Below, piece after piece: positions 1 through 64,000 of a DNA stretch of 64,000 bases. Under the pieces are notes generated by a model, which did not search any database, had not been told where the DNA came from, and worked only from the letters and a program-made list of their open reading frames with translations. The stretch lies in the NCBI GenBank assembly GCA_022763485.1, contig JALEGX010000016.1:2820-66819 (forward strand), read 5' to 3'. Positions within the stretch are counted from its first letter, which is position 1; each line of letters begins with the position of its first letter. The stretch comes from Paracoccaceae bacterium. Lineage in GTDB: Bacteria > Pseudomonadota > Alphaproteobacteria > Rhodobacterales > Rhodobacteraceae. The position numbers and the translations under genes were made by a program.

Positions 1-54
1 CATGTGGAGGTCAAGCACCACGCGACAGAAGAGAATTGATAGGGGAATCGAGAC

Positions 55-399
55 ATGAGCGACCACATTCGCATCCGCAAGGCTACCGGTGTCTGGTCCG
101 TCCGTTCGGGCGGTGCAGTGCTGGGTGAAAGCAGAAACGCCTTGGAACTGAGCGAAGGGGACCTGCCGCCGGTGATCTATTTCCCGCGCGAAGACATCGC
201 GACGGCCCTGCTGGACCGCACCGACAAGACCACCCATTGCCCGCACAAGGGCGATGCCAGCTATTTCTCCATCGTGAACAAGTCTTCGGTGACCGAAAAC
301 GCGGTCTGGAGCTACGAAAACCCGCTGGAGGCCGTGGCCGAAATCAAGGACCACCTGGCCTTTGTGCTCAGCGAGTCGGTCAAGGTCGAACAGATCTGA
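55..399 (+). CDS. DUF427 domain-containing protein
   Basis: 114-aa ORF. The pattern (VIYFPREDI, THCPHKGDASYF, AVWSYENP) matches the DUF427 family as I remember it. An intrinsic terminator follows at 423-453. Confidence 0.8.
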   Translation: MSDHIRIRKATGVWSVRSGGAVLGESRNALELSEGDLPPVIYFPREDIATALLDRTDKTTHCPHKGDASYFSIVNKSSVTENAVWSYENPLEAVAEIKDHLAFVLSESVKVEQI

Positions 400-422
400 G
401 CCTCCCCGATTTGGAGGTGTGG

Positions 423-453
423 CGGGAGGGCAAGTGCCCTCCCGTTTTCTTTT
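423..453 (+). terminator. Rho-independent terminator after the DUF427 gene
   Basis: Perfect 9-bp stem CGGGAGGGC (423-431) / GCCCTCCCG (436-444), 4-nt loop AAGT, then a T-rich run TTTTCTTTT (445-453). Confidence 0.8.
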
Positions 454-534
454 GTACCAACACTCTTGCCCGCGCTTGCGAACGGTGGACGGCTCGGCCA
501 ATCTGCGCCGAGCCCGCAAGGAGACTGATCGACC

Positions 535-1701
535 GTGTCCAAATCTCTGCCCCCGTTCCAGACCGTTACAACCGGGCTTGTCGTGGCCGTTGTCGGCTTC
601 TTCAGCTCTTTTCCGATCTTGCTGCAGGGGCTGAACGCCATGCAGGCCGATGCCGCCCAATCGGCGGCGGGGCTGATGGCCGCTGCAATCTCCATGGGGC
701 TGGCCGGGATCGTGCTCAGCCTTTGGCGGCGGGAACCGGTCAGCGTGGCCTGGTCCACACCGGGTGTGGCCCTGCTTGCGGTCAGCGCAGCCCCGGAAAG
801 CGGCTTTGCCGGGGCGGTCGGCGCGTTCCTGTTTGCCGGGCTGCTGACGGTGATTGCCGGGCTCTGGAAACCGCTCAGCCGTCTGGCCGCGGCCATTCCG
901 GCCAGCATCGCCCAGGCCATGCTTGCGGGGGTGCTGCTGTCGCTCTGTCTGGTGCCGTTCCGGGCGCTGGCCGAAGCCCCTGCGCAGGCAGCACCGATCA
1001 TCCTGACCTGGTTCATCGCCGGTCGGGTCAACCGTCTGGCCGCCGTTCCAGCCGCCGTCATCGCGGCGGCCATCGTGATCTATGTCGATGCCGGGTCCCA
1101 GCTGCAAGGCAGCCCTCAATGGATCAGCCCCCCGGTCTGGGTCACACCCAGCTTTTCGCTGAGCACCCTTGTGGGCATCGGCGTGCCGCTCTTCATCGTC
1201 ACCATGGCAACACAGAACATTCCCGGCGTCGCGGTGATGCGCAGCTATGGCTATGGCGAACGCTCCGGCCCGCTGGTCGCTGCGGTTGGCGGTTTCAGCG
1301 TGTTGAGCGCGCCCCTGGGGGCCCCTGCCACCTGTCTGGCGGCCATCACCGCCGCGATGTGCGCCAATGAAGACTCCCACCCCGACCCGCGTCAGCGGTA
1401 TTGGACCGCCGTCTTTGCCGGTGGGTTCTACTGCCTGCTGGGGTTGTTTTCAGCGGTAATCACCGGCTTTGTCGCCTTTGCCCCGCCGTTAGTTGTGGGC
1501 ACGCTGGCCGGTGTTGCACTGCTGGGGGTGCTGGGCAATTCCGCTGCTGCCGCCTTTGAACAGCCTCAGGATCGCGAAGCCGCAGTCATGACGTTTCTGA
1601 TCACCGCGTCGGGTGTGACCATTCTGGGCATGGGCGGCGCGGTCTGGGGCCTGCTGGCAGGCTGCGCCATTCACATCTTCAACACCAGGCTGCGCCGCTG
1701 A
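535..1701 (+). CDS. BenE-family benzoate/H+ symporter-like membrane transporter
   Basis: 388-aa polytopic hydrophobic ORF. Overall resemblance to the BenE family, recalled rather than searched. GTG start at 535 as given by the ORF track. Confidence 0.7.
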   Translation: MSKSLPPFQTVTTGLVVAVVGFFSSFPILLQGLNAMQADAAQSAAGLMAAAISMGLAGIVLSLWRREPVSVAWSTPGVALLAVSAAPESGFAGAVGAFLFAGLLTVIAGLWKPLSRLAAAIPASIAQAMLAGVLLSLCLVPFRALAEAPAQAAPIILTWFIAGRVNRLAAVPAAVIAAAIVIYVDAGSQLQGSPQWISPPVWVTPSFSLSTLVGIGVPLFIVTMATQNIPGVAVMRSYGYGERSGPLVAAVGGFSVLSAPLGAPATCLAAITAAMCANEDSHPDPRQRYWTAVFAGGFYCLLGLFSAVITGFVAFAPPLVVGTLAGVALLGVLGNSAAAAFEQPQDREAAVMTFLITASGVTILGMGGAVWGLLAGCAIHIFNTRLRR

Positions 1702-3390
1702 TCAGCTGTGCTCCTCGGCAGCGGTTGCGGCAAGGGCGCGGTTGTAGGCTTTGAGCGCATCCACATGGTAGAGCGCCCCGATCACCTCGGGCGTGTCTGC
1801 CCCGTCTTCGTGAATGACAACCGGCAGGAACGGCAGGTCGGCCCTGTCGAAGATCGGCATTGCCGCCTCCAGGGTTGAGGACGCCTGAATGCACAAGCCG
1901 TCCTCGACCAGCGGCTCGCACTCTTCGACCGGCGCACACCGGGGGGTCCCAAGCGGACGCATCACCGCCCCTGCCCGCAGCATGGCCAGCAGATAAGCCT
2001 GCGGTCCGGCGGCGCAGTGGATGTCACGTTTTTCCAGCTGTGTCAGGAAGAACGAGCGATCCACAAGGCGGGATGCCAACGCGGTTGAGATGGAGACCGA
2101 CACCATGACGGCCAGGCCGATCTGCCAATCCCCCGTCAGCTCAAACACGATCAACGTTGTGGAGATCGGCGCGCCCAGCACTGCGGCGGCCACCGCCCCC
2201 ATCCCGGCAAAGGCGTAAAGCGTATGGGTGCCCGACACATCCGGCAGCACACCCGTGGCGATCCAGCCGAAGGCCAGCCCGGTCAGCGCGCCGATCATCA
2301 GCGACGGGGAAAAGACCCCGCCCCCCATGCGTCCGCCCATGGTGATGGCCCCGGCAGCGGTCTTGACGATGGCAAACAGGATCGCCTGCGACAGCACCAG
2401 CGTGCCCGACAGCGCCAGAAGCGTCGTCTCATAACCAACCCCGATGATATGGGGGAACGGGATGGCAATGCAGCCCAGCAGAAATCCCGCCACGGCCGGA
2501 CGGCTCCACCTGGGCATCGACAGCGTGTTCTGCACATGGGTGCCAAAGGCATCCGCCCAGAAGATCGACTTCATCCAGATCACCGCAACAAGACCACAGA
2601 TCACGCCCAGCAACAGAAAGGCCGGAAGTTCCACATAGAATTGCAGCGCACCGGGGGTGGTCAGGGTGAACTCGGTGACATCGCCATAGGCCAGACGGTT
2701 GATCACGGTGCCTGCAACCGAGGCCACAACAATGGGCGCAAAGGCGTGCACCGCGAAGTGGCGCAACACCACCTCCAGCGCAAAAAGCGCCCCGGCAATC
2801 GGCGCGTTGAATGAGGCCGACACCGCCGCCGCCACGGCGCAGCCCAACAGGTCCCGCCCAGTGATCCCGTCGGCGTGGATCCGGTTGGACACCCAGGTCG
2901 AGATCACCCCGGCCATATGCACAACAGGTCCTTCGCGCCCGGTGGACCCGCCCAGCGACAATGTCAGGAAGGACGCCGCGGCAGAGGCCAGCCCCTCCTT
3001 TACCTCAACCCGGCCATCGGTCAACGCCGCCCCCTCGATCACGTCAGCAACAGAGCGCACGCGCCCGTCCGGGGTAAAGCGGTCCAGGATCAGGCCCACG
3101 ATCAGCCCGCCCACCGTCGGAATGATCAGGAACCAGTACCAGCTGAGCGAGTCGACCAGCGAATGCAGGAAATGGACGTCATGAACCCCATAGGCCCAGG
3201 CCTGCAACGCGGTGATCCCCATGCGGAAAAACAGCGCCGCGAACCCGGCGCCGATGCCAATGGCCAGCGCGATGAACCAGAACTGGATCTGGCTTGGGCC
3301 ACGGTGCAGCAGCACGCGCCATGCATCGCGAAGCTGGGTTGAGGCCTGCGCCAGCTGGGTTGCAAGGAATTGCCGCGTTGAATTTGCCAT
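1702..3390 (-). CDS. ClC-family voltage-gated chloride channel / H+-Cl- antiporter with C-terminal CBS-like region
   Basis: 562-aa membrane protein carrying ClC selectivity motifs GSTGREGP and GAPISTTLIVFELTGDW, plus a soluble C-terminal tail. Confidence 0.9.
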   Translation of the reverse strand: MANSTRQFLATQLAQASTQLRDAWRVLLHRGPSQIQFWFIALAIGIGAGFAALFFRMGITALQAWAYGVHDVHFLHSLVDSLSWYWFLIIPTVGGLIVGLILDRFTPDGRVRSVADVIEGAALTDGRVEVKEGLASAAASFLTLSLGGSTGREGPVVHMAGVISTWVSNRIHADGITGRDLLGCAVAAAVSASFNAPIAGALFALEVVLRHFAVHAFAPIVVASVAGTVINRLAYGDVTEFTLTTPGALQFYVELPAFLLLGVICGLVAVIWMKSIFWADAFGTHVQNTLSMPRWSRPAVAGFLLGCIAIPFPHIIGVGYETTLLALSGTLVLSQAILFAIVKTAAGAITMGGRMGGGVFSPSLMIGALTGLAFGWIATGVLPDVSGTHTLYAFAGMGAVAAAVLGAPISTTLIVFELTGDWQIGLAVMVSVSISTALASRLVDRSFFLTQLEKRDIHCAAGPQAYLLAMLRAGAVMRPLGTPRCAPVEECEPLVEDGLCIQASSTLEAAMPIFDRADLPFLPVVIHEDGADTPEVIGALYHVDALKAYNRALAATAAEEHS

Positions 3391-3504
3391 CTATGGGTCC
3401 GAAGCTCTTTCTTCCTTCTTATGCCCTTTGGCACAGACAGGAAAACCGATTTGCCCGGAGATCACGCAAATTTGGCGGGAAGGACGGGTCCTTTCCCAAT
3501 GCGC

Positions 3505-5154
3505 TCACCCATCCAACAGTGAGCGCGCCGCAGCGCGGGCCTCTTCGGTGATCGTGTCCCCCGACACCATGCGGGCGATCTCATCCACGCGTTCGGCCAG
3601 GTCCAGGGGCACGACAGAGGACAGCGTGATCTCATTCACCACGGCCTTCTGCACCCGCCAGTGGTGGGCCCCACGCGCCGCAACCTGCGGTGAATGCGTG
3701 ACCACCAGCACTTGCCCGCCATTGGACAGCGCCGCCAAACGACGGCCAACCGCGTCTGCTGTCGCCCCGCCAACACCCCGGTCGATCTCGTCGAAAATCA
3801 GCGTTTTGCCGCGCTCATCGCCCCGCAGGCACACTTTGAGCGCCAGCAGGAAACGGCTCAGCTCGCCGCCGGACGCGATCTTGTTCAACGGCCCCGACGG
3901 GGCGCCCGGGTTGGTGGCGACCGTAAAGGCCACCTGATCCGTACCCTCCGGTCCCGGCTCGGCATCGGTGATCTCGGTGCAGAAAACCGCGCGCTCCATC
4001 TTCAGCGGCGCAAGCTCTTTCATCACCGCCTGATCCAACCGCTCCGCAGCGGTGCGACGCTTCGCACTCAACACCGCGGCCGCAGCCTCGAACTCGGCAC
4101 CTGCGGCTTTCAGGTCCGCCTCTAGCTGCGCCAGATTCGCGTCCCCTGCATCCAAGGAGGCCAGACGCTCGCGCAGGCGGTCCGCCAGACCGGCCAGATC
4201 ATCGGCCAGAACATCATGTTTGCGGGCCAGCGCGCGAATGGCGAACAGGCGTTCCTCGGTCGCTTCCAGCTCGGCCGGGTTGAACTCCAGCGCGTCCAGA
4301 CAACGGGCCACGCCATCCTGCGCCTCGCCCAGCTCGATCTGTGCCCGGTTCAGGGCTTCCAGCGGTTCGGTCAGCATGTCGTCCGCCTGGTCGCTGACGC
4401 CATCCAGCCAACGCACCGCTTCGCTCATCGCGCCTTCGGCGGCCTGGCCACCCAGCAGTTCCAGCGCGCGGGCTACGTCATCGCGAATTTTCTCGGCCGC
4501 CTGCATCTGCCGACGGCGTGCGTCCAATGCGGCGTCTTCCCCCGGCTCGGGGCTGAGCTTGTCCAGCTCTGCCACCGCGTGACGCAGGAATTCCTCCTCG
4601 GTGCGGATCGCCTCCAGCGCGTCGCGGGTGCGCTCGACCTCTCGCCGCAGCGCGGACTGCGCCCGCCAGGCCGCTTTGACGGCCTCCAGTTCGGCTTGGG
4701 TTTCGGCAAAACTGTCCAGCAGGATGCGGTGCCCCTTGGGGTCCAGCAGACCGCGATCATCATGCTGGCCGTGCAGCTCGATCAGTGTTTCGGACAGCTG
4801 GCGCAGCACTTCACCGGAACACCGCCGGTCATTGACCCATGCGGTTTTACGGCCCTCGGCAGTATTGACCCGCCGCAGCAACAGCGTGTCGGCCTGCGGC
4901 AGGCCGGCCTCTTCCAACACCAGATGCGCGGGGTGATCGGCAGGCAAGTCGAATTCGGCGGTGACCTCACCCTGGGCTGCGCCCTGACGGACCAGATCGG
5001 CCCTGCCCCGCCAGCCCAGGACAAACCCCAGACTGTCCAGCAGGATCGATTTGCCCGCGCCGGTTTCGCCGGTCAGAACATTCAGCCCGGGCTGAAAGCT
5101 CAATTCCAGATGATCGATGATCAGCAGATCCCGGATTTCCAGAGCCAGAAGCAT
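3505..5154 (-). CDS. recN: DNA repair protein RecN
   Basis: 549 aa. N-terminal Walker A GETGAGKS, long coiled-coil middle, C-terminal ABC/SMC signature ASGGELSR and Walker B LIFDEID. Confidence 0.95.
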   Translation of the reverse strand: MLLALEIRDLLIIDHLELSFQPGLNVLTGETGAGKSILLDSLGFVLGWRGRADLVRQGAAQGEVTAEFDLPADHPAHLVLEEAGLPQADTLLLRRVNTAEGRKTAWVNDRRCSGEVLRQLSETLIELHGQHDDRGLLDPKGHRILLDSFAETQAELEAVKAAWRAQSALRREVERTRDALEAIRTEEEFLRHAVAELDKLSPEPGEDAALDARRRQMQAAEKIRDDVARALELLGGQAAEGAMSEAVRWLDGVSDQADDMLTEPLEALNRAQIELGEAQDGVARCLDALEFNPAELEATEERLFAIRALARKHDVLADDLAGLADRLRERLASLDAGDANLAQLEADLKAAGAEFEAAAAVLSAKRRTAAERLDQAVMKELAPLKMERAVFCTEITDAEPGPEGTDQVAFTVATNPGAPSGPLNKIASGGELSRFLLALKVCLRGDERGKTLIFDEIDRGVGGATADAVGRRLAALSNGGQVLVVTHSPQVAARGAHHWRVQKAVVNEITLSSVVPLDLAERVDEIARMVSGDTITEEARAAARSLLDG

Positions 5155-5194
5155 AGCAGTTTCCGTCAGTCGCGCGTTTGAACGCCGTCCATCG

Positions 5195-6043
5195 TCAGAG
5201 CCACTTGCCCTTGACCATCTGACGGTAAATTTTGCTCAGCCAGTTGTTGCCACGATCCTTGAGCTTCAGCCCCTGGCTGGTCAGCAGTTTGTAGCTGTCT
5301 TCGTACCATTCTGTGGACTGGAAGTTATAGCCCAGAATTGCGCCTGCGGTCTGTGCCTCATCGGTCAGGCCAAGCGACAGATACGCTTCGACCAGACGGT
5401 GCAGCGCTTCGGCTGTGTGGGTGGTCGTCTGGAAATCTTCGACAACCACCCGGAAACGGTTGATCGCAGCGGTGTAGTGTTCCCGGCGCAGGTAGTAACG
5501 GCCGATTTCCATTTCCTTGGCGGCCAGGTGGTCAAACGCCAGGTCAAACTTCAGGATCGCAGAGCTGGCATATTCGCTGTCCGGATAGATCTCGATCACC
5601 TTGCGCAGCGATTGCAGTGCCTGGAACGTCAGCCCCTGATCGCGGCCGACTTCGTCAATCTGGTCATAGTAGCTGAGCGCCAGAAGGTATTGCGCATAAG
5701 CCGCGTCTTCGTCGGTCGGGTAGAAATCGATGAAACGCTGCGCGGCAGCGCGGCTGTTTTCATAGTCCGACCCGGCATGGAAGGCATAGGCCTGCATGAT
5801 CAACGCGCGCTTGGCCCAGCTGGAATAGGGGTAAAGGCGTTCGATTTCAGAGAAATAGAAGGCCGCTTCCTCAGTTTGCGACCGCGACAGTTCAAACTCG
5901 CCACGTTCGAAAATCTGCTCCGCCGTGTACTGTTCCAGCGCAATGGACCGGTCAACGTTGGAAGACCCCCCGCTGCACCCGGCCAGGGCAGCCGTCAGAA
6001 GAAGAACGCCAAGTGCTTTCGCGCCAGATCTACTGCGGACCAT
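5195..6043 (-). CDS. bamD: Outer membrane protein assembly factor BamD (YfiO)
   Basis: 282 aa. Lipoprotein signal with lipobox LAGC, TPR-like helical repeats, and the conserved position next to lpxC/recN seen in alphaproteobacteria. Confidence 0.85.
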   Translation of the reverse strand: MVRSRSGAKALGVLLLTAALAGCSGGSSNVDRSIALEQYTAEQIFERGEFELSRSQTEEAAFYFSEIERLYPYSSWAKRALIMQAYAFHAGSDYENSRAAAQRFIDFYPTDEDAAYAQYLLALSYYDQIDEVGRDQGLTFQALQSLRKVIEIYPDSEYASSAILKFDLAFDHLAAKEMEIGRYYLRREHYTAAINRFRVVVEDFQTTTHTAEALHRLVEAYLSLGLTDEAQTAGAILGYNFQSTEWYEDSYKLLTSQGLKLKDRGNNWLSKIYRQMVKGKWL

Positions 6044-6060
6044 GATCGAATATCCTCACC

Positions 6061-6117
6061 TTGCACCGGAAGTTAAACACGGATGCAGTCGGTCTAGCAC
6101 ATTCATTTCCGGTGCAA
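6061..6117. repeat. Perfect 11-bp inverted repeat in the lpxC-bamD intergenic region
   Basis: TTGCACCGGAA (6061-6071) and TTCCGGTGCAA (6107-6117), with a 35-nt spacer. No U-tract follows on either strand. Confidence 0.6.
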
Positions 6118-6179
6118 AACGCTTTAACGACCTAGAAAGCTCAGATGAGCGTCTTTCCCTCATGCGCCTTCGAAGTCGC

Positions 6180-7112
6180 TCAGGCCACGTGCCGTGCTTC
6201 GGCCGGGATTTCGGACCAGACCAGCCCCTCGCCCGGCAGCAGCGCTGCTGTTTCCGAGTCGCATTCCACCAGTTCAACCGCGCCCGGTGTATCAAAGAGA
6301 GCGCGCAGCAATGTATTGGTCAGCGCATGACCCGCGCGTTCGCCCACGTAGTGCCCCAGGATCGGACAACCAGCCAAGGCCAGATCCCCCAGCGCGTCCA
6401 GCATCTTGTGACGGACGGCTTCATCTGCATGACGCAGACCACCGGGGCTCAGCACCTCTTCGCCATCCACGACAACCGCATTTTCAAGGGTCCCGCCCAG
6501 GGCCAGCCCGTTGGCACGCATGTGATCCACATCCGCCTGACGGCAGAAGGTGCGGCTATCGCAAAGCTCACGGGCAAAGGTGCCATTGCGCATGTCCAGC
6601 GTCTTGCTCTGCTTACCGATTGCGGCGTCGGCGAAATCGATATGGAACTCGATCTCCAACCGGTCCGCCGGGCCGATGGTGGCCTTGGCGTCGCCATTTT
6701 CAACAGTCACGGTCTTCAGCACCTTCAGGGCCTTGACCGGGGTGGACAGGCGGCGCAGTCCACGCGCCATGATCGCCCGTACAAACGGAACCGAAGATCC
6801 ATCTACGATCGGCACTTCGGGGCCGTCGATTTCGATCAGAGCGTTGTGCACACCACAGCCGGCCAGCGCAGCCATGATATGTTCAACTGTCGAAACAGAG
6901 ACGCCCATGCGGTTGATCAGTCGGGTGCACAGAGGGGTGCGCTCTACCAGGTCCCAGCGTGCGGGAACCAGCGTGTCGCCCAAGGCGATGTCGGTCCGAC
7001 GAAAGACAATCCCGAAATTGGCAGCAGCGGGACGGAGCACCATCCGAACCGGTTTGCCCGAGTGCAGGCCAACGCCGTCGAATACGATCGAACCTTTAAG
7101 CGTATTTTGCAA
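6180..7112 (-). CDS. lpxC: UDP-3-O-acyl-N-acetylglucosamine deacetylase LpxC
   Basis: Typical LpxC N-terminus QNTLKGSIVFDGVGLHSGKPV and HKMLDALGDL motif. The track ORF extends to 7163. The family-typical N-terminus fits a TTG start at 7112, so the start is uncertain. Confidence 0.9.
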   Translation of the reverse strand: MQNTLKGSIVFDGVGLHSGKPVRMVLRPAAANFGIVFRRTDIALGDTLVPARWDLVERTPLCTRLINRMGVSVSTVEHIMAALAGCGVHNALIEIDGPEVPIVDGSSVPFVRAIMARGLRRLSTPVKALKVLKTVTVENGDAKATIGPADRLEIEFHIDFADAAIGKQSKTLDMRNGTFARELCDSRTFCRQADVDHMRANGLALGGTLENAVVVDGEEVLSPGGLRHADEAVRHKMLDALGDLALAGCPILGHYVGERAGHALTNTLLRALFDTPGAVELVECDSETAALLPGEGLVWSEIPAEARHVA

Positions 7113-7221
7113 GATGAGCCTCGTTCCCCAATGTCCGGCATCCCCAGCACCGTGTTGGCGCAAGAGGTAACGATGGAAGCGGCTCGGCTCAACTCAATCT
7201 TTGCAACGCAATGAAACATAC

Positions 7222-7262
7222 ATGTAACAGATCGGCAAAACATCGCCTATTACCTGTTACAT
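7222..7262. promoter_or_regulatory. Perfect 9-bp inverted repeat upstream of lpxC (candidate operator)
   Basis: ATGTAACAG (7222-7230) and CTGTTACAT (7254-7262), 23-nt spacer. It lies between the ftsZ terminator and the lpxC start. Confidence 0.4.
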
Positions 7263-7275
7263 AGCTGATCTTAAA

Positions 7276-7305
7276 CGAAAAAGAGCCGCCCGAAGGCGGC
7301 TCTTT
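7276..7305 (-). terminator. Rho-independent terminator after ftsZ
   Basis: Minus strand reads AAAGAGCCGCC-TTCG-GGCGGCTCTTT followed by TTCGTTT. It sits about 20 nt after the ftsZ stop. Confidence 0.8.
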
Positions 7306-7325
7306 CACGTCACATTGTGACTATA

Positions 7326-9011
7326 TCAGTTCGCCTGACGACGCAGGAAAGCGGGAATTTCGATCCGGTCCTGGTCCGGGTTCTGCGCCTGCTGCGGCTG
7401 TGCCGCGACGTCACTTTGCGGCATCTGCTGAGGTGCGGACTGCTGCGCGGGCGTGTCGCCAGCATGGCCAGTCATACGGTGGATCAGCGAATTCAGGCCG
7501 AAACGCCCACCGCCACCCTGTGCCGCTGCGGGCTGCTGTTGCTGTTGCTGCGGCGGTTCAGGCGCGCGCACCGGCTGCGGTGCGGCCTGACCACGCTGCG
7601 GTGCCGGGGCTGCGCGCTGCGCTGCGGCCTGCAGGCGCACGATGGCTTCCGGAGACGGCGTGCCCGGTGCGGGCGGCTTCGGCGCAACAAAGGCGGCCGG
7701 TGCATCCTCTACGGCGTCTGCCTGCGGCTCGAACGCGGGAACGGCGGGCTGATAGGCCGGCGGCGGCAGGCCATCATCGTCCAGCAGTTCCGGCTCTTCA
7801 AAGATGTCCTCGGCCTGCTCTTGCGCGGCCACATCCTCGATCCCCATGCCTTCAAACAGCGACGGCTCCTGAACCTGCTCAGCAGCGGGGGCCGCAGCGG
7901 CGGGGGCAACAGGAGCGGCCTCAGGCGCGCTGGCGACAACCGGCTCGTTCAGCTCCAGCGGGGCCGGACGCTCTTCTGCGGCAATGGTCTTCTTCAGCGG
8001 CGCAGCCATCGGGCGGCGCGGAACCGGGATATCGGTCTGCACGTCGGTGGCGTCGATGCCGGTTGCAACAACGGAAACCCGCATGCCGCCTTCCATGGCG
8101 GTGTCCAGGGTCGAACCCACGATGATGTTCGCATCCGGATCGACCTGCTCGCGAATGCAGTTCGCAGCTTCGTCCAGTTCGAACAGGGTCAGGTCGTGAC
8201 CACCGGTGATGTTGATCAGGACGCCCTTCGCACCGCGCAGGCTGATCTCATCCAGCAGCGGGTTGGCGATGGCCTTCTCGGCCGCCTGGATGGCGCGATC
8301 TTCGCCCTCGGCCTCGCCGGTGCCCATCATCGCCTTGCCCATCTCATCCATCACGGCGCGCACGTCCGCAAAGTCGAGGTTGATCAGGCCCGGACGGACC
8401 ATCAGGTCGGTCACACCCTTCACACCCTGATACAGCACGTCGTCTGCCATGCTGAAGGCTTCGGTGAAGGTGGTCTTTTCGTTGGCCAGACGGAACAGGT
8501 TTTGGTTCGGGATGATGATCAGCGTGTCGACCACCTTCTGCAGAGCCTCAACACCGTCTTCTGCCTGGCGCATGCGCTTGGCGCCTTCGAACTGGAACGG
8601 CTTGGTGACAACACCAACCGTCAGAACACCCAGTTCACGCGCAGCCTGTGCGATGATTGGCGCTGCACCGGTTCCGGTACCGCCGCCCATGCCGGCCGTG
8701 ATGAAGCACATGTGCGATCCGGCCAGATGGTCCACGATCTGCTCAATGCTTTCTTCTGCTGCTGCCGAACCGACCGACGGGCGCGCACCTGCACCCAGGC
8801 CTTCGGTCACCTTGACACCAAGCTGTACACGGCTGGGGGCCGAGCTTTGCTGCAGCGCCTGCGCATCCGTGTTGGCAACGACGAAATCGACGCCGTCCAG
8901 TTCCTTGGCAATCATGTTGTTGACAGCGTTCCCGCCAGCCCCACCGACGCCGAATACGGTGATCCGGGGTTTCAAGTCATCCTGACCGGGCATCGAAAGG
9001 TTCAATGTCAT
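7326..9011 (-). CDS. ftsZ: Cell division protein FtsZ
   Basis: 561 aa. Tubulin signature [10 protein letters not shown], a long P/A/Q-rich linker typical of alphaproteobacteria, and the conserved C-terminal peptide [11 protein letters not shown]. Confidence 0.97.
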
Positions 9012-9072
9012 GCTCTGTCCGCCTGTTTCCGCTTAACGTTGTTCACCTGTCACAGCAGGCGTTTTTTCAATC

Positions 9073-9081
9073 CTATCCACA
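9073..9081. promoter_or_regulatory. DnaA-box-like site (CTATCCACA, 1 mismatch) upstream of ftsZ
   Basis: 8/9 match to the TTATCCACA consensus, 62 nt upstream of the ftsZ ATG. Confidence 0.4.
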
Positions 9082-9208
9082 GCAACCTTACCTTGCAGCG
9101 GGACTCCCGTCACCCAAAAAAGCGAATTTGCCCACAAAATATGGCCCCCAAAGGCCAGTTTTTCGCGGGATTTCGCCGATTTGAGCAGATTTTGGGGTTT
9201 AGACCAGA

Positions 9209-9255
9209 TTATCCACAACGCACAAGAGCAATCCACTGCCTTGGGCTGTGGATAA
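9209..9255. promoter_or_regulatory. Inverted pair of perfect DnaA boxes in the ftsA-ftsZ intergenic region
   Basis: TTATCCACA at 9209-9217 and its exact reverse complement TGTGGATAA at 9247-9255, with a 29-nt spacer. Confidence 0.55.
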
Positions 9256-9420
9256 AATGAAAGACTCGCCAAACACGTGGCTAATCTTTTGTTGTCTTGT
9301 GCAGGTCCTGCCCGGCCCTGAATGCGCAGTTTTTGTTTTTGCGTCTTCCTTCAATCTAGGAGCAAACGGGGGCCCTGTCATCCCAAAAAGCACCGGGCCA
9401 CCGCGAATTGCCAACGCGAT

Positions 9421-10755
9421 TTACCAGTTGTCGCGGAACCATTTCACCGCGCGGCGCAGCGATCTGGCCGGGTAGCGATCAACCGGAATTTCGAAATCCC
9501 ACCATTCGTCCTGGGGGTGGGCAGCAAACAGGCTCAACCCGACGGCCGAGGCGAAGCCCGGTCCGGTCGCCGATTGCGGCAGCCCATGAACCCGCAGAGG
9601 CCGTCCCAGGCGCACCTGATGCCCCAGAATGCGGCTGGCCAATCCGTCGAGCCCCATGATCTGCGACGATCCGCCGGTCAGCACGATCTGCTGGCTGGGC
9701 AGATGTTCGAACCCGGCGGCATCCAGACGCGCGCGGACCTCTTCCAGGATCTCTTCGACCCGTGGCCGCATGATGCCGATCAGCTCCGCCCGGCTGACGC
9801 TGCGCCGGTCATGTTCCCAGTCACCGGTGTCCCCGCCAATGTCGATCATGTCCCGGTCATCCGCGCCGGTTGCATGGACGCCACCACAGAAGGTCTTGAT
9901 CCGTTCGGCATTTGCCATCGGGACACTCAGCCCCATGGAGATGTCCGAAGTAATGTGATCGCCGCCCATGCGCACACTGTCCGCATAGATCATGTGTTTC
10001 TTCATGAAGATCGAGATCGAAGTGGCCCCGCCCCCCATATCGATACAGGCCGCGCCAAGCTCCTGTTCATCTTCGACCAGCGCGGAAATGCCGGAGGCAT
10101 AGGCCGACGACGCAATCCCCGCCAGTTCCAGATCACAGCGCTTGATACAATGCACCAGGTTCTGCACCGTCGGCGCATCCACGGTCAGCATATGCATATC
10201 CACCGCCAGGGACTGACCCAACTGGCCCCGCGGATCGGCCAGGCCCGAGCGATTGTCCAAGGCGAAATTGACCGGCTGCGCGTGCAGCACTTCGCGTCCG
10301 CCCCCGTAGTCCGGCACATCACAGGCCGACATCACGCGCGCAATCTCACTTTCGGTGACCAGCTGGCCTTCCAGCTCGACCGTGGCGTCCAGCCCATAGG
10401 AGCGCGGGTTCGCACCGGAAAAACAGGCGATCACGTGGTCGACGCGGACTTCGGCCATCTTCTGTGCGGCCTGCAACGCGGTGCGGATGGCCCGCTCCGT
10501 CTCCTGCATGGCGCTGATCTCACCAAATTGGACCCCGCGCGACCGCGTGGTGGCCGCCCCCACAACGCGAAACCCGGTCTGGCCGGCCATGGATCCGATG
10601 GAATTGTCGTCGCTCAGTCGCCCGGTGCCGTCAAACCGCAGCACAAGGCATGCGATCTTCGAACTCCCGACATCCAGAATTGCCACCACCCCACGTTGCA
10701 GCGCCTGCCTGCGCATCTGCCGCATCGCCCGCTGAGACTGATACAGATCTGTCAT
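9421..10755 (-). CDS. ftsA: Cell division protein FtsA
   Basis: 444-aa actin-like ATPase (VAILDVGSSKI, DMGGGATSI, VLTGGSSQI) located between ftsQ and ftsZ. Confidence 0.95.
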   Translation of the reverse strand: MTDLYQSQRAMRQMRRQALQRGVVAILDVGSSKIACLVLRFDGTGRLSDDNSIGSMAGQTGFRVVGAATTRSRGVQFGEISAMQETERAIRTALQAAQKMAEVRVDHVIACFSGANPRSYGLDATVELEGQLVTESEIARVMSACDVPDYGGGREVLHAQPVNFALDNRSGLADPRGQLGQSLAVDMHMLTVDAPTVQNLVHCIKRCDLELAGIASSAYASGISALVEDEQELGAACIDMGGGATSISIFMKKHMIYADSVRMGGDHITSDISMGLSVPMANAERIKTFCGGVHATGADDRDMIDIGGDTGDWEHDRRSVSRAELIGIMRPRVEEILEEVRARLDAAGFEHLPSQQIVLTGGSSQIMGLDGLASRILGHQVRLGRPLRVHGLPQSATGPGFASAVGLSLFAAHPQDEWWDFEIPVDRYPARSLRRAVKWFRDNW

Positions 10756-10756
10756 C

Positions 10757-11659
10757 TTACTGCCCGCTTCCGTTTATTTGTCTTATGCGCCACCATTCTT
10801 CGACGGCGTTCGGGTTCATTCTTATTGTTGGTCTTTGTGCCAGCCGCAGGTCCACTGCGGCCACATCCCGCTCCAGCAGGTCCAGCACCTCATTCACGGC
10901 CAGCACCCGCTCCAGCGCCTGAACCGCCCGTTCCGGCGGCAGATGGATCCGCTGCCCACGGTCCAACACCAGATCCCAGCGGCGCGCGCCGATCCGCTCC
11001 AGCCCACGCACCCGGCTCCACAGCGGCTGTGCCGTTGCCAGCAGCGTCAGGGCCTCTTCGACATGCGCGTTTGCCCCTGCCCCGGCAATCACCGGCAGGT
11101 CGGCCCGCTCCTGACGGGTCGGCAGACCGTCCACCCGCGTCCCGGTCCGATCCAGCAGCTCGACCCCATCGGGGGATCGCCAGACCACGGCGGGAATACG
11201 CTCTTCGACGTCAACTTGCAGAACCCCGCCCGGACGGATCCGGACAGAGGCCACCTTGACCGGGTCCAGCCCCACGATCACATCGCGGATCTGGTCCACG
11301 TCCAGATCAAAGGAGCTGACCGGGAAATCGATTGGCACCACTTCGCGGATATCTTCGGACAGGTGCTCCCCTGCCCCGTCGATGGCCATCATGTTGACCA
11401 TGAATTCGGGACGCTCCTGAATCGAGGCCCGCATTTCATCCACGAACAGGTTGAACGCGTCGCGGCGCTGCTCGTTGGCAAAGAAGGCACTGGCCGCGGC
11501 CAGTGTTACGCAAAACGGCACACCGATCCGCAGCCCCAGACGAATGCCGGGCGTCAGCATCCAGCGTTGCATACGGTACTTCAAGCGGGACGGTGCAGGA
11601 TCCACCACCCCTTGCGGCTTGCGGGCTCGGGGGGCCAGCTTGCCGATCAGCGATCGCAT
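10757..11659 (-). CDS. ftsQ: Cell division protein FtsQ
   Basis: 300 aa. One N-terminal TM segment followed by a POTRA/FtsQ-type domain. Position ddl-ftsQ-ftsA. Confidence 0.9.
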
Positions 11660-12600
11660 GACGCGTCCTCCACCATCCAGGCGCAGAGCTGACCGAATGT
11701 CATGTCCAGCGCGCCCGCCTGTTCAGGCACCAACGACGTGGGCGTCATGCCCGGCTGGGTGTTCGTTTCCAGCAGAAAGAGGCCCGCGGCCCCTTTTGCC
11801 TCGTCCCAGCGGAAGTCCGTGCGGGTAACCCCGCGACAGCCAAGCACCTGATGCGCCTTCAGCGCATATTCAAGACAGAGGTCGAAAATCTCGGCCGGGA
11901 TATTGGCCGGAATTTCGTGCCGCGATCCACCGGGCTTGTACTTTGCGTCATAGTCGTACCAGCCGTCGGTGATGATGTCGGTCACTGTCACGGCGCGGTC
12001 GCCGATCACGGTTGTCGTCAACTCGCGTCCCGGCACATATTGCTCGACCATCACCTCGGCCGGCATCGCATCATCCAGCTTCAGCGGCCCGTTGGCGCTT
12101 TCCTGAACGATGTAGATCCCGACACTGGATCCTTCGTTGTTCGGCTTCACCACATAGGGCGGGGCCAGAAGATGCTCGGCCTGCACGGCCTCTTTGGGCG
12201 CGATCAGGCTTTCGACAACCGGCAGGCCGGCATTGCGGTAGGCCTCTTTCGATTTCTGTTTGTCCATGGCCAGCGCAGAGGCCAGCACCCCGGAATGGGT
12301 ATAGGGAATGCGCATCCATTCAAGGAGACCCTGAACGCATCCGTCCTCACCCCAACGACCGTGGAGCGCGTTGAAAACCACATCCGGTTTGATTTCGACA
12401 AGACGTGCACAAAGATCCGGACCCGCGTCCAGTTCCACCACGTCATACCCCTCGCCCCTCAGCGCGGCGGCGCATTCACGCCCGCTGGACAATGACACCT
12501 CGCGTTCGGCAGAGGGGCCGCCCATTAGTACCGCCACTTTGGGGAGTCTGCTGCTCGACTGACCCACAACAAGTGCCTCAATATATCGGGGCGTTTTCAC
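11647..12600 (-). CDS. ddl: D-alanine--D-alanine ligase
   Basis: 317 aa. [21 protein letters not shown]-terminus and ATP-grasp body. Overlaps ftsQ by 13 nt. Confidence 0.95.
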
Positions 12601-12772
12601 CCCTTGTTTCCAGGCTCAAAGCCCAGTTTTTCGACCCGATTTCTTCGGGCTACCTTGACCAATTACCGGTCACAGTCGTTCGCGCATCGCGCCGCTGCCG
12701 ACCCGTTCGATTTCTTCGTCCGACCCTGAAGTTTCGCCCTGTTCTGCCTGTTCTTGGGCGTCTTCTAGGGAA

Positions 12773-13702
12773 TTATTCGGCCAGCGGATCACCGACCCGC
12801 ATGATTTCCCACTCTAGCGTTATGCCGCTTTGTTCGTAAACCTTTTTTCGCACGTCTTCCCCCAAACCCTCCAGATCTGCGGCGGTTGCGCCACCGGCGT
12901 TGATCATGAAATTCGAGTGTTTTTCGCTCATCTGAGCGCCCCCCCGGCGGGCCCCGCGCATCCCGGCATTGTCGATGACCTTCCACGCCTTCAGGTCGTG
13001 CACGTCATCTGCGCGCCCTGTTGAGGAAAAGCCCGCCGGATTGCGAAAGGTCGACCCCGCGCTGCGCTCTTTGGTGGGTTGGGTTTCGTCACGCTTGGCC
13101 AGTTGCGCCTGCATCCGCGCGTGCAGGTCTTCGGGATCGCCAGCCGGGCCGCGCAGGCGGGCCGAGACCAGAACCGCGCCCTCGGGCATGTCCGTCTGGC
13201 GATAGCGGAAGTTCAGCTCATCACCGCTGATTTCGCGCAGTTCTCCGGACCGCGTCACGATTTGCGCCGACAGGAAAGCATCGGCGGTATAGCTGCCGTA
13301 GCAGCCCGCGTTCATGCGAACGGCGCCGCCGATGGACCCCGGAATGGTGCGCAGAAAGGTCAGGTCGATCCCCGCGTCCGCAGCCTTGCGCGCCACATGC
13401 GCATCCAACGCCGCAGCGCCGGCCACCACGGTATCGCCCTCGATCTCGATACTGTTGAAGCCACGGCCCAAACGAACCACCAAGGCCCGGATCCCCCCGT
13501 CACGCACGATCAGGTTCGACCCTACGCCCATCGGGAACACCGTCACACCGGCCTCCAACTGACGCATCACATCGCACAGATCCTGCACGTCGGCGGGCTG
13601 AAACAGCGCATCGGCCGGCCCGCCTACCCGCAGCCATGTCAGACCGGACAGGTCCCGCCCGGCGGTCAAAGTACCACGCGTAGTGATCTGGTCCCAGTTC
13701 AT
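12773..13702 (-). CDS. murB: UDP-N-acetylenolpyruvoylglucosamine reductase MurB
   Basis: FAD-binding MurB pattern ([33 protein letters not shown]). The track ORF runs to 13906, but the first 68 aa are Arg/Gly-rich junk. An ATG at 13702 gives the normal MurB N-terminus. Confidence 0.93.
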
Positions 13703-13713
13703 CCCCACGGCAC

Positions 13714-14007
13714 TCACAGCGTTTTGCGACCGCTCAGGGCGCGCCCGCCCAGCGTGCCCATCACCACCGCGAACAGCGCCGGGAACACACCGCCGGTCAA
13801 CCATGCCAGCAGCGCAAAGGCCCCTTCTTCTGCGCCGTCTTCGACAGCGGCCAGACGGATGATCAGGTAGAGAGAGGCCAGGATCAGCACGCCCGGCAGG
13901 ATCCACAGCGCCTTTCCGGTCAGGAACTTCCCGGCCAGCAGCCCCGCGATTGCGCCCACGATTACGGCCGCAACAGGGCCGAGGGTCAGTGTGGTGAACA
14001 GATCCAT
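13714..14007 (-). CDS. Small hypothetical membrane protein (about 3 TM)
   Basis: 97-aa hydrophobic ORF in the same orientation as the cluster and tightly packed upstream of murB. No family recognised. Confidence 0.6.
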
Positions 14008-14110
14008 GCAGGTCTCCGATCCGGGTAATAAATGGATATCAGCCGCGTTCTAGACCCGCTGGCACAGGCTTGTCCAGTTCTGGCCGGGACGTCTGAGCAA
14101 CCATATGCCA

Positions 14111-14395
14111 TCAGCCGTCCTGTTGCCGGGCCTTGCGCCGCTTTCCCACCCAAAACGCGGTCAGCGCGCCAAGCAGAAGCCCCGCCCCGACCGGTGCAAG
14201 GATCATCATGCCAAACAGGAAATGCGCCAGCGCATCCCAACCGTCCTTGGCCCGCGCCTGAAAGAGGATCAGGCCGAACACCAGCAGATCGGCTACCACC
14301 AAAGCTGCCACAACCCGCGCAAGACCCTTGCGGCACATCAGATGCCCGACACCCCAGCCCACGGCAGCAAAAACAGCCATCACCAGATATGCCAT
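14111..14395 (-). CDS. Small hypothetical membrane protein (about 3 TM)
   Basis: 94-aa hydrophobic ORF with a basic C-terminal tail KRRKARQQ. Same strand as the cluster. No family recognised. Confidence 0.55.
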   Translation of the reverse strand: MAYLVMAVFAAVGWGVGHLMCRKGLARVVAALVVADLLVFGLILFQARAKDGWDALAHFLFGMMILAPVGAGLLLGALTAFWVGKRRKARQQDG

Positions 14396-14404
14396 GATCC
14401 CGGC

Positions 14405-14656
14405 CTAGCCTTTGCCGAACCGGCCGCGCAGCCACCGGGTCAGGTAGATGACCGGCCAGCGCAACATGCTCATCCCCGCCGCTAGAATGGCCATGCCCCA
14501 CCAGGGCCCGTTCTCATAGGTGACAAAGCCAAGGATCGGGATCCCCACCGCAATCAGCACATAAGCGCGGGTCCAGTGGTTGTCCCGGCTGGGCGTCATC
14601 GCCAGCACGTTGGCCACAACGGCCCACAGGCAGGCCAGCATCAAGGACAGCGTCAT
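14405..14656 (-). CDS. Small membrane protein, DUF2484-like
   Basis: Hydrophobic ORF. The ATG at 14656 (MTLSLMLACLW) is preferred over the track start at 14695. The DUF2484 assignment is from memory of Rhodobacterales dcw clusters and is not verified. Confidence 0.55.
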   Translation of the reverse strand: MTLSLMLACLWAVVANVLAMTPSRDNHWTRAYVLIAVGIPILGFVTYENGPWWGMAILAAGMSMLRWPVIYLTRWLRGRFGKG

Positions 14657-14675
14657 TGCGGTCTCCCTTTCATCA

Positions 14676-15860
14676 TCAGCCCCAGAACACGGCACCGGCC
14701 AGCGCCGCCAGCGACAGAACCAGCCCCACCACAGGCACCGCCATCGGCACCCGGAACGGGGCCTCGGGCGCGCGGCGTTTCTGCAAGATCAAGGCCAGGT
14801 TCACCAGAACGAAAACAGACAGCAGGATCGAGGACGTCACCTCGGCCAACTGGGCCACGGGTACAAATAGCGCTGCCAGGATCACCGCCGCGCCCAGCAG
14901 ACCGGTCGCCAGAACCGGCGTTCCAAAACGCGGATGGGCCTGCCGGAACACCGACAGCGCGCCGTTGCGTTTGCCCAGACCGTAGAGCACGCGACTGGCC
15001 ATGACGATCTGCGCCAGCACGCCATTGAGCGCCGCAAAGACCGCGATGGCAGACAGAAAAGCCGCATTGCCGCCGCGGGTCGTCTCCCACACCAGCGCCA
15101 GCGGACTGCGCGACGCCGCAAGACCCTCTATCGGAACGGAGCGCACGGCCGCCCAGGCCACAAGCGCATAGAGGCCGGAGGTCACAACAAGCGAGATCAG
15201 GATGGCACGCGGCAGCGTGCGTTCCGGATTGGACACTTCCTCGGCCATGTTGACGATGTCTTCGAAGCCGATGAAAGCGAAAAACGCCAGAACCGCGCCC
15301 AGGCCGATCCCGGCCCAGGGGATGCTGGTCGATGCCACCCACTCGGCACTGGCGGGCGCCGACAATCCGGCCCAGATCACCAGCAGAAGGCCGATCAGCT
15401 CGATCAACGTGAAGATGGCCGCCAGTGCCAGGCTTTCCAGCACGCCGAAGATGGCCACCATTGTCAGCAGAACGCCCAGCATCAGCACACCCAGCCAGGG
15501 CTCAATCGCAATGGTGTTGGTCAGATAGCCAACCCCGCCCCGCAGAACGGCCCCCGCGGACACTGTGCCCGCAGCCACGATGGCCAGCCCGACAATCACC
15601 GCAAACAGCTGACTGTTCAGCCCCTGCCCCACATAAGCGGCCTCCCCTGCCGCTTCGGGCAGACGGGTGGAGAATTCGGAATAGCTGAGCGCGGTCGGGG
15701 CGGCGATGATCCCGGCCAGCAGGAAGGCAAAGGGGGCATGGATGCCCGCATCCGCGGCAACCGCCCCCACCAGAACATAGATGCCAGCGCCGACCATGAC
15801 ACCGACGCCATAGGCGGTCAGCAGTCCAAGTCCGATCCTGCGGTTCAGCGCTTGCGTCAT
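14676..15860 (-). CDS. APC-family amino acid permease
   Basis: 394 aa, about 11-12 TM segments. N-terminus GLLTAYGVGVMVGAGIYVLVG is typical of APC superfamily permeases. Confidence 0.8.
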   Translation of the reverse strand: MTQALNRRIGLGLLTAYGVGVMVGAGIYVLVGAVAADAGIHAPFAFLLAGIIAAPTALSYSEFSTRLPEAAGEAAYVGQGLNSQLFAVIVGLAIVAAGTVSAGAVLRGGVGYLTNTIAIEPWLGVLMLGVLLTMVAIFGVLESLALAAIFTLIELIGLLLVIWAGLSAPASAEWVASTSIPWAGIGLGAVLAFFAFIGFEDIVNMAEEVSNPERTLPRAILISLVVTSGLYALVAWAAVRSVPIEGLAASRSPLALVWETTRGGNAAFLSAIAVFAALNGVLAQIVMASRVLYGLGKRNGALSVFRQAHPRFGTPVLATGLLGAAVILAALFVPVAQLAEVTSSILLSVFVLVNLALILQKRRAPEAPFRVPMAVPVVGLVLSLAALAGAVFWG

Positions 15861-15893
15861 GTTCCCTGTCTTACCTCACGTGTTGAAACCCCG

Positions 15894-17297
15894 TCAGCCG
15901 TCCTGGCCCAGTCTGGCAGGCAGCGCATTGGCCCAGGCGCTGATCGTACCGGCGCCAAGGCAGACAACCATGTCGCCCGGCCGGGTCTGTTCCCGCACCA
16001 GCCGCTCCAGATCCGCCTCATCCAGCAGCGCCCGCGCGTGGCGGTGGCCATGACGGATCAGACCCGCCACAAGATCATCGCGCGATGCGCCCGGAATCGG
16101 ATCTTCACCAGCCGAGAAGACGTCCGCAATGGCGACCACATCGGCCTCATTGAAACAGCCGCAGAAATCATCAAACAGATCCGACAGGCGGGTATAGCGG
16201 TGTGGTTGGTGAACCGCGATCACCCGGCCCTCGCTGGCCTGACGCGCGGCTTTCAGCACGGCGGCGATTTCGACCGGGTGGTGGCCGTAGTCGTCGATGA
16301 TGGTCACACCATCGACCTCGCCCACCTTGGTGAACCGCCTATTGACGCCGCCAAAGGCCGCGAGCGCGGCGCGGATCTCATCCGCTTTCATGCCCAGATG
16401 CCGGGCCACGGCAACCGCGCTCAGCGCGTTGGAAACGTTGTGATCTCCAGGCATCGGCAAGGTGCAGCCTTCGATCACCATGTCTTCGTTCTGCAGCACG
16501 ATGTCAAAATGCGCCACGCCCGCCTTGTAGGTCAGGTTGGTGGCGCGCACATCGGCCTGGGCGTTGAACCCGTAAGTAACGATGCGGCGGTCGGTGATGC
16601 GGCCCACCAACGCCTGAACCTCGGCATGGTCGGTGCAGCAGACCGCGATCCCGTAGAACGGGATATTGGTGACGAAATCCTGAAACCCCTTGCGCAGGGT
16701 GTCAAAGTCGCCCCAGTGCTCCATATGCTCGGGGTCGATATTGGTCACGATGGCGATGGTGGCCGGCAGACGGTTGAACGAACCATCCGATTCATCGGCC
16801 TCGACCACCATCCATTCGCCCTGCCCCATACGCGCATTCGAGCCATAGGCATGGATGATGCCGCCGTTGATCACGGTGGGATCGAACCCGCCGGCAACCA
16901 TCAGTTCGGCCATCATGGTGGTGGTGGTGGTCTTGCCGTGGGTGCCGCCAATCGCAATGTTCGACTTCAGGCGCATCAGCTCGGCCAGCATATCGGCCCG
17001 GCGCACCACCGGCAGCCCCCGGTCGCGGGCGCCGTCCAGTTCCGGATTGCCGGGCTTGATCGCCGTCGACACCACGACCACCGCCGCACCGTCCAGGTTT
17101 TCCGCCTTCTGGCCAATAAAGATTTCGGCGCCCAGTTCGGCCAGCCGGTCGGTGATGCGCGAAGATTTCAGATCCGACCCCTGCACCGCATAACCAAGGT
17201 TCAGCAGCACTTCGGCGATGCCGGACATGCCGATGCCGCCGATGCCGACGAAATGGATGGGCCCGACATCACCGGGAAGTTTGGTGGCTGGCGTCAT
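15894..17297 (-). CDS. murC: UDP-N-acetylmuramate--L-alanine ligase MurC
   Basis: 467 aa. [18 protein letters not shown] and GTHGKTTTT Mur-ligase motifs. Confidence 0.96.
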
Positions 17298-17304
17298 GAT
17301 CTTC

Positions 17305-18396
17305 TTATCCTTCTTCTGCCAGTTGTTCGACCAGCGCGGCCAGCCGGTCGGTTGCGTCGGGAATGCCGGCGGACAGGGCCGCCTGCGCCATCTGTTCCGC
17401 GCCTTGCGGATGCCCCAGAACGGTGGCGATCTGTTCGCCCAGCGACTCGGGCGTCAAAGCACGTTCCGGGATCATGATGGCGCCGCCTGCGTCCACCAGG
17501 CCGCGCGCATTGGCGGTCTGGTGATCCCCGGCCGCCGCCGCAAAGGGGATCAGGATGGAGGGACGACCGATCACGCTCAGGTCCGCGATCGAGGAAGCCC
17601 CCGCCCGCGAAATCACCAGCTGGGCCTCGGACATGCGGGCCGGAACATCGTGAAAGAACGGCTTCACCTCGGCATCAATGCCATGTTCGGCATAGAAGGC
17701 GACAACGCGGTCGACGTCTTCTTCGCGGGCCTGATGGCTGACGCGCAGGTACTGGCGCTGCGCCTCGGGCAAGGCGGCAATGGCCGCAGGCACCACATCA
17801 GACAGGATGCGCGCGCCCTGGCTGCCGCCCATCACCAGAATGGACATCGGGTAGTCCCCCGGCGGAATATAGCCCGCCCCCGCGCGCTCCGCGACGGCGC
17901 GACGTACCGGGTTGCCGACATGTTCATGCGCCACGTTCTCCGGCAGCTCGGTGGGCCAGCTGCCACAGGCGATACCGGCCACCCGCGTGGCGAACAGCTG
18001 GTTGACCCGTCCCAGGATGCCATTCTGCTCATGGATCATCCGCGGCACCTTCAACAAGGTCGCCGCGCCCAAAGCAGGGATCGACGGGTAGCCACCAAAG
18101 CCCACAACCGCATCCGGACGTTCCCGTCGCATCTGCAATGCCATGCCCATGACGCCCACTGCGATCTTGGGCGCTACCATGGCCTTGGCCAGCAGGCCGC
18201 CCCGCGCGAAGGTCGCGCTGGAGACCTGGGTGATTTCCGTGGTGTGGGGGAACCCCCCGGTATAACGCGCCCCGCGGGCGTCGGTGCTCAGCTTGACGCG
18301 CCATCCCCGGCGCAGCATCTCTTCGGCCAAGGCCTGGGCCGGAAACATGTGTCCGCCCGTGCCCCCTGCGGCCATCAGAAGCAGTTTCTGGGTCAT
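17305..18396 (-). CDS. murG: Undecaprenyldiphospho-muramoylpentapeptide beta-N-acetylglucosaminyltransferase MurG
   Basis: The ATG at 18396 gives [20 protein letters not shown], the canonical MurG N-terminus. The 48-aa extension in the track ORF overlaps ftsW and looks spurious. Confidence 0.95.
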
Positions 18397-18421
18397 TCCC
18401 TCTCGTCTCATCAAAGGCGGG

Positions 18422-19585
18422 TCAGTGACGCCCGCGCAGGAAATCCGCAATCTCGCCCTGGGGGCGGGTCCGGGTGAACGCCAGCAGCATGCCCAGCGCG
18501 ATACCGCCGGCAATAAGCGACGAACCGCCATAGCTGACAAAGGGCAAGGTCATGCCCTTGGCAGGCAGCAGACGCACGGCCACACCCATGTTGATCATCG
18601 CCTGAACACCGAACATGCAGGCCAGACCGGTTCCCGCAAGCCGGATGAACGGATCGCGTTCCCGCATCAGGCGCAGCAGCGACCGAACGACGATCAGCGC
18701 ATAAAGCAGGATGATGATGAGCACCAGTACCAGACCGTATTCTTCTGCGGCGACCGCAATGATGAAGTCGGTGTGCGCATCCGGCAGAGACCATTTCACC
18801 CGCCCCTCGCCAACACCGACGCCAAAGAGCCCGCCTTCGCGGATGGCGTTGGTTGCATAGCCAAGCTGCGTGGTCGGGTCGACATCAGGGTTCAGGTAGC
18901 CGTCAATGCGGCGGGCGAAGTGTTCCGAGCTGGAATAGGCCACCATGCCGCCCAGCACCACGAAAGCCGCCATGGCCACCAGCAGCACGATCGGCGCCCC
19001 GGCGACGAAATACATCACGCCCCAGCCGAACAGAATCAGGCTGGCCTGCCCGAAGTCGGGCTGCATCACCAGCATCAGAACCACGGTCACGCACAGCAGA
19101 AAGGACCACATCTTGCCCGGCGGGCCGTTGATCTGCTGGCTGGCCGCGATCAGCCAGGCCGCAACGATGACAAAGCCCGGTTTCAGAAACTCCGACGGCT
19201 GCACCGAGGCAAAGCCCAGCGAATACCAGCGCACCGCGCCCTTGCCGAAATCGGTGCCAAAGACCGGAAGCAGCGCCAGCGCGATGAAGGCACCGATAAA
19301 GCCGACAACCGCCAACCTGCGCACCAGCGTGGGTGACATCATCGACGTCAGCCACATCGCCGTCAGCGCTGCACCACCAAAGACGGCCTGTCGTCCGACG
19401 TAATGAAAATTGCCAAACCCGTTGCGTTCCGCCAGCGGAACAGAGGCCGCCAGCCCCAGAAGAAGCCCGACAACAAACAACAACAGGACGCAGGTCATCG
19501 ACCACTTGTCCAGGGTTCGCCACCATTTGGGAAGAATGGGTTCACCGGCCCGCTGCGGGACCGCACCGTATACCATCTCAGTCAT
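18422..19585 (-). CDS. ftsW: Peptidoglycan glycosyltransferase FtsW (SEDS family)
   Basis: The ATG at 19585 (MTEMVYG...WWRTLDKWS) begins a 10-TM SEDS protein containing PDFGQ and [17 protein letters not shown]. The upstream 190 aa of the track ORF are non-membrane junk. Confidence 0.93.
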
Positions 19586-19759
19586 GAGATCACTGCCACT
19601 TTCTGCCTCGTTACCGCCCCGTTCTCGGGGTCTATGCCCGTGTCTGCGCACGTGCTGAACAAAGGGTACTTTAAAACGGGTTTTCGTTCCAGTCTCTTTA
19701 CATTTCACCGGCGGCTTGCTGCCCCTTGCAAATCGGACGGGTTCCGGTTCATTGGCAAC

Positions 19760-20941
19760 ATGCAATATGAAACCGTCATTCTGGGGGCCGGAGCTGCCGG
19801 CCTGATGTGCGCCGCCCATGCCGGTCCGGGTGTGCTGTTGATCGATCATGCGCGCAACCCCGGCGAAAAGATCCGCATCTCGGGCGGCGGTCGCTGCAAC
19901 TTCACCAACATGTGGGCGGGGCCGGAAAACTATCTGTCCGGCAATCCGCATTTCTGCAAATCGGCGCTGGCGCGCTACACGCAGTGGGATTTTGTCGATC
20001 TGGTGAACCGCCACAACATCGCCTGGCACGAAAAGACGCTGGGTCAGCTGTTCTGTGACGGATCCGCCCGGCAGATCGTTTCGATGCTGACCGAAGAACT
20101 GAGCCGCGCCGGTGCAGACCTGTGGCTGCAGACCGCGCTGACCGACCTGCAGCATTCGGATGGGCGCTTCACGCTGGATCTGGACCGGGAAGGCCAGCGG
20201 CAGCGCGTCACCTGCCGCAATCTGGTGCTGGCGACAGGCGGCAAATCCATCCCCAAGATGGGCGCGACCGGGCTGGCCTATGACATTGCGGCGCGGTTTG
20301 GCCTGACCCTGCGCCCGACGCGTCCGGGTCTGGTGCCCTTCACCTTCTCCGACGGCCGGTTCAAGGCGCTGGCAGGCGTCTCTGTGCCCGCCCGCCTGTC
20401 AAACGACCGGACCAGTTTTGATGAGGCACTGCTGTTCACCCATCGGGGCCTGTCGGGGCCTTCGGTGCTGCAGCTGTCCTCCTACTGGCAGGAAGGGGAA
20501 GAGATCCGGGTGAACCTGATTCCCGAGCTGGGTCTGGCCGGCAAGCTGAAGGCGCAGCGCCAGGCCGCAGGACGGCATGATCTGAAAACCGAACTTGGCC
20601 GCCACCTGCCCGCGCGGCTGGTGGAGTTTCTGGCCCCTGAATTCGGCATCACCGGGCGGCTGGCGGATCAATCCGACGCCCGGCTGGACGCGCTTTGTGA
20701 CCGGCTGGCCGACTGGCACCTCCTGCCCTCGGGCAGCGAAGGCTACCGCACCGCCGAGGTCACGCTTGGCGGGATTGATACCGACGGACTGTCGTCGAAG
20801 ACCATGCAGGCCAAATCGGTTCCGGGCCTCTATGCGATTGGTGAAGCGGTGGATGTGACCGGCTGGCTGGGCGGTTACAACTTCCAATGGGCCTGGTCTT
20901 CGGCCTATGCCGCGGGCACCGCCATCGCGGCAAAGGGCTGA
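19760..20941 (+). CDS. NAD(P)/FAD-dependent oxidoreductase, HI0933/BaiN-like flavoprotein
   Basis: The ATG at 19760 gives MQYETVILGAGAAGLMCA (Rossmann GxGxxG). ISGGGRCNFTN and GYNFQWAWSS motifs are typical of the HI0933 family. It lies on the opposite strand inside the dcw cluster. Confidence 0.85.
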   Translation: MQYETVILGAGAAGLMCAAHAGPGVLLIDHARNPGEKIRISGGGRCNFTNMWAGPENYLSGNPHFCKSALARYTQWDFVDLVNRHNIAWHEKTLGQLFCDGSARQIVSMLTEELSRAGADLWLQTALTDLQHSDGRFTLDLDREGQRQRVTCRNLVLATGGKSIPKMGATGLAYDIAARFGLTLRPTRPGLVPFTFSDGRFKALAGVSVPARLSNDRTSFDEALLFTHRGLSGPSVLQLSSYWQEGEEIRVNLIPELGLAGKLKAQRQAAGRHDLKTELGRHLPARLVEFLAPEFGITGRLADQSDARLDALCDRLADWHLLPSGSEGYRTAEVTLGGIDTDGLSSKTMQAKSVPGLYAIGEAVDVTGWLGGYNFQWAWSSAYAAGTAIAAKG

Positions 20942-20967
20942 CCCGGTATCAGCCCTGCCGCAACGGA

Positions 20968-22362
20968 TCAAAGATGCGCGGCAACCTGCGCGGCGAAATC
21001 CTCGCCCCGTTTTTCGAAGGAATCATATTGGTCGAAACTGGCCGCTGCGGGGGCCAGCAGAACGGTTTCCCCTGCTTCGGCCTCGGCCACCGCGCGCTCC
21101 ACTGCGGCGGACATGGTGGTGCAGACCTCTGCCTCGACATCCAGCTGCATGGCGAAATTCGCCGCTTCACGCCCAATCACATAGGCCTTCAGCACCCGGC
21201 CGGTGTGCCCCTTCAGCGCGTCGAGGCCGCCTTCCTTTTCCAGCCCGCCACAGATCCAGCGGATACGGTCAAACGCCTGCAGCGCCTTGATCGCGCTGTC
21301 GACATTGGTGGCCTTGCTGTCATTGACGAAACGCACGCCCGCCGCTTCGGCGATGGTCTGGCTGCGATGCGGCAGACCGGGATATGAGGCCAACCCGGCC
21401 TCGATCACCCGAGGGGCCAGCCCCAGCGCACGGCAGGAGGCATAGGCCGCGCAGGCGTTCTGGTGGTTGTGCGCCCCCGGCAGCCCCGCCATCTGGCGCA
21501 GGTCGATCGCTGCGGCCTGACGCCCCTTGCGGTATTCGGACAGGAACCCCTTGCGGGCAAAGACGTTCCACCCCGACCCTGTCAGCTTCTGCCCGGATGA
21601 AATACGGATGACGCGGTCGTCAGAGGGCGCTTCGGACATCTGCCCGGCCAGATACAGCCCTTCGTCTTCATCCACACCGATGATGGCGCGGTCCGGCCCC
21701 CCTTCGGCGAACAGCCGACGCTTGGCCGCGAAATAGCCCCCCATGCCCGCGTGGCGGTCCAGATGATCGGGGCTGAGATTGGTGAACACCGCCACATCCG
21801 GCGTCAGCGCCCGCGCCAGATCGGTCTGATACGAGCTGAGCTCCAGTACCACGACACCGCCATCCCCCGGCGGGTCGATGTCCAGAACGCCCCGGCCGAT
21901 ATTGCCCGCCAGCTGCGAATCCTGTCCCGCTTCGTTCAGGATGTGGTGGATCAGGGCAACGGTGGTCGATTTGCCGTTGGATCCGGTCACCGCCACCACG
22001 CGCGGCGGCCGGTCGAAACTGTCCCATTCCCGCGTGGCGAACGACCGGAAGAACAGGCCGATGTCATTGTCGACCGGAGTGCCATGTTCCAGCGCCCGGC
22101 GGATGATCGGGTTCGGGGTCGGGTACAGATGCGGGATCCCCGGCGAGACGATCAGCGCGTTCAGGCCATCCCAGGCGGCGGATTTGTGCAGGTCGCGACA
22201 GTCGAAACCTTCGGCCTCGGCCGCGTCCCGCGCTGCCGGGTTGTCGTCCCAGCAGATCGGGACCGCGCCGCCTGCGCGCAGTGCCCTGGCCGTTGCAAGG
22301 CCGGACCGGCCCAACCCGAGCACCGCTACCTCGGCACCTTCAAACCCGCGTACTGGTATCAT
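20968..22362 (-). CDS. murD: UDP-N-acetylmuramoylalanine--D-glutamate ligase MurD
   Basis: 464 aa. [11 protein letters not shown]-terminus and [11 protein letters not shown]-loop. Confidence 0.95.
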
Positions 22363-22469
22363 GACCTGCCCCCAAACCTTCTGGTCTTTGAAACTGGCTA
22401 CTGCAAGATTTGGGATTTGACCAGCGCCTCAAAGCACCGGACACGGGCGAACCCTGCGGGAAAATGGCC

Positions 22470-22883
22470 TCAGGCCGCGGGCCCGGCCAGCCGCAGCAGA
22501 ACCTCAAGCGCCTGATCGGCCTGCGCGGCGGGGACAAAGGCGTGATCATGGTGATAGCCCGCCACCATGTTACAGGGGATGTCATGCTCGGCCAGCGCCA
22601 CTGCAACGGCCGCGGTCAACCCGACCCCATCCAGCGCGGAATAGACATTCAGCGTGATCCGCTGCATCGGCATATCGGTGGCAAAGCCATGCGCCCGCGC
22701 CAGCGCGTCGGTCAGGATCAGGGACAGGCCCTCCTCTTCGACAAAGCTGGCAAGCGCCTGCGCCAGCAAGCCGGGATCCGTTGCCCCGGCCGGGCTGGTG
22801 CAGAAATGATAGGGAACCGGATCCAGCACGGGCGACATCCCCCGGATCATCGCCTGTGTGTCCTTGACCGGTTCGCGCGACAT
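22470..22883 (-). CDS. ACT-domain-like small protein (function unknown)
   Basis: 137-aa ORF between murD and mraY, with its stop overlapping the mraY region. The ACT-like assignment is from memory only. Confidence 0.55.
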   Translation of the reverse strand: MSREPVKDTQAMIRGMSPVLDPVPYHFCTSPAGATDPGLLAQALASFVEEEGLSLILTDALARAHGFATDMPMQRITLNVYSALDGVGLTAAVAVALAEHDIPCNMVAGYHHDHAFVPAAQADQALEVLLRLAGPAA

Positions 22884-23965
22884 CAGCGGACCTTGAGGGT
22901 GGCCAGGCCGATCATCGCCAGGATCAGCGAGATGATCCAGAAGCGGATCACGATCTGCGGTTCTGCCCAGCCCTTCTTTTCATAATGGTGGTGGATCGGC
23001 GCCATCAGGAAGACGCGCTTGCCGGTGCGCTTGTAGTAGAGCACCTGAATGATCACGCTCAGCGCTTCGACCACGAAAAGGCCGCCAACGATTGCCAGCA
23101 CCAGCTCATGCTTGGTGGCCACGGCGATGGCCCCCAAGGCGCCGCCCAGAGCCAGCGACCCGGTGTCCCCCATGAAGACCGCCGCCGGCGGTGCGTTGTA
23201 CCACAGGAAGCCAAGCCCCGCGCCAAAGAGCGCTGCGGTGAAGATCAGGATCTCACCCGTGCCTGGAACATAGTGGACGTCCAGATATTCGGTGAAGTCG
23301 ACCCGACCCACCGCATAGGCAATCACCCCAAGCGTGGAAGCCGCGATCATCGCCGGCATGATGGCCAGCCCGTCCAGCCCGTCGGTCAGGTTGACCGCGT
23401 TGGCCGAGCCGACGATCACACAGATCGAAAACGGCACATACAGAAGCCCCAGATTGATCAGCGTGTCCTTGAACACCGGCAGCGCCAATTGGTTCTGCAG
23501 CGCTTCGGGGTGGTTGTAGCTGGCCCAGAGGGCAGCGATCACAGCGATGATGATCCCCAGCCCCAGACGCAGCTTGCCCGGAACACCCTTGGTGTTCTGC
23601 TTGGACACTTTGGCATAGTCATCGGCAAAACCGATGGCCGCATAGGCCAGCGTCACAAACAGCACCAGCCAGATGAACGGATTGTCCCAGCGTCCCCACA
23701 TCAGCGTCGCAGTCACCAGCGCGCCAACAATCAGCAGCCCGCCCATCGTGGGGGTCCCGGCCTTGGCCAGATGGCCCTCGGGGCCGTCGTCGCGGATCGG
23801 CTGCCCCTTGCCCTGCTTGCGGCGCAGCACGTTGATCAGCGGCTTGCCGAACAGGAACCCGAACAACAGCGCCGTCATGAAGGCCCCGCCTGCGCGGAAC
23901 GTGATATAGCGGAACAGGTTGAAGAAATCCCCCCCATCCGAAAGCGCTGTCAGCCAGTAGAGCAT
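22883..23965 (-). CDS. mraY: Phospho-N-acetylmuramoyl-pentapeptide transferase MraY
   Basis: 360 aa, 10 [15 protein letters not shown] and HHHYE motifs. Confidence 0.97.
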
Positions 23966-23976
23966 CTGGACCCGTC

Positions 23977-25392
23977 CTATTCGTTACTCGTGTCAGTGTG
24001 ACGGCGCAGGCCATGACCCATATCACGGATGGCGTCAACGATCTTTGCCAGCGCCATGCTGAGCGAGCCTTTGGCCAGCACGATATCGCCAGCGCTCAGG
24101 CGCCCGGCCAGCCCCTGCAAGGCGTCAGCGCTGGTTTCATACCAGCCACCGCGCTTGTCATCGGGCAGCGCCTCATGCATCGCCTGCATCAGCGGCCCGA
24201 TGCAGATCACGCTGTCGACCCCGGCCATCGCCGGATGCACAGCCATCGCCGCGTGCAGATCCAGCTCCTGCGGGCCCAGTTCCTTCATGTCGCCCAGAAA
24301 GGCAATGCGCCGCCCTTCTGCGGTGGTTGGCGTTGCGGCCAACACCGACAGCGCCGCCCCCATCGAGGTGGGGTTGGCGTTATAGCTGTCATCCAGCAGG
24401 ATCACCTCACCACCGGGGATCGCGACGACTTCGCGCTGTCCGCGCCCTTTGACCGGGGACCAGAGTGACAGGCTTTGCACCGCCCGCGCCCGGTCCGCCC
24501 CCAGCGCATCAATACAGGCCAGCGCCCCCAACGCGTTCATCGCGAAATGCGGACCAAGGGATTGGATGTGCAACGTCGCGGACGTACCGGACAGATCCGC
24601 CTGCGCCACGGTTTCATCGCCCTGCATCGCCACCTCTTGCAGCCTGTAGGCGCTGGCGGTCCTGCCGAATTCCACGAAATCCACCGACAGGTCCTGCGCC
24701 ACCTGGCGCACCACATCGGCCTCTGCGATGTCCGCGTTCAGCACGGCCAGACCGCCCGGTTCCAGCCCTTCCATGATCGAGGCCTTTTCCCGCGCAATCC
24801 CGGCCACGTCGTCAAACGCCTCCAGATGCACGGCGGCCACGGTGGTCACCATCGCCACATGGGGACGTGCCTGTATCGCCAGCGGCGCAATCTCCCCGGG
24901 GTGGTTCATGCCGATCTCGATCACCGCATATTCGGTGTCGCGCGGCATCCGCGCCAGGGTCAGCGGCACGCCCCAATGGTTGTTGTAGCTGGCCACCGCA
25001 GCATGGGTGCGGCCCTGATCGGTCAACATCCGCGCCAGCATTTCCTTGGTCGAGGTCTTGCCGACAGAGCCCGTGACCGCCACCACGCGGGCCGCGCATC
25101 TGTCGCGCGAAGCACGCCCCAGCGCCTCAAGCCCGCTTTGCACGTCATCCACCAGCAACAGCGGCGCATCCGCGGAAACACCTTCCGGAATGCGGGAGAC
25201 CAGCGCCGCCCCCGCACCCTTTTCCAGCGCCTGGGCCACAAAGTCATGTCCATCCCGCGCCGCCTTGAGCGCCACGAAGAGGTCGCCCGGCTGCAAGGTC
25301 CGCGTGTCGATGGAAATGCCTGAGACGGCCCAATCGCCGCGCGCTTCTCCGCCCGTGGCCGCTGCGGCCTCTTGTGCAGTCCACAATGTCAT
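23977..25392 (-). CDS. murF: UDP-N-acetylmuramoyl-tripeptide--D-alanyl-D-alanine ligase MurF
   Basis: 471 aa. [13 protein letters not shown]-loop and Mur-ligase C-terminal domain. 4-nt overlap with murE. Confidence 0.95.
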
Positions 25393-26870
25393 ACGATTTT
25401 TCCGTCCAGTGCCGCGACGGCCATGCTGGCCTGCTCAACATCATCAAAGGGCAGCACGTCATCGCCGACGATCTGCCCCGTTTCGTGTCCCTTGCCGCAC
25501 ACCAGCAGGGCATCCCCGGGTTGCAGCGCGTCGACACCGCGCAGGATGGCCTCGGCCCGATCCCCAACTTCGATGGCGTCAGGCGCGCCGGATTTCACCG
25601 CAGCGCGGATCAGCGCCGGATCTTCGGAGCGCGGGTTATCATCGGTGACAATCACCACGTCGGCATTGCGATGTGCGGCCTCCCCCATCAGCGGGCGTTT
25701 GCCGGGGTCCCGATCGCCACCGGCACCCACAATCGCCACCAGCCGGCCCAGCACATGCGGGCGCATCGCCTTGAGTGCGGTCGCCACCGCATCCGGCGTA
25801 TGGGCGTAATCCACATAGACCGCGGCCCCATTGTCACGGGTCGCGGCCAGCTGCATCCGGCCCCGCACCGTGGTCAGCTCGGGCAAAGTGGCAAAGACCT
25901 GCTCGGGGTCTTCGCCGCCGGCGATCACCAACCCGCAGGCCACCAGAACGTTTTCCGCCTGGAAACCGCCAATCAGGTTCAAGCGGGTGGTGAACGGCTG
26001 GTCATGCCACAGAAAACGCAGCTCCTGCCCGGTTCCGTCATAGCGCTGCGCCATCAGCTGCAGATCGCCGACACCGCGCCCCACCGTGATGACTTCCTGT
26101 CCACGGGCCGCTGCAATCGCGCGCATTTCTGCCCCGCGCGGGTCATCAAGGTTGATCACTGCAACGCCATCTTCGGGCAGCACACGCCGGAACAGGCCCG
26201 CCTTGGCCGCGAAGTAGGCGTCGAAGGTTTCGTGATAGTCTAGGTGGTCCTGGGTGAAATTGGTAAAGCCGGCCGCGGCCAGTTGCACACCGTCCAGACG
26301 GCGCTGCTCCAACCCGTGCGAAGACGCCTCCATCGCAGCATGGGTCACACCGTGGGTGGCCGCAGCGGCCAGCGCCCGGTGCAAGGTGATCGGCTCCGGC
26401 GTGGTGTGGGCCAGCGGAAAGCTCCACGCGCCCTCAACCCCGGTGGTGCCAAGGTTCACCGCCTCCCGGCCCATTCCGGTCCAGATCTGGCGCACGAAAG
26501 ACGCCACGGAGGTTTTGCCATTGGTCCCGGTCACCGCGACAACGGTTTCGGGCTGTTTTCCGAACCACAGCGCCGCCGTCATGGCCAGCGTCTGACGGGG
26601 GTCTTCGGCCACCACCAGCGCGGCGCGGCTCTCCGACAGGGCGGTGGCGGCGATCTTGGCCCCATCTGCATCGGTCAGAATGGCCGCAGCCCCGTTTGCC
26701 AGCGCCATGGGAATGAATTTGGCCCCGTGGACCTGGCTGCCGGGCAGCGCGGCAAACAGCTCTCCCGGTGCGACGGTGCGGCTGTCCACCGACAAGCCAG
26801 TGATCATGGGATCGACACCGCCTCTTGCAGTCAGTGCCAACTGGCTCAGCGGTCTGGGTTCTTCTGTCAT
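25389..26870 (-). CDS. murE: UDP-N-acetylmuramoyl-L-alanyl-D-glutamate--2,6-diaminopimelate ligase MurE
   Basis: 493 aa. VTGTNGKTS P-loop and DNPRSE motif characteristic of MurE. Confidence 0.95.
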   Translation of the reverse strand: MTEEPRPLSQLALTARGGVDPMITGLSVDSRTVAPGELFAALPGSQVHGAKFIPMALANGAAAILTDADGAKIAATALSESRAALVVAEDPRQTLAMTAALWFGKQPETVVAVTGTNGKTSVASFVRQIWTGMGREAVNLGTTGVEGAWSFPLAHTTPEPITLHRALAAAATHGVTHAAMEASSHGLEQRRLDGVQLAAAGFTNFTQDHLDYHETFDAYFAAKAGLFRRVLPEDGVAVINLDDPRGAEMRAIAAARGQEVITVGRGVGDLQLMAQRYDGTGQELRFLWHDQPFTTRLNLIGGFQAENVLVACGLVIAGGEDPEQVFATLPELTTVRGRMQLAATRDNGAAVYVDYAHTPDAVATALKAMRPHVLGRLVAIVGAGGDRDPGKRPLMGEAAHRNADVVIVTDDNPRSEDPALIRAAVKSGAPDAIEVGDRAEAILRGVDALQPGDALLVCGKGHETGQIVGDDVLPFDDVEQASMAVAALDGKIV

Positions 26871-26881
26871 GTGGCTGCCCC

Positions 26882-28666
26882 TCAGTTCGAGGTCAGGGTT
26901 ATACCAGCCAATTGCCCGGGCTCAACCTTTGGACGCAGGCCCAGCAGCGGAGCAACGCGCCCGATCAGCTCGGCCGCCACCGGTACAGCCGTCCAGCCGG
27001 CGGTCCGGCGCTCTTCGCCATAAGCCAGAACCGAGGGTTCATCCAGCGTGACAACCAGAACATACTTCGGATCCGAGGCCGGGAAGAGCGACGCGAAGGT
27101 GGCAATCACCTTGTCCTTGTAATAGCCGCCCTGCGGGTTGGGCTTGTCGGCGGTGCCGGTCTTGCCCGCGACCTCATAGCCCGGCACCTCGCCAAAGCTG
27201 GCGGTGCCGCTGGTTACAACCTTGCGCAGCATCATCCGGGCCGCTTCTGCCGCCTGGGGGGACAGGACACGCGGACCATATTGCGGCTCTTTCTGGCGCA
27301 GCACCGTGGGGCTGACATAATGCCCGCCGTTGGCCAGCGCGGCATAGCCCGCCGCCAGATGCATCGGGCTGGTGGAAATACCGTGACCATAGGAAATCGT
27401 CACCGCGCTCAGATCGGTCCAGCGCTGCGGGATCAGAGGCTGACCGCCCTTTGCTTCGACAATCTCGAACGGGGTGGGATCGAACATGCCCAGCGACCCC
27501 AGGAAGGCGCGCTGACGCGCGGTGCCGATCTGCAAAGCCAGACGCCCCGTCCCCCGGTTGGAGCTTTTGACGATGATGTCGGCGACGCTGATCTTGCCGT
27601 AGTTCTTGTTCTTGAACTCCCCGATGGGTCGGCCGCCGATCCGCATCGGACCAGAGGTGTCCACGATGGTTTCGGAATGCACCAGCCCCAGGTCAACCGC
27701 CTGCGCTGCCGCAAAAATCTTGAAGGTGGAGCCCAGCTCATACACCCCCTGCACCGCCCGGTTGAACAGCGGGCTGTCAGAGGCATCGCCTTCGGTCAGC
27801 GGGCGGGGCCGGTCATTGGGATCGAAGTCCGGCAGCGAGACCATGGAGACAACTTCACCGGTGTGGACATCCATCAGGACAGAGCTTGCACCCTTGGCGT
27901 TCATCAGTTTCATGCCGCCCAGCAGCACACGCTCGGCCGCGGCCTGCACCGTCAGATCGATGGAGAGTTCCAGAGGCTTTGCGCCGTTTGCCGGATCGCG
28001 CAGATAGCCGTCGAATTGCTTCTCGATGCCCGCAACACCGATCACCTCGGCCGCGTTCACGCCTTCCTTGCCGAAGCCCGCGCCGCCCAGGATGTGCGAG
28101 GCCAGACGACCATTGGGATAGAGGCGCATTTCGCGCGGGCCGAACAACAGGCCGGGATCGCCAAGATCATGCACCGCCTGTTTCTGCTCGGGCGAGATGC
28201 GTTTCTTGATCCACAGGAACTTGCGCTTGCCGGTGAAATCCTTGACCAGGCGCTCCTTGTCCAGATCCGGAAAGATCTTGATCAGCCCTTCGGCTGCGGC
28301 CACCGGATCCACCATCTGCGGCGGCTGCGCATAAAGCGAATGGGTTTCGAAATTGGTCGCCAGTATCCGGCCCTGCCGGTCCACGATGTCGGCACGCTGC
28401 ATGGCAATCGACGCACCCGGTGCAGAGGCCAGCGGCTCCACCGGTTCGGAATTGGCCATCATGCCCATCCGCGCCCCGATCACCACATAGGCCATCAGGA
28501 ACAGCCCCCCCAGAACAAGCAACCGGCCCTCGGCACGCTGCCGGGCCCGGTCCTGCATTTCCTCATGACGGCGGCGGATGTTCTCACGCTCGATCCGGTC
28601 GGGGTTTTCCCCTTTGGCGCGGGCGTCCAGAATGCGGGCCAGCGGGCGCAGCGGGATCCGGATCAT
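26882..28666 (-). CDS. ftsI: Peptidoglycan D,D-transpeptidase FtsI (PBP3)
   Basis: 594 aa. N-terminal TM, PBP dimerisation domain, and transpeptidase motifs STFK, SSN and KTGT. Confidence 0.95.
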   Translation of the reverse strand: MIRIPLRPLARILDARAKGENPDRIERENIRRRHEEMQDRARQRAEGRLLVLGGLFLMAYVVIGARMGMMANSEPVEPLASAPGASIAMQRADIVDRQGRILATNFETHSLYAQPPQMVDPVAAAEGLIKIFPDLDKERLVKDFTGKRKFLWIKKRISPEQKQAVHDLGDPGLLFGPREMRLYPNGRLASHILGGAGFGKEGVNAAEVIGVAGIEKQFDGYLRDPANGAKPLELSIDLTVQAAAERVLLGGMKLMNAKGASSVLMDVHTGEVVSMVSLPDFDPNDRPRPLTEGDASDSPLFNRAVQGVYELGSTFKIFAAAQAVDLGLVHSETIVDTSGPMRIGGRPIGEFKNKNYGKISVADIIVKSSNRGTGRLALQIGTARQRAFLGSLGMFDPTPFEIVEAKGGQPLIPQRWTDLSAVTISYGHGISTSPMHLAAGYAALANGGHYVSPTVLRQKEPQYGPRVLSPQAAEAARMMLRKVVTSGTASFGEVPGYEVAGKTGTADKPNPQGGYYKDKVIATFASLFPASDPKYVLVVTLDEPSVLAYGEERRTAGWTAVPVAAELIGRVAPLLGLRPKVEPGQLAGITLTSN

Positions 28667-29019
28667 GGCCGTTCCTCCCCGTCCTCGGCGGCGCTGCTGG
28701 AGACGTCCACCCCGTTGGAGAACTCAAGCTCCTGCGCCGGATAGCCCACCTCATCCACGCGGCCGAACTGATCCGGCCGCAGCGGCAGCAGACCCAGCCG
28801 GTTGAAATTCAACTCTGCCAGATCGCGCAGCCGGTCGGGACGGTTCAGATAAGCCCATTCGGCCCGCAGGACGCTCAGCCGCACCTGCGCATCGCCGATC
28901 TGACGTTGCAACGACCGGGTTTCCTTCAGAACCTGCTGGGTCTGGTAATTCTCACGGTATGCCCAGAACGCCAGTCCGAGCACCGCCAATGCAGTCACGA
29001 CATAGAAAAGGGTTCTCAT
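28663..29019 (-). CDS. ftsL: Cell division protein FtsL (alphaproteobacterial type)
   Basis: 118 aa. A single N-terminal TM plus coiled coil, in the conserved slot between rsmH and ftsI, with 4-nt overlaps on both sides. Confidence 0.8.
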
Positions 29020-30008
29020 CGGTGTGCCCCCCTGAGTTGCGGCATGCCAATATCACGTGCTGAAATGGGTGTGGCCGGTGCAGACGTCCTGCGCCCGACC
29101 CGCAGGCGTGCCGACCGTGCGCGGGGGTTTTCCTCCAGCTCGCGATCGTCCGGCCCAACGGCCTTGCGGGTGACCAGCTCGAACTGGCTGGGCACTTCTT
29201 CGGTCTCCGGCGCCCAGCGGTTGGCGCGACCGGTCTTGCCCGCGCGGTGCTGGAAGAACCGCTTGACCATGCGGTCTTCGATGGAATGGAAGGTCACAAC
29301 CGCCAGCAGGCCGCCGGGCTTCAACGCCCGCTCGGCCGCCAGCAGCCCCTCGAACAGCTCATCATATTCCGCGTTCACGGCAATCCGCAGCGCCTGGAAG
29401 GACCGCGTGGCGGGATGCGACTGTCCCGGTTTGGCCCGCGGCAGGCATCCCTCGACGATCTCGGCCAAAGCCAGCGTCGTGGTGATCGGCGCCTCGGCCC
29501 GTGCCTTGACGATCGCCTTGGCAATCCGGCGGCTGGCGCGCTCTTCCCCGAAGGTGAACAGGATGTCAGCCAGCTCGACCTCGCCCAGCTCTGCCACCAG
29601 ATCGGCCGCCGAGGGCCCGTCCTGAGACATGCGCATGTCCAGCGGCCCCTCCTTCATGAAGGAGAAGCCCCGCTCGGCAAGGTCCAGCTGCATCGAAGAC
29701 ACGCCCAGATCCAGCACGACGCCATCCAGGTCCGAGGCGTATTCGTCCATCCGCGAGAAAACGCCGGGCTGCAGCACCAGACGATCGCCGTAGTCTGCGG
29801 CCCAGTCGCTGGCCATTTCGAACGCCAGCGGGTCCCGGTCCACACCGATGACACGGTCGGCCCCGGCAGCCAGCAGCCCTTTTGTATAGCCCCCGGCCCC
29901 GAAGGTGCCATCCAACCATTGGCCAGAGACAGGAGCGACCGCTTCAAGAAGCGGCCGCAGAAGAACGGGAATATGAGGGGCTGAATCCGGTGTCTGCTCC
30001 AACGCCAT
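29016..30008 (-). CDS. rsmH: 16S rRNA (cytosine1402-N4)-methyltransferase RsmH
   Basis: 330 aa. [15 protein letters not shown] and [10 protein letters not shown] motifs. Confidence 0.96.
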
Positions 30009-30011
30009 GGC

Positions 30012-30515
30012 TTATGCCCCTCCTGCCCCATCAAGGAATTGCAACGGATCGAAATCATCCGGCAGCTCTTCCAGCCATTCTTCGGCCGCTGCCAGTTCTT
30101 CGCTTTCGTAGGTTTCCGGCTTCCAGATCTGGAAGGTGTCCCCGGCCGCGATAAAGAAGGCTTCCTTGTCCAGGTCGATCTTCTGGCGCAGCTTCGCAGG
30201 CAGCACCAGGCGTCCGGTTTCATCGACATTCGTCGGAAAGGACTGACCGTGGAACATGCGCTGCAGCATCTTGCGCTCCATCGAGCCGCGCGGCATCGCG
30301 TCGATCTTGGCGTCGACCTCTTCGATCGCCTCCATCGTGTAACATTCCAGGAATTTGCGACGGTGATCCCCGTATACGATCACCAGTTCGGGGTTGTCGC
30401 CGGACTGCCAGTTGGGATCACCGGCCTCAAGCACACGGCGAAAAGAGGCCGGGATAGACACCCTGCCCTTCGTATCCACCTTATGGTGGCTTTCGCCTCT
30501 GAACCTGCGGCCCAA
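30012..30515 (-). CDS. mraZ: Transcriptional regulator MraZ
   Basis: Two SpoVT/AbrB-like halves (KVDTKGRVSIPASFR, VDETGRLVLPAKLR). The track ORF starts at ATG 30590, but that ATG lies in the loop of a strong hairpin. A TTG at 30515 gives MGRRFRGE, the family-typical N-terminus, preceded by AAAGGGACAGGGAAC. The start is uncertain. Confidence 0.88.
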   Translation of the reverse strand: MGRRFRGESHHKVDTKGRVSIPASFRRVLEAGDPNWQSGDNPELVIVYGDHRRKFLECYTMEAIEEVDAKIDAMPRGSMERKMLQRMFHGQSFPTNVDETGRLVLPAKLRQKIDLDKEAFFIAAGDTFQIWKPETYESEELAAAEEWLEELPDDFDPLQFLDGAGGA

Positions 30516-30559
30516 GTTCCCTGTCCCTTTCTGTCGCGCCCCCGCGTCACCCCCCGTTG

Positions 30560-30602
30560 AAGGAAAAACGGCGGGTTGATCTGCTGCCACTGATCAACCC
30601 GC
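30560..30602 (-). terminator. Terminator-like hairpin in the mraZ leader
   Basis: Perfect 11-bp inverted repeat GCGGGTTGATC (30571-30581) / GATCAACCCGC (30592-30602), 10-nt loop. On the minus strand it is followed by CGTTTTTCC. Confidence 0.5.
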
Positions 30603-30782
30603 CGCCCTCGTCCCGCCTTGCGGGGTGTCCGACTGCGCGCGCCACCTGGGGGGATGTCTGCTCGCTCGCGCGCCGGATCTCTCTTACTTTTGTCGTCGAA
30701 AGCGGAGGCCTGTATGAAACCTGCTATTTTTTGGTTTATGGGGTCTTGGGTGCCCCGTATCCCTCCTCTCATCCGATGAATA

Positions 30783-30827
30783 AGGGATGCCATGGGAATT
30801 CATGGAAATCAATAGGTTTATGAGGGA
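30783..30827. promoter_or_regulatory. Five G-rich pentamers at exact 10-bp spacing (candidate MraZ operator)
   Basis: AGGGA 30783, TGGGA 30793, TGGAA 30803, TAGGT 30813, AGGGA 30823. They lie upstream of mraZ in AT-rich DNA. Confidence 0.4.
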
Positions 30828-30952
30828 AGTTTGAGATCCGGCTCGCTGGATCGCAAACCATAGCAAGGGATTTTAGAAGCACAACACCCGTAATTTGGGC
30901 CTGCCTCGCGACCGCATACCATATATAGGCAAGTCGCAACGCAAATGGGAGC

Positions 30953-30996
30953 GGGAAAAAACTTCCCATAATTTCCCAAGAATCCCTCGGGAAATT
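30953..30996. repeat. Two adjacent GGGAA/TTCCC palindromes
   Basis: GGGAA-aaaac-TTCCC (30953-30967) and AATTTCCC (30970-30977) / GGGAAATT (30989-30996), the latter with an 11-nt spacer. Confidence 0.6.
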
Positions 30997-31051
30997 CAAT
31001 GCTCGGAAAATGTTTTTATTTTGTTCTCACGTCATTCATCAGGGCTTAACC

Positions 31052-31092
31052 AAAAAACGCCCCGAAACCGAAGATGATTCGGCCTCGGAGCG
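31052..31092 (-). terminator. Rho-independent terminator after apbC/mrp
   Basis: Minus strand reads CGCTCCGAGGCCGAATCATCTTCGGTTTCGGGGCG (nested stems) followed by TTTTTT. It sits about 105 nt after the apbC stop. Confidence 0.7.
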
Positions 31093-31114
31093 CTGTTTTC
31101 CCGAAAATCCCAAG

Positions 31115-31161
31115 TTTTCGCCCATGAATTCCCGTGCCCCCCTTTTGGCCCATGATTTCCC
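31115..31161. repeat. Tandem 19-nt direct repeat TTTT(C/G)GCCCATGA(A/T)TTCCC
   Basis: Copies at 31115-31133 and 31143-31161 match at 17/19. A 12-nt core CCATGAATTCCC recurs inverted at 30794-30805. Confidence 0.6.
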
Positions 31162-31197
31162 ACACGGATGCGGGAAACCTGCCAAAAGAGACCAACC

Positions 31198-32271
31198 TCA
31201 GGCGACGCCTCCGGCAATCAGCCCCTCTGCGATGCGGGCATAGGCCTGGGCCATCGGCCCCTCACCCAGCGCAACCGGCGTACCCGCGTCCCCGCCCAGA
31301 CGGGTGTCCAGATCAATCGGCAGGCTGCCGATCAGCGGCACCCCAAGCTCCTGCGCCTCTTTGGCGACGCCGCCGTGACCAAAGATATGGTGTTCGGAAC
31401 CACAGTCGGGACAGGCAAAGAATGACATGTTTTCGATCAACCCCAGCACCGGCGTCTTGAGCGTGCCGAACATGTCCAGCGCCTTGCGCGCGTCCAGCAG
31501 CGCCACATCCTGTGGTGTGGACACGACGATGGCGCCGCTCAGTTCGGATTTGGTACACAAGGTCAGCTGCACATCGCCGGTCCCCGGTGGCAGGTCCACG
31601 ATCAGCACATCCAGCTCGCCCCAGTTGACCTGGGTCAGCATCTGCTGAAGTGCCCCCATCAGCATGGGGCCGCGCCAGACCACGGCCTTGCGCTCCTCCA
31701 ACATCAGGCCGATGGACATGATCGTGACCCCATGCGCATGAAGCGGTTCGATGGTTTTTCCGTCCGGGCTGGCGGGGCGCCCGCTGACCCCCATCATCCG
31801 CGGCACACTTGGTCCATATATATCTGCATCCAGCAAGCCGACGCGACGCCCCTGCCGTGCCAGCGCCACGGCAAGGTTTGAGGACACCGTCGATTTGCCA
31901 ACGCCGCCCTTGCCGGATCCCACAGCCAGGATGCGCTTGACGCCCGCCGGTTTCATCGGTCCGGCCTGCGGTTTGGCATGGCCACCGATCTTGAGGCTGG
32001 GCGCGGGCTGCGCCGGGGCCGCCGCGGCATGGGCCGTCAAGGCCACGGATACGGTATCCACGCCCGGCAAGGCCTGAACCGAGGCTTCGGCCGCGCGGCG
32101 CAGTGGCTCCATCAGCTTTGCGATCTCAGGGCTTGGGGCCTCAATGACGAATCGGACCGCCGCGCCGTCGATCGAGACCGCACGCACCATATCGCGACTC
32201 ACCAAAGTGCCCCCGTCAGGCAATGACAGACGCTCCAACGCGTCGAATACGTCCTTGCGATCCACAGTCAT
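31198..32271 (-). CDS. apbC: Mrp/NBP35-family iron-sulfur cluster carrier ATPase (ApbC)
   Basis: The ATG at 32271 (MTVDRKDVFDALERL) begins an N-terminal MIP18-like domain. This is followed by the deviant Walker A GSGKGGVGKST and the CPDCG motif. Confidence 0.92.
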   Translation of the reverse strand: MTVDRKDVFDALERLSLPDGGTLVSRDMVRAVSIDGAAVRFVIEAPSPEIAKLMEPLRRAAEASVQALPGVDTVSVALTAHAAAAPAQPAPSLKIGGHAKPQAGPMKPAGVKRILAVGSGKGGVGKSTVSSNLAVALARQGRRVGLLDADIYGPSVPRMMGVSGRPASPDGKTIEPLHAHGVTIMSIGLMLEERKAVVWRGPMLMGALQQMLTQVNWGELDVLIVDLPPGTGDVQLTLCTKSELSGAIVVSTPQDVALLDARKALDMFGTLKTPVLGLIENMSFFACPDCGSEHHIFGHGGVAKEAQELGVPLIGSLPIDLDTRLGGDAGTPVALGEGPMAQAYARIAEGLIAGGVA

Positions 32272-32545
32272 TTCCGCCTCCAGATTGATTAACCCGGTCA
32301 AACCGGGGGAATGGCCAACAAAACTGCATATCACTTGCACATTTCAGCGCCAAGCGAAACAGAAACAGGCCCTAAGTGCCGGAAAAGTAATCATTCCACC
32401 CATGCACTTTCTGCATAGCAGCATTGACTCTGGAAGGTATTGTGCAGCCGCAGCATTTCCCTAAATATGGTTCACAACAGCGCTGCACCGCAGCACACAG
32501 CCCACCACTCGGGCAACACGAAACACAGATTCAGAGGATCGACAC

Positions 32546-32758
32546 ATGGCCGCAACAACCCACATCAGCACCCGCAAAGGCGTTGGCTTTGGTGGTGTCT
32601 CGGCGATGATCGAAACCCTGATCGAACGCTATTCCCGCTACCGGATCTACCGCCAGACCGTCAATGAACTGGCGTCGCTGAGCAACCGGGAGCTGGCGGA
32701 TCTTGGGCTGAGCCGCTCCGAACTTCGGCGCGTCGCCCTGCAGGCCGCCTACGACTGA
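32546..32758 (+). CDS. DUF1127 domain-containing small protein (CcaF1-like)
   Basis: 70 aa. C-terminal YRQTVNELASLSNRELADLGLSRSEL is the DUF1127 signature. The CCUCCUCCC hairpin array follows immediately. Confidence 0.85.
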   Translation: MAATTHISTRKGVGFGGVSAMIETLIERYSRYRIYRQTVNELASLSNRELADLGLSRSELRRVALQAAYD

Positions 32759-32768
32759 AACACCGAGA

Positions 32769-32842
32769 TCAGGTCTTCTTCTCCTCCTCCCTTGAAGGCC
32801 TGAGATACGCGGCGGCAGCTCCCTCCTCCCTGCTGTCGCCGC
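32769..32842 (+). ncRNA. CcsR-like unit A (hairpins 1+2)
   Basis: Two adjacent hairpins with loops TTCTCCTCCTCCCTT and TCCCTCCTCCCT. Unit boundaries are inferred, not mapped. Confidence 0.55.
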
Positions 32843-32875
32843 ACCCAATACCGGCCCAACACGCCGGACAGAGTT

Positions 32876-32951
32876 CACCGGGGCCTTCCTCCTCCCTTGT
32901 CTCGGTGAAGCCTACGCACCAGGGTCTTCTCCTCCTCCCTTGGCCTTGGTG
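32876..32951 (+). ncRNA. CcsR-like unit B (hairpins 3+4)
   Basis: Two hairpins with loops CTTCCTCCTCCCTT and TTCTCCTCCTCCCTT. The second loop is identical to loop 1. Confidence 0.55.
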
Positions 32952-32961
32952 TTAAATGAAG

Positions 32962-33007
32962 ACGGCGGCGCCCTCCTCCTCCCTGGCGTCGCCGTTTTTC
33001 TTTTTTC
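32962..33007 (+). ncRNA. CcsR-like hairpin 5 doubling as intrinsic terminator
   Basis: GC-rich stem ACGGCGGCG / CGTCGCCGT with a CCCTCCTCCTCCC loop, followed by a U-tract. Confidence 0.7.
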
Positions 33008-33184
33008 GGCCCAGCGCTCCCCTCATCACCCGATCCCAGCCCCCGGCCCACCCCACGGCACCGTCTTGCGTGACCTGCCCCTTGATCCCGTCAGCGGCAG
33101 ACAGACCAGACGCCCAAAACAAAACCAGCGCCCGGATGGGACGCTGGTTGTCAGGTTACACTTGCCGGCCGGCTGAACGGCAGC

Positions 33185-35593
<2,409 letters not shown>

Positions 35594-35635
35594 GCCTTAC
35601 AGAGTAAGCCAATCGGGCCGCAAGGGAAAGATTTT

Positions 35636-35650
35636 GTTCACCTCTTGTTC
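35636..35650. promoter_or_regulatory. Alphaproteobacterial LexA (SOS) box GTTC-N7-GTTC upstream of uvrD
   Basis: GTTCACCTCTTGTTC lies 43 nt upstream of the uvrD ATG, in the divergent uvrD/GGDEF intergenic region. Confidence 0.65.
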
Positions 35651-35775
35651 ACGGGCCCGCAAAACCGTTCGACGCCAAGAATTTCACTCAATTCCGCATC
35701 GTTTCGCAATGGGTGAATTAACCGGATCTCAACCCTCGCAAGCCAGCTTCGCCGGGCAATTCAGGAGCGCGGAAC

Positions 35776-37581
35776 ATGATGGAAAACACGCAGAGCGGGA
35801 TGCTGGCACGGCTGCGCTGGCTTGGCCTGACCACCTTTCTTGGGGGATTGCTGATCGTTGCAATCTGGGGCGTTCTGGCCCTCCCCGTACCAATCGTGGA
35901 TCGCATGCTCGAAGCGGATATCCGGCGTCAGGCCGAGCTTTGGGAGCGCCGTGTGATACTGCACATGTCGGACGTACAGCGCACCTTCGACTCCGGCGTC
36001 GTGGTCGAACATGACGCCGAATACCTGAACATGATGCCCGAAGCCTCGGACGTCTATCGGTTCAAGCTGTTCGAGGCCGATGGCACGGTCTTCTGGTCGA
36101 CCCGTGCCAGTGACATTGGCGGGCAGAACACCAAGCCCTATTTCCTGGAAATCGTTTCCCAGGGCGGCGTTTACTACAACCACATGGAAAAACCGGCGTC
36201 CGAAGTGGACGACCTGCCGCTGCATGTACGTCAGATGGACGGTGACAAGCCCCGCCACGTGGCCGAGATCTATCGGCCGATCCTGCTGAACGGGCGCTTT
36301 TCCGGGGCAATCGAGTTCTACACCGACATCACAGAGATCCGGAACACCTTCATCCTGCGTGTGCGGATCCTGCTGTCAGTGCTCTGTGGGGTGGCCTATC
36401 TGGCCCTGGCAACAAACAGCATCGTCATCTACCGCAGCAACCGCAAACAGATCAAAGCGCTCAGCCGCCAGTCAGATTCCGAACGCGACCTGATGAACGA
36501 ACAATTGCGTCTCGCGCGTGAGGTGCGCCTGCTGGGAGAGCTGAATGAGTGGTTGCAATCCAGCCGCTCGCTGGATGAGCTTTTCGATATGGTAGCGCGC
36601 TTCATGACCCATATCCTGCCGGATGCCGAGGGCAGCGTGTATGTCTATTCGAACTCACGCGATGTGCTGGACGGCAGCGCCAGCTGGAACGGCGGCAACC
36701 ACAAGGCCCATATCCAGCCCGAAAGCTGCTGGGGCCTGCGCCGCGGGCGGACTTATGAATTCGGCGCGACAGAGGTGGATTTTGTCTGCGAACACGCCGA
36801 ACCGCACGACGGGCGGCCCTATTTCTGTTTCCCGATCCTGGCCCATGGCGAAACCGTCGGCCTTATGCACCTGCGAGCAAAGCGGGAAGACTGTGAATGT
36901 TTCCGCGAAAACAAGAAGCTGGCCCAGATGTGCGCCGAACAGATCAGCATGGCCATCGCCAATGTGCGGATGCGCGATCAGTTGCATGATCAATCCGTCC
37001 GCGATCCGCTGACCGGCCTGTTCAATCGCCGACACATGACCGACACGCTGCGCAAATGCCTGAAACGCTGTCAGGGACAGGGCGCGCGGCTGAGCCTGAT
37101 TGCCGTGGATGTCGATCACTTCAAGAAGTTCAATGACAACCACGGGCATGATGCCGGGGACATGGTTCTGCGCGCGGTCGGATCGGTGCTGGATCAGGCC
37201 TGCGACCGGGATGAGATCGCTTGCCGCATCGGGGGTGAGGAGTTCACCCTGTTGCTGCCGGATTTGCCCGCCGAGGAGGTCATCGCCCGTGCCGAACGTC
37301 TGCGCCAGGCGGTTGAGGCGATCACCGTCCGCTATGGGGAGAAGTCGCTGCCACGGGTGACCATCTCGCTTGGCGTGGCCCATTACCCGACCCACGGCAC
37401 CATGCCCCAGGACCTGATGCGCGCCGCTGATGAGGCGCTCTATGACGCGAAGGCCAGCGGCCGCAATCAGGTCTGCGTCGCCGATCAGTCAAAGCCCCGG
37501 CCCCACCCGGATCCGCGGCAGGCAGACCCCATGGGCCCAAGCGAGCCGCAACCGGGACAAAGCCCGCTGGCGGCGGAGTGA
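35776..37581 (+). CDS. Sensor diguanylate cyclase (membrane sensor region, GAF-like domain, GGDEF)
   Basis: 601 aa. Two TM segments flank a periplasmic-type region. A GAF-like segment follows, then a GGDEF domain (DPLTGLFNRR, active site RIGGEEF). Confidence 0.88.
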   Translation: MMENTQSGMLARLRWLGLTTFLGGLLIVAIWGVLALPVPIVDRMLEADIRRQAELWERRVILHMSDVQRTFDSGVVVEHDAEYLNMMPEASDVYRFKLFEADGTVFWSTRASDIGGQNTKPYFLEIVSQGGVYYNHMEKPASEVDDLPLHVRQMDGDKPRHVAEIYRPILLNGRFSGAIEFYTDITEIRNTFILRVRILLSVLCGVAYLALATNSIVIYRSNRKQIKALSRQSDSERDLMNEQLRLAREVRLLGELNEWLQSSRSLDELFDMVARFMTHILPDAEGSVYVYSNSRDVLDGSASWNGGNHKAHIQPESCWGLRRGRTYEFGATEVDFVCEHAEPHDGRPYFCFPILAHGETVGLMHLRAKREDCECFRENKKLAQMCAEQISMAIANVRMRDQLHDQSVRDPLTGLFNRRHMTDTLRKCLKRCQGQGARLSLIAVDVDHFKKFNDNHGHDAGDMVLRAVGSVLDQACDRDEIACRIGGEEFTLLLPDLPAEEVIARAERLRQAVEAITVRYGEKSLPRVTISLGVAHYPTHGTMPQDLMRAADEALYDAKASGRNQVCVADQSKPRPHPDPRQADPMGPSEPQPGQSPLAAE

Positions 37582-37623
37582 ACCCACCCTTGCCGAATCG
37601 ATCCGCAGGTCCGATCAATCGGC

Positions 37624-38769
37624 ATGGACCTGCATCAAACCTATCCCGGCCTGGACGACCTGAAACGCAAGGCGCAAAAACGCCTGCCTCATTTCGTGTG
37701 GGAGTTTCTGGACAGCGGCACCGGGGTAGAGGCCACCAAATCCCGCAACCGCGCGGCGCTGGACGGCCTGGGCTTTCTGCCCTCGATCCTGCATGGCCCT
37801 TTGGATGTCGACCTGAGCGTCACCCTGCTTGAGCGCCAGTACCCCCTGCCCATCGGCATCGCCCCGGTCGGCATGTCCGGACTGATCTGGCCCGGGGCCG
37901 AGCAGATCCTTGCCCAAACCGCCCAGCGCGCGGGCGTTCCCTATACGCTTTCCACCGTGGCCAGCCAAAACCCCGAGGATCTGGCGCCCCATATCGGCGC
38001 GCAGGGTTGGTTCCAGCTCTATCCGCCCAAGGCGCCGGAGATCCGCGCCGACATGCTGGAACGTGCGCGCGCGGCCGGGTTCCATACGCTGGTCCTTACT
38101 GTTGATATTCCGGTGGCCTCCCGCCGCGAACGACAGACCCGGTCGGGCCTGACCCAACCGCCGCGCCTGACCCCGCGCCTGCTGGCACAGGTCGCACGCC
38201 GCCCCGCCTGGGCACTTGGCATGGCGCAGGCCGGGATGCCCCGCATGCGGTCGCTGCACAAATATGTGACCGCGGATATGGCTGGCCTGCCCCCCACCGC
38301 ACATATCGGCTATCTGCTGCGGACCTCTCCGGACGCGGATTATGTGCGCTGGTTGCGCGACAATTGGGACGGTCCACTGGTGATCAAAGGGGTGATGCGC
38401 CCTGACGATGCGCCGATGCTGGAACAGATCGGTGTCGATGCGCTCTGGGTGTCGAACCACGCCGGCCGGCAGTTTGACGGCTGCCCCGCCTCGATCGAGA
38501 TGCTGCAGCAGATTCGCGCGGCGACCAAGCTGCCGCTGATCTTTGACAGTGGCATCGAAGGGGGCCTGGATATTCTGCGCGCCCTGTCGCTGGGGGCCGA
38601 TTTCATCATGCTGGGGCGCGGCTTTCACTATGCGCTGGCTGCGCTTGGTGAAAAGGGTCCGCAACACCTGATCGAGATTCTGCAGCGTGACCTCGAAGCC
38701 AATATGGGGCAGATGGGCATTGCCTCCCTGGGGGATCTGCCCCCTGCCCGGACCCTGAGCGACCTCTGA
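37624..38769 (+). CDS. FMN-dependent alpha-hydroxy acid dehydrogenase (L-lactate dehydrogenase LldD-like)
   Basis: 381 aa. TIM-barrel glycolate oxidase/LldD family pattern (VSNHAGRQ, DSGIEGGLDILRALSLGADF). Confidence 0.85.
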   Translation: MDLHQTYPGLDDLKRKAQKRLPHFVWEFLDSGTGVEATKSRNRAALDGLGFLPSILHGPLDVDLSVTLLERQYPLPIGIAPVGMSGLIWPGAEQILAQTAQRAGVPYTLSTVASQNPEDLAPHIGAQGWFQLYPPKAPEIRADMLERARAAGFHTLVLTVDIPVASRRERQTRSGLTQPPRLTPRLLAQVARRPAWALGMAQAGMPRMRSLHKYVTADMAGLPPTAHIGYLLRTSPDADYVRWLRDNWDGPLVIKGVMRPDDAPMLEQIGVDALWVSNHAGRQFDGCPASIEMLQQIRAATKLPLIFDSGIEGGLDILRALSLGADFIMLGRGFHYALAALGEKGPQHLIEILQRDLEANMGQMGIASLGDLPPARTLSDL

Positions 38770-38931
38770 ATTCTAACGAATCCCAACAGAATCTTTCAAA
38801 GCCGTTACAAAAAGTGCCGGATTTTCGCCGTATGAGAGCGCAATCATGCCGGTTCTACCCAGAAACACGGGTATACGTGACGCTAATATGACCATAACAC
38901 AACGTCACAACTCTACTTCTCCGAGGGTGAA

Positions 38932-41900
38932 ATGACCGACTTCAAGAAGATCCTTGTAGCCAACCGAGGCGAAATTGCGATTCGTGTGATGCGGGCCGCG
39001 AACGAGATGGGCAAACGCACCGTTGCCGTCTTTGCCGAGGAAGACAAACTTGGCTTGCACCGTTTCAAGGCGGATGAGGCCTATCGTATTGGCGAAGGAC
39101 TTGGGCCGGTGGCCGCCTACCTGTCGATCGACGAAATCATTCGCGTCGCCAAGGAAAGCGGCGCCGATGCGATCCACCCGGGCTATGGCCTGCTGTCGGA
39201 AAACCCCGACTTCGTTGACGCCTGCGCCCGCAACGGCATCACGTTCATCGGCCCCAAGGCCGAAACCATGCGCGCCCTTGGCGACAAAGCCAGCGCCCGC
39301 AAGGTTGCGATCAAGGCCGACGTGCCGGTGATCCCCGCCACCGAGGTGCTGGGCGATGACATGGACGCCATCAAGAAGGAAGCCGCCGAGATCGGCTATC
39401 CGCTGATGCTGAAGGCCTCCTGGGGTGGCGGCGGACGTGGTATGCGTCCCATCAACTCCGAAGATGAGCTGGAAGAGAAGGTTCTGGAAGGCCGCCGCGA
39501 AGCCGAAGCCGCCTTCGGCAATGGCGAAGGCTATCTGGAAAAGATGATCACCCGCGCCCGTCACGTCGAGGTGCAGATCCTTGGCGACAAGCACGGCGAG
39601 ATCTATCACCTCTACGAGCGTGACTGCTCGGTCCAGCGCCGCAACCAGAAGGTCGTGGAACGCGCCCCCGCCCCCTACCTGACCGAAGAGCAGCGCGCCG
39701 AGATCTGTGAGCTGGGCCGCCGCATCTGTGCCCATGTGAACTATGAATGCGCCGGCACCGTCGAATTCCTGATGGATATGAACACCGGCAAGTTCTACTT
39801 CATCGAGGTGAACCCGCGGGTTCAGGTGGAACACACCGTCACCGAAGAAGTCACCGGCATCGACATCGTTCAGGCGCAGATCCTGATCGCAGAAGGCAAG
39901 ACCATTGCCGAAGCGACCGGCAAGGCCAGCCAGGATGAGGTGCGTCTGAACGGCCACGCGCTGCAGACCCGGATCACCACCGAGGACCCGCAGAACAACT
40001 TCATCCCCGACTACGGCCGCATCACCGCCTTCCGCGAGGCGACCGGCATGGGCATCCGCCTGGACGGCGGCACCGCCTATTCGGGCGGCGTGATCACCCG
40101 CTACTATGACTCGCTGCTGGTGAAGGTCACCGCCCACGCCCAGACCCCGGAAAAAGCCATTGCGCGGATGGACCGAGCGCTGCGCGAATTCCGCATCCGT
40201 GGCGTCAGCACCAACATCGCCTTCGTCGAGAACCTGCTGAAGCACCCGACCTTCCTGTCGAATGAATACACCACCAAGTTCATCGACGAGACCCAGGACC
40301 TGTTCCAGTTCAAGCGCCGTCGCGACCGCGGCACCAAGGTGCTGACCTATATCGCTGACATCAGCGTCAACGGTCACCCCGAGACCACCGACCGCGCCGA
40401 GCCCGCGGCCGACCTGAAAGAGCCGCGCGCGCCGCAGGTGGATCCGGGCTTTGCCCCCTACGGCACCCGCAACCTGCTGGAACAGAAAGGCGCACAGGCT
40501 GTCGCCGACTGGATGAAGGCACAGCGCCAGCTGCTGCTGACCGACACCACCATGCGCGATGGTCACCAGTCGCTGCTGGCCACCCGGATGCGGTCGATCG
40601 ACATGATCAAGGTGGCTCCGGCCTACGCCGCAAACCTGCCACAGCTGTTCAGTGTTGAATGCTGGGGCGGTGCGACCTTCGACGTGGCCTACCGCTTCCT
40701 GCAGGAATGCCCCTGGCAGCGTCTGCGCAATCTGCGTGAGGCCATGCCGAACCTGATGACGCAGATGCTGCTGCGCGCCTCCAACGGCGTCGGCTACACC
40801 AACTATCCGGACAACGTGGTACAGGAATTCGTGCGTCAGGCCGCCCAGACTGGCGTCGACGTCTTCCGCGTCTTCGACTCGCTCAACTGGGTCGAAAACA
40901 TGCGTGTTGCCATGGATGCCGTGGTCGAAAGCGGCAAGGTCTGTGAAGGCACCATCTGCTACACCGGCGACATTCTGGACCCGGAGCGGTCGAAATACGA
41001 CCTGAAATACTATGTCGGCATGGCCAAGGAACTGGAGGCCGCTGGTGCCCATGTTCTGGGCCTGAAAGACATGGCAGGTCTGCTGAAACCGGCCTCGGCC
41101 AAAGTGCTGATCAAAGCGCTCAAGGAACAGGTCGGCCTGCCGATCCACTTCCACACCCATGACACCAGCGGCATTGCCGGCGCCACCATCCTGGCCGCCG
41201 CTGATGCAGGCGTTGATGCAGTGGACGCGGCCATGGACGCCTTCTCGGGCGGCACCTCGCAGCCCTGCCTGGGCTCGATTGTCGAAGGTCTGCGCAACAC
41301 CGACCGAGACACCGGTATCGACATCGCCAAAGTGCGCGAGATCAGCGATTACTGGGAAGGCGTGCGGGCGCAGTATGTGGCCTTTGAGTCGGGCCTGGCG
41401 GCCCCTGCTTCCGAGGTCTACCTGCACGAGATGCCGGGCGGCCAGTTCACCAACCTGAAGGCGCAGGCGCGTTCGCTGGGACTGGAAGAAAAATGGTCCG
41501 ACGTGGCCCAGACCTATGCCGACGTGAACCAGATGTTCGGTGACATCGTGAAGGTGACCCCGTCGTCCAAGGTTGTCGGCGACATGGCCCTGATGATGGT
41601 CAGCCAGGGCCTGACCCGGGATGAGGTCGAAAGCCCCGAAACCGATGTGGCCTTCCCCGACTCCGTCGTGGACATGATGCGCGGCAACCTGGGCCAGCCT
41701 CCGGGCGGCTTCCCGGACGGGATCGTGTCGAAGGTTCTGAAAGGCGAATCTCCCAACACCGAACGCCCCGGCGCCCACCTGGAGCCGGTGGATCTGGAGC
41801 AGGTGCGTGCGGAACTGAGCAAGGAGCTGGAAGGCTACAAGGTGGATGATGAGGACCTGAACGGGTATCTGATGTATCCCAAGGTCTTCCTGGACTACAT

Positions 41901-42375
41901 GGGGCGTCACCGCTCCTATGGTCCGGTCCGTGCCCTGCCGACCCGCACCTTCTTCTACGGGATGGAACCGGGTGAAGAGATCACCGCAGAGATCGATCCG
42001 GGCAAGACGCTGGAAATCCGCCTGCAGGCCATCGGTGAAACCGACGAAAACGGCGAAGTGAAGGTGTTCTTCGAACTCAACGGTCAGCCGCGTGTCATTC
42101 GCGTACCGAACCGCCTGGTGAAGTCGTCGACCGCCTCGCGTCCCAAAGCGGAAGCCGGAAACGCCAACCACATCGGCGCCCCGATGCCGGGCGTCGTGGC
42201 CACCGTTGCCGTCAGCGCCGGCCAAGAGGTCAAGGAAGGCGATCTGCTGTTGACCATCGAAGCCATGAAGATGGAAACCGGCATCCACGCCGAACGTGAC
42301 GCAACGGTCAAGGCCGTGCACGCTCATGCGGGGGGCCAGATCGATGCCAAGGACCTGCTGATCGAGCTGGAATAA
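38932..42375 (+). CDS. pyc: Pyruvate carboxylase
   Basis: 1147 aa. Biotin carboxylase domain, carboxyltransferase (HMGL-like) domain, and a C-terminal biotinyl domain with EAMKME. Confidence 0.97.
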   Translation: MTDFKKILVANRGEIAIRVMRAANEMGKRTVAVFAEEDKLGLHRFKADEAYRIGEGLGPVAAYLSIDEIIRVAKESGADAIHPGYGLLSENPDFVDACARNGITFIGPKAETMRALGDKASARKVAIKADVPVIPATEVLGDDMDAIKKEAAEIGYPLMLKASWGGGGRGMRPINSEDELEEKVLEGRREAEAAFGNGEGYLEKMITRARHVEVQILGDKHGEIYHLYERDCSVQRRNQKVVERAPAPYLTEEQRAEICELGRRICAHVNYECAGTVEFLMDMNTGKFYFIEVNPRVQVEHTVTEEVTGIDIVQAQILIAEGKTIAEATGKASQDEVRLNGHALQTRITTEDPQNNFIPDYGRITAFREATGMGIRLDGGTAYSGGVITRYYDSLLVKVTAHAQTPEKAIARMDRALREFRIRGVSTNIAFVENLLKHPTFLSNEYTTKFIDETQDLFQFKRRRDRGTKVLTYIADISVNGHPETTDRAEPAADLKEPRAPQVDPGFAPYGTRNLLEQKGAQAVADWMKAQRQLLLTDTTMRDGHQSLLATRMRSIDMIKVAPAYAANLPQLFSVECWGGATFDVAYRFLQECPWQRLRNLREAMPNLMTQMLLRASNGVGYTNYPDNVVQEFVRQAAQTGVDVFRVFDSLNWVENMRVAMDAVVESGKVCEGTICYTGDILDPERSKYDLKYYVGMAKELEAAGAHVLGLKDMAGLLKPASAKVLIKALKEQVGLPIHFHTHDTSGIAGATILAAADAGVDAVDAAMDAFSGGTSQPCLGSIVEGLRNTDRDTGIDIAKVREISDYWEGVRAQYVAFESGLAAPASEVYLHEMPGGQFTNLKAQARSLGLEEKWSDVAQTYADVNQMFGDIVKVTPSSKVVGDMALMMVSQGLTRDEVESPETDVAFPDSVVDMMRGNLGQPPGGFPDGIVSKVLKGESPNTERPGAHLEPVDLEQVRAELSKELEGYKVDDEDLNGYLMYPKVFLDYMGRHRSYGPVRALPTRTFFYGMEPGEEITAEIDPGKTLEIRLQAIGETDENGEVKVFFELNGQPRVIRVPNRLVKSSTASRPKAEAGNANHIGAPMPGVVATVAVSAGQEVKEGDLLLTIEAMKMETGIHAERDATVKAVHAHAGGQIDAKDLLIELE

Positions 42376-42401
42376 GCTCTCATCCTTCGGGAAAAATCAC
42401 C

Positions 42402-42433
42402 ACGGCGCGCGGCCTCTGCTGCGCGCCGTTTTT
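42402..42433 (+). terminator. Rho-independent terminator after pyc
   Basis: Perfect 9-bp stem ACGGCGCGC / GCGCGCCGT, 10-nt loop, then TTTTT. Confidence 0.75.
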
Positions 42434-42599
42434 CGTGGCGGCCGGGCATTTTTCAACCTGACGTGAATTCTTGCCGACCGCGCAGCCTTCACTTTCCATG
42501 ATCCGCGCCACCCGCTATGATGCGCAAAAAGACGGGGTGGCCATGCGGGCCGCTCCGGCAAGCAGGCAGCACAGACCGGGGAACCGGCGCAAGAGCAGG

Positions 42600-43532
42600 A
42601 TGACAGGGATGGGGCGGGAAACGAGCAGAACTTCCGTGGATATTGGCAAACACAGACGCACCCTGTTGCGCCTTACGGCCGCCGCCGTGGCGCTGAGCCT
42701 TATGGCGGGATGCGAAGACGGTGTGAACATGCCCACCTTCCTCAAACCCAAGCCCGAAAGCGAAGACACCGGTGAGGTGCAGCCCAGCACCTCGACCAAG
42801 CTGGTGGAGCGGGATATCGAAGCGCCCGAGGTCTTTTCGGTCACCGAGGCGGGTCTCTGGGATGGCCGCCCGTCCCTTGGCGGGGTCTGGGTCGCGCATT
42901 CTGATGCCAAGGATCCCGAGCGGGTCATCATCCGCAACAGCGCCAACGGCAAATTCGTCATCGGCGCCCTGTTCCGCCGGGAACGTGAAATTCCGGGACC
43001 GCGCATTCAGGCCTCTTCTGACGCAGCTGCTGCCCTTGGCATGCTGGCCGGTGCTCCGGTTGAGCTGAACGTGACCGCGCTGCGCCGCGAAACCGTTGAG
43101 GAAACACCCCCCGTTGAGGAGCTGCCGGAAGAGACCGACACCCAGCTGGCCGCCTCAGACGACACCGGTGACGAAATCTCGGCCACGCCGCTGGACCCGA
43201 TCGCCGGGGCCGCCGCCGCCATCGAAGCCTCGGCCCCTGCCGCGCAGCCCGCACCGGCGCCCGCGCCCAAGCCGAAACCCAAGAAAAAGACCTCTTCGCT
43301 GTCGAAACCCTATATTCAGATCGGGATCTTCAGCGTGGAAGCAAACGCCAACCGCAGTGCCAAGATGATGACCGGTGCCGGGATGATCCCCACCGTGTTT
43401 GAACAGAGCCTGAACGGCAAGCAGTTCTGGCGCGTTGTCGTTGGTCCGGCTCAGTCCAGCTCGGAACGCGCTGCCTTGTTGAAAAAAGTGAAGGCTACCG
43501 GCTTCTCGGACGCCTACTTCGTATCAAAGTAA
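42600..43532 (+). CDS. SPOR domain-containing lipoprotein
   Basis: Lipobox LMAGC after a basic N-region, a P/A/E-rich linker, and a C-terminal SPOR domain (YIQIGIFSVEANA...FWRVVVGP). The start is uncertain (42471, 42543, 42600 or 42609 are all possible). Confidence 0.8.
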   Translation: MTGMGRETSRTSVDIGKHRRTLLRLTAAAVALSLMAGCEDGVNMPTFLKPKPESEDTGEVQPSTSTKLVERDIEAPEVFSVTEAGLWDGRPSLGGVWVAHSDAKDPERVIIRNSANGKFVIGALFRREREIPGPRIQASSDAAAALGMLAGAPVELNVTALRRETVEETPPVEELPEETDTQLAASDDTGDEISATPLDPIAGAAAAIEASAPAAQPAPAPAPKPKPKKKTSSLSKPYIQIGIFSVEANANRSAKMMTGAGMIPTVFEQSLNGKQFWRVVVGPAQSSSERAALLKKVKATGFSDAYFVSK

Positions 43533-43548
43533 CAGGAGCTTTCTCGCG

Positions 43549-44730
43549 ATGCTTGAAACTCTCCGCTTGTCCTCTCGTCTCCTGGCCTCTGCCGGGCTCG
43601 TGCTGTGTCTGGCTGCCACTACGGCCAGCGCGTTTGACACCCGCGCCCGCGCCGCTTTTGTCGTGGATCAGCAATCCGATACCGTGCTGCTGTCCAAGAA
43701 CGCCGAAGAGCCGTTGCCTCCGGCCTCGATGTCCAAGCTGATGACGCTCTACGTGGCGTTCGAAGCCCTGCGCGACGGCCGTCTGACGCTGGATGAACGC
43801 CTGCCCGTTTCGCAACATGCGATGAGCTACAAGGGCTCGACCATGTTCCTGAACACCCAGGACCGGGTCCGCGTCGAAGACCTGCTGCGCGGCATCATCG
43901 TGCTGTCGGGCAACGATGCCTGCGCGGTGATCGCCGAAGCGCTGAGCCCGGATGGCACCGAAGCCGGTTTTGCCCGCTACATGACCGAGCGCGCGCGCCA
44001 GCTGGGCATGGAGCATTCCACCTTCGCCAACTCCAACGGCTGGCCCGCGGCCGGGCACCGCATGTCGGTCGAAGATCTGGCCATCCTGGCCGAACACCTG
44101 ATCGAGGACTTTCCGGAATATTACCCGCTGTTTTCGGAAACCGAGTTCCAGTTCGACGGGCGCGCGCCCTCCAACACCCGCAACCGCAACCCGCTGTTGC
44201 GCCTGAACATCGGCGCGGACGGGCTGAAGACCGGCCACACCGAAGAGGCCGGTTATGGCCTTGTGGGCTCTGCGAAACAGGGCGACCGCCGGGTCATCTT
44301 CGTGATTTCCGGCATGAGCAGCAATGCCGCCCGCGCAGAGGAGGCGGAAGCCATTGTTAACTGGTCGTTTCGCCAGTTTTCCGAAAAAACCATCGCCCGC
44401 GCCGGTGAGCCCATCGCCCAGGCCGACGTCTGGATGGGGGGACAGCCGACGGTAGGGTTGGTTGCGGCCCAGGACCTGAAGGTCCTGCTGCCTGCGCTCT
44501 CGGGCAAGCAGATGCCCGCGGAAATCGTCTATACCGGCCCCGTTACCGCCCCGATCAAACAGGGGCAGAAGCTGGCTGATCTGGTTGTGACACCGGCCGG
44601 GCTGCCCGAATTGCGCCTGCCGCTGGTGGCGGAACAGGACGTGCCCGCTGGGGGCTTCATGGTGCGGGTGAAAACCGCCACGCAGCTGCTGATCGCACGG
44701 TTCCTCAAAGGACCCGAGGGGGCGACGTGA
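43549..44730 (+). CDS. D-alanyl-D-alanine carboxypeptidase (S11, PBP5/6-like)
   Basis: 393 aa. Signal peptide plus SMSK, SGND and KTGHT motifs. Confidence 0.92.
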   Translation: MLETLRLSSRLLASAGLVLCLAATTASAFDTRARAAFVVDQQSDTVLLSKNAEEPLPPASMSKLMTLYVAFEALRDGRLTLDERLPVSQHAMSYKGSTMFLNTQDRVRVEDLLRGIIVLSGNDACAVIAEALSPDGTEAGFARYMTERARQLGMEHSTFANSNGWPAAGHRMSVEDLAILAEHLIEDFPEYYPLFSETEFQFDGRAPSNTRNRNPLLRLNIGADGLKTGHTEEAGYGLVGSAKQGDRRVIFVISGMSSNAARAEEAEAIVNWSFRQFSEKTIARAGEPIAQADVWMGGQPTVGLVAAQDLKVLLPALSGKQMPAEIVYTGPVTAPIKQGQKLADLVVTPAGLPELRLPLVAEQDVPAGGFMVRVKTATQLLIARFLKGPEGAT

Positions 44731-45356
44731 GTGGCAGACACGGCCTGTTCCTGACCTTCGAAGGGATTGACGGTTCCGGCAAATCGACCCAGGCCAAACG
44801 GCTGGCAAGTGCCCTGCAATCTGCGGGGCATGATGTTGTTCTGACCCGTGAACCCGGCGGATCACCCGGGGCCGAAGAAATCCGCCGTCTGGTGCTGGAG
44901 GGCGATCCCGATCGCTGGTCGGCCGAGACCGAGATCCTGCTGTTCACTGCCGCGCGCCGCGATCACCTTGAGCGCACGATCCTGCCCGCGCTCGGCGCTG
45001 GCAAGGTGGTGATCTGTGACCGCTTTGCCGACAGCACCCGGATGTATCAGGGCCTGTCGCGCGGCGACCTGCGCCCGGTGGTGGATCAGCTGCACAGCCT
45101 GATGATCGGACGTGAACCGGACCTGACGCTGCTGATCGACATGGATCCGGAAATCGGCCTCTCTCGCGCCAAGGGGCGTCAGGGCACAGAAGAGCGGTTC
45201 GAGGATTTCGGAGTGGACCTGCAACGCAAGATGCGGACCGGTTTCCTGTCCCTTGCCGATGAATTCTCGCAAAGGTTCCGTGTTATCGACGGGGCCCAGC
45301 CGATGGATGCGATTGCCGCTGAAATCCTGTCGCTTGTCACGGGCGCGCTGGAATGA
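44727..45356 (+). CDS. tmk: dTMP (thymidylate) kinase
   Basis: 209 aa. FEGIDGSGKSTQ P-loop. 4-nt overlaps with both neighbours. Confidence 0.95.
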   Translation: MSGRHGLFLTFEGIDGSGKSTQAKRLASALQSAGHDVVLTREPGGSPGAEEIRRLVLEGDPDRWSAETEILLFTAARRDHLERTILPALGAGKVVICDRFADSTRMYQGLSRGDLRPVVDQLHSLMIGREPDLTLLIDMDPEIGLSRAKGRQGTEERFEDFGVDLQRKMRTGFLSLADEFSQRFRVIDGAQPMDAIAAEILSLVTGALE

Positions 45357-46468
45357 GTGACGACCTCCCCGCCCCGGATCAGGTCCCCGGTTTCCCCCAC
45401 CCGCGCGAAACCCAAAGGCTTTTTGGTCAGGATCAGGCACAGGCCGATTTCCTGAGCGCCTATAACGCCGACAGGCTGCACCACGGGTGGCTGCTGACCG
45501 GCCCACAGGGCGTCGGCAAAGCCACGCTCGCCTGGCAGATCGCCCGCTTCCTGCTTGCCACGCCCCCGGCGGAGGCCGGGCTGTTCGGCGCGCCCCCGCC
45601 CGTTGAGACACTGTCCATTTCTGATGAACATCCTGTCAGTCACCGCATCCTTGCCGGTGCCGAACCCGGCCTGGCCGCGATTACCCGCAGCGCCAATGAC
45701 AAGGGAAAGCTGCGCGACCAGATCGTGGTCGACGATGTCCGCAAGCTCAATCATTTCTTCGGCCTGTCCGCCACCGATGGCGGGCGACGGGTGGTCATCG
45801 TGGATTCCGCCGATGAAATGAACACCAGCGCCGCCAATGCGCTGTTGAAAATGCTGGAAGAGCCCCCAGCCCGGACCACGCTGCTGCTGGTCTCGCATCA
45901 GCCGTCGCGCCTGTTGCCGACCATCCGGTCCCGCTGCCGGACCCTTCGCCTACCGGCGCTGTCGCCGGATGACATGCAGGCCGCGCTGCTGCAGGCGGGC
46001 GCCGACCTGCCGGAAACGCCAGACCAACTGGCCGCGCTTGCCTCCGGTTCGGTGGGTGCGGCGCTGCGCCTGCTGACCCTGGACGGGCTGCGCATCTACC
46101 AGGACCTGATCAACATCGTCGGCTCCATGCCACAGCTGGACCGCCCGCGCGCGCAGGCCCTGGCGGATACCGCCGCCCAGCGCGGCGCAGCCGACCGGTT
46201 TGAGCTGATGCTGACACTTCTGGACATTCTTCTGGCCCGCCTGGCCCGCACCGGAGCGGTTGGCATGGCCCCACGCCCCGAAGCCGCCCAGGGCGAGGCT
46301 GCGGCGCTTGAACGCCTCTCTGCCAGCCCGCATCAGGCCCGGGCCTGGGCCGATCTGGCCACCCGCATCACCGCCCGAATGCGGCATGGCCAATCGGTGA
46401 ACCTTGACCCCGCCGCACTTGTTCTAGATACGGTTTTCAAGATGCAGGAAACCGCCAGCCGGGCTTGA
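45353..46468 (+). CDS. holB: DNA polymerase III subunit delta-prime
   Basis: 371 aa. AAA+ clamp-loader fold (HGWLLTGPQGVGKATLA, SRCRTL). Conserved tmk-holB order. Confidence 0.9.
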   Translation: MSDDLPAPDQVPGFPHPRETQRLFGQDQAQADFLSAYNADRLHHGWLLTGPQGVGKATLAWQIARFLLATPPAEAGLFGAPPPVETLSISDEHPVSHRILAGAEPGLAAITRSANDKGKLRDQIVVDDVRKLNHFFGLSATDGGRRVVIVDSADEMNTSAANALLKMLEEPPARTTLLLVSHQPSRLLPTIRSRCRTLRLPALSPDDMQAALLQAGADLPETPDQLAALASGSVGAALRLLTLDGLRIYQDLINIVGSMPQLDRPRAQALADTAAQRGAADRFELMLTLLDILLARLARTGAVGMAPRPEAAQGEAAALERLSASPHQARAWADLATRITARMRHGQSVNLDPAALVLDTVFKMQETASRA

Positions 46469-46469
46469 G

Positions 46470-47282
46470 ATGACCGACACCACGATCCCAGAGATTACCG
46501 ACAGCCATTGCCACCTCGATTTCCCCGATTTCGAGGGCAAACTGCCCGAGGTCGTGGCCCGCGCCGCCGAAGCTGGCGTGACCCGCATGGTGACCATCTG
46601 CACCCGGCTGAAAAACGAACCCACCGTGCGCGCCATCGCCGAGGCCCACGCCCCGATCTTCTACGCCGCGGGCACCCACCCGATGAGCGCCGCCGAAGAA
46701 CCGATGGCGACGGTCGAAGAGCTGGTCGCGCTGGCCCGGCATCCGAAATTCGTGGGCATCGGGGAAACGGGGCTGGATTATCACTACACCGCCGACAGCA
46801 AGGATGTTCAGAAGGAAAGCCTGAAGATCCATATCGAGGCCGCGCGCCAGACCGGCCTGCCGCTGATCATCCATTCGCGCGACGCCGATGACGACATGGC
46901 CCGCATCCTGTCGGATGAGCTGGCCCATGGGCCCTATTCCTGCGTCATGCATTGCTTCTCCTCCTCGGCAGAGCTGGCCAGGGCGGCCATCGATCTGGGC
47001 TTCTACCTGTCGATGTCGGGCATCGCCGCCTTCCCCAAGAGCCAGGAACTGCGCGACATCTTCGCCGCGGCCCCGGTGGACCGGATCCTGGTGGAAACCG
47101 ACGCCCCCTATCTTGCGCCGCCCCCCTATCGCGGCAAGCGCAATGAACCCGCCTACACGGCGCATACCGCCCGCAAAGGGGCCGAGGTCTTCGGCATGGA
47201 CTACGCCGATTTCGCCGCCCAGACGCAGGCCAATTTCGACCGCCTCTTCACCAAGGTCGCGCAACAGAAAGCCGCTGCATGA
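46470..47282 (+). CDS. TatD-family metal-dependent hydrolase
   Basis: 270 aa. DSHCHLDF N-terminus, IIHSRDA, and ETDAPYLAP near the C-terminus. Confidence 0.92.
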   Translation: MTDTTIPEITDSHCHLDFPDFEGKLPEVVARAAEAGVTRMVTICTRLKNEPTVRAIAEAHAPIFYAAGTHPMSAAEEPMATVEELVALARHPKFVGIGETGLDYHYTADSKDVQKESLKIHIEAARQTGLPLIIHSRDADDDMARILSDELAHGPYSCVMHCFSSSAELARAAIDLGFYLSMSGIAAFPKSQELRDIFAAAPVDRILVETDAPYLAPPPYRGKRNEPAYTAHTARKGAEVFGMDYADFAAQTQANFDRLFTKVAQQKAAA

Positions 47283-48079
47283 GTTCAGAACTGCGCTTCA
47301 CGATCCTGGGATGTGGCTCCTCGGGCGGGGTCCCGCGGCTGGGTGGTCACTGGGGCGACTGCGACCCGGAAAACCCGCGCAATATACGTCGCCGCTGCTC
47401 GATGCTGGTGGAACGCGAAGGTCCGGACGGCACCACCACGGTGCTGATCGACACCACGCCTGACATGCGCTCGCAACTGCTGGATACCGGCACCGGACGG
47501 CTGGATGGTGTGGTCTATACCCATTCCCACGCCGATCATGTGCATGGCATCGACGACCTGCGGATGATCGTCTTCAACATGCGCGCCCGGATCCCGGTCT
47601 GGGCCGACGGCGACACGCAAAACGCACTGCTGTCGCGCTTCGGCTATGCCTTCGTGCAACCCGAAGGCTCCCCCTATCCGCCGATCCTGGAGCTCAAATC
47701 CATCTCCGGCGCCTTCGAAATCGACGGCCCCGGCGGCCCGATCCCGTTCCGGCCCTTCACAGTCAACCACGGCTCCATCGACAGCCTGGGGTTCCGCATC
47801 ATGGACCTGGCCTATCTGCCGGATGTAGCCGAAATGCATGACGACGCCTGGCAGGAATTGCAGGACCTCGACTGCTGGATCGTCGACGCGCTGCGCCGCA
47901 CCCCGCATCCGACCCATGCGCATCTGGACAAGGCGTTGGAGTGGATCGACCGCGTCAAACCCAACCGCGCCGTATTGACCAACATGCATATCGATCTGGA
48001 CTATGCCACGGTCGAGGCGGAAACCGCCGAACACATCACCCCTGCCTATGACGGCATGGTGATCCGCTACCCCTTGTGA
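47279..48079 (+). CDS. MBL-fold metallo-hydrolase (PhnP-like)
   Basis: 266 aa. LGCGSSGGVP and HSHADH motifs. Confidence 0.88.
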   Translation: MSSELRFTILGCGSSGGVPRLGGHWGDCDPENPRNIRRRCSMLVEREGPDGTTTVLIDTTPDMRSQLLDTGTGRLDGVVYTHSHADHVHGIDDLRMIVFNMRARIPVWADGDTQNALLSRFGYAFVQPEGSPYPPILELKSISGAFEIDGPGGPIPFRPFTVNHGSIDSLGFRIMDLAYLPDVAEMHDDAWQELQDLDCWIVDALRRTPHPTHAHLDKALEWIDRVKPNRAVLTNMHIDLDYATVEAETAEHITPAYDGMVIRYPL

Positions 48080-48229
48080 GGACGGCATGATGGCTGTCCG
48101 CGCCTCTTTCCGCACCCCGCTCCGGGATCAGGCGCAGGCCCCTTGCTTCTTCTCGTCACAAATACTCAAATCCCCCGCTCTCCGCTCGGAACACCCTCAG
48201 GCCCCCTTCCCCCGGCCCGGACATACCCC

Positions 48230-49162
48230 ATGTTCCAAAGCCTGATTGACGTCATCCTGCCGGTCTTTCTGGTGATCGGCGCGGGCTATGCCACCACGCG
48301 GGCGGGCTATTTCAAGTTCGAACATATCGACGGGATCATGCGCTTCACGCAAGGATTCGCGATCCCCTGCCTGCTGTTCCGCGCCATTGCCAACCTGGAT
48401 CTGTCGGCCAGCTTCGATCCCCGCCTTCTGGCCAGCTTCTATTCGGCCGCCTTCCTGTGCTTTCTGGCCGGGCTTTTCGGCGCCCGCATCCTGTTCAAAC
48501 GCGACTGGGAGGACTGCGTGGCCATCGGCTTCTGCTGCCTGTTTTCCAACTCGGTGCTGCTGGGTTTGCCCATCACCGAACGCGCCTATGGGCCGGAAAA
48601 CCTGACCGGCAACTATGCCATCGTCGCCTTCCATTCGCCCTTCTGCTACGGCGTCGGCATCACTGCGATGGAGATCATCCGCAACCGTGGACATGGCGGC
48701 GTGAAGACCGTGACATCGGTCCTGAATGCAATGTTCCGCAATGTGCTGATTCTCGGGATCGGGCTGGGGTTCGTGGTCAACCTGACGGGGATCGTGATAC
48801 CAGAAACCGTCGACAGTGCCCTGTCACTGGTCATACGCGCGGCCCTTCCGGGGGCGCTTTTTGCCCTGGGGGGCGTGCTGGTCCAATACCGGCCCGAAGG
48901 CGATCTGAAGACCATCGCCTATGTCTGCGGCATCTCGTTGATGGTGCATCCGGCGCTGGTCTGGACTTTCGGGAAAAGTCTTTCGCTTCAACAGGATCTG
49001 TTCCGCTCCGGCGTGTTGAACGCGGCGATGGCACCGGGGTTCAACGCCTATATTTTTGCCAATATGTACGGCCGCGCAAAGCGCGTTGCGGCCTCCTCCG
49101 TGCTGATCGCGACGGGGCTGTGCATCGTCACGGTCTGGGGTTGGCTTCTGGTGCTTGGATAA
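48230..49162 (+). CDS. AEC-family (auxin efflux carrier) transporter
   Basis: The ATG at 48230 (MFQSLIDVILPVFLVIGAGY) is the family-typical N-terminus, followed by about 10 TM segments. The upstream 29 aa of the track ORF are unlikely to be real. Confidence 0.85.
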   Translation: MFQSLIDVILPVFLVIGAGYATTRAGYFKFEHIDGIMRFTQGFAIPCLLFRAIANLDLSASFDPRLLASFYSAAFLCFLAGLFGARILFKRDWEDCVAIGFCCLFSNSVLLGLPITERAYGPENLTGNYAIVAFHSPFCYGVGITAMEIIRNRGHGGVKTVTSVLNAMFRNVLILGIGLGFVVNLTGIVIPETVDSALSLVIRAALPGALFALGGVLVQYRPEGDLKTIAYVCGISLMVHPALVWTFGKSLSLQQDLFRSGVLNAAMAPGFNAYIFANMYGRAKRVAASSVLIATGLCIVTVWGWLLVLG

Positions 49163-49204
49163 AATTTCCAGGTTGACGCCTGCCCTCTCCTCCCCCTACC
49201 AATT

Positions 49205-49320
49205 GCCTCACGCAGGGGGGTCCCGCCAAGGGGACTGAGAGGCGGACGAGGGCATATGCCCGGTGATGCGACCCTTTGAACCTGACCCAGTTGATACTGG
49301 CGGAGGAAGCTAGGTTTGCA
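49205..49320 (+). promoter_or_regulatory. TPP (THI-box) riboswitch aptamer upstream of thiC
   Basis: Conserved cores GGGG...CTGAGA (49236-49241) and ACCCTTTGAACCTGA..CAGTTGATACTGGCGGAGGAAG (49271-49309). Aptamer ends are approximate. Confidence 0.85.
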
Positions 49321-49440
49321 TCGCCCGGGGACCCGTACGCCCCCAGCCATGCAGGTGCCGAACAAGGGGGCCGTACACCCCCTGTTTCCAGCGCGAAATC
49401 ACCTGGTGTCTTTTTGAGTGAATGCTTGAGGAGCACCTGA

Positions 49441-52217
<2,777 letters not shown>

Positions 52218-52384
52218 AGTCACCGCCCAAACCCTTGCCGACGCGCTGAGCGAGCTTGGCTTCACCGGCCCCGCCATCGCCACCGCCCTGAACGGCCAAT
52301 TCGTTCCGCGTGAGGCCCGTCAGACCACATCGCTCAAAAGCGGCGACCAGCTGGAAGTGCTGGCCCCGATGCAAGGAGGGTGAC

Positions 52385-53152
52385 ATGCGCGTCTATGGAA
52401 CCGAAGTAAGCTCGCGGCTGCTGCTGGGCACCGCGCAATACCCATCCCCCAAGGTGCTGGCCGAGGCGATCACCGCCAGCGGATGTGAGATCATCACCGT
52501 GTCGCTGCGCCGGGAAACCGCTGATGGCTCCGGTGCCGGGTTCTGGGATCTGCTGCGCGACACCGGCACCCGCATCCTGCCCAACACCGCGGGGTGTCAT
52601 TCCGTGCAGGAGGCCGTGACCACCGCCCAGATGGCGCGCGAGGTTTTTGGCACCAACTGGATCAAGCTGGAGGTTATCGGCCACTCCGACACCCTGCAAC
52701 CGGATGTCTTTGGTCTGGTCGAAGCCGCGCGGATCCTCTGTGCCGACGGGTTCGAGGTCTTCCCATACACCACGGATGACCTGGTGGTGGGCGAAAAGCT
52801 GGTTGAGGCGGGCTGTGAGCTGTTGATGCCCTGGGGCGCGCCCATCGGCTCGGGCCAGGGGTTGCGCAACCCGGATGCCTTGCGGGCGATGCGGGCGCAT
52901 TTCCCGGACATCCCGCTGATCGTTGACGCCGGGATTGGCCGCCCTTCGGACGCTGCACAAGCGATGGAACTGGGCATAGACGCGGTTCTGCTGAACACCG
53001 CAGTGGCCAAGGCCGGCGATCCGGTCGCGATGGCCCGCGCCATGGCCCTGGGCATCGAGGCAGGCCGCATGGGTCACATGGCCGAACCGATGGAACCGCG
53101 CGACATGGCGGTGCCTTCAACCCCCCTCTTGGGACTGGCGGAGCTGGGATGA
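52385..53152 (+). CDS. thiG: Thiazole synthase ThiG
   Basis: The ATG at 52385 lies one nt after the thiS stop. [19 protein letters not shown] and DAGIG motifs are present. Confidence 0.95.
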
Positions 53153-53784
53153 TGGAACGTTTCTATTTGATCGTCGGACATGTGAACCGGCTGGAGCTTC
53201 TGGTGCCGCATGGGGTGAAGCTGGTGCAGCTGCGGATCAAGGACCAGCCATTGGAAGAAGTCCGCCGCCAGATCACCCGCGCCCGCGATTTCTGTGCCGT
53301 GCATGGCGCGCAGCTGGTGGTGAATGACTATTGGGAACTGGCGCTGGATCTTCGGTGCAATTTTGTCCATCTGGGGCAGGAGGACATGGACACCGCCGAT
53401 TTTGCCGCCCTGCGCCGCGCGGGCATTCGATACGGCCTGTCGACCCATGACGAAAGCGAGCTGGACCGCGCGCTCGGCCATGATCCGGCCTATGTCGCGC
53501 TGGGGCCGGTCTATCCCACCCTGCTGAAAAAGATGAAGTGGGGGCCGCAGGGCCTGGACAATGTCCGGCGCTGGAAAGCCATGACGGGGGATACGCCGCT
53601 GGTTGCCATCGGTGGTCTGACGCCCGAGCGTCTGCCCGGCGTCTTTGAGGCCGGAGCCGACAGCGCCGCAGTCGTCACCGATATTCAACAGGCCACCGAC
53701 CCCGAGGCGCGCACCCGCGAATGGATCGCCGCCTGTTCTGCGGCCAGTTCTGCGCCCTGTGCTGCGGCCGGTGTGCCTGCATGA
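53149..53784 (+). CDS. thiE: Thiamine-phosphate synthase ThiE
   Basis: 211 aa. LVQLRIKD and AIGG motifs. ATGA overlaps with both neighbours. Confidence 0.88.
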
Positions 53785-54749
53785 GCCGCTATGCCCGCCA
53801 GATGTCGCTGCCCGACGTGGGCGCCGCAGGTCAGGCCCGGCTGGAACAGGCGCGGGTGCTGGTTGTCGGCGCGGGCGGGCTGGGCTGCCCGGTCCTGCAA
53901 TATCTGGCCGGAGCTGGCGTTGGGACGATGGACATCATGGACCACGACCGGGTGGAGGAAGGCAACCTGCACCGCCAGCCGCTCTATACGATGGACGACA
54001 TCGGCGCACCAAAGGTGGAGGCCGCGCGCGCCCGGTTGCGGGCGGCCAATCCGGATCTGATCCTCACCCCCATGGCGTGCAGGCTGACCCCTGCCAATGT
54101 CGCCGCGGCCGTCGCACAGGCCGATGTGGTGATTGATGCCGCCGACAGCTTTGCCGCCTCCTACATCCTGTCGGACACATGTCTTGAGATGGGCAAGCCA
54201 TTGATTTCGGCCTCTGTTCTGGGCCAGAGCGGCTATGTCGGCGGCTATTGCGGCGGCGTGCCTTCGCTGCGCGCGGTATTCCCGGAACTGCCCGAACAGG
54301 CGGCAACCTGCGCCACGGCGGGCGTGCTGGGCCCGGCGGTGGGCGTGATCGGGACGCTGCAGGCGCAGATGGCATTGCGGGTGCTGCTGGACCTTTCCCC
54401 TTCGCCCCTTGGGCGGTTGGTTACTGTCGATCTGGAGCAGTTTCAGTTCGGCGGCTTCTCCTTTGCCACTGCACCGGAACCTGAAAACGGCTTTCGCTTT
54501 GTCAGCCGGTCCCAGCTGACCGCTGCCGATCGCGTGATCGAACTGCGTCCCGAAAGCGAAGCACCCCACCTCGCCGCGCCAGAGGCGCAGCGCCTGGATC
54601 CCCGGGCCCTGGAGACGCTGGAGGTCAGCCCGGATCAGCGCACGGTCCTGTGCTGTGCAACGGGGCTACGTGCCTGGAGATCCGCGCGCGCCCTGTCCGC
54701 CCTTGGTCATTGCAACATCGCCCTGCTGGCCACAAGTTGCAGCGCATGA
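53781..54749 (+). CDS. thiF: ThiF/MoeB/HesA-family adenylyltransferase with C-terminal rhodanese-like domain
   Basis: The ATG at 53781 gives [14 protein letters not shown]...VVGAGGLGCP. The C-terminal roughly 100 aa contain a CCATGLRA (CxxGxR) rhodanese-type loop. Confidence 0.85.
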   Translation: MSRYARQMSLPDVGAAGQARLEQARVLVVGAGGLGCPVLQYLAGAGVGTMDIMDHDRVEEGNLHRQPLYTMDDIGAPKVEAARARLRAANPDLILTPMACRLTPANVAAAVAQADVVIDAADSFAASYILSDTCLEMGKPLISASVLGQSGYVGGYCGGVPSLRAVFPELPEQAATCATAGVLGPAVGVIGTLQAQMALRVLLDLSPSPLGRLVTVDLEQFQFGGFSFATAPEPENGFRFVSRSQLTAADRVIELRPESEAPHLAAPEAQRLDPRALETLEVSPDQRTVLCCATGLRAWRSARALSALGHCNIALLATSCSA

Positions 54750-55510
54750 AGCGGGTTCTGATCATCGCCGGGACCGACAGCAGCGGCGGGGCCGGGCTGA
54801 CGCGGGACACCAGCGTCGCAGCAGCACATGGCATGCAGGTCGCGCCGGTTGTCACCGCCGTCACGGCCCAGACCGACAGCGGCGTCAGCGCCATTCACCC
54901 GGTCGCGCCGGATCTGGTGCTTGAGCAGATCAGCTGCGCCCTTGCCGCGCCGGTTGATGCGGTCAAGATCGGGATGCTGGGCAGTGCCGAAACCGCGGGC
55001 GCTGTTGCCGATGCCCTGAACGGCACCCGCTGCCCGGTGGTGATGGACCCCGTTTTGCGCGCCAGCTCCGGCCCCGCGCTGAACCGGTCAGACGCGTTTT
55101 CGCTGATCGCACCGTTGATGGAGCGCATCACCCTGTTGACGCCCAATCTGGAGGAGGCCCGCGTTCTGGCAGGCCTGCCGGACGGACGCCCGGGCGCGCT
55201 TGCACGGGCGATTGGGTCACGCGGTGTTCAGGCCAGCCTGATCAAGGGCGGTCATGACACGGGCGAAACCAGCGTGGACCTGTTGCAGATGCCGGGAGCG
55301 GAGCCGCATCGCTTTTCGGCGCCCCGGCTGAACCGCAGCCAACGGGGCACCGGATGCGCCCTGGCAACCGCGATCGCCTGTCGCCTTGCCCAGGGGCACG
55401 CCCTGCCCCAGGCCTGCGCGCTGGCAAAGCGGGACATTCATAACTGGATCGAAACAGGCGTGTTCAGCGTTTGCGCGCCAGAACCCACACCGGATCATAG
55501 GTCAGGCTGA
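54746..55510 (+). CDS. thiD: Hydroxymethylpyrimidine/phosphomethylpyrimidine kinase ThiD
   Basis: The ATG at 54746 gives MKRVLIIAGTDSSGGAGL, and KIGML is present. The 3-prime end overlaps the convergent bioC by 47 nt. Confidence 0.9.
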   Translation: MKRVLIIAGTDSSGGAGLTRDTSVAAAHGMQVAPVVTAVTAQTDSGVSAIHPVAPDLVLEQISCALAAPVDAVKIGMLGSAETAGAVADALNGTRCPVVMDPVLRASSGPALNRSDAFSLIAPLMERITLLTPNLEEARVLAGLPDGRPGALARAIGSRGVQASLIKGGHDTGETSVDLLQMPGAEPHRFSAPRLNRSQRGTGCALATAIACRLAQGHALPQACALAKRDIHNWIETGVFSVCAPEPTPDHRSG

Positions 55511-56246
55511 CCCCGCCGGGGACCGCGAACCGCCCTGTATACTCGGCTTCGAACTGGCGCAGCTGCGCCCGCGTCCAGCCGCGCTCGGCCCGGCCGTTGA
55601 CCCCGGTGGCACGCAGATGCCGTAGCACATCGCGCGGGGTTTCGAAGGTCAGAACAATGCGTTCCTGATGAAGATGCACCAGTTCCATGCCATGCGGCAG
55701 GAGATTCGGCCAATCCGCCGCATCCGCATAGGCCGGGGCCGCCGCATTGGAGCCCAATGCCTCCAGCTCCAGAAACTGCGCGCGGCCAAACCCGCTGAGC
55801 GCCAGCCAGCCACCGGCGGCCAGCTGCGCGCAGAGGCGCTCCAGAACAAAGGCGATCTCGGGCACCCATTGCACGGTCGACGCAGACAGGATCGCATCCA
55901 GCGACCCTTCGGGGTGAACCTCTTCGATCGGGCCGGGCAGAAACTGGTCCCCCGGCCTCAGGATCCCCTGAACCTGCGCCTGCATTTCGGGCACCAGATC
56001 GTTCAGGATCAAGGTCCCCAGCTCAAACCGGGCCCCCACGGCCTGGGTTAGATGACCGGTTCCACAACCGAATTCGAACACACGGCCCAGATGGGGCTGA
56101 TCTGCATTTGCGGCCAGCAGGTCGGCCAAAGCCGTGGCGATCCGGGTCTGCACCACCGCCCCGTCATGGTAGCTCTGCGCCCCGCGCCGGAAGCTTTGCC
56201 GCACGCGGGACAGGTCCGCACCCCGATCCTGTGTCAGATCCCTCAT
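55464..56246 (-). CDS. bioC: Malonyl-ACP O-methyltransferase BioC
   Basis: SAM methyltransferase fold (VFEFGCGTGHLT). ATGA-coupled start at 56246 to bioG. Last gene of the bio operon. Confidence 0.85.
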   Translation of the reverse strand: MRDLTQDRGADLSRVRQSFRRGAQSYHDGAVVQTRIATALADLLAANADQPHLGRVFEFGCGTGHLTQAVGARFELGTLILNDLVPEMQAQVQGILRPGDQFLPGPIEEVHPEGSLDAILSASTVQWVPEIAFVLERLCAQLAAGGWLALSGFGRAQFLELEALGSNAAAPAYADAADWPNLLPHGMELVHLHQERIVLTFETPRDVLRHLRATGVNGRAERGWTRAQLRQFEAEYTGRFAVPGGVSLTYDPVWVLARKR

Positions 56247-56863
56247 GCAAACACCTCGGTCCAATGGTCGAACTGGTCAAACGGCACATGGGGGGCTTTG
56301 ATCCGGCGCACCGCTGCGCCCTGATCCGCCCAGGCCCGTTCCAGATTGACGGACGGAAAGATACGATCCTGATCCGCGATCCAGATGCGATCAAAGGCCG
56401 TATCCGGGGCGGGACCGCGCGCGGCGACCTCTCGCAGTTCCTGCGCCCGGGCCGCGACGTCCAACGTCTGTTCCGGTTGGGCGGAACCATGGGCATGAGT
56501 CAGGAACGTCTGGAAACTGTCGTGGCTCAGCCCGTCAACGGTCCTGCGAAACACCACAGGCGGGATGCCCTTCTGCCGATCCACGGGTGTTAGCGCGCCA
56601 CAGACGGCCGCCTTCGCGGCAAAGGGATCGGGATTTTCAGCCTGCCAATGCGCATAGGCGGCCACCCCGAAAGACCACGCCAGCAAGCAGACCCGATCAT
56701 AGTTGCCCACATCAATGGACGCCGCCAGATCCCTGTAATCAGACACGAACAAGAGATCTACACACCCCGCGAAGCGTTCAAATGGGGATGAATTGACAGC
56801 CCAGCCGCCAAACACGACCAATGCCGTGTCCGTCCCGGTCTGGCTGAGCCATCGTGCCTGCAT
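56243..56863 (-). CDS. bioG: Pimeloyl-ACP methyl ester esterase, BioG (DUF452) type
   Basis: The ATG at 56863 (MQARWLSQ...VVFGGW...LLAWSFG) gives an alpha/beta-hydrolase-like protein of about 206 aa. It resembles DUF452/BioG as I recall it, and sits between bioA and bioC. Confidence 0.7.
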   Translation of the reverse strand: MQARWLSQTGTDTALVVFGGWAVNSSPFERFAGCVDLLFVSDYRDLAASIDVGNYDRVCLLAWSFGVAAYAHWQAENPDPFAAKAAVCGALTPVDRQKGIPPVVFRRTVDGLSHDSFQTFLTHAHGSAQPEQTLDVAARAQELREVAARGPAPDTAFDRIWIADQDRIFPSVNLERAWADQGAAVRRIKAPHVPFDQFDHWTEVFA

Positions 56864-56865
56864 CC

Positions 56866-58149
56866 CTAAAGCTCCTGCGCCAGTCGCAACATGCCTGCTG
56901 TGATCTCGCTCAGCTGATCGGGCGAGGTCACGAAGGGCGGCATGGTATAGATGTTGGTGCCGAAGGGGCGCAGGAACACGCCCATTTCGCACGCGCGGGC
57001 ATGGGCCGCATCCGCGGACACACGATGCTTCATTTCGATCACCCCGATGCCGCCAAGCACACGCACATCGGCCACCCCGTCAAAGTCGCGGGCCGGGGCC
57101 AGCTCGGTCTCCATCTGGTTTGCGATCCGCGACACGGTCCCCGACCAGTTCTGACCGGTCAACAGATCCAGCGATGCAGATGCCGCCGCACAGGCCAGCG
57201 GATTGCCCATATAGGTCGGCCCATGCATGAAGATCCCCGGATTGCTATTGCCGATGCCTTCGGCCACGCGGTCGTTGGTCATCGTGGTGGCAAAGGAAAT
57301 ATGTCCGCCTGTCAGTGCCTTACCCAGACAGATGATGTCAGGTTCGATGGAACAGAAATCCGTGGCAAACATCTTGCCTGTCCGGCCAAAACCGGTGGCG
57401 ATCTCATCAAAGATCAGCAGGATGCCGAATTCATCACACAGAGCCCGCGCCTGGTTCAGGTATTCGGGATGATAGAAGTACATGCCGCCCGTGCCTTGAA
57501 CCACCGGCTCCAGGATGAAGGCGGCGATCTTCTGCGCGTTTGTCTCCAGTACCTGACGCAGCTCGGCCAGACCGTTCTGCGCCGGGTCATCAACCCACTC
57601 CTGATTGATGCGGATCGGCGGGCGGGACACGAAGTGCTGCACACTGAGCGCGCCCTGAAACAGGTGATGCATGCCGGTGTCGGGGTCACAGACGCTCATC
57701 GCCTTCCAGGTGTCCCCGTGATAGCCCGAGCGGATGGTGGCAAACTCGCTGCGCCCCGGAAATCCCTTGGCGTGCTGGTATTGCACCGCCATTTTCATCG
57801 CAACTTCGACGGACACCGACCCGGAATCACAATAGAAAATGCGCGTCAGGCTGTCCGGCGTCACCGACAGCAACCGCTGGCCCAAGCTGATCGCGGGTTT
57901 GTGCGTCAGCCCGCCGAACATCACATGCGGCAGCTGATCCAGCTGGTCGTGGATCGCCTTGGTGATGACCGGATTGCGATGCCCATGCACCATACACCAC
58001 CATGACGACATCGCGTCGATCAGGCGGGTGCCATCGTCCAGCGTCAGATAAACGCCTTCGGATTCGCGCACCACGAAGGTGGGACCGGGCCGTTCAACGT
58101 TGGTGTAAGGGTGCCAGAGGTGCTGCTGGTCAAATTCCAATGGGGTCAT
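56866..58149 (-). CDS. bioA: Adenosylmethionine-8-amino-7-oxononanoate aminotransferase BioA
   Basis: 427 aa. Class-III PLP aminotransferase (LIFDEIATGFGRTGK). Confidence 0.95.
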   Translation of the reverse strand: MTPLEFDQQHLWHPYTNVERPGPTFVVRESEGVYLTLDDGTRLIDAMSSWWCMVHGHRNPVITKAIHDQLDQLPHVMFGGLTHKPAISLGQRLLSVTPDSLTRIFYCDSGSVSVEVAMKMAVQYQHAKGFPGRSEFATIRSGYHGDTWKAMSVCDPDTGMHHLFQGALSVQHFVSRPPIRINQEWVDDPAQNGLAELRQVLETNAQKIAAFILEPVVQGTGGMYFYHPEYLNQARALCDEFGILLIFDEIATGFGRTGKMFATDFCSIEPDIICLGKALTGGHISFATTMTNDRVAEGIGNSNPGIFMHGPTYMGNPLACAAASASLDLLTGQNWSGTVSRIANQMETELAPARDFDGVADVRVLGGIGVIEMKHRVSADAAHARACEMGVFLRPFGTNIYTMPPFVTSPDQLSEITAGMLRLAQEL

Positions 58150-58775
58150 CGTGCAAGCGCCTCGTGGATCGGGTGCATGTCAATCGTGTCCTTGAAGGCC
58201 TGGCGCAGGGTGTCCGGCGTCAGCGACGGCAAGGCCGGCAAGCGGCCCAGGCGCGTCACCTGTCCGAAATCGACGATCGTCTGTTCCACGTCCGGCTCAG
58301 CTTCACCGATGAAAGCCACGCCGACGGGCTGGCACCCGGCTTGGCGCAGCGCCTGAAGGGACATCAGCGTGTGATTGATCGTGCCCAGCTGGGTCCGCGC
58401 GCAGAGGACAACCGGCACCTGCCAGCGGGCGAACAGATCCAGATACAGGCTTTCCCGGTTCAGAGGCACCATCAGCCCCCCCGCCCCTTCGATCACCACC
58501 GGCCCGTCACAGTCCGGCAGGGTCAGCGTGGACGGATCGATGGTCGCGCCTTCCGCTTCGGCCGACAGATGCGGTGACGCGGGCAGATCGAAGATATAGC
58601 CTTCGGGCAACGCGGGCCGTCCGGACAAGCGCTGGACAATCTGGCTGTCGGTTTCGCCTTCGATGCCTGATTGCACCGGTTTCCAGTAGGTGCCGTTCAA
58701 TGCCCCGACCAAACCGGCAGAGAAGACAGTCTTGCCAATGCCGGTATCGGTGCCGGCCACGATCAGATGGGTCAT
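58146..58775 (-). CDS. bioD: Dethiobiotin synthase BioD
   Basis: 209 aa. GTDTGIGKT P-loop. 4-nt overlaps with both neighbours. Confidence 0.93.
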   Translation of the reverse strand: MTHLIVAGTDTGIGKTVFSAGLVGALNGTYWKPVQSGIEGETDSQIVQRLSGRPALPEGYIFDLPASPHLSAEAEGATIDPSTLTLPDCDGPVVIEGAGGLMVPLNRESLYLDLFARWQVPVVLCARTQLGTINHTLMSLQALRQAGCQPVGVAFIGEAEPDVEQTIVDFGQVTRLGRLPALPSLTPDTLRQAFKDTIDMHPIHEALAR

Positions 58776-59911
58776 ACGGGTTCCTCCAAAAGCTGGCGGG
58801 CGACTTCGGTGAACGCGGCGGTCACCTGCTCGGGCGTGACATTGGCCGTGATTGAAATGCGCAAGCGCGCGGTTCCCCTTGGAACGGTCGGCGGGCGCAC
58901 CCCGCGAATATCAAAACCGCTCTGGCGCAGGGACTCGGCAATTCGCATGGTGCGCTTGTCGCATCCGATCACCACCGGGATGATCTGGCTCTGGCAGCCC
59001 TGCAGCCCGAACAGGCGGTCCGCCTCTCGCCAGGCGTGCCGGATGTTGTCCCAGGCACGCGCCCGGCAATCCGGCTCTCCGGCCAGCAGCGACAGCGACG
59101 CCCGGACCAACGCCGCGTTCAACGGCGACGGCGCGGTGGCGAAGATAAAGGTGCGGGCCTTGTTCACCAGCGTTTCGATCAGCACCTTCTGGCCGCAGAT
59201 CAGCGCCCCGGACACCCCCAGCCCCTTGCCACAGGTGTGCAGGGACAGGACATGCGGTGCGGACGCGATATCATGCGCCAAACCGCGCCCGCCCGGACCG
59301 AACAGCCCGGTCGAATGCGCCTCATCCACCACCAGAACGGCGTTTTCCCGAAGGGCCAGTTCAGACAAGGCGGCCAAGGGGGCGATGTCACCATCCATGG
59401 AATACAGCGCTTCGACCGCGATCCAGACCTGCCCCTTGCCGCCTGCCGCTTTCCACTCGGCAATGGCGCGGGTGCAATCCGCCACATCATTATGCGCAAA
59501 GCTGCGGGTTTCGGCGCGCCCCTGCCGCATGCCGTCATGGGTGCTGGCATGGATCAGCGCGTCATAGAGCACCAGATCGCCGTGCTGCGGCAGGGTCGAG
59601 AAGATCGCCAAATTGGCATTGAAGCCACCGCCCATGAACAGCGCCGCCTCAGTTCCGAAGAACTGGGCCGCTTCGGCCTCCAGCCGTTCATGTTCGGCAT
59701 CATTTCCCCGCAACAGGCGCGAGCCCCCCGCGCCAACGGGCACGCCGCGGGCCAACGCCGCGGCGGCGGCCTGGCGCAGCTCTTCCGAACCGGCCAGCCC
59801 CAGATAGTCGTTCGAGGAAAAATCACAGCCTTCGCGCGGCACCAGCGACCGGTACCGCCCGCGGGCCTTCAGCGCGGCAAGCGCCTGATCCTGTCGCGCA
59901 AAGGCGGTCAT
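58772..59911 (-). CDS. bioF: 8-amino-7-oxononanoate synthase BioF
   Basis: ATGA-coupled ATG at 59911 ([21 protein letters not shown]). PLP-dependent acyl-CoA transferase family. The 46-aa extension in the track ORF is spurious. Confidence 0.93.
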
Positions 59912-60921
59912 CTTGCTCCGTCGCAGCCAACGTCCATCGCGCTCAGGCCCAGACGGTTGAACAGCATGGTATCGGTATCTTCTTCCGGGTTGTCCGCGGT
60001 CAGCAGCGTGTCCCCTACGAAGATCGAGTTTGCACCGGCGAAGAAGCACATCGCCTGCAGCTCATCGGTCATGTCGGTGCGGCCGGCGGACAGGCGCACA
60101 TGCGACCGGGGCATCAGGATGCGGGCCAGCGCGATGGTGCGCACAAATTCGATCGGATCCAGCGGCTTGACGTCGGCCAGCGGCGTGTCGGCAATCGGGA
60201 TCAGCATGTTCACCGGCACACTGTCGGGGTGCTCTTCCAGTGTGGCCAGCGCCAGCAGCATGTCGATGCGGTCCATCTGCTGCTCCCCCATGCCGACGAT
60301 CCCGCCCGCACAGACCTTGATGCCCGCTTCGCGCACCCGATTCAGCGTGTCGATCCGATCCGCAAAGGTCCGCGTGGTGATGATTTCGGAGTAGTAGCGC
60401 TCGGAGGTGTCGATGTTGTGGTTGTAGTAATCCAGACCCGCGCCCTTGAGCTGGATCACCTGGTCATCGTCCAGCATACCCAACGTCATGCAGGTTTCCA
60501 TGCCAAGCGCCTTCACGCCTTCGACCATCGCGGTCAACGACGCCATGTCCCGATCCTTGGGCGAGCGCCAGGCCGCCCCCATGCAATAGCGGGTCGCGCC
60601 GCCTTCCTTGGCCTTGCGGGCTTCGGCGATCACGCGTTCGACCTCGATCAGCTTCGAAGCCGACAGTTTGGCGCCGTTGCGGGCCGACTGCGAGCAATAG
60701 GCGCAGTCTTCGGCGCAGCCGCCGGTCTTGATGCTCAGCAGCTTGGATTTTTGCACCTGGTTCGGGTCGAAATGCTGACGGTGCACAGTGTGCGCCTCAT
60801 AGAGAAGATCCATGAAAGGCTGATTATAGATAGTTTCAGCTTCTTCACGCGTCCAATCGGTGCGAATAGGCGAACGGTCCAGCATGGCGCTCCTCGAAAT
60901 TCCATATCTGTCACGGGACAT
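59908..60921 (-). CDS. bioB: Biotin synthase BioB
   Basis: 337 aa. Radical-SAM motif [11 protein letters not shown]. An alternative ATG at 60885 is possible. Confidence 0.96.
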
Positions 60922-60937
60922 CCGCGACTGATCGTTT

Positions 60938-60947
60938 TTATAGATAA
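60938..60947. promoter_or_regulatory. BioR-type operator TTATAGATAA upstream of bioB
   Basis: Exact match to the alphaproteobacterial BioR motif TTATMKATAA as I recall it, 17 nt upstream of the bioB ATG. TTTATAAA follows directly. Confidence 0.55.
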
Positions 60948-61035
60948 TTTATAAATGGCAAAACAAGAGATTTCTGCTGCGCTGCCGCAATTTGCCACGC
61001 CAGACCGGGAAACCAAGGATTTTCAGAGAGTTGTC

Positions 61036-61121
61036 TGGTACGGGCGGTGGGACTCGAACCCACACGGGCATACGCCCTTCGGATTTTAAGTCCGATATGT
61101 CTACCATTCCATCACGCCCGC
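61036..61121 (-). tRNA. tRNA-Leu (anticodon UAA)
   Basis: Minus strand reads GCGGGCG..AUCGGACUUAAAAUCCGA..long variable arm..GUGGGUUCGAGUCCCAC CGCCCGU A CCA. The cloverleaf was folded by hand. It has a 7-bp acceptor stem (one G-U), the anticodon loop CUUAAAA, and an encoded CCA. Confidence 0.92.
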
Positions 61122-61184
61122 ACGCGACGTCCCATCCCTACAAGCAGGTTCTGGCAAAAACAATGCCAGATCGTGGGGAATGAA

Positions 61185-61787
61185 TCAGAGTTCCTGCCCC
61201 TTTGGCTCCAGCGGACCACCCGGCCCCGCCAGCCCCCGTTCCGGCAGCCAGGGATTCAGGGACAACGCCTGCTGCAGCACGGCGCTGGCTTCGTCCAGTC
61301 GCCCCAGCGCATAAAGCGACAGCGCCTTGCCACTCATGGCGGCGATGTGTTGCGGGCTGATTTCAAGCGCCCGGTCCAGATCCACCAGAGCGGCGGGAAA
61401 GTCATGGCGCAGATAGTTCACGAAGGCGCGCTGATTGTAGCCTTCGGCATAGTGGGGGCAGTAGTCCACCAACGCATCGAAATCAGCCAATGCGCCGATA
61501 AAGTCATAAGATGAGCGCCGCCGCATTCCCCGGTCCAGAATGGCCTGGGCCTGTTCGTTTGGTGCATCCGCCCAATAGCTCCACATCTCGTTTGAGATTT
61601 GCGCGGCCTGAATTTCATTCGGCGCGACGCGCACTTGCGAGATCAGCGATTGCAGGACTTCGGAATGATCCGGCGCAGCGGGGCATGTGTCAGCGGACGC
61701 AGCACCGGCCAGGGCGCCGGCGATCAGCGAGGCAAACAGCGGGGCAGAATGCGAAACGGAACGGGGCATATCCCTATGCTGACGCAA
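61185..61787 (-). CDS. Secreted tetratricopeptide-repeat protein
   Basis: 200 aa. Signal-like segment LFASLIAGALAGAASA followed by TPR-like helices. The start could instead be the internal ATG (MPRSV). Confidence 0.7.
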   Translation of the reverse strand: MRQHRDMPRSVSHSAPLFASLIAGALAGAASADTCPAAPDHSEVLQSLISQVRVAPNEIQAAQISNEMWSYWADAPNEQAQAILDRGMRRRSSYDFIGALADFDALVDYCPHYAEGYNQRAFVNYLRHDFPAALVDLDRALEISPQHIAAMSGKALSLYALGRLDEASAVLQQALSLNPWLPERGLAGPGGPLEPKGQEL

Positions 61788-61799
61788 AAAGGCAAGCGA

Positions 61800-62282
61800 T
61801 CAAGTCACGTTTTCGAGCGCAGCAAGCGCCCCACCCTCCTTGATCGCCTGCATCGCCATGAAGGTCGACGTGGACGCCACATGCGGCAGGGTCGAAATCT
61901 TTTCGGCCAGAACCGCGCGATAGGCTGCCATCGACCGGGTGCGGATCTTCAGCAGATAGTCGAAATTCGATGCGATCATATGGGCCTGCTCGATCTCTCC
62001 TACCTTGGCCACCGCTGCGTTGAAGGCCGACAGCGCCGCCTCCCGTGTATCGTTCAAGCGCACTTCGACAAAGGCCACGTGGTCCAGCCCCAGACGGATC
62101 GGATCAATCAGCGCGCGATAACCGATGATCACCCCATCCGCCTCCAGCTTGCGCAGGCGCGCCTGGGTTGGCGACTTTGACAGGCCGATGCGCCGCGCTA
62201 GATCCGCGATCGAGATCCGCCCGTCCTCGGCCAGCACGTTCAGAATCGCCTGATCGAAGCGATCCAAGCCCAAACCATCCAT
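61800..62282 (-). CDS. putR: Lrp/AsnC-family transcriptional regulator (PutR-like)
   Basis: The ATG at 62282 (MDGLGLDRFDQAILNVLAEDGRISIADLARRIGLSKSPT) gives an HTH plus RAM domain. It is divergent from putA. Confidence 0.88.
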   Translation of the reverse strand: MDGLGLDRFDQAILNVLAEDGRISIADLARRIGLSKSPTQARLRKLEADGVIIGYRALIDPIRLGLDHVAFVEVRLNDTREAALSAFNAAVAKVGEIEQAHMIASNFDYLLKIRTRSMAAYRAVLAEKISTLPHVASTSTFMAMQAIKEGGALAALENVT

Positions 62283-62299
62283 TTCGACCTCCAAATACC

Positions 62300-62368
62300 A
62301 AAATTTCAGATCTTTCGCCCGTGAATACGCAAAATTCAGTCGAATGTCCCGAAAATTCGCAAGTATTC
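62300..62368. promoter_or_regulatory. Candidate PutR/Lrp operator array in the putR-putA intergenic region
   Basis: AAAATTTCAG (62300), AAAATTCAG (62331) and GAAAATTCG (62351), spaced 31 and about 21 bp apart. They are flanked by the inverted hexamers GAATAC (62323-62328) and GTATTC (62363-62368). Confidence 0.45.
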
Positions 62369-62391
62369 TACCACAAAGACCATGAACGGAT

Positions 62392-64000
62392 ATGCCCATG
62401 CGCCTGCGTGATACCCTCGACCCGCTGACCTATGCTGACCAGGACACCCTTCTGGAGCAGCTGGTTCAGACCGCCGCCCTGTCCGATGAGGACCGCCAGA
62501 CGATCTGCGCCAATGCCGCGGCGCTGGTCCGCGACATCCGCGGCCATTCCTCGCCCGGCCTGATGGAGGTTTTCCTAGCCGAATATGGCCTGTCCACCGA
62601 TGAGGGCGTGGCGCTGATGTGTCTGGCCGAAGCCCTGCTGCGGGTGCCCGATGCCGATACGATCGACGCGCTGATCGAAGACAAGATCGCGCCTTCGGAC
62701 TGGGGCAAGCATCTGGGGCACTCATCGTCCTCGCTGGTGAATGCCTCGACATGGGCGCTGATGCTGACGGGCAAGGTGCTGGACGACAGCAAGCCATCGC
62801 CGGTGAACGCGTTGCGCAGCGCCGTCAAACGCCTGGGCGAGCCGGTCATTCGCACCGCCGTGGGCCGCGCGATGAAGGAAATGGGCCGTCAGTTCGTGCT
62901 GGGTGAAACCATCCAGTCCGCGATGAAGCGGGCCGCCGGGATGGAGAGCAAGGGCTATACCTATTCCTATGACATGCTGGGCGAGGCCGCGCGCACAGAA
63001 GCCGACGCCGCGCGCTATCACCTGGCTTATTCGCGCGCCATCGCAGCCATCGCCGAGGCCTGCACCCACGATGATATCCGCGCCAATCCGGGTATCTCGG
63101 TCAAGCTGTCGGCGTTGCACCCACGCTATGAAATCGCCCAGGAAAGCCGGGTGATGGATGAGCTGGTGCCACGTCTGCGCGCGCTTGCGCTGCTGGCCAA
63201 GGCGGCCGGGATGGGCCTGAACGTGGACGCAGAAGAAGCCGACCGCCTGTCGCTGTCGCTGGAGGTGATCGACGCGGTCATGGGCGACCCGGCCCTTGCC
63301 GGATGGGACGGCTTCGGCATCGTGGTTCAGGCCTATGGCCCCCGAGCCGGTGCGGTGATCGACATGCTCTATGACATGGCAAACCGCCACGACCGCAAGA
63401 TCATGATCCGTCTGGTCAAGGGTGCCTATTGGGATACCGAAATCAAGCGCGCGCAGGTTGAAGGGATCGACGGGTTCCCGGTCTTCACCAACAAATCCGC
63501 GACCGACGTGTCCTATATCTCCAATGCGCGCAAACTGCTTGGCATGACCGATCGGATCTATCCGCAGTTCGCCACCCACAACGCCCACACCGTCAGCGCG
63601 ATCCTGCATATGGCGCAGGACGGACAGCCCTATGAATTCCAGCGTCTGCACGGGATGGGCGAAACCCTGCACCAGATGGTGTTGGAGCAGAACCGGACCC
63701 GCTGCCGGATCTATGCCCCGGTTGGGGCGCATCGTGACCTTCTGGCCTATCTGGTGCGCCGCCTGCTGGAAAACGGTGCCAACAGCTCTTTCGTGAACCA
63801 GATCGTGGATGAGGATGTCGCCCCCGAGGTGGTGGCCGCAGACCCGTTCGACACGGTCAAGCTCCCTGCCCCGGTCATCCCGCTGGGACCGGACCTGTTT
63901 CAGCCGGAGCGCCCGAACTCCAAGGGGTTTGACCTGAAACACGCCCCTACCCTGGCCCGGATCGAAGAAGCCCGCGCGCCGTATCGCTCCTGTCAGTGGG
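62392..64000 (+). CDS. putA: Bifunctional proline dehydrogenase / L-glutamate-gamma-semialdehyde dehydrogenase PutA (5-prime partial, continues beyond the window)
   Basis: Absent from the ORF track because there is no stop in the window. My own translation from the ATG at 62392 gives MPMRLRDTLDPLTYADQDTLLEQL...GLMEVFLAEYGLSTDEGVALMCLAEALLRVPD...YSYDMLGEAA, which is typical of PutA. Confidence 0.9.
   Translation, partial: MPMRLRDTLDPLTYADQDTLLEQLVQTAALSDEDRQTICANAAALVRDIRGHSSPGLMEVFLAEYGLSTDEGVALMCLAEALLRVPDADTIDALIEDKIAPSDWGKHLGHSSSSLVNASTWALMLTGKVLDDSKPSPVNALRSAVKRLGEPVIRTAVGRAMKEMGRQFVLGETIQSAMKRAAGMESKGYTYSYDMLGEAARTEADAARYHLAYSRAIAAIAEACTHDDIRANPGISVKLSALHPRYEIAQESRVMDELVPRLRALALLAKAAGMGLNVDAEEADRLSLSLEVIDAVMGDPALAGWDGFGIVVQAYGPRAGAVIDMLYDMANRHDRKIMIRLVKGAYWDTEIKRAQVEGIDGFPVFTNKSATDVSYISNARKLLGMTDRIYPQFATHNAHTVSAILHMAQDGQPYEFQRLHGMGETLHQMVLEQNRTRCRIYAPVGAHRDLLAYLVRRLLENGANSSFVNQIVDEDVAPEVVAADPFDTVKLPAPVIPLGPDLFQPERPNSKGFDLKHAPTLARIEEARAPYRSCQW

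Follow-up and report, generated by a model that had tools for sequence, protein, structure and literature searches.

What kind of element is the run of hairpins that follows a small DUF1127 gene in a marine Roseobacter-group alphaproteobacterium, to date known from metagenomes only, and if it encodes small RNAs, how many? Within the window, the 64-kb stretch of DNA that was analysed, we are confident in reading this locus as a ccaF1-ccsR-type operon, i.e. a 'cuckoo' sRNA cluster in the DUF1127-linked neighbourhood CIN1. This reading builds on a match to the Rfam model ar14, the literature definition of the neighbourhood, the presence of arrays in relatives and the covariation of stems, and the same four lines of evidence support the original prediction of a DUF1127 ORF with a cuckoo/CcsR-type sRNA array in its 3' UTR. 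The module as such is an already described alphaproteobacterial stress module, of which the window holds a typical example. Its parts, by position in the window, are these:

32398..32424, + strand: conserved upstream block ATGCAcTTtCTGCATAGCAGCATTGAC, holding a near-palindrome; candidate regulator site
32440..32466, + strand: RpoH-type (sigma-32-like) promoter candidate, made up of TTG (32440-32442), an 18-nt spacer and CTAAAT (32461-32466)
32475..32545, + strand: predicted 5' UTR of ~71 nt, read from sequence, including GAGGA
32546..32758, + strand: ccaF1-like DUF1127 gene, 70 aa, arginine-rich (9 Arg)
32769-78 / 32794-803, + strand: hairpin 1 (a-type stem), loop UUCUCCUCCUCCCUU, opening the two-hairpin unit
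32809-19 / 32832-42, + strand: hairpin 2 (b-type stem GCGGCGGCAGC), loop UCCCUCCUCCCU, closing the two-hairpin unit
32843..32869, + strand: inter-unit spacer, an A/U-rich single-stranded leader CCAAUA (to 32850) and a 5-bp hairpin
32874-84 / 32899-909, + strand: hairpin 3 (a-type), loop CUUCCUCCUCCCUU, opening the three-hairpin unit; ar14 helix 1
32916-26 / 32942-52, + strand: hairpin 4 (a-type), 15-mer loop UUCUCCUCCUCCCUU as in hairpin 1; ar14 helix 2
32958-72 / 32985-99, + strand: hairpin 5 (b-type stem ACGGCGGCGCC), loop CUCCUCCUCCCU, then UUUUUCUUUUUU, to 33006

The protein encoded at the head of the array matches Pfam DUF1127 (PF06568) with residues 25-61 across the full profile (1-37; E=1.3e-15, 57.2 bits against a gathering cutoff of 23.3). 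Its layout is 24 N-terminal residues, the domain and 9 C-terminal residues, compared with 27 + domain + 11 in the 71-aa CcaF1. Homologues reach 89-99% identity in metagenomes and up to 64% in Ruegeria and relatives; in the collections searched, no host-lineage relative with a genome exceeded 64% protein identity, and the best 120 matches listed in a profile search were all from the Roseobacter group. Sequence searches of PDB and NCBIfam with the 70-aa protein returned no match, and no second DUF1127 copy was found in the 64-kb window. While CcaF1 has been assigned a Smaug/SAM-like helical RNA-binding fold by PHYRE2 prediction (PMC8034643), this fold is not confirmed for the window protein, as its AlphaFold2 model, consisting of three helices, is of low confidence (pLDDT 63, pTM 0.39) and had no Foldseek match in PDB at E<3. 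A Shine-Dalgarno sequence, GAGGA, lies at 32534-32538, 7 nt 5' of the ATG. The predicted 5' UTR of ~71 nt compares with ~64 nt derived from the R. sphaeroides precursor sizes (precursor 680 nt, CcsR1-4 ~400 nt, gene 216 nt; PMC8034643), and its structure shows no unusual folding relative to shuffles (z=-1.5).

Only 10 nt, without terminator or promoter, separate the stop codon from hairpin 1. Between 32783 and 32983 the 9-mer CCTCCTCCC occurs exactly five times, always on the + strand, against 0.77 copies expected in the 64-kb window, and a count of five was reached in 0/100 shuffles. No further copy of the cuckoo motif was found in the window outside the array. RNAfold of 32759-33010 gives five hairpins with all motifs unpaired in the loops (-114.8 kcal/mol vs -77.2 in shuffles, z=-8.1), which, along with the Pfam match, confirms the predicted succession of a 70-aa DUF1127 ORF and five hairpins within ~240 nt. 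The stems that had been paired by hand came back from local folds with the same coordinates or with 1-4 more pairs. Pure C/U, anti-Shine-Dalgarno-like loops, likewise claimed beforehand, were found in 5/5 hairpins, each with an exact CCUCCUCCC; loops 1 and 4 are indeed an identical 15-mer, both UUCUCCUCCUCCCUU, and the U-tract reported after the last hairpin is present as UUUUUCUUUUUU 3' of hairpin 5. With its G+C-rich stem and this U-tail, hairpin 5 is an intrinsic (Rho-independent) terminator and corresponds to ar14 helix 3 plus U-tail; a consensus terminator scan missed it because its loop is longer than 8 nt. Established for the window locus, besides sequence and fold, are its conservation, covariation, gene linkage and promoter-motif conservation.

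Covariance models gave a divided answer to the original prediction, which had named an Rfam cuckoo/CcsR model as a check. The ar14 model (RF02344) aligned in full length (1-123) to hairpins 3-5 at 32868-33000 and, at 62.1 bits (E=7.9e-9), exceeded its gathering score of 58.8, albeit marginally, a sub-region scan yielding 58.7 bits against the same 58.8. The CcsR1 model (RF02791), in turn, remained below its gathering score of 65.3 both at 32765-32847 (32.0 bits) and at 32911-33000 (29.4 bits), and over hairpins 1-2 the matches of ar14 and CcsR1 were both below threshold. CcsR1 was built on Rhodobacter sequences and reaches just 29-32 bits here; of related Roseobacter-group loci, 0/20 passed. 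The model is too narrow for the clade, overlooking the entire Roseobacter group, and we do not take its failure as evidence against homology. The covariance-model support therefore comes from ar14, a rhizobial three-hairpin model.

For comparison, 87 related loci were fetched, 80 of them from genomes. Motif arrays adjoin the DUF1127 gene in nearly all 87, usually just downstream and on the same strand, and nearly all 80 genome loci (Ruegeria, Pseudophaeobacter, Tritonibacter, Pelagimonas and others) have 2-16 motifs beside the gene. Motif spacing is identical (39/66/43/44) in five metagenomic loci whose arrays are complete (L001-L004, L086), and these share, where contigs reach, the gene order Fe-S ATPase, DUF1127, UvrD; the window locus is likewise flanked by genes for an Fe-S cluster ATPase and UvrD. 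Across the loci, 479/491 motifs sit in loops closed by at least 6 bp, compared with 145/491 after shuffling of the 3' flanks, and these 479 hairpins display 326 distinct stem flanks. Compensatory stem changes around invariant loops, which the original prediction had proposed to look for by alignment, were found: in 61 sequences aligned over hairpins 1 and 2, 98% of cells are paired, 15/18 pairs carry compensatory changes and the loops are invariant, while not one observed measure was equalled in the shuffles (0/500) and pairing in slid controls came to only 31-53%. By hairpin (alignment A4), compensatory changes affect 6/7 pairs of hairpin 1 and 9/11 pairs of hairpin 2, in which 99.4% of cells are paired. 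Pairing of hairpin 3 is kept in the close relatives L001 and L004 via changes from G-C to G-U and from G-U to A-U, and that of hairpin 4 in L001 and L086 despite one-sided changes.

These data bear on what the hairpins are for. That they might be chance C/U-rich palindromes, or a REP-like intergenic repeat without specific function, has nothing in its favour beyond the abundance of hairpins in G+C-rich genomes. The motif count and fold energy beyond those of shuffles (0/100 with five motifs; z=-8.1) and the lack of other copies in 64 kb stand against it, as does a position beside one gene that is kept across many genera with compensatory stem changes; conservation and covariation rule this reading out, and we assign it practically no weight. 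A better case can be made for hairpins acting in cis only, be it as 3'-UTR stabilisers and terminators or as a platform for DUF1127 autoregulation, with no trans-acting sRNAs involved. No promoter intervenes in the 10 nt from the stop codon to the first of them, the gene's own Shine-Dalgarno GAGGA could pair with the loops, and work on R. sphaeroides has found both binding of the precursor by CcaF1 and enrichment of the ccaF1 coding region itself among the RNAs pulled down with CcaF1 (PMC8034643). However, a stabiliser or terminator has no need of an invariant 9-nt loop in 491 hairpins whose stems vary freely, and the U-tract is found on the last hairpin alone. Moreover, in characterised relatives each unit accumulates as an sRNA of its own, and these sRNAs repress mRNAs in trans (PMC8034643, PMC10746234). 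Nor do the hairpins need a 3' position, since Sulfitobacter loci have them upstream of the DUF1127 gene. Taken together, we deem an exclusive function in cis very unlikely and retain the reading as an sRNA cluster.

As to the number of sRNAs, the array is organised as 2+3 (HP2 + HP3), with a two-hairpin unit at 32769-32842 and a three-hairpin unit at 32874-32999. The 2+2+1 arrangement put forward originally is not borne out, as the linkers between hairpins 3 and 4 and between hairpins 4 and 5 are short (~5-6 nt each, alongside 5 nt between hairpins 1 and 2) and the sole long spacer, of 27 nt, follows hairpin 2. In relatives, intra-unit linkers measure 5-9 nt and inter-unit spacers ~20-45 nt (mostly 25-35). 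Hairpins 3-5 are thus one unit, given that their linkers are like intra-unit ones and that ar14 models a three-hairpin RNA. Other partitions, namely 2+2+1 with hairpin 5 as a terminator only, or a single five-hairpin RNA of ~250 nt, could invoke the A/U-rich linker UAAAUGA between hairpins 4 and 5 as a possible RNase E site, as well as the weak alignment of the two-hairpin CcsR1 model to hairpins 4 and 5 (29.4 bits). Yet within the window only the gap between hairpins 2 and 3 has the inter-unit form of relatives (A/U leader plus small hairpin), hairpin 5 combines a full motif loop with a b-type stem of the kind that comes second in every unit, and ar14 spans hairpins 3-5 end to end above its gathering score. 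In relatives, moreover, the terminal b-type hairpin doubles as the terminator in every case. We regard these other partitions as unlikely.

With two units following a DUF1127 gene, the locus has much in common with ccaF1-ccsR1-4 of R. sphaeroides (RSP_6037 + RSs0680a-d; PMC8034643): a DUF1127 protein of ~70 aa with an N-terminal extension, same-strand 3'-UTR hairpins directly downstream with CCUCCUCCC in every loop, an intrinsic terminator at the end and, here as a candidate, an RpoH-type promoter motif upstream. It differs in that R. sphaeroides has four two-hairpin sRNAs where there are two units (2+3 hairpins) here. It differs, too, in its flanking genes, the Fe-S cluster ATPase and UvrD, and the benzoate transporter gene recorded for many Rhodobacteraceae clusters was not seen next to it. 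Cuckoo RNAs have been described as having 2-4 adjacent hairpins per RNA, CCUCCUCCC in each loop, and stems of highly variable sequence but conserved structure (Reinkensmeier & Giegerich 2015, PMC4615179); the window has 2 and 3 adjacent hairpins, motif loops in 5/5 and variable but structure-conserved stems. CIN1 denotes cuckoo RNAs beside a DUF1127 gene of orthologous group OG1 (= CcaF1) (PMC4615179), and here the DUF1127 ORF ends 10 nt before hairpin 1 on the same strand, with homologues in Ruegeria, Tritonibacter, Pseudophaeobacter and others arranged alike. Known CIN1 clusters include '222' in Ruegeria pomeroyi, '223' in Loktanella vestfoldensis and '2223' in Sagittula stellata (PMC4615179). 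The window locus shares with the Rhodobacteraceae clusters the neighbourhood type and an order in which two-hairpin units come first and a three- or four-hairpin unit may end the array, while its own pattern, '23', is absent from the table of that study (PMC4615179).

The three-hairpin unit also resembles Alpha-r14 / NfeR1 (SmrC14; Sinorhizobium and other Rhizobiales; RF02344), which has three adjacent CCUCCUCCC-loop hairpins, the last being a terminator. NfeR1, however, is transcribed from a separate promoter under the control of LsrB and NtrC and is encoded 5' of the DUF1127 gene, whereas the unit described here is the tail of a 3'-UTR array. Because of this position, and because its a-a-b stems resemble those of neighbouring Roseobacter two-hairpin units, it is probably a local variant, arisen either through gain of a hairpin or because a b hairpin was lost together with a spacer, and not an NfeR1 orthologue. 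Since NfeR1 does not depend on Hfq and responds to other inducing signals, physiology is not simply transferable within the family. For annotation, the consequences are practical. A description by genes alone leaves 250 nt 3' of the ORF blank, and Rfam names a part of them (ar14, a rhizobial name); an improved annotation would list a ccaF1-like gene and two sRNAs, one with two hairpins and the other with three. Biologically there is nothing unexpected in this, the locus placing a well-described, widespread stress-linked riboregulatory module in one more marine lineage.

How such a module might operate can be sketched by analogy, and this holds for the transcription, sigma factor, processing sites, protein-RNA binding, targets and physiology that we ascribe to the window locus. 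A stress-sigma (RpoH-type) promoter near 32440-32466 would give rise to a ~530-nt transcript consisting of a ~70-nt 5' UTR, the gene for the 70-aa DUF1127 RNA-binding protein and the five-hairpin 3' UTR, with hairpin 5 presumably doubling as the transcription terminator of the operon. In R. sphaeroides, CcaF1 binding, maturation by RNase E and an RpoHI/HII promoter have been reported (PMC8034643). By that analogy, RNase E may have its cleavage sites within the A/U-rich linker and close to the stop codon, the DUF1127 protein may bind the precursor and modulate RNase E, and the expected products would be two stable sRNAs, one of ~80-90 nt and one of ~130-160 nt. Indirectly, such co-transcription and maturation are favoured by the lack of any terminator ahead of hairpin 5 and by the A/U-rich composition of the linker. 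The CCUCCUCCC in each loop would act as a displayed anti-Shine-Dalgarno sequence, and the redundant C/U loops could pair with purine-rich ribosome-binding regions, thereby blocking translation or hastening decay in stress; in NfeR1, redundant anti-Shine-Dalgarno seeds block ribosome-binding sites (PMC10746234). Only for R. sphaeroides have induction by stress, processing by RNase E, binding of CcaF1 and the flhR target been demonstrated (PMC8034643). A possible part in oxidative stress and C1 metabolism is likewise carried over from that species.

Two elements of the locus offer leads on how these arrays may be transcribed and cut. One is the spacer hairpin along with the A/U leader, the other the promoter block that includes the palindrome, and both are perhaps undescribed. 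In the linker between hairpins 2 and 3, RNAfold placed a sixth, small hairpin without motif (CCGGC-CCAACAC-GCCGG, 32851-32867), which was absent from the earlier reading. The layout of A/U leader plus small hairpin recurs in 131/133 distinct inter-unit spacers of related loci. Defined by RNAfold, these spacer hairpins are supported by shuffle statistics and stem diversity: mean spacer energy is -9.6 kcal/mol vs -4.3 in shuffles (mean z -2.6), the 5' stem arms come in 42 different sequences, and A/U makes up 76% of the 5-nt leader vs 44% overall. MAFFT and RNAalifold predicted 0 pairs in 121 trimmed spacer hairpins, differences in loop length having put their 3' arms out of register in the alignment. 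The spacer, with its 5-bp G+C hairpin, may serve as an RNase E cleavage and 'punctuation' element; if true, three- and four-hairpin sRNAs, such as hairpins 3-5, would arise where a punctuation element and a neighbouring hairpin were lost.

At the promoter, TTG-N18-CTAAAT was read as RpoH-like, a putative function, because it fits the features of R. sphaeroides RpoHI/RpoHII promoters (TTG at -36 to -34, A at -12, T at -9; PMC3441632) and would place the transcription start near 32475. A crude scan located TTG-N17-19-[CT]TAnnT at a similar distance upstream of the ATG in about half of the loci, and most of the 19 aligned genera have it as well. By itself, the RpoH-like motif has low information content, and with up to 3 mismatches the promoter-core motif is matched 8 times in the window vs 7.9 expected by chance. 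A sigma-70 promoter scan of 32250-33250 gave no match. Inspected by eye, the upstream block was rejected as a sigma-54 promoter (wrong GG/GC spacing) and as an EcfG promoter (the possible -35 GGAAG sits in a non-conserved gap); it was also rejected as coding sequence, its conservation being without codon pattern and a 5' ATG (148 nt upstream) being in frame only in some genomes, not in the window.

What sets this region apart is its conservation. The promoter lies within a ~70-nt block that is almost invariant across genera, including the GCAGCA core of the promoter spacer and a TGCTGC-ATA-GCAGCA palindrome (6-3-6) centred near -60; the upstream part hardly varies among 19 aligned loci, each from a different genus of the Roseobacter group. 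The invariant spacer and the palindrome suggest, at the level of sequence, regulation beyond, or other than, RpoH, and a near-invariant block with palindrome and GCAGCA would fit a dedicated transcription factor beside or in place of RpoH. That both proposals hold jointly, with a covarying-stem spacer hairpin directing RNase E/CcaF1 dicing and the palindrome block serving a dedicated transcription factor, is a tentative idea, which we currently consider somewhat less probable than its failure. The exact palindrome TGCTGCATAGCAGCA is present in 35/87 loci, every time upstream of the module. In the 64-kb window, the near-palindrome TtCTGC-ATA-GCAGCA at 32409-32423, its centre ~60 nt 5' of the predicted transcription start, is the sole close match (1 mismatch); a scan allowing 3 mismatches returned 7 matches vs 2.2 expected, the remainder being weak and scattered.

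The DUF1127 gene and the hairpins downstream of it form a typical CIN1 ccaF1-ccsR/cuckoo locus, CIN1 being the DUF1127-linked neighbourhood of the cuckoo family, i.e. of sRNAs with anti-Shine-Dalgarno loops. The original prediction to this effect, made from the sequence alone, was essentially right, as judged by a match to the Rfam ar14 model, the related loci and the conservation of structure; identity and architecture of the locus rest on tool results. To a specialist, the locus itself comes as no surprise, as it is a further example of the described cuckoo system, and the only points that are possibly new are a 'punctuation' hairpin in the spacer between units and a palindrome-bearing promoter block. 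The features of the module and its flanks are:

31198-32340, opposite strand to the DUF1127 ORF: Mrp/NUBPL-type Fe-S cluster ATPase gene, flanking the module
32398-32424, + strand: conserved upstream block ATGCAcTTtCTGCATAGCAGCATTGAC, invariant columns ATGC..T.C.GCAT.GC.G..TG
32440-32466, + strand: RpoH-type promoter candidate TTGTGCAGCCGCAGCATTTCCCTAAAT, fitting TTG-N18-CTAnnT
32546-32758, + strand: DUF1127 ORF of 70 codons, ATG at 32546, GAGGA 7 nt upstream of the ATG
32843-32869, + strand: inter-unit spacer ACCCAAUA-CCGGC-CCAACAC-GCCGG-AC, a standard example of the spacer layout
32851-32867, + strand: sixth small hairpin without motif (CCGGC-CCAACAC-GCCGG), located between hairpins 2 and 3, where the array has its one long linker
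33185-35593, opposite strand to the DUF1127 ORF: UvrD/PcrA helicase gene, flanking the module

The 70-aa product of the predicted ORF indeed matched Pfam DUF1127 (PF06568) over all 37 profile positions (E=1.3e-15, 57.2 bits versus a cutoff of 23.3). It contains nine arginines and its layout (24 aa, domain, 9 aa) parallels that of the 71-aa CcaF1. Sequence searches of PDB and NCBIfam gave no match, and Foldseek returned no significant match for the AlphaFold2 model (26 sequences), a three-helix prediction of low confidence (pLDDT 63). The Smaug-like fold reported for CcaF1 (PMC8034643) is neither confirmed nor contradicted by this model.

Five copies of the 9-mer CCTCCTCCC are present in the 64-kb window, always on the + strand and within 32783-32983 (0.77 copies expected from shuffles, none of 100 of which reached five). 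When 32759-33010 was folded with RNAfold (-114.8 kcal/mol versus -77.2 +/- 4.6 for shuffles, z=-8.1), each copy lay in the loop of a strong hairpin (hp1 to hp5), as had been proposed. Local folds reproduced the proposed stem coordinates and added a few closing pairs, all five loops consist of C and U only, with the same 15-mer in loops 1 and 4, and UUUUUCUUUUUU follows hp5 (sequence of 32300-33300). The sixth hairpin had been overlooked. Just past the uvrD/pcrA-like gene, an intrinsic-terminator-like hairpin with U-tract (33123-33149, - strand) converges with the cuckoo terminator, the two being ~115 nt apart.

At gathering thresholds, Rfam returned ar14 (RF02344), the alphaproteobacterial three-hairpin CCUCCUCCC sRNA, at full length on 32868-33000 (62.1 versus 58.8 bits). 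This score is marginal, since a permissive scan of 32300-33200 gave 58.7 bits for the same segment; it also placed ar14 on 32720-32847 (46.7 bits) and the two-hairpin CcsR1 model (RF02791) on hp1-2 (32.0 bits) and hp4-5 (29.4 bits), both far under the 65.3-bit threshold of the latter. The covariance-model search suggested along with the original prediction thus came out in its favour for ar14 on hp3-5 and not for CcsR1 (29.4-32.0 bits). Across 20 related loci, ar14 passed only where at least three hairpins are closely spaced (L001, L086, L077), and CcsR1 passed in none. The CcsR1 model therefore does not cover this clade broadly enough, and a score under its threshold is no argument against homology.

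Arrays of the relatives are built from a-b pairs, in which an a hairpin with a variable stem is joined by a 5-9 nt linker to a b hairpin with a stem based on GCGGCG...CGCCGC; spacers of ~20-45 nt (mostly 25-35) separate the pairs, and the U-tract belongs to the b hairpin at the end of the array. In the window, hp2 (GCGGCGGCAGC) and hp5 (ACGGCGGCGCC) have b-type and hp1, hp3 and hp4 a-type stems, giving the order a b, spacer, a a b. Because the hp3-hp4 and hp4-hp5 linkers measure only ~5-6 nt each and the ar14 match extends across hp3-5, the 2+2+1 organisation assumed originally has to be replaced by 2+3, that is, one two-hairpin and one three-hairpin unit. Runs of 3-4 close hairpins are a minority among the relatives (L058, L061, L072, L077 and the window's own clade), in agreement with the published survey (PMC4615179). 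hp3 and hp4 closely resemble each other; the a-a-b unit could have arisen when an a hairpin was duplicated or when a 2-2-2 array lost 'b + spacer'.

The 'cuckoo' family of Reinkensmeier & Giegerich unites RSs0680/CcsR with its two hairpins, ar14/SmelA075 with three and SmelA099 with four; members have 2-4 adjacent hairpins with CCUCCUCCC in each loop and highly variable stems (PMC4615179). The DUF1127 gene, named ccaF1 by Grutzner et al. (PMC8034643), marks the neighbourhood in the scheme of Reinkensmeier & Giegerich, and CIN1 in Rhodobacteraceae comprises clusters of two-hairpin RNAs, some with other structural variants last, e.g. 223, 2223 or 24 (PMC4615179). In R. sphaeroides, an RpoHI/RpoHII promoter drives a co-transcript of ccaF1 and CcsR1-4, RNase E cuts the sRNA 5' ends next to U residues, maturation is altered by CcaF1, which binds both CcsR1 and the precursor, and the CcsR sRNAs affect flhR mRNA and oxidative-stress resistance (PMC8034643). 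Besides, the three anti-Shine-Dalgarno loops of rhizobial NfeR1 act as seeds in a redundant manner and occlude ribosome-binding sites of targets (PMC10746234). From such characterised relatives we infer transcription, sigma factor, processing, protein binding, targets and physiology of the window locus.

Homologues 89-99% identical to the window DUF1127 protein were present in metagenomes only (JGI samples 3300044604, 3300045052, 3300044605 and others), followed by a metagenomic sequence at 64% and by named Ruegeria and allied Roseobacter-group genera at no more than 63%; the host is a Roseobacter-group lineage for which the searched collections contain no closely related genome sequence. Contigs of the 89-90% homologues keep the window gene order wherever they reach far enough, and the five of them with a complete array (L001-L004, L086) contain five motifs each at identical spacing (39/66/43/44). 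A scan of species-representative genomes yielded 80 loci, almost all with 2-16 motifs adjoining the DUF1127 gene, usually directly downstream on the same strand. In a few Sulfitobacter loci (L072, L075, L078, L079), cuckoo hairpins lie upstream of the gene or flank it on both sides, as is also remarked in PMC8034643. The Mesobaculum littorinae locus (L073:2686-3530) has 16 cuckoo hairpins in 8 units, among them a 113-nt unit plus spacer repeated in tandem as five near-identical copies, and illustrates how the unit was recently amplified in tandem.

Over the window and 87 related loci, hairpin loops with 6 or more closing pairs fully contain 479 of the 491 motifs (97.6%), compared with 145 of 491 after shuffling of the 3' flank, and the mean energy of the motif hairpins is -19.6 versus -8.4 kcal/mol; among the 479 hairpins, 326 different 18-nt 5' flanks occur. 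For covariation, the positionally orthologous first unit (hp1+hp2) was aligned from 61 distinct sequences. RNAalifold found both helices, with compensatory double changes in 15 of 18 pairs and invariant motif columns, which is the pattern that the original prediction had proposed to look for. Paired cells amounted to 98.0% (85.3% in shuffles) and cells changed on both sides to 145 (32 in shuffles), none of 500 shuffles matched any of five measures, and pairing fell to 31-53% when the 3' partners were slid. The few hp3/hp4 stem differences among the window's closest relatives all preserve pairing (G-C to G-U, G-U to A-U).

A small G+C hairpin, usually of 5 bp with a loop of 4-7 nt, is present in 131 of 133 distinct inter-unit spacers of related loci (L006-L085, e.g. 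L016:2799-2830, L061:2795-2823). Mean spacer energy is -9.6 versus -4.3 kcal/mol for shuffles (mean z -2.6, with z below -1.5 in 86%), and 42 different 5' arms occur (CCGGC, CCGGG, GGACC, GGGCC, GGGTC, GAGCC and others): what is kept is the structure, not the sequence. The five bases preceding the stem are 76% A/U, compared with 44% across spacers overall, typical leaders being UAUA, AAUA and AAUU. A/U-rich single strands are the preferred substrate of RNase E, which in R. sphaeroides cuts adjacent to U (PMC8034643). The leader would therefore be a dicing site, and the small hairpin might help to set the new end or shield it; by this analogy, the element may be a 'punctuation' mark for RNase E or CcaF1. 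We did not find the spacer hairpin mentioned in the cuckoo/CcaF1 literature consulted; the CcaF1 paper mentions only two motif hairpins per sRNA and lacks the word 'spacer' (PMC8034643).

Upstream of the DUF1127 gene, a search for sigma-70-type sites found none. The stretch at 32440-32466 is likely an RpoH-type promoter: matches of this TTG-N18-CTAnnT type lie comparably far upstream of the start codon in many loci and in most of 19 aligned genera. RpoHI/RpoHII promoters have TTG at -36 to -34 and highly informative A -12 and T -9 (Dufour et al., PMC3441632). With A -12 set at 32463, T -9 falls on 32466, the predicted start lies near 32475 and the predicted 5' UTR spans ~71 nt; the window TTG is one base closer than in the published logo (PMC3441632). 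The R. sphaeroides precursor measures 680 nt as a whole, with ~400 nt for CcsR1-4 and a 216-nt gene (PMC8034643), which by our own arithmetic implies a similar 5' UTR of ~64 nt.

Conservation of the upstream region shows more than a sigma factor would need. A ~70-nt block (32398-32470) is almost invariant across genera (19 loci), including the promoter columns TTGTGC....GCAGCA, of which GCAGCA lies within the spacer of the RpoH-like promoter. The upstream block holds a 6-3-6 palindrome, TGCTGC-ATA-GCAGCA (one mismatch in the window), with its centre ~60 nt before the predicted start, and [C/G]TGCA-N2-3-GCAGCATT occurs in two copies 30 nt apart; the 64-kb window contains no other close copy of the promoter-block motifs. 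In the Sulfitobacter locus L075, where hairpins precede the gene, the palindrome stands upstream of the hairpins and thus belongs to the whole module. As a sigma-54 promoter, an EcfG promoter or coding sequence, the block does not fit. Besides the palindrome and the GCAGCA of the promoter spacer, a weaker third copy, CTGCAccGCAGCA, sits in the 5' UTR (32483-32495) in the window's clade only. These motifs suggest a dedicated regulator; a further regulator besides RpoH is possible. In many Ruegeria loci (L012, L018, L035, L040 etc.; proteins P0012, P0018, P0035, P0040, P0107), DUF1127 is annotated with 102-118 aa instead of 74 aa, from an open upstream in-frame start within the conserved promoter block (ATGCAnTTGCTGCAT...); nucleotide-level invariance, together with the shifted frame of other genomes, speaks for annotation errors in the case of the long forms.

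Elsewhere in the window, Rfam reported:

49204-49325, + strand: TPP riboswitch (RF00059), only just over threshold (55.2 versus 54.3 bits)
61039-61121, - strand: tRNA gene with long variable arm and anticodon loop CUUAAAA (61.6 bits)

The latter is probably tRNA-Leu(UAA).
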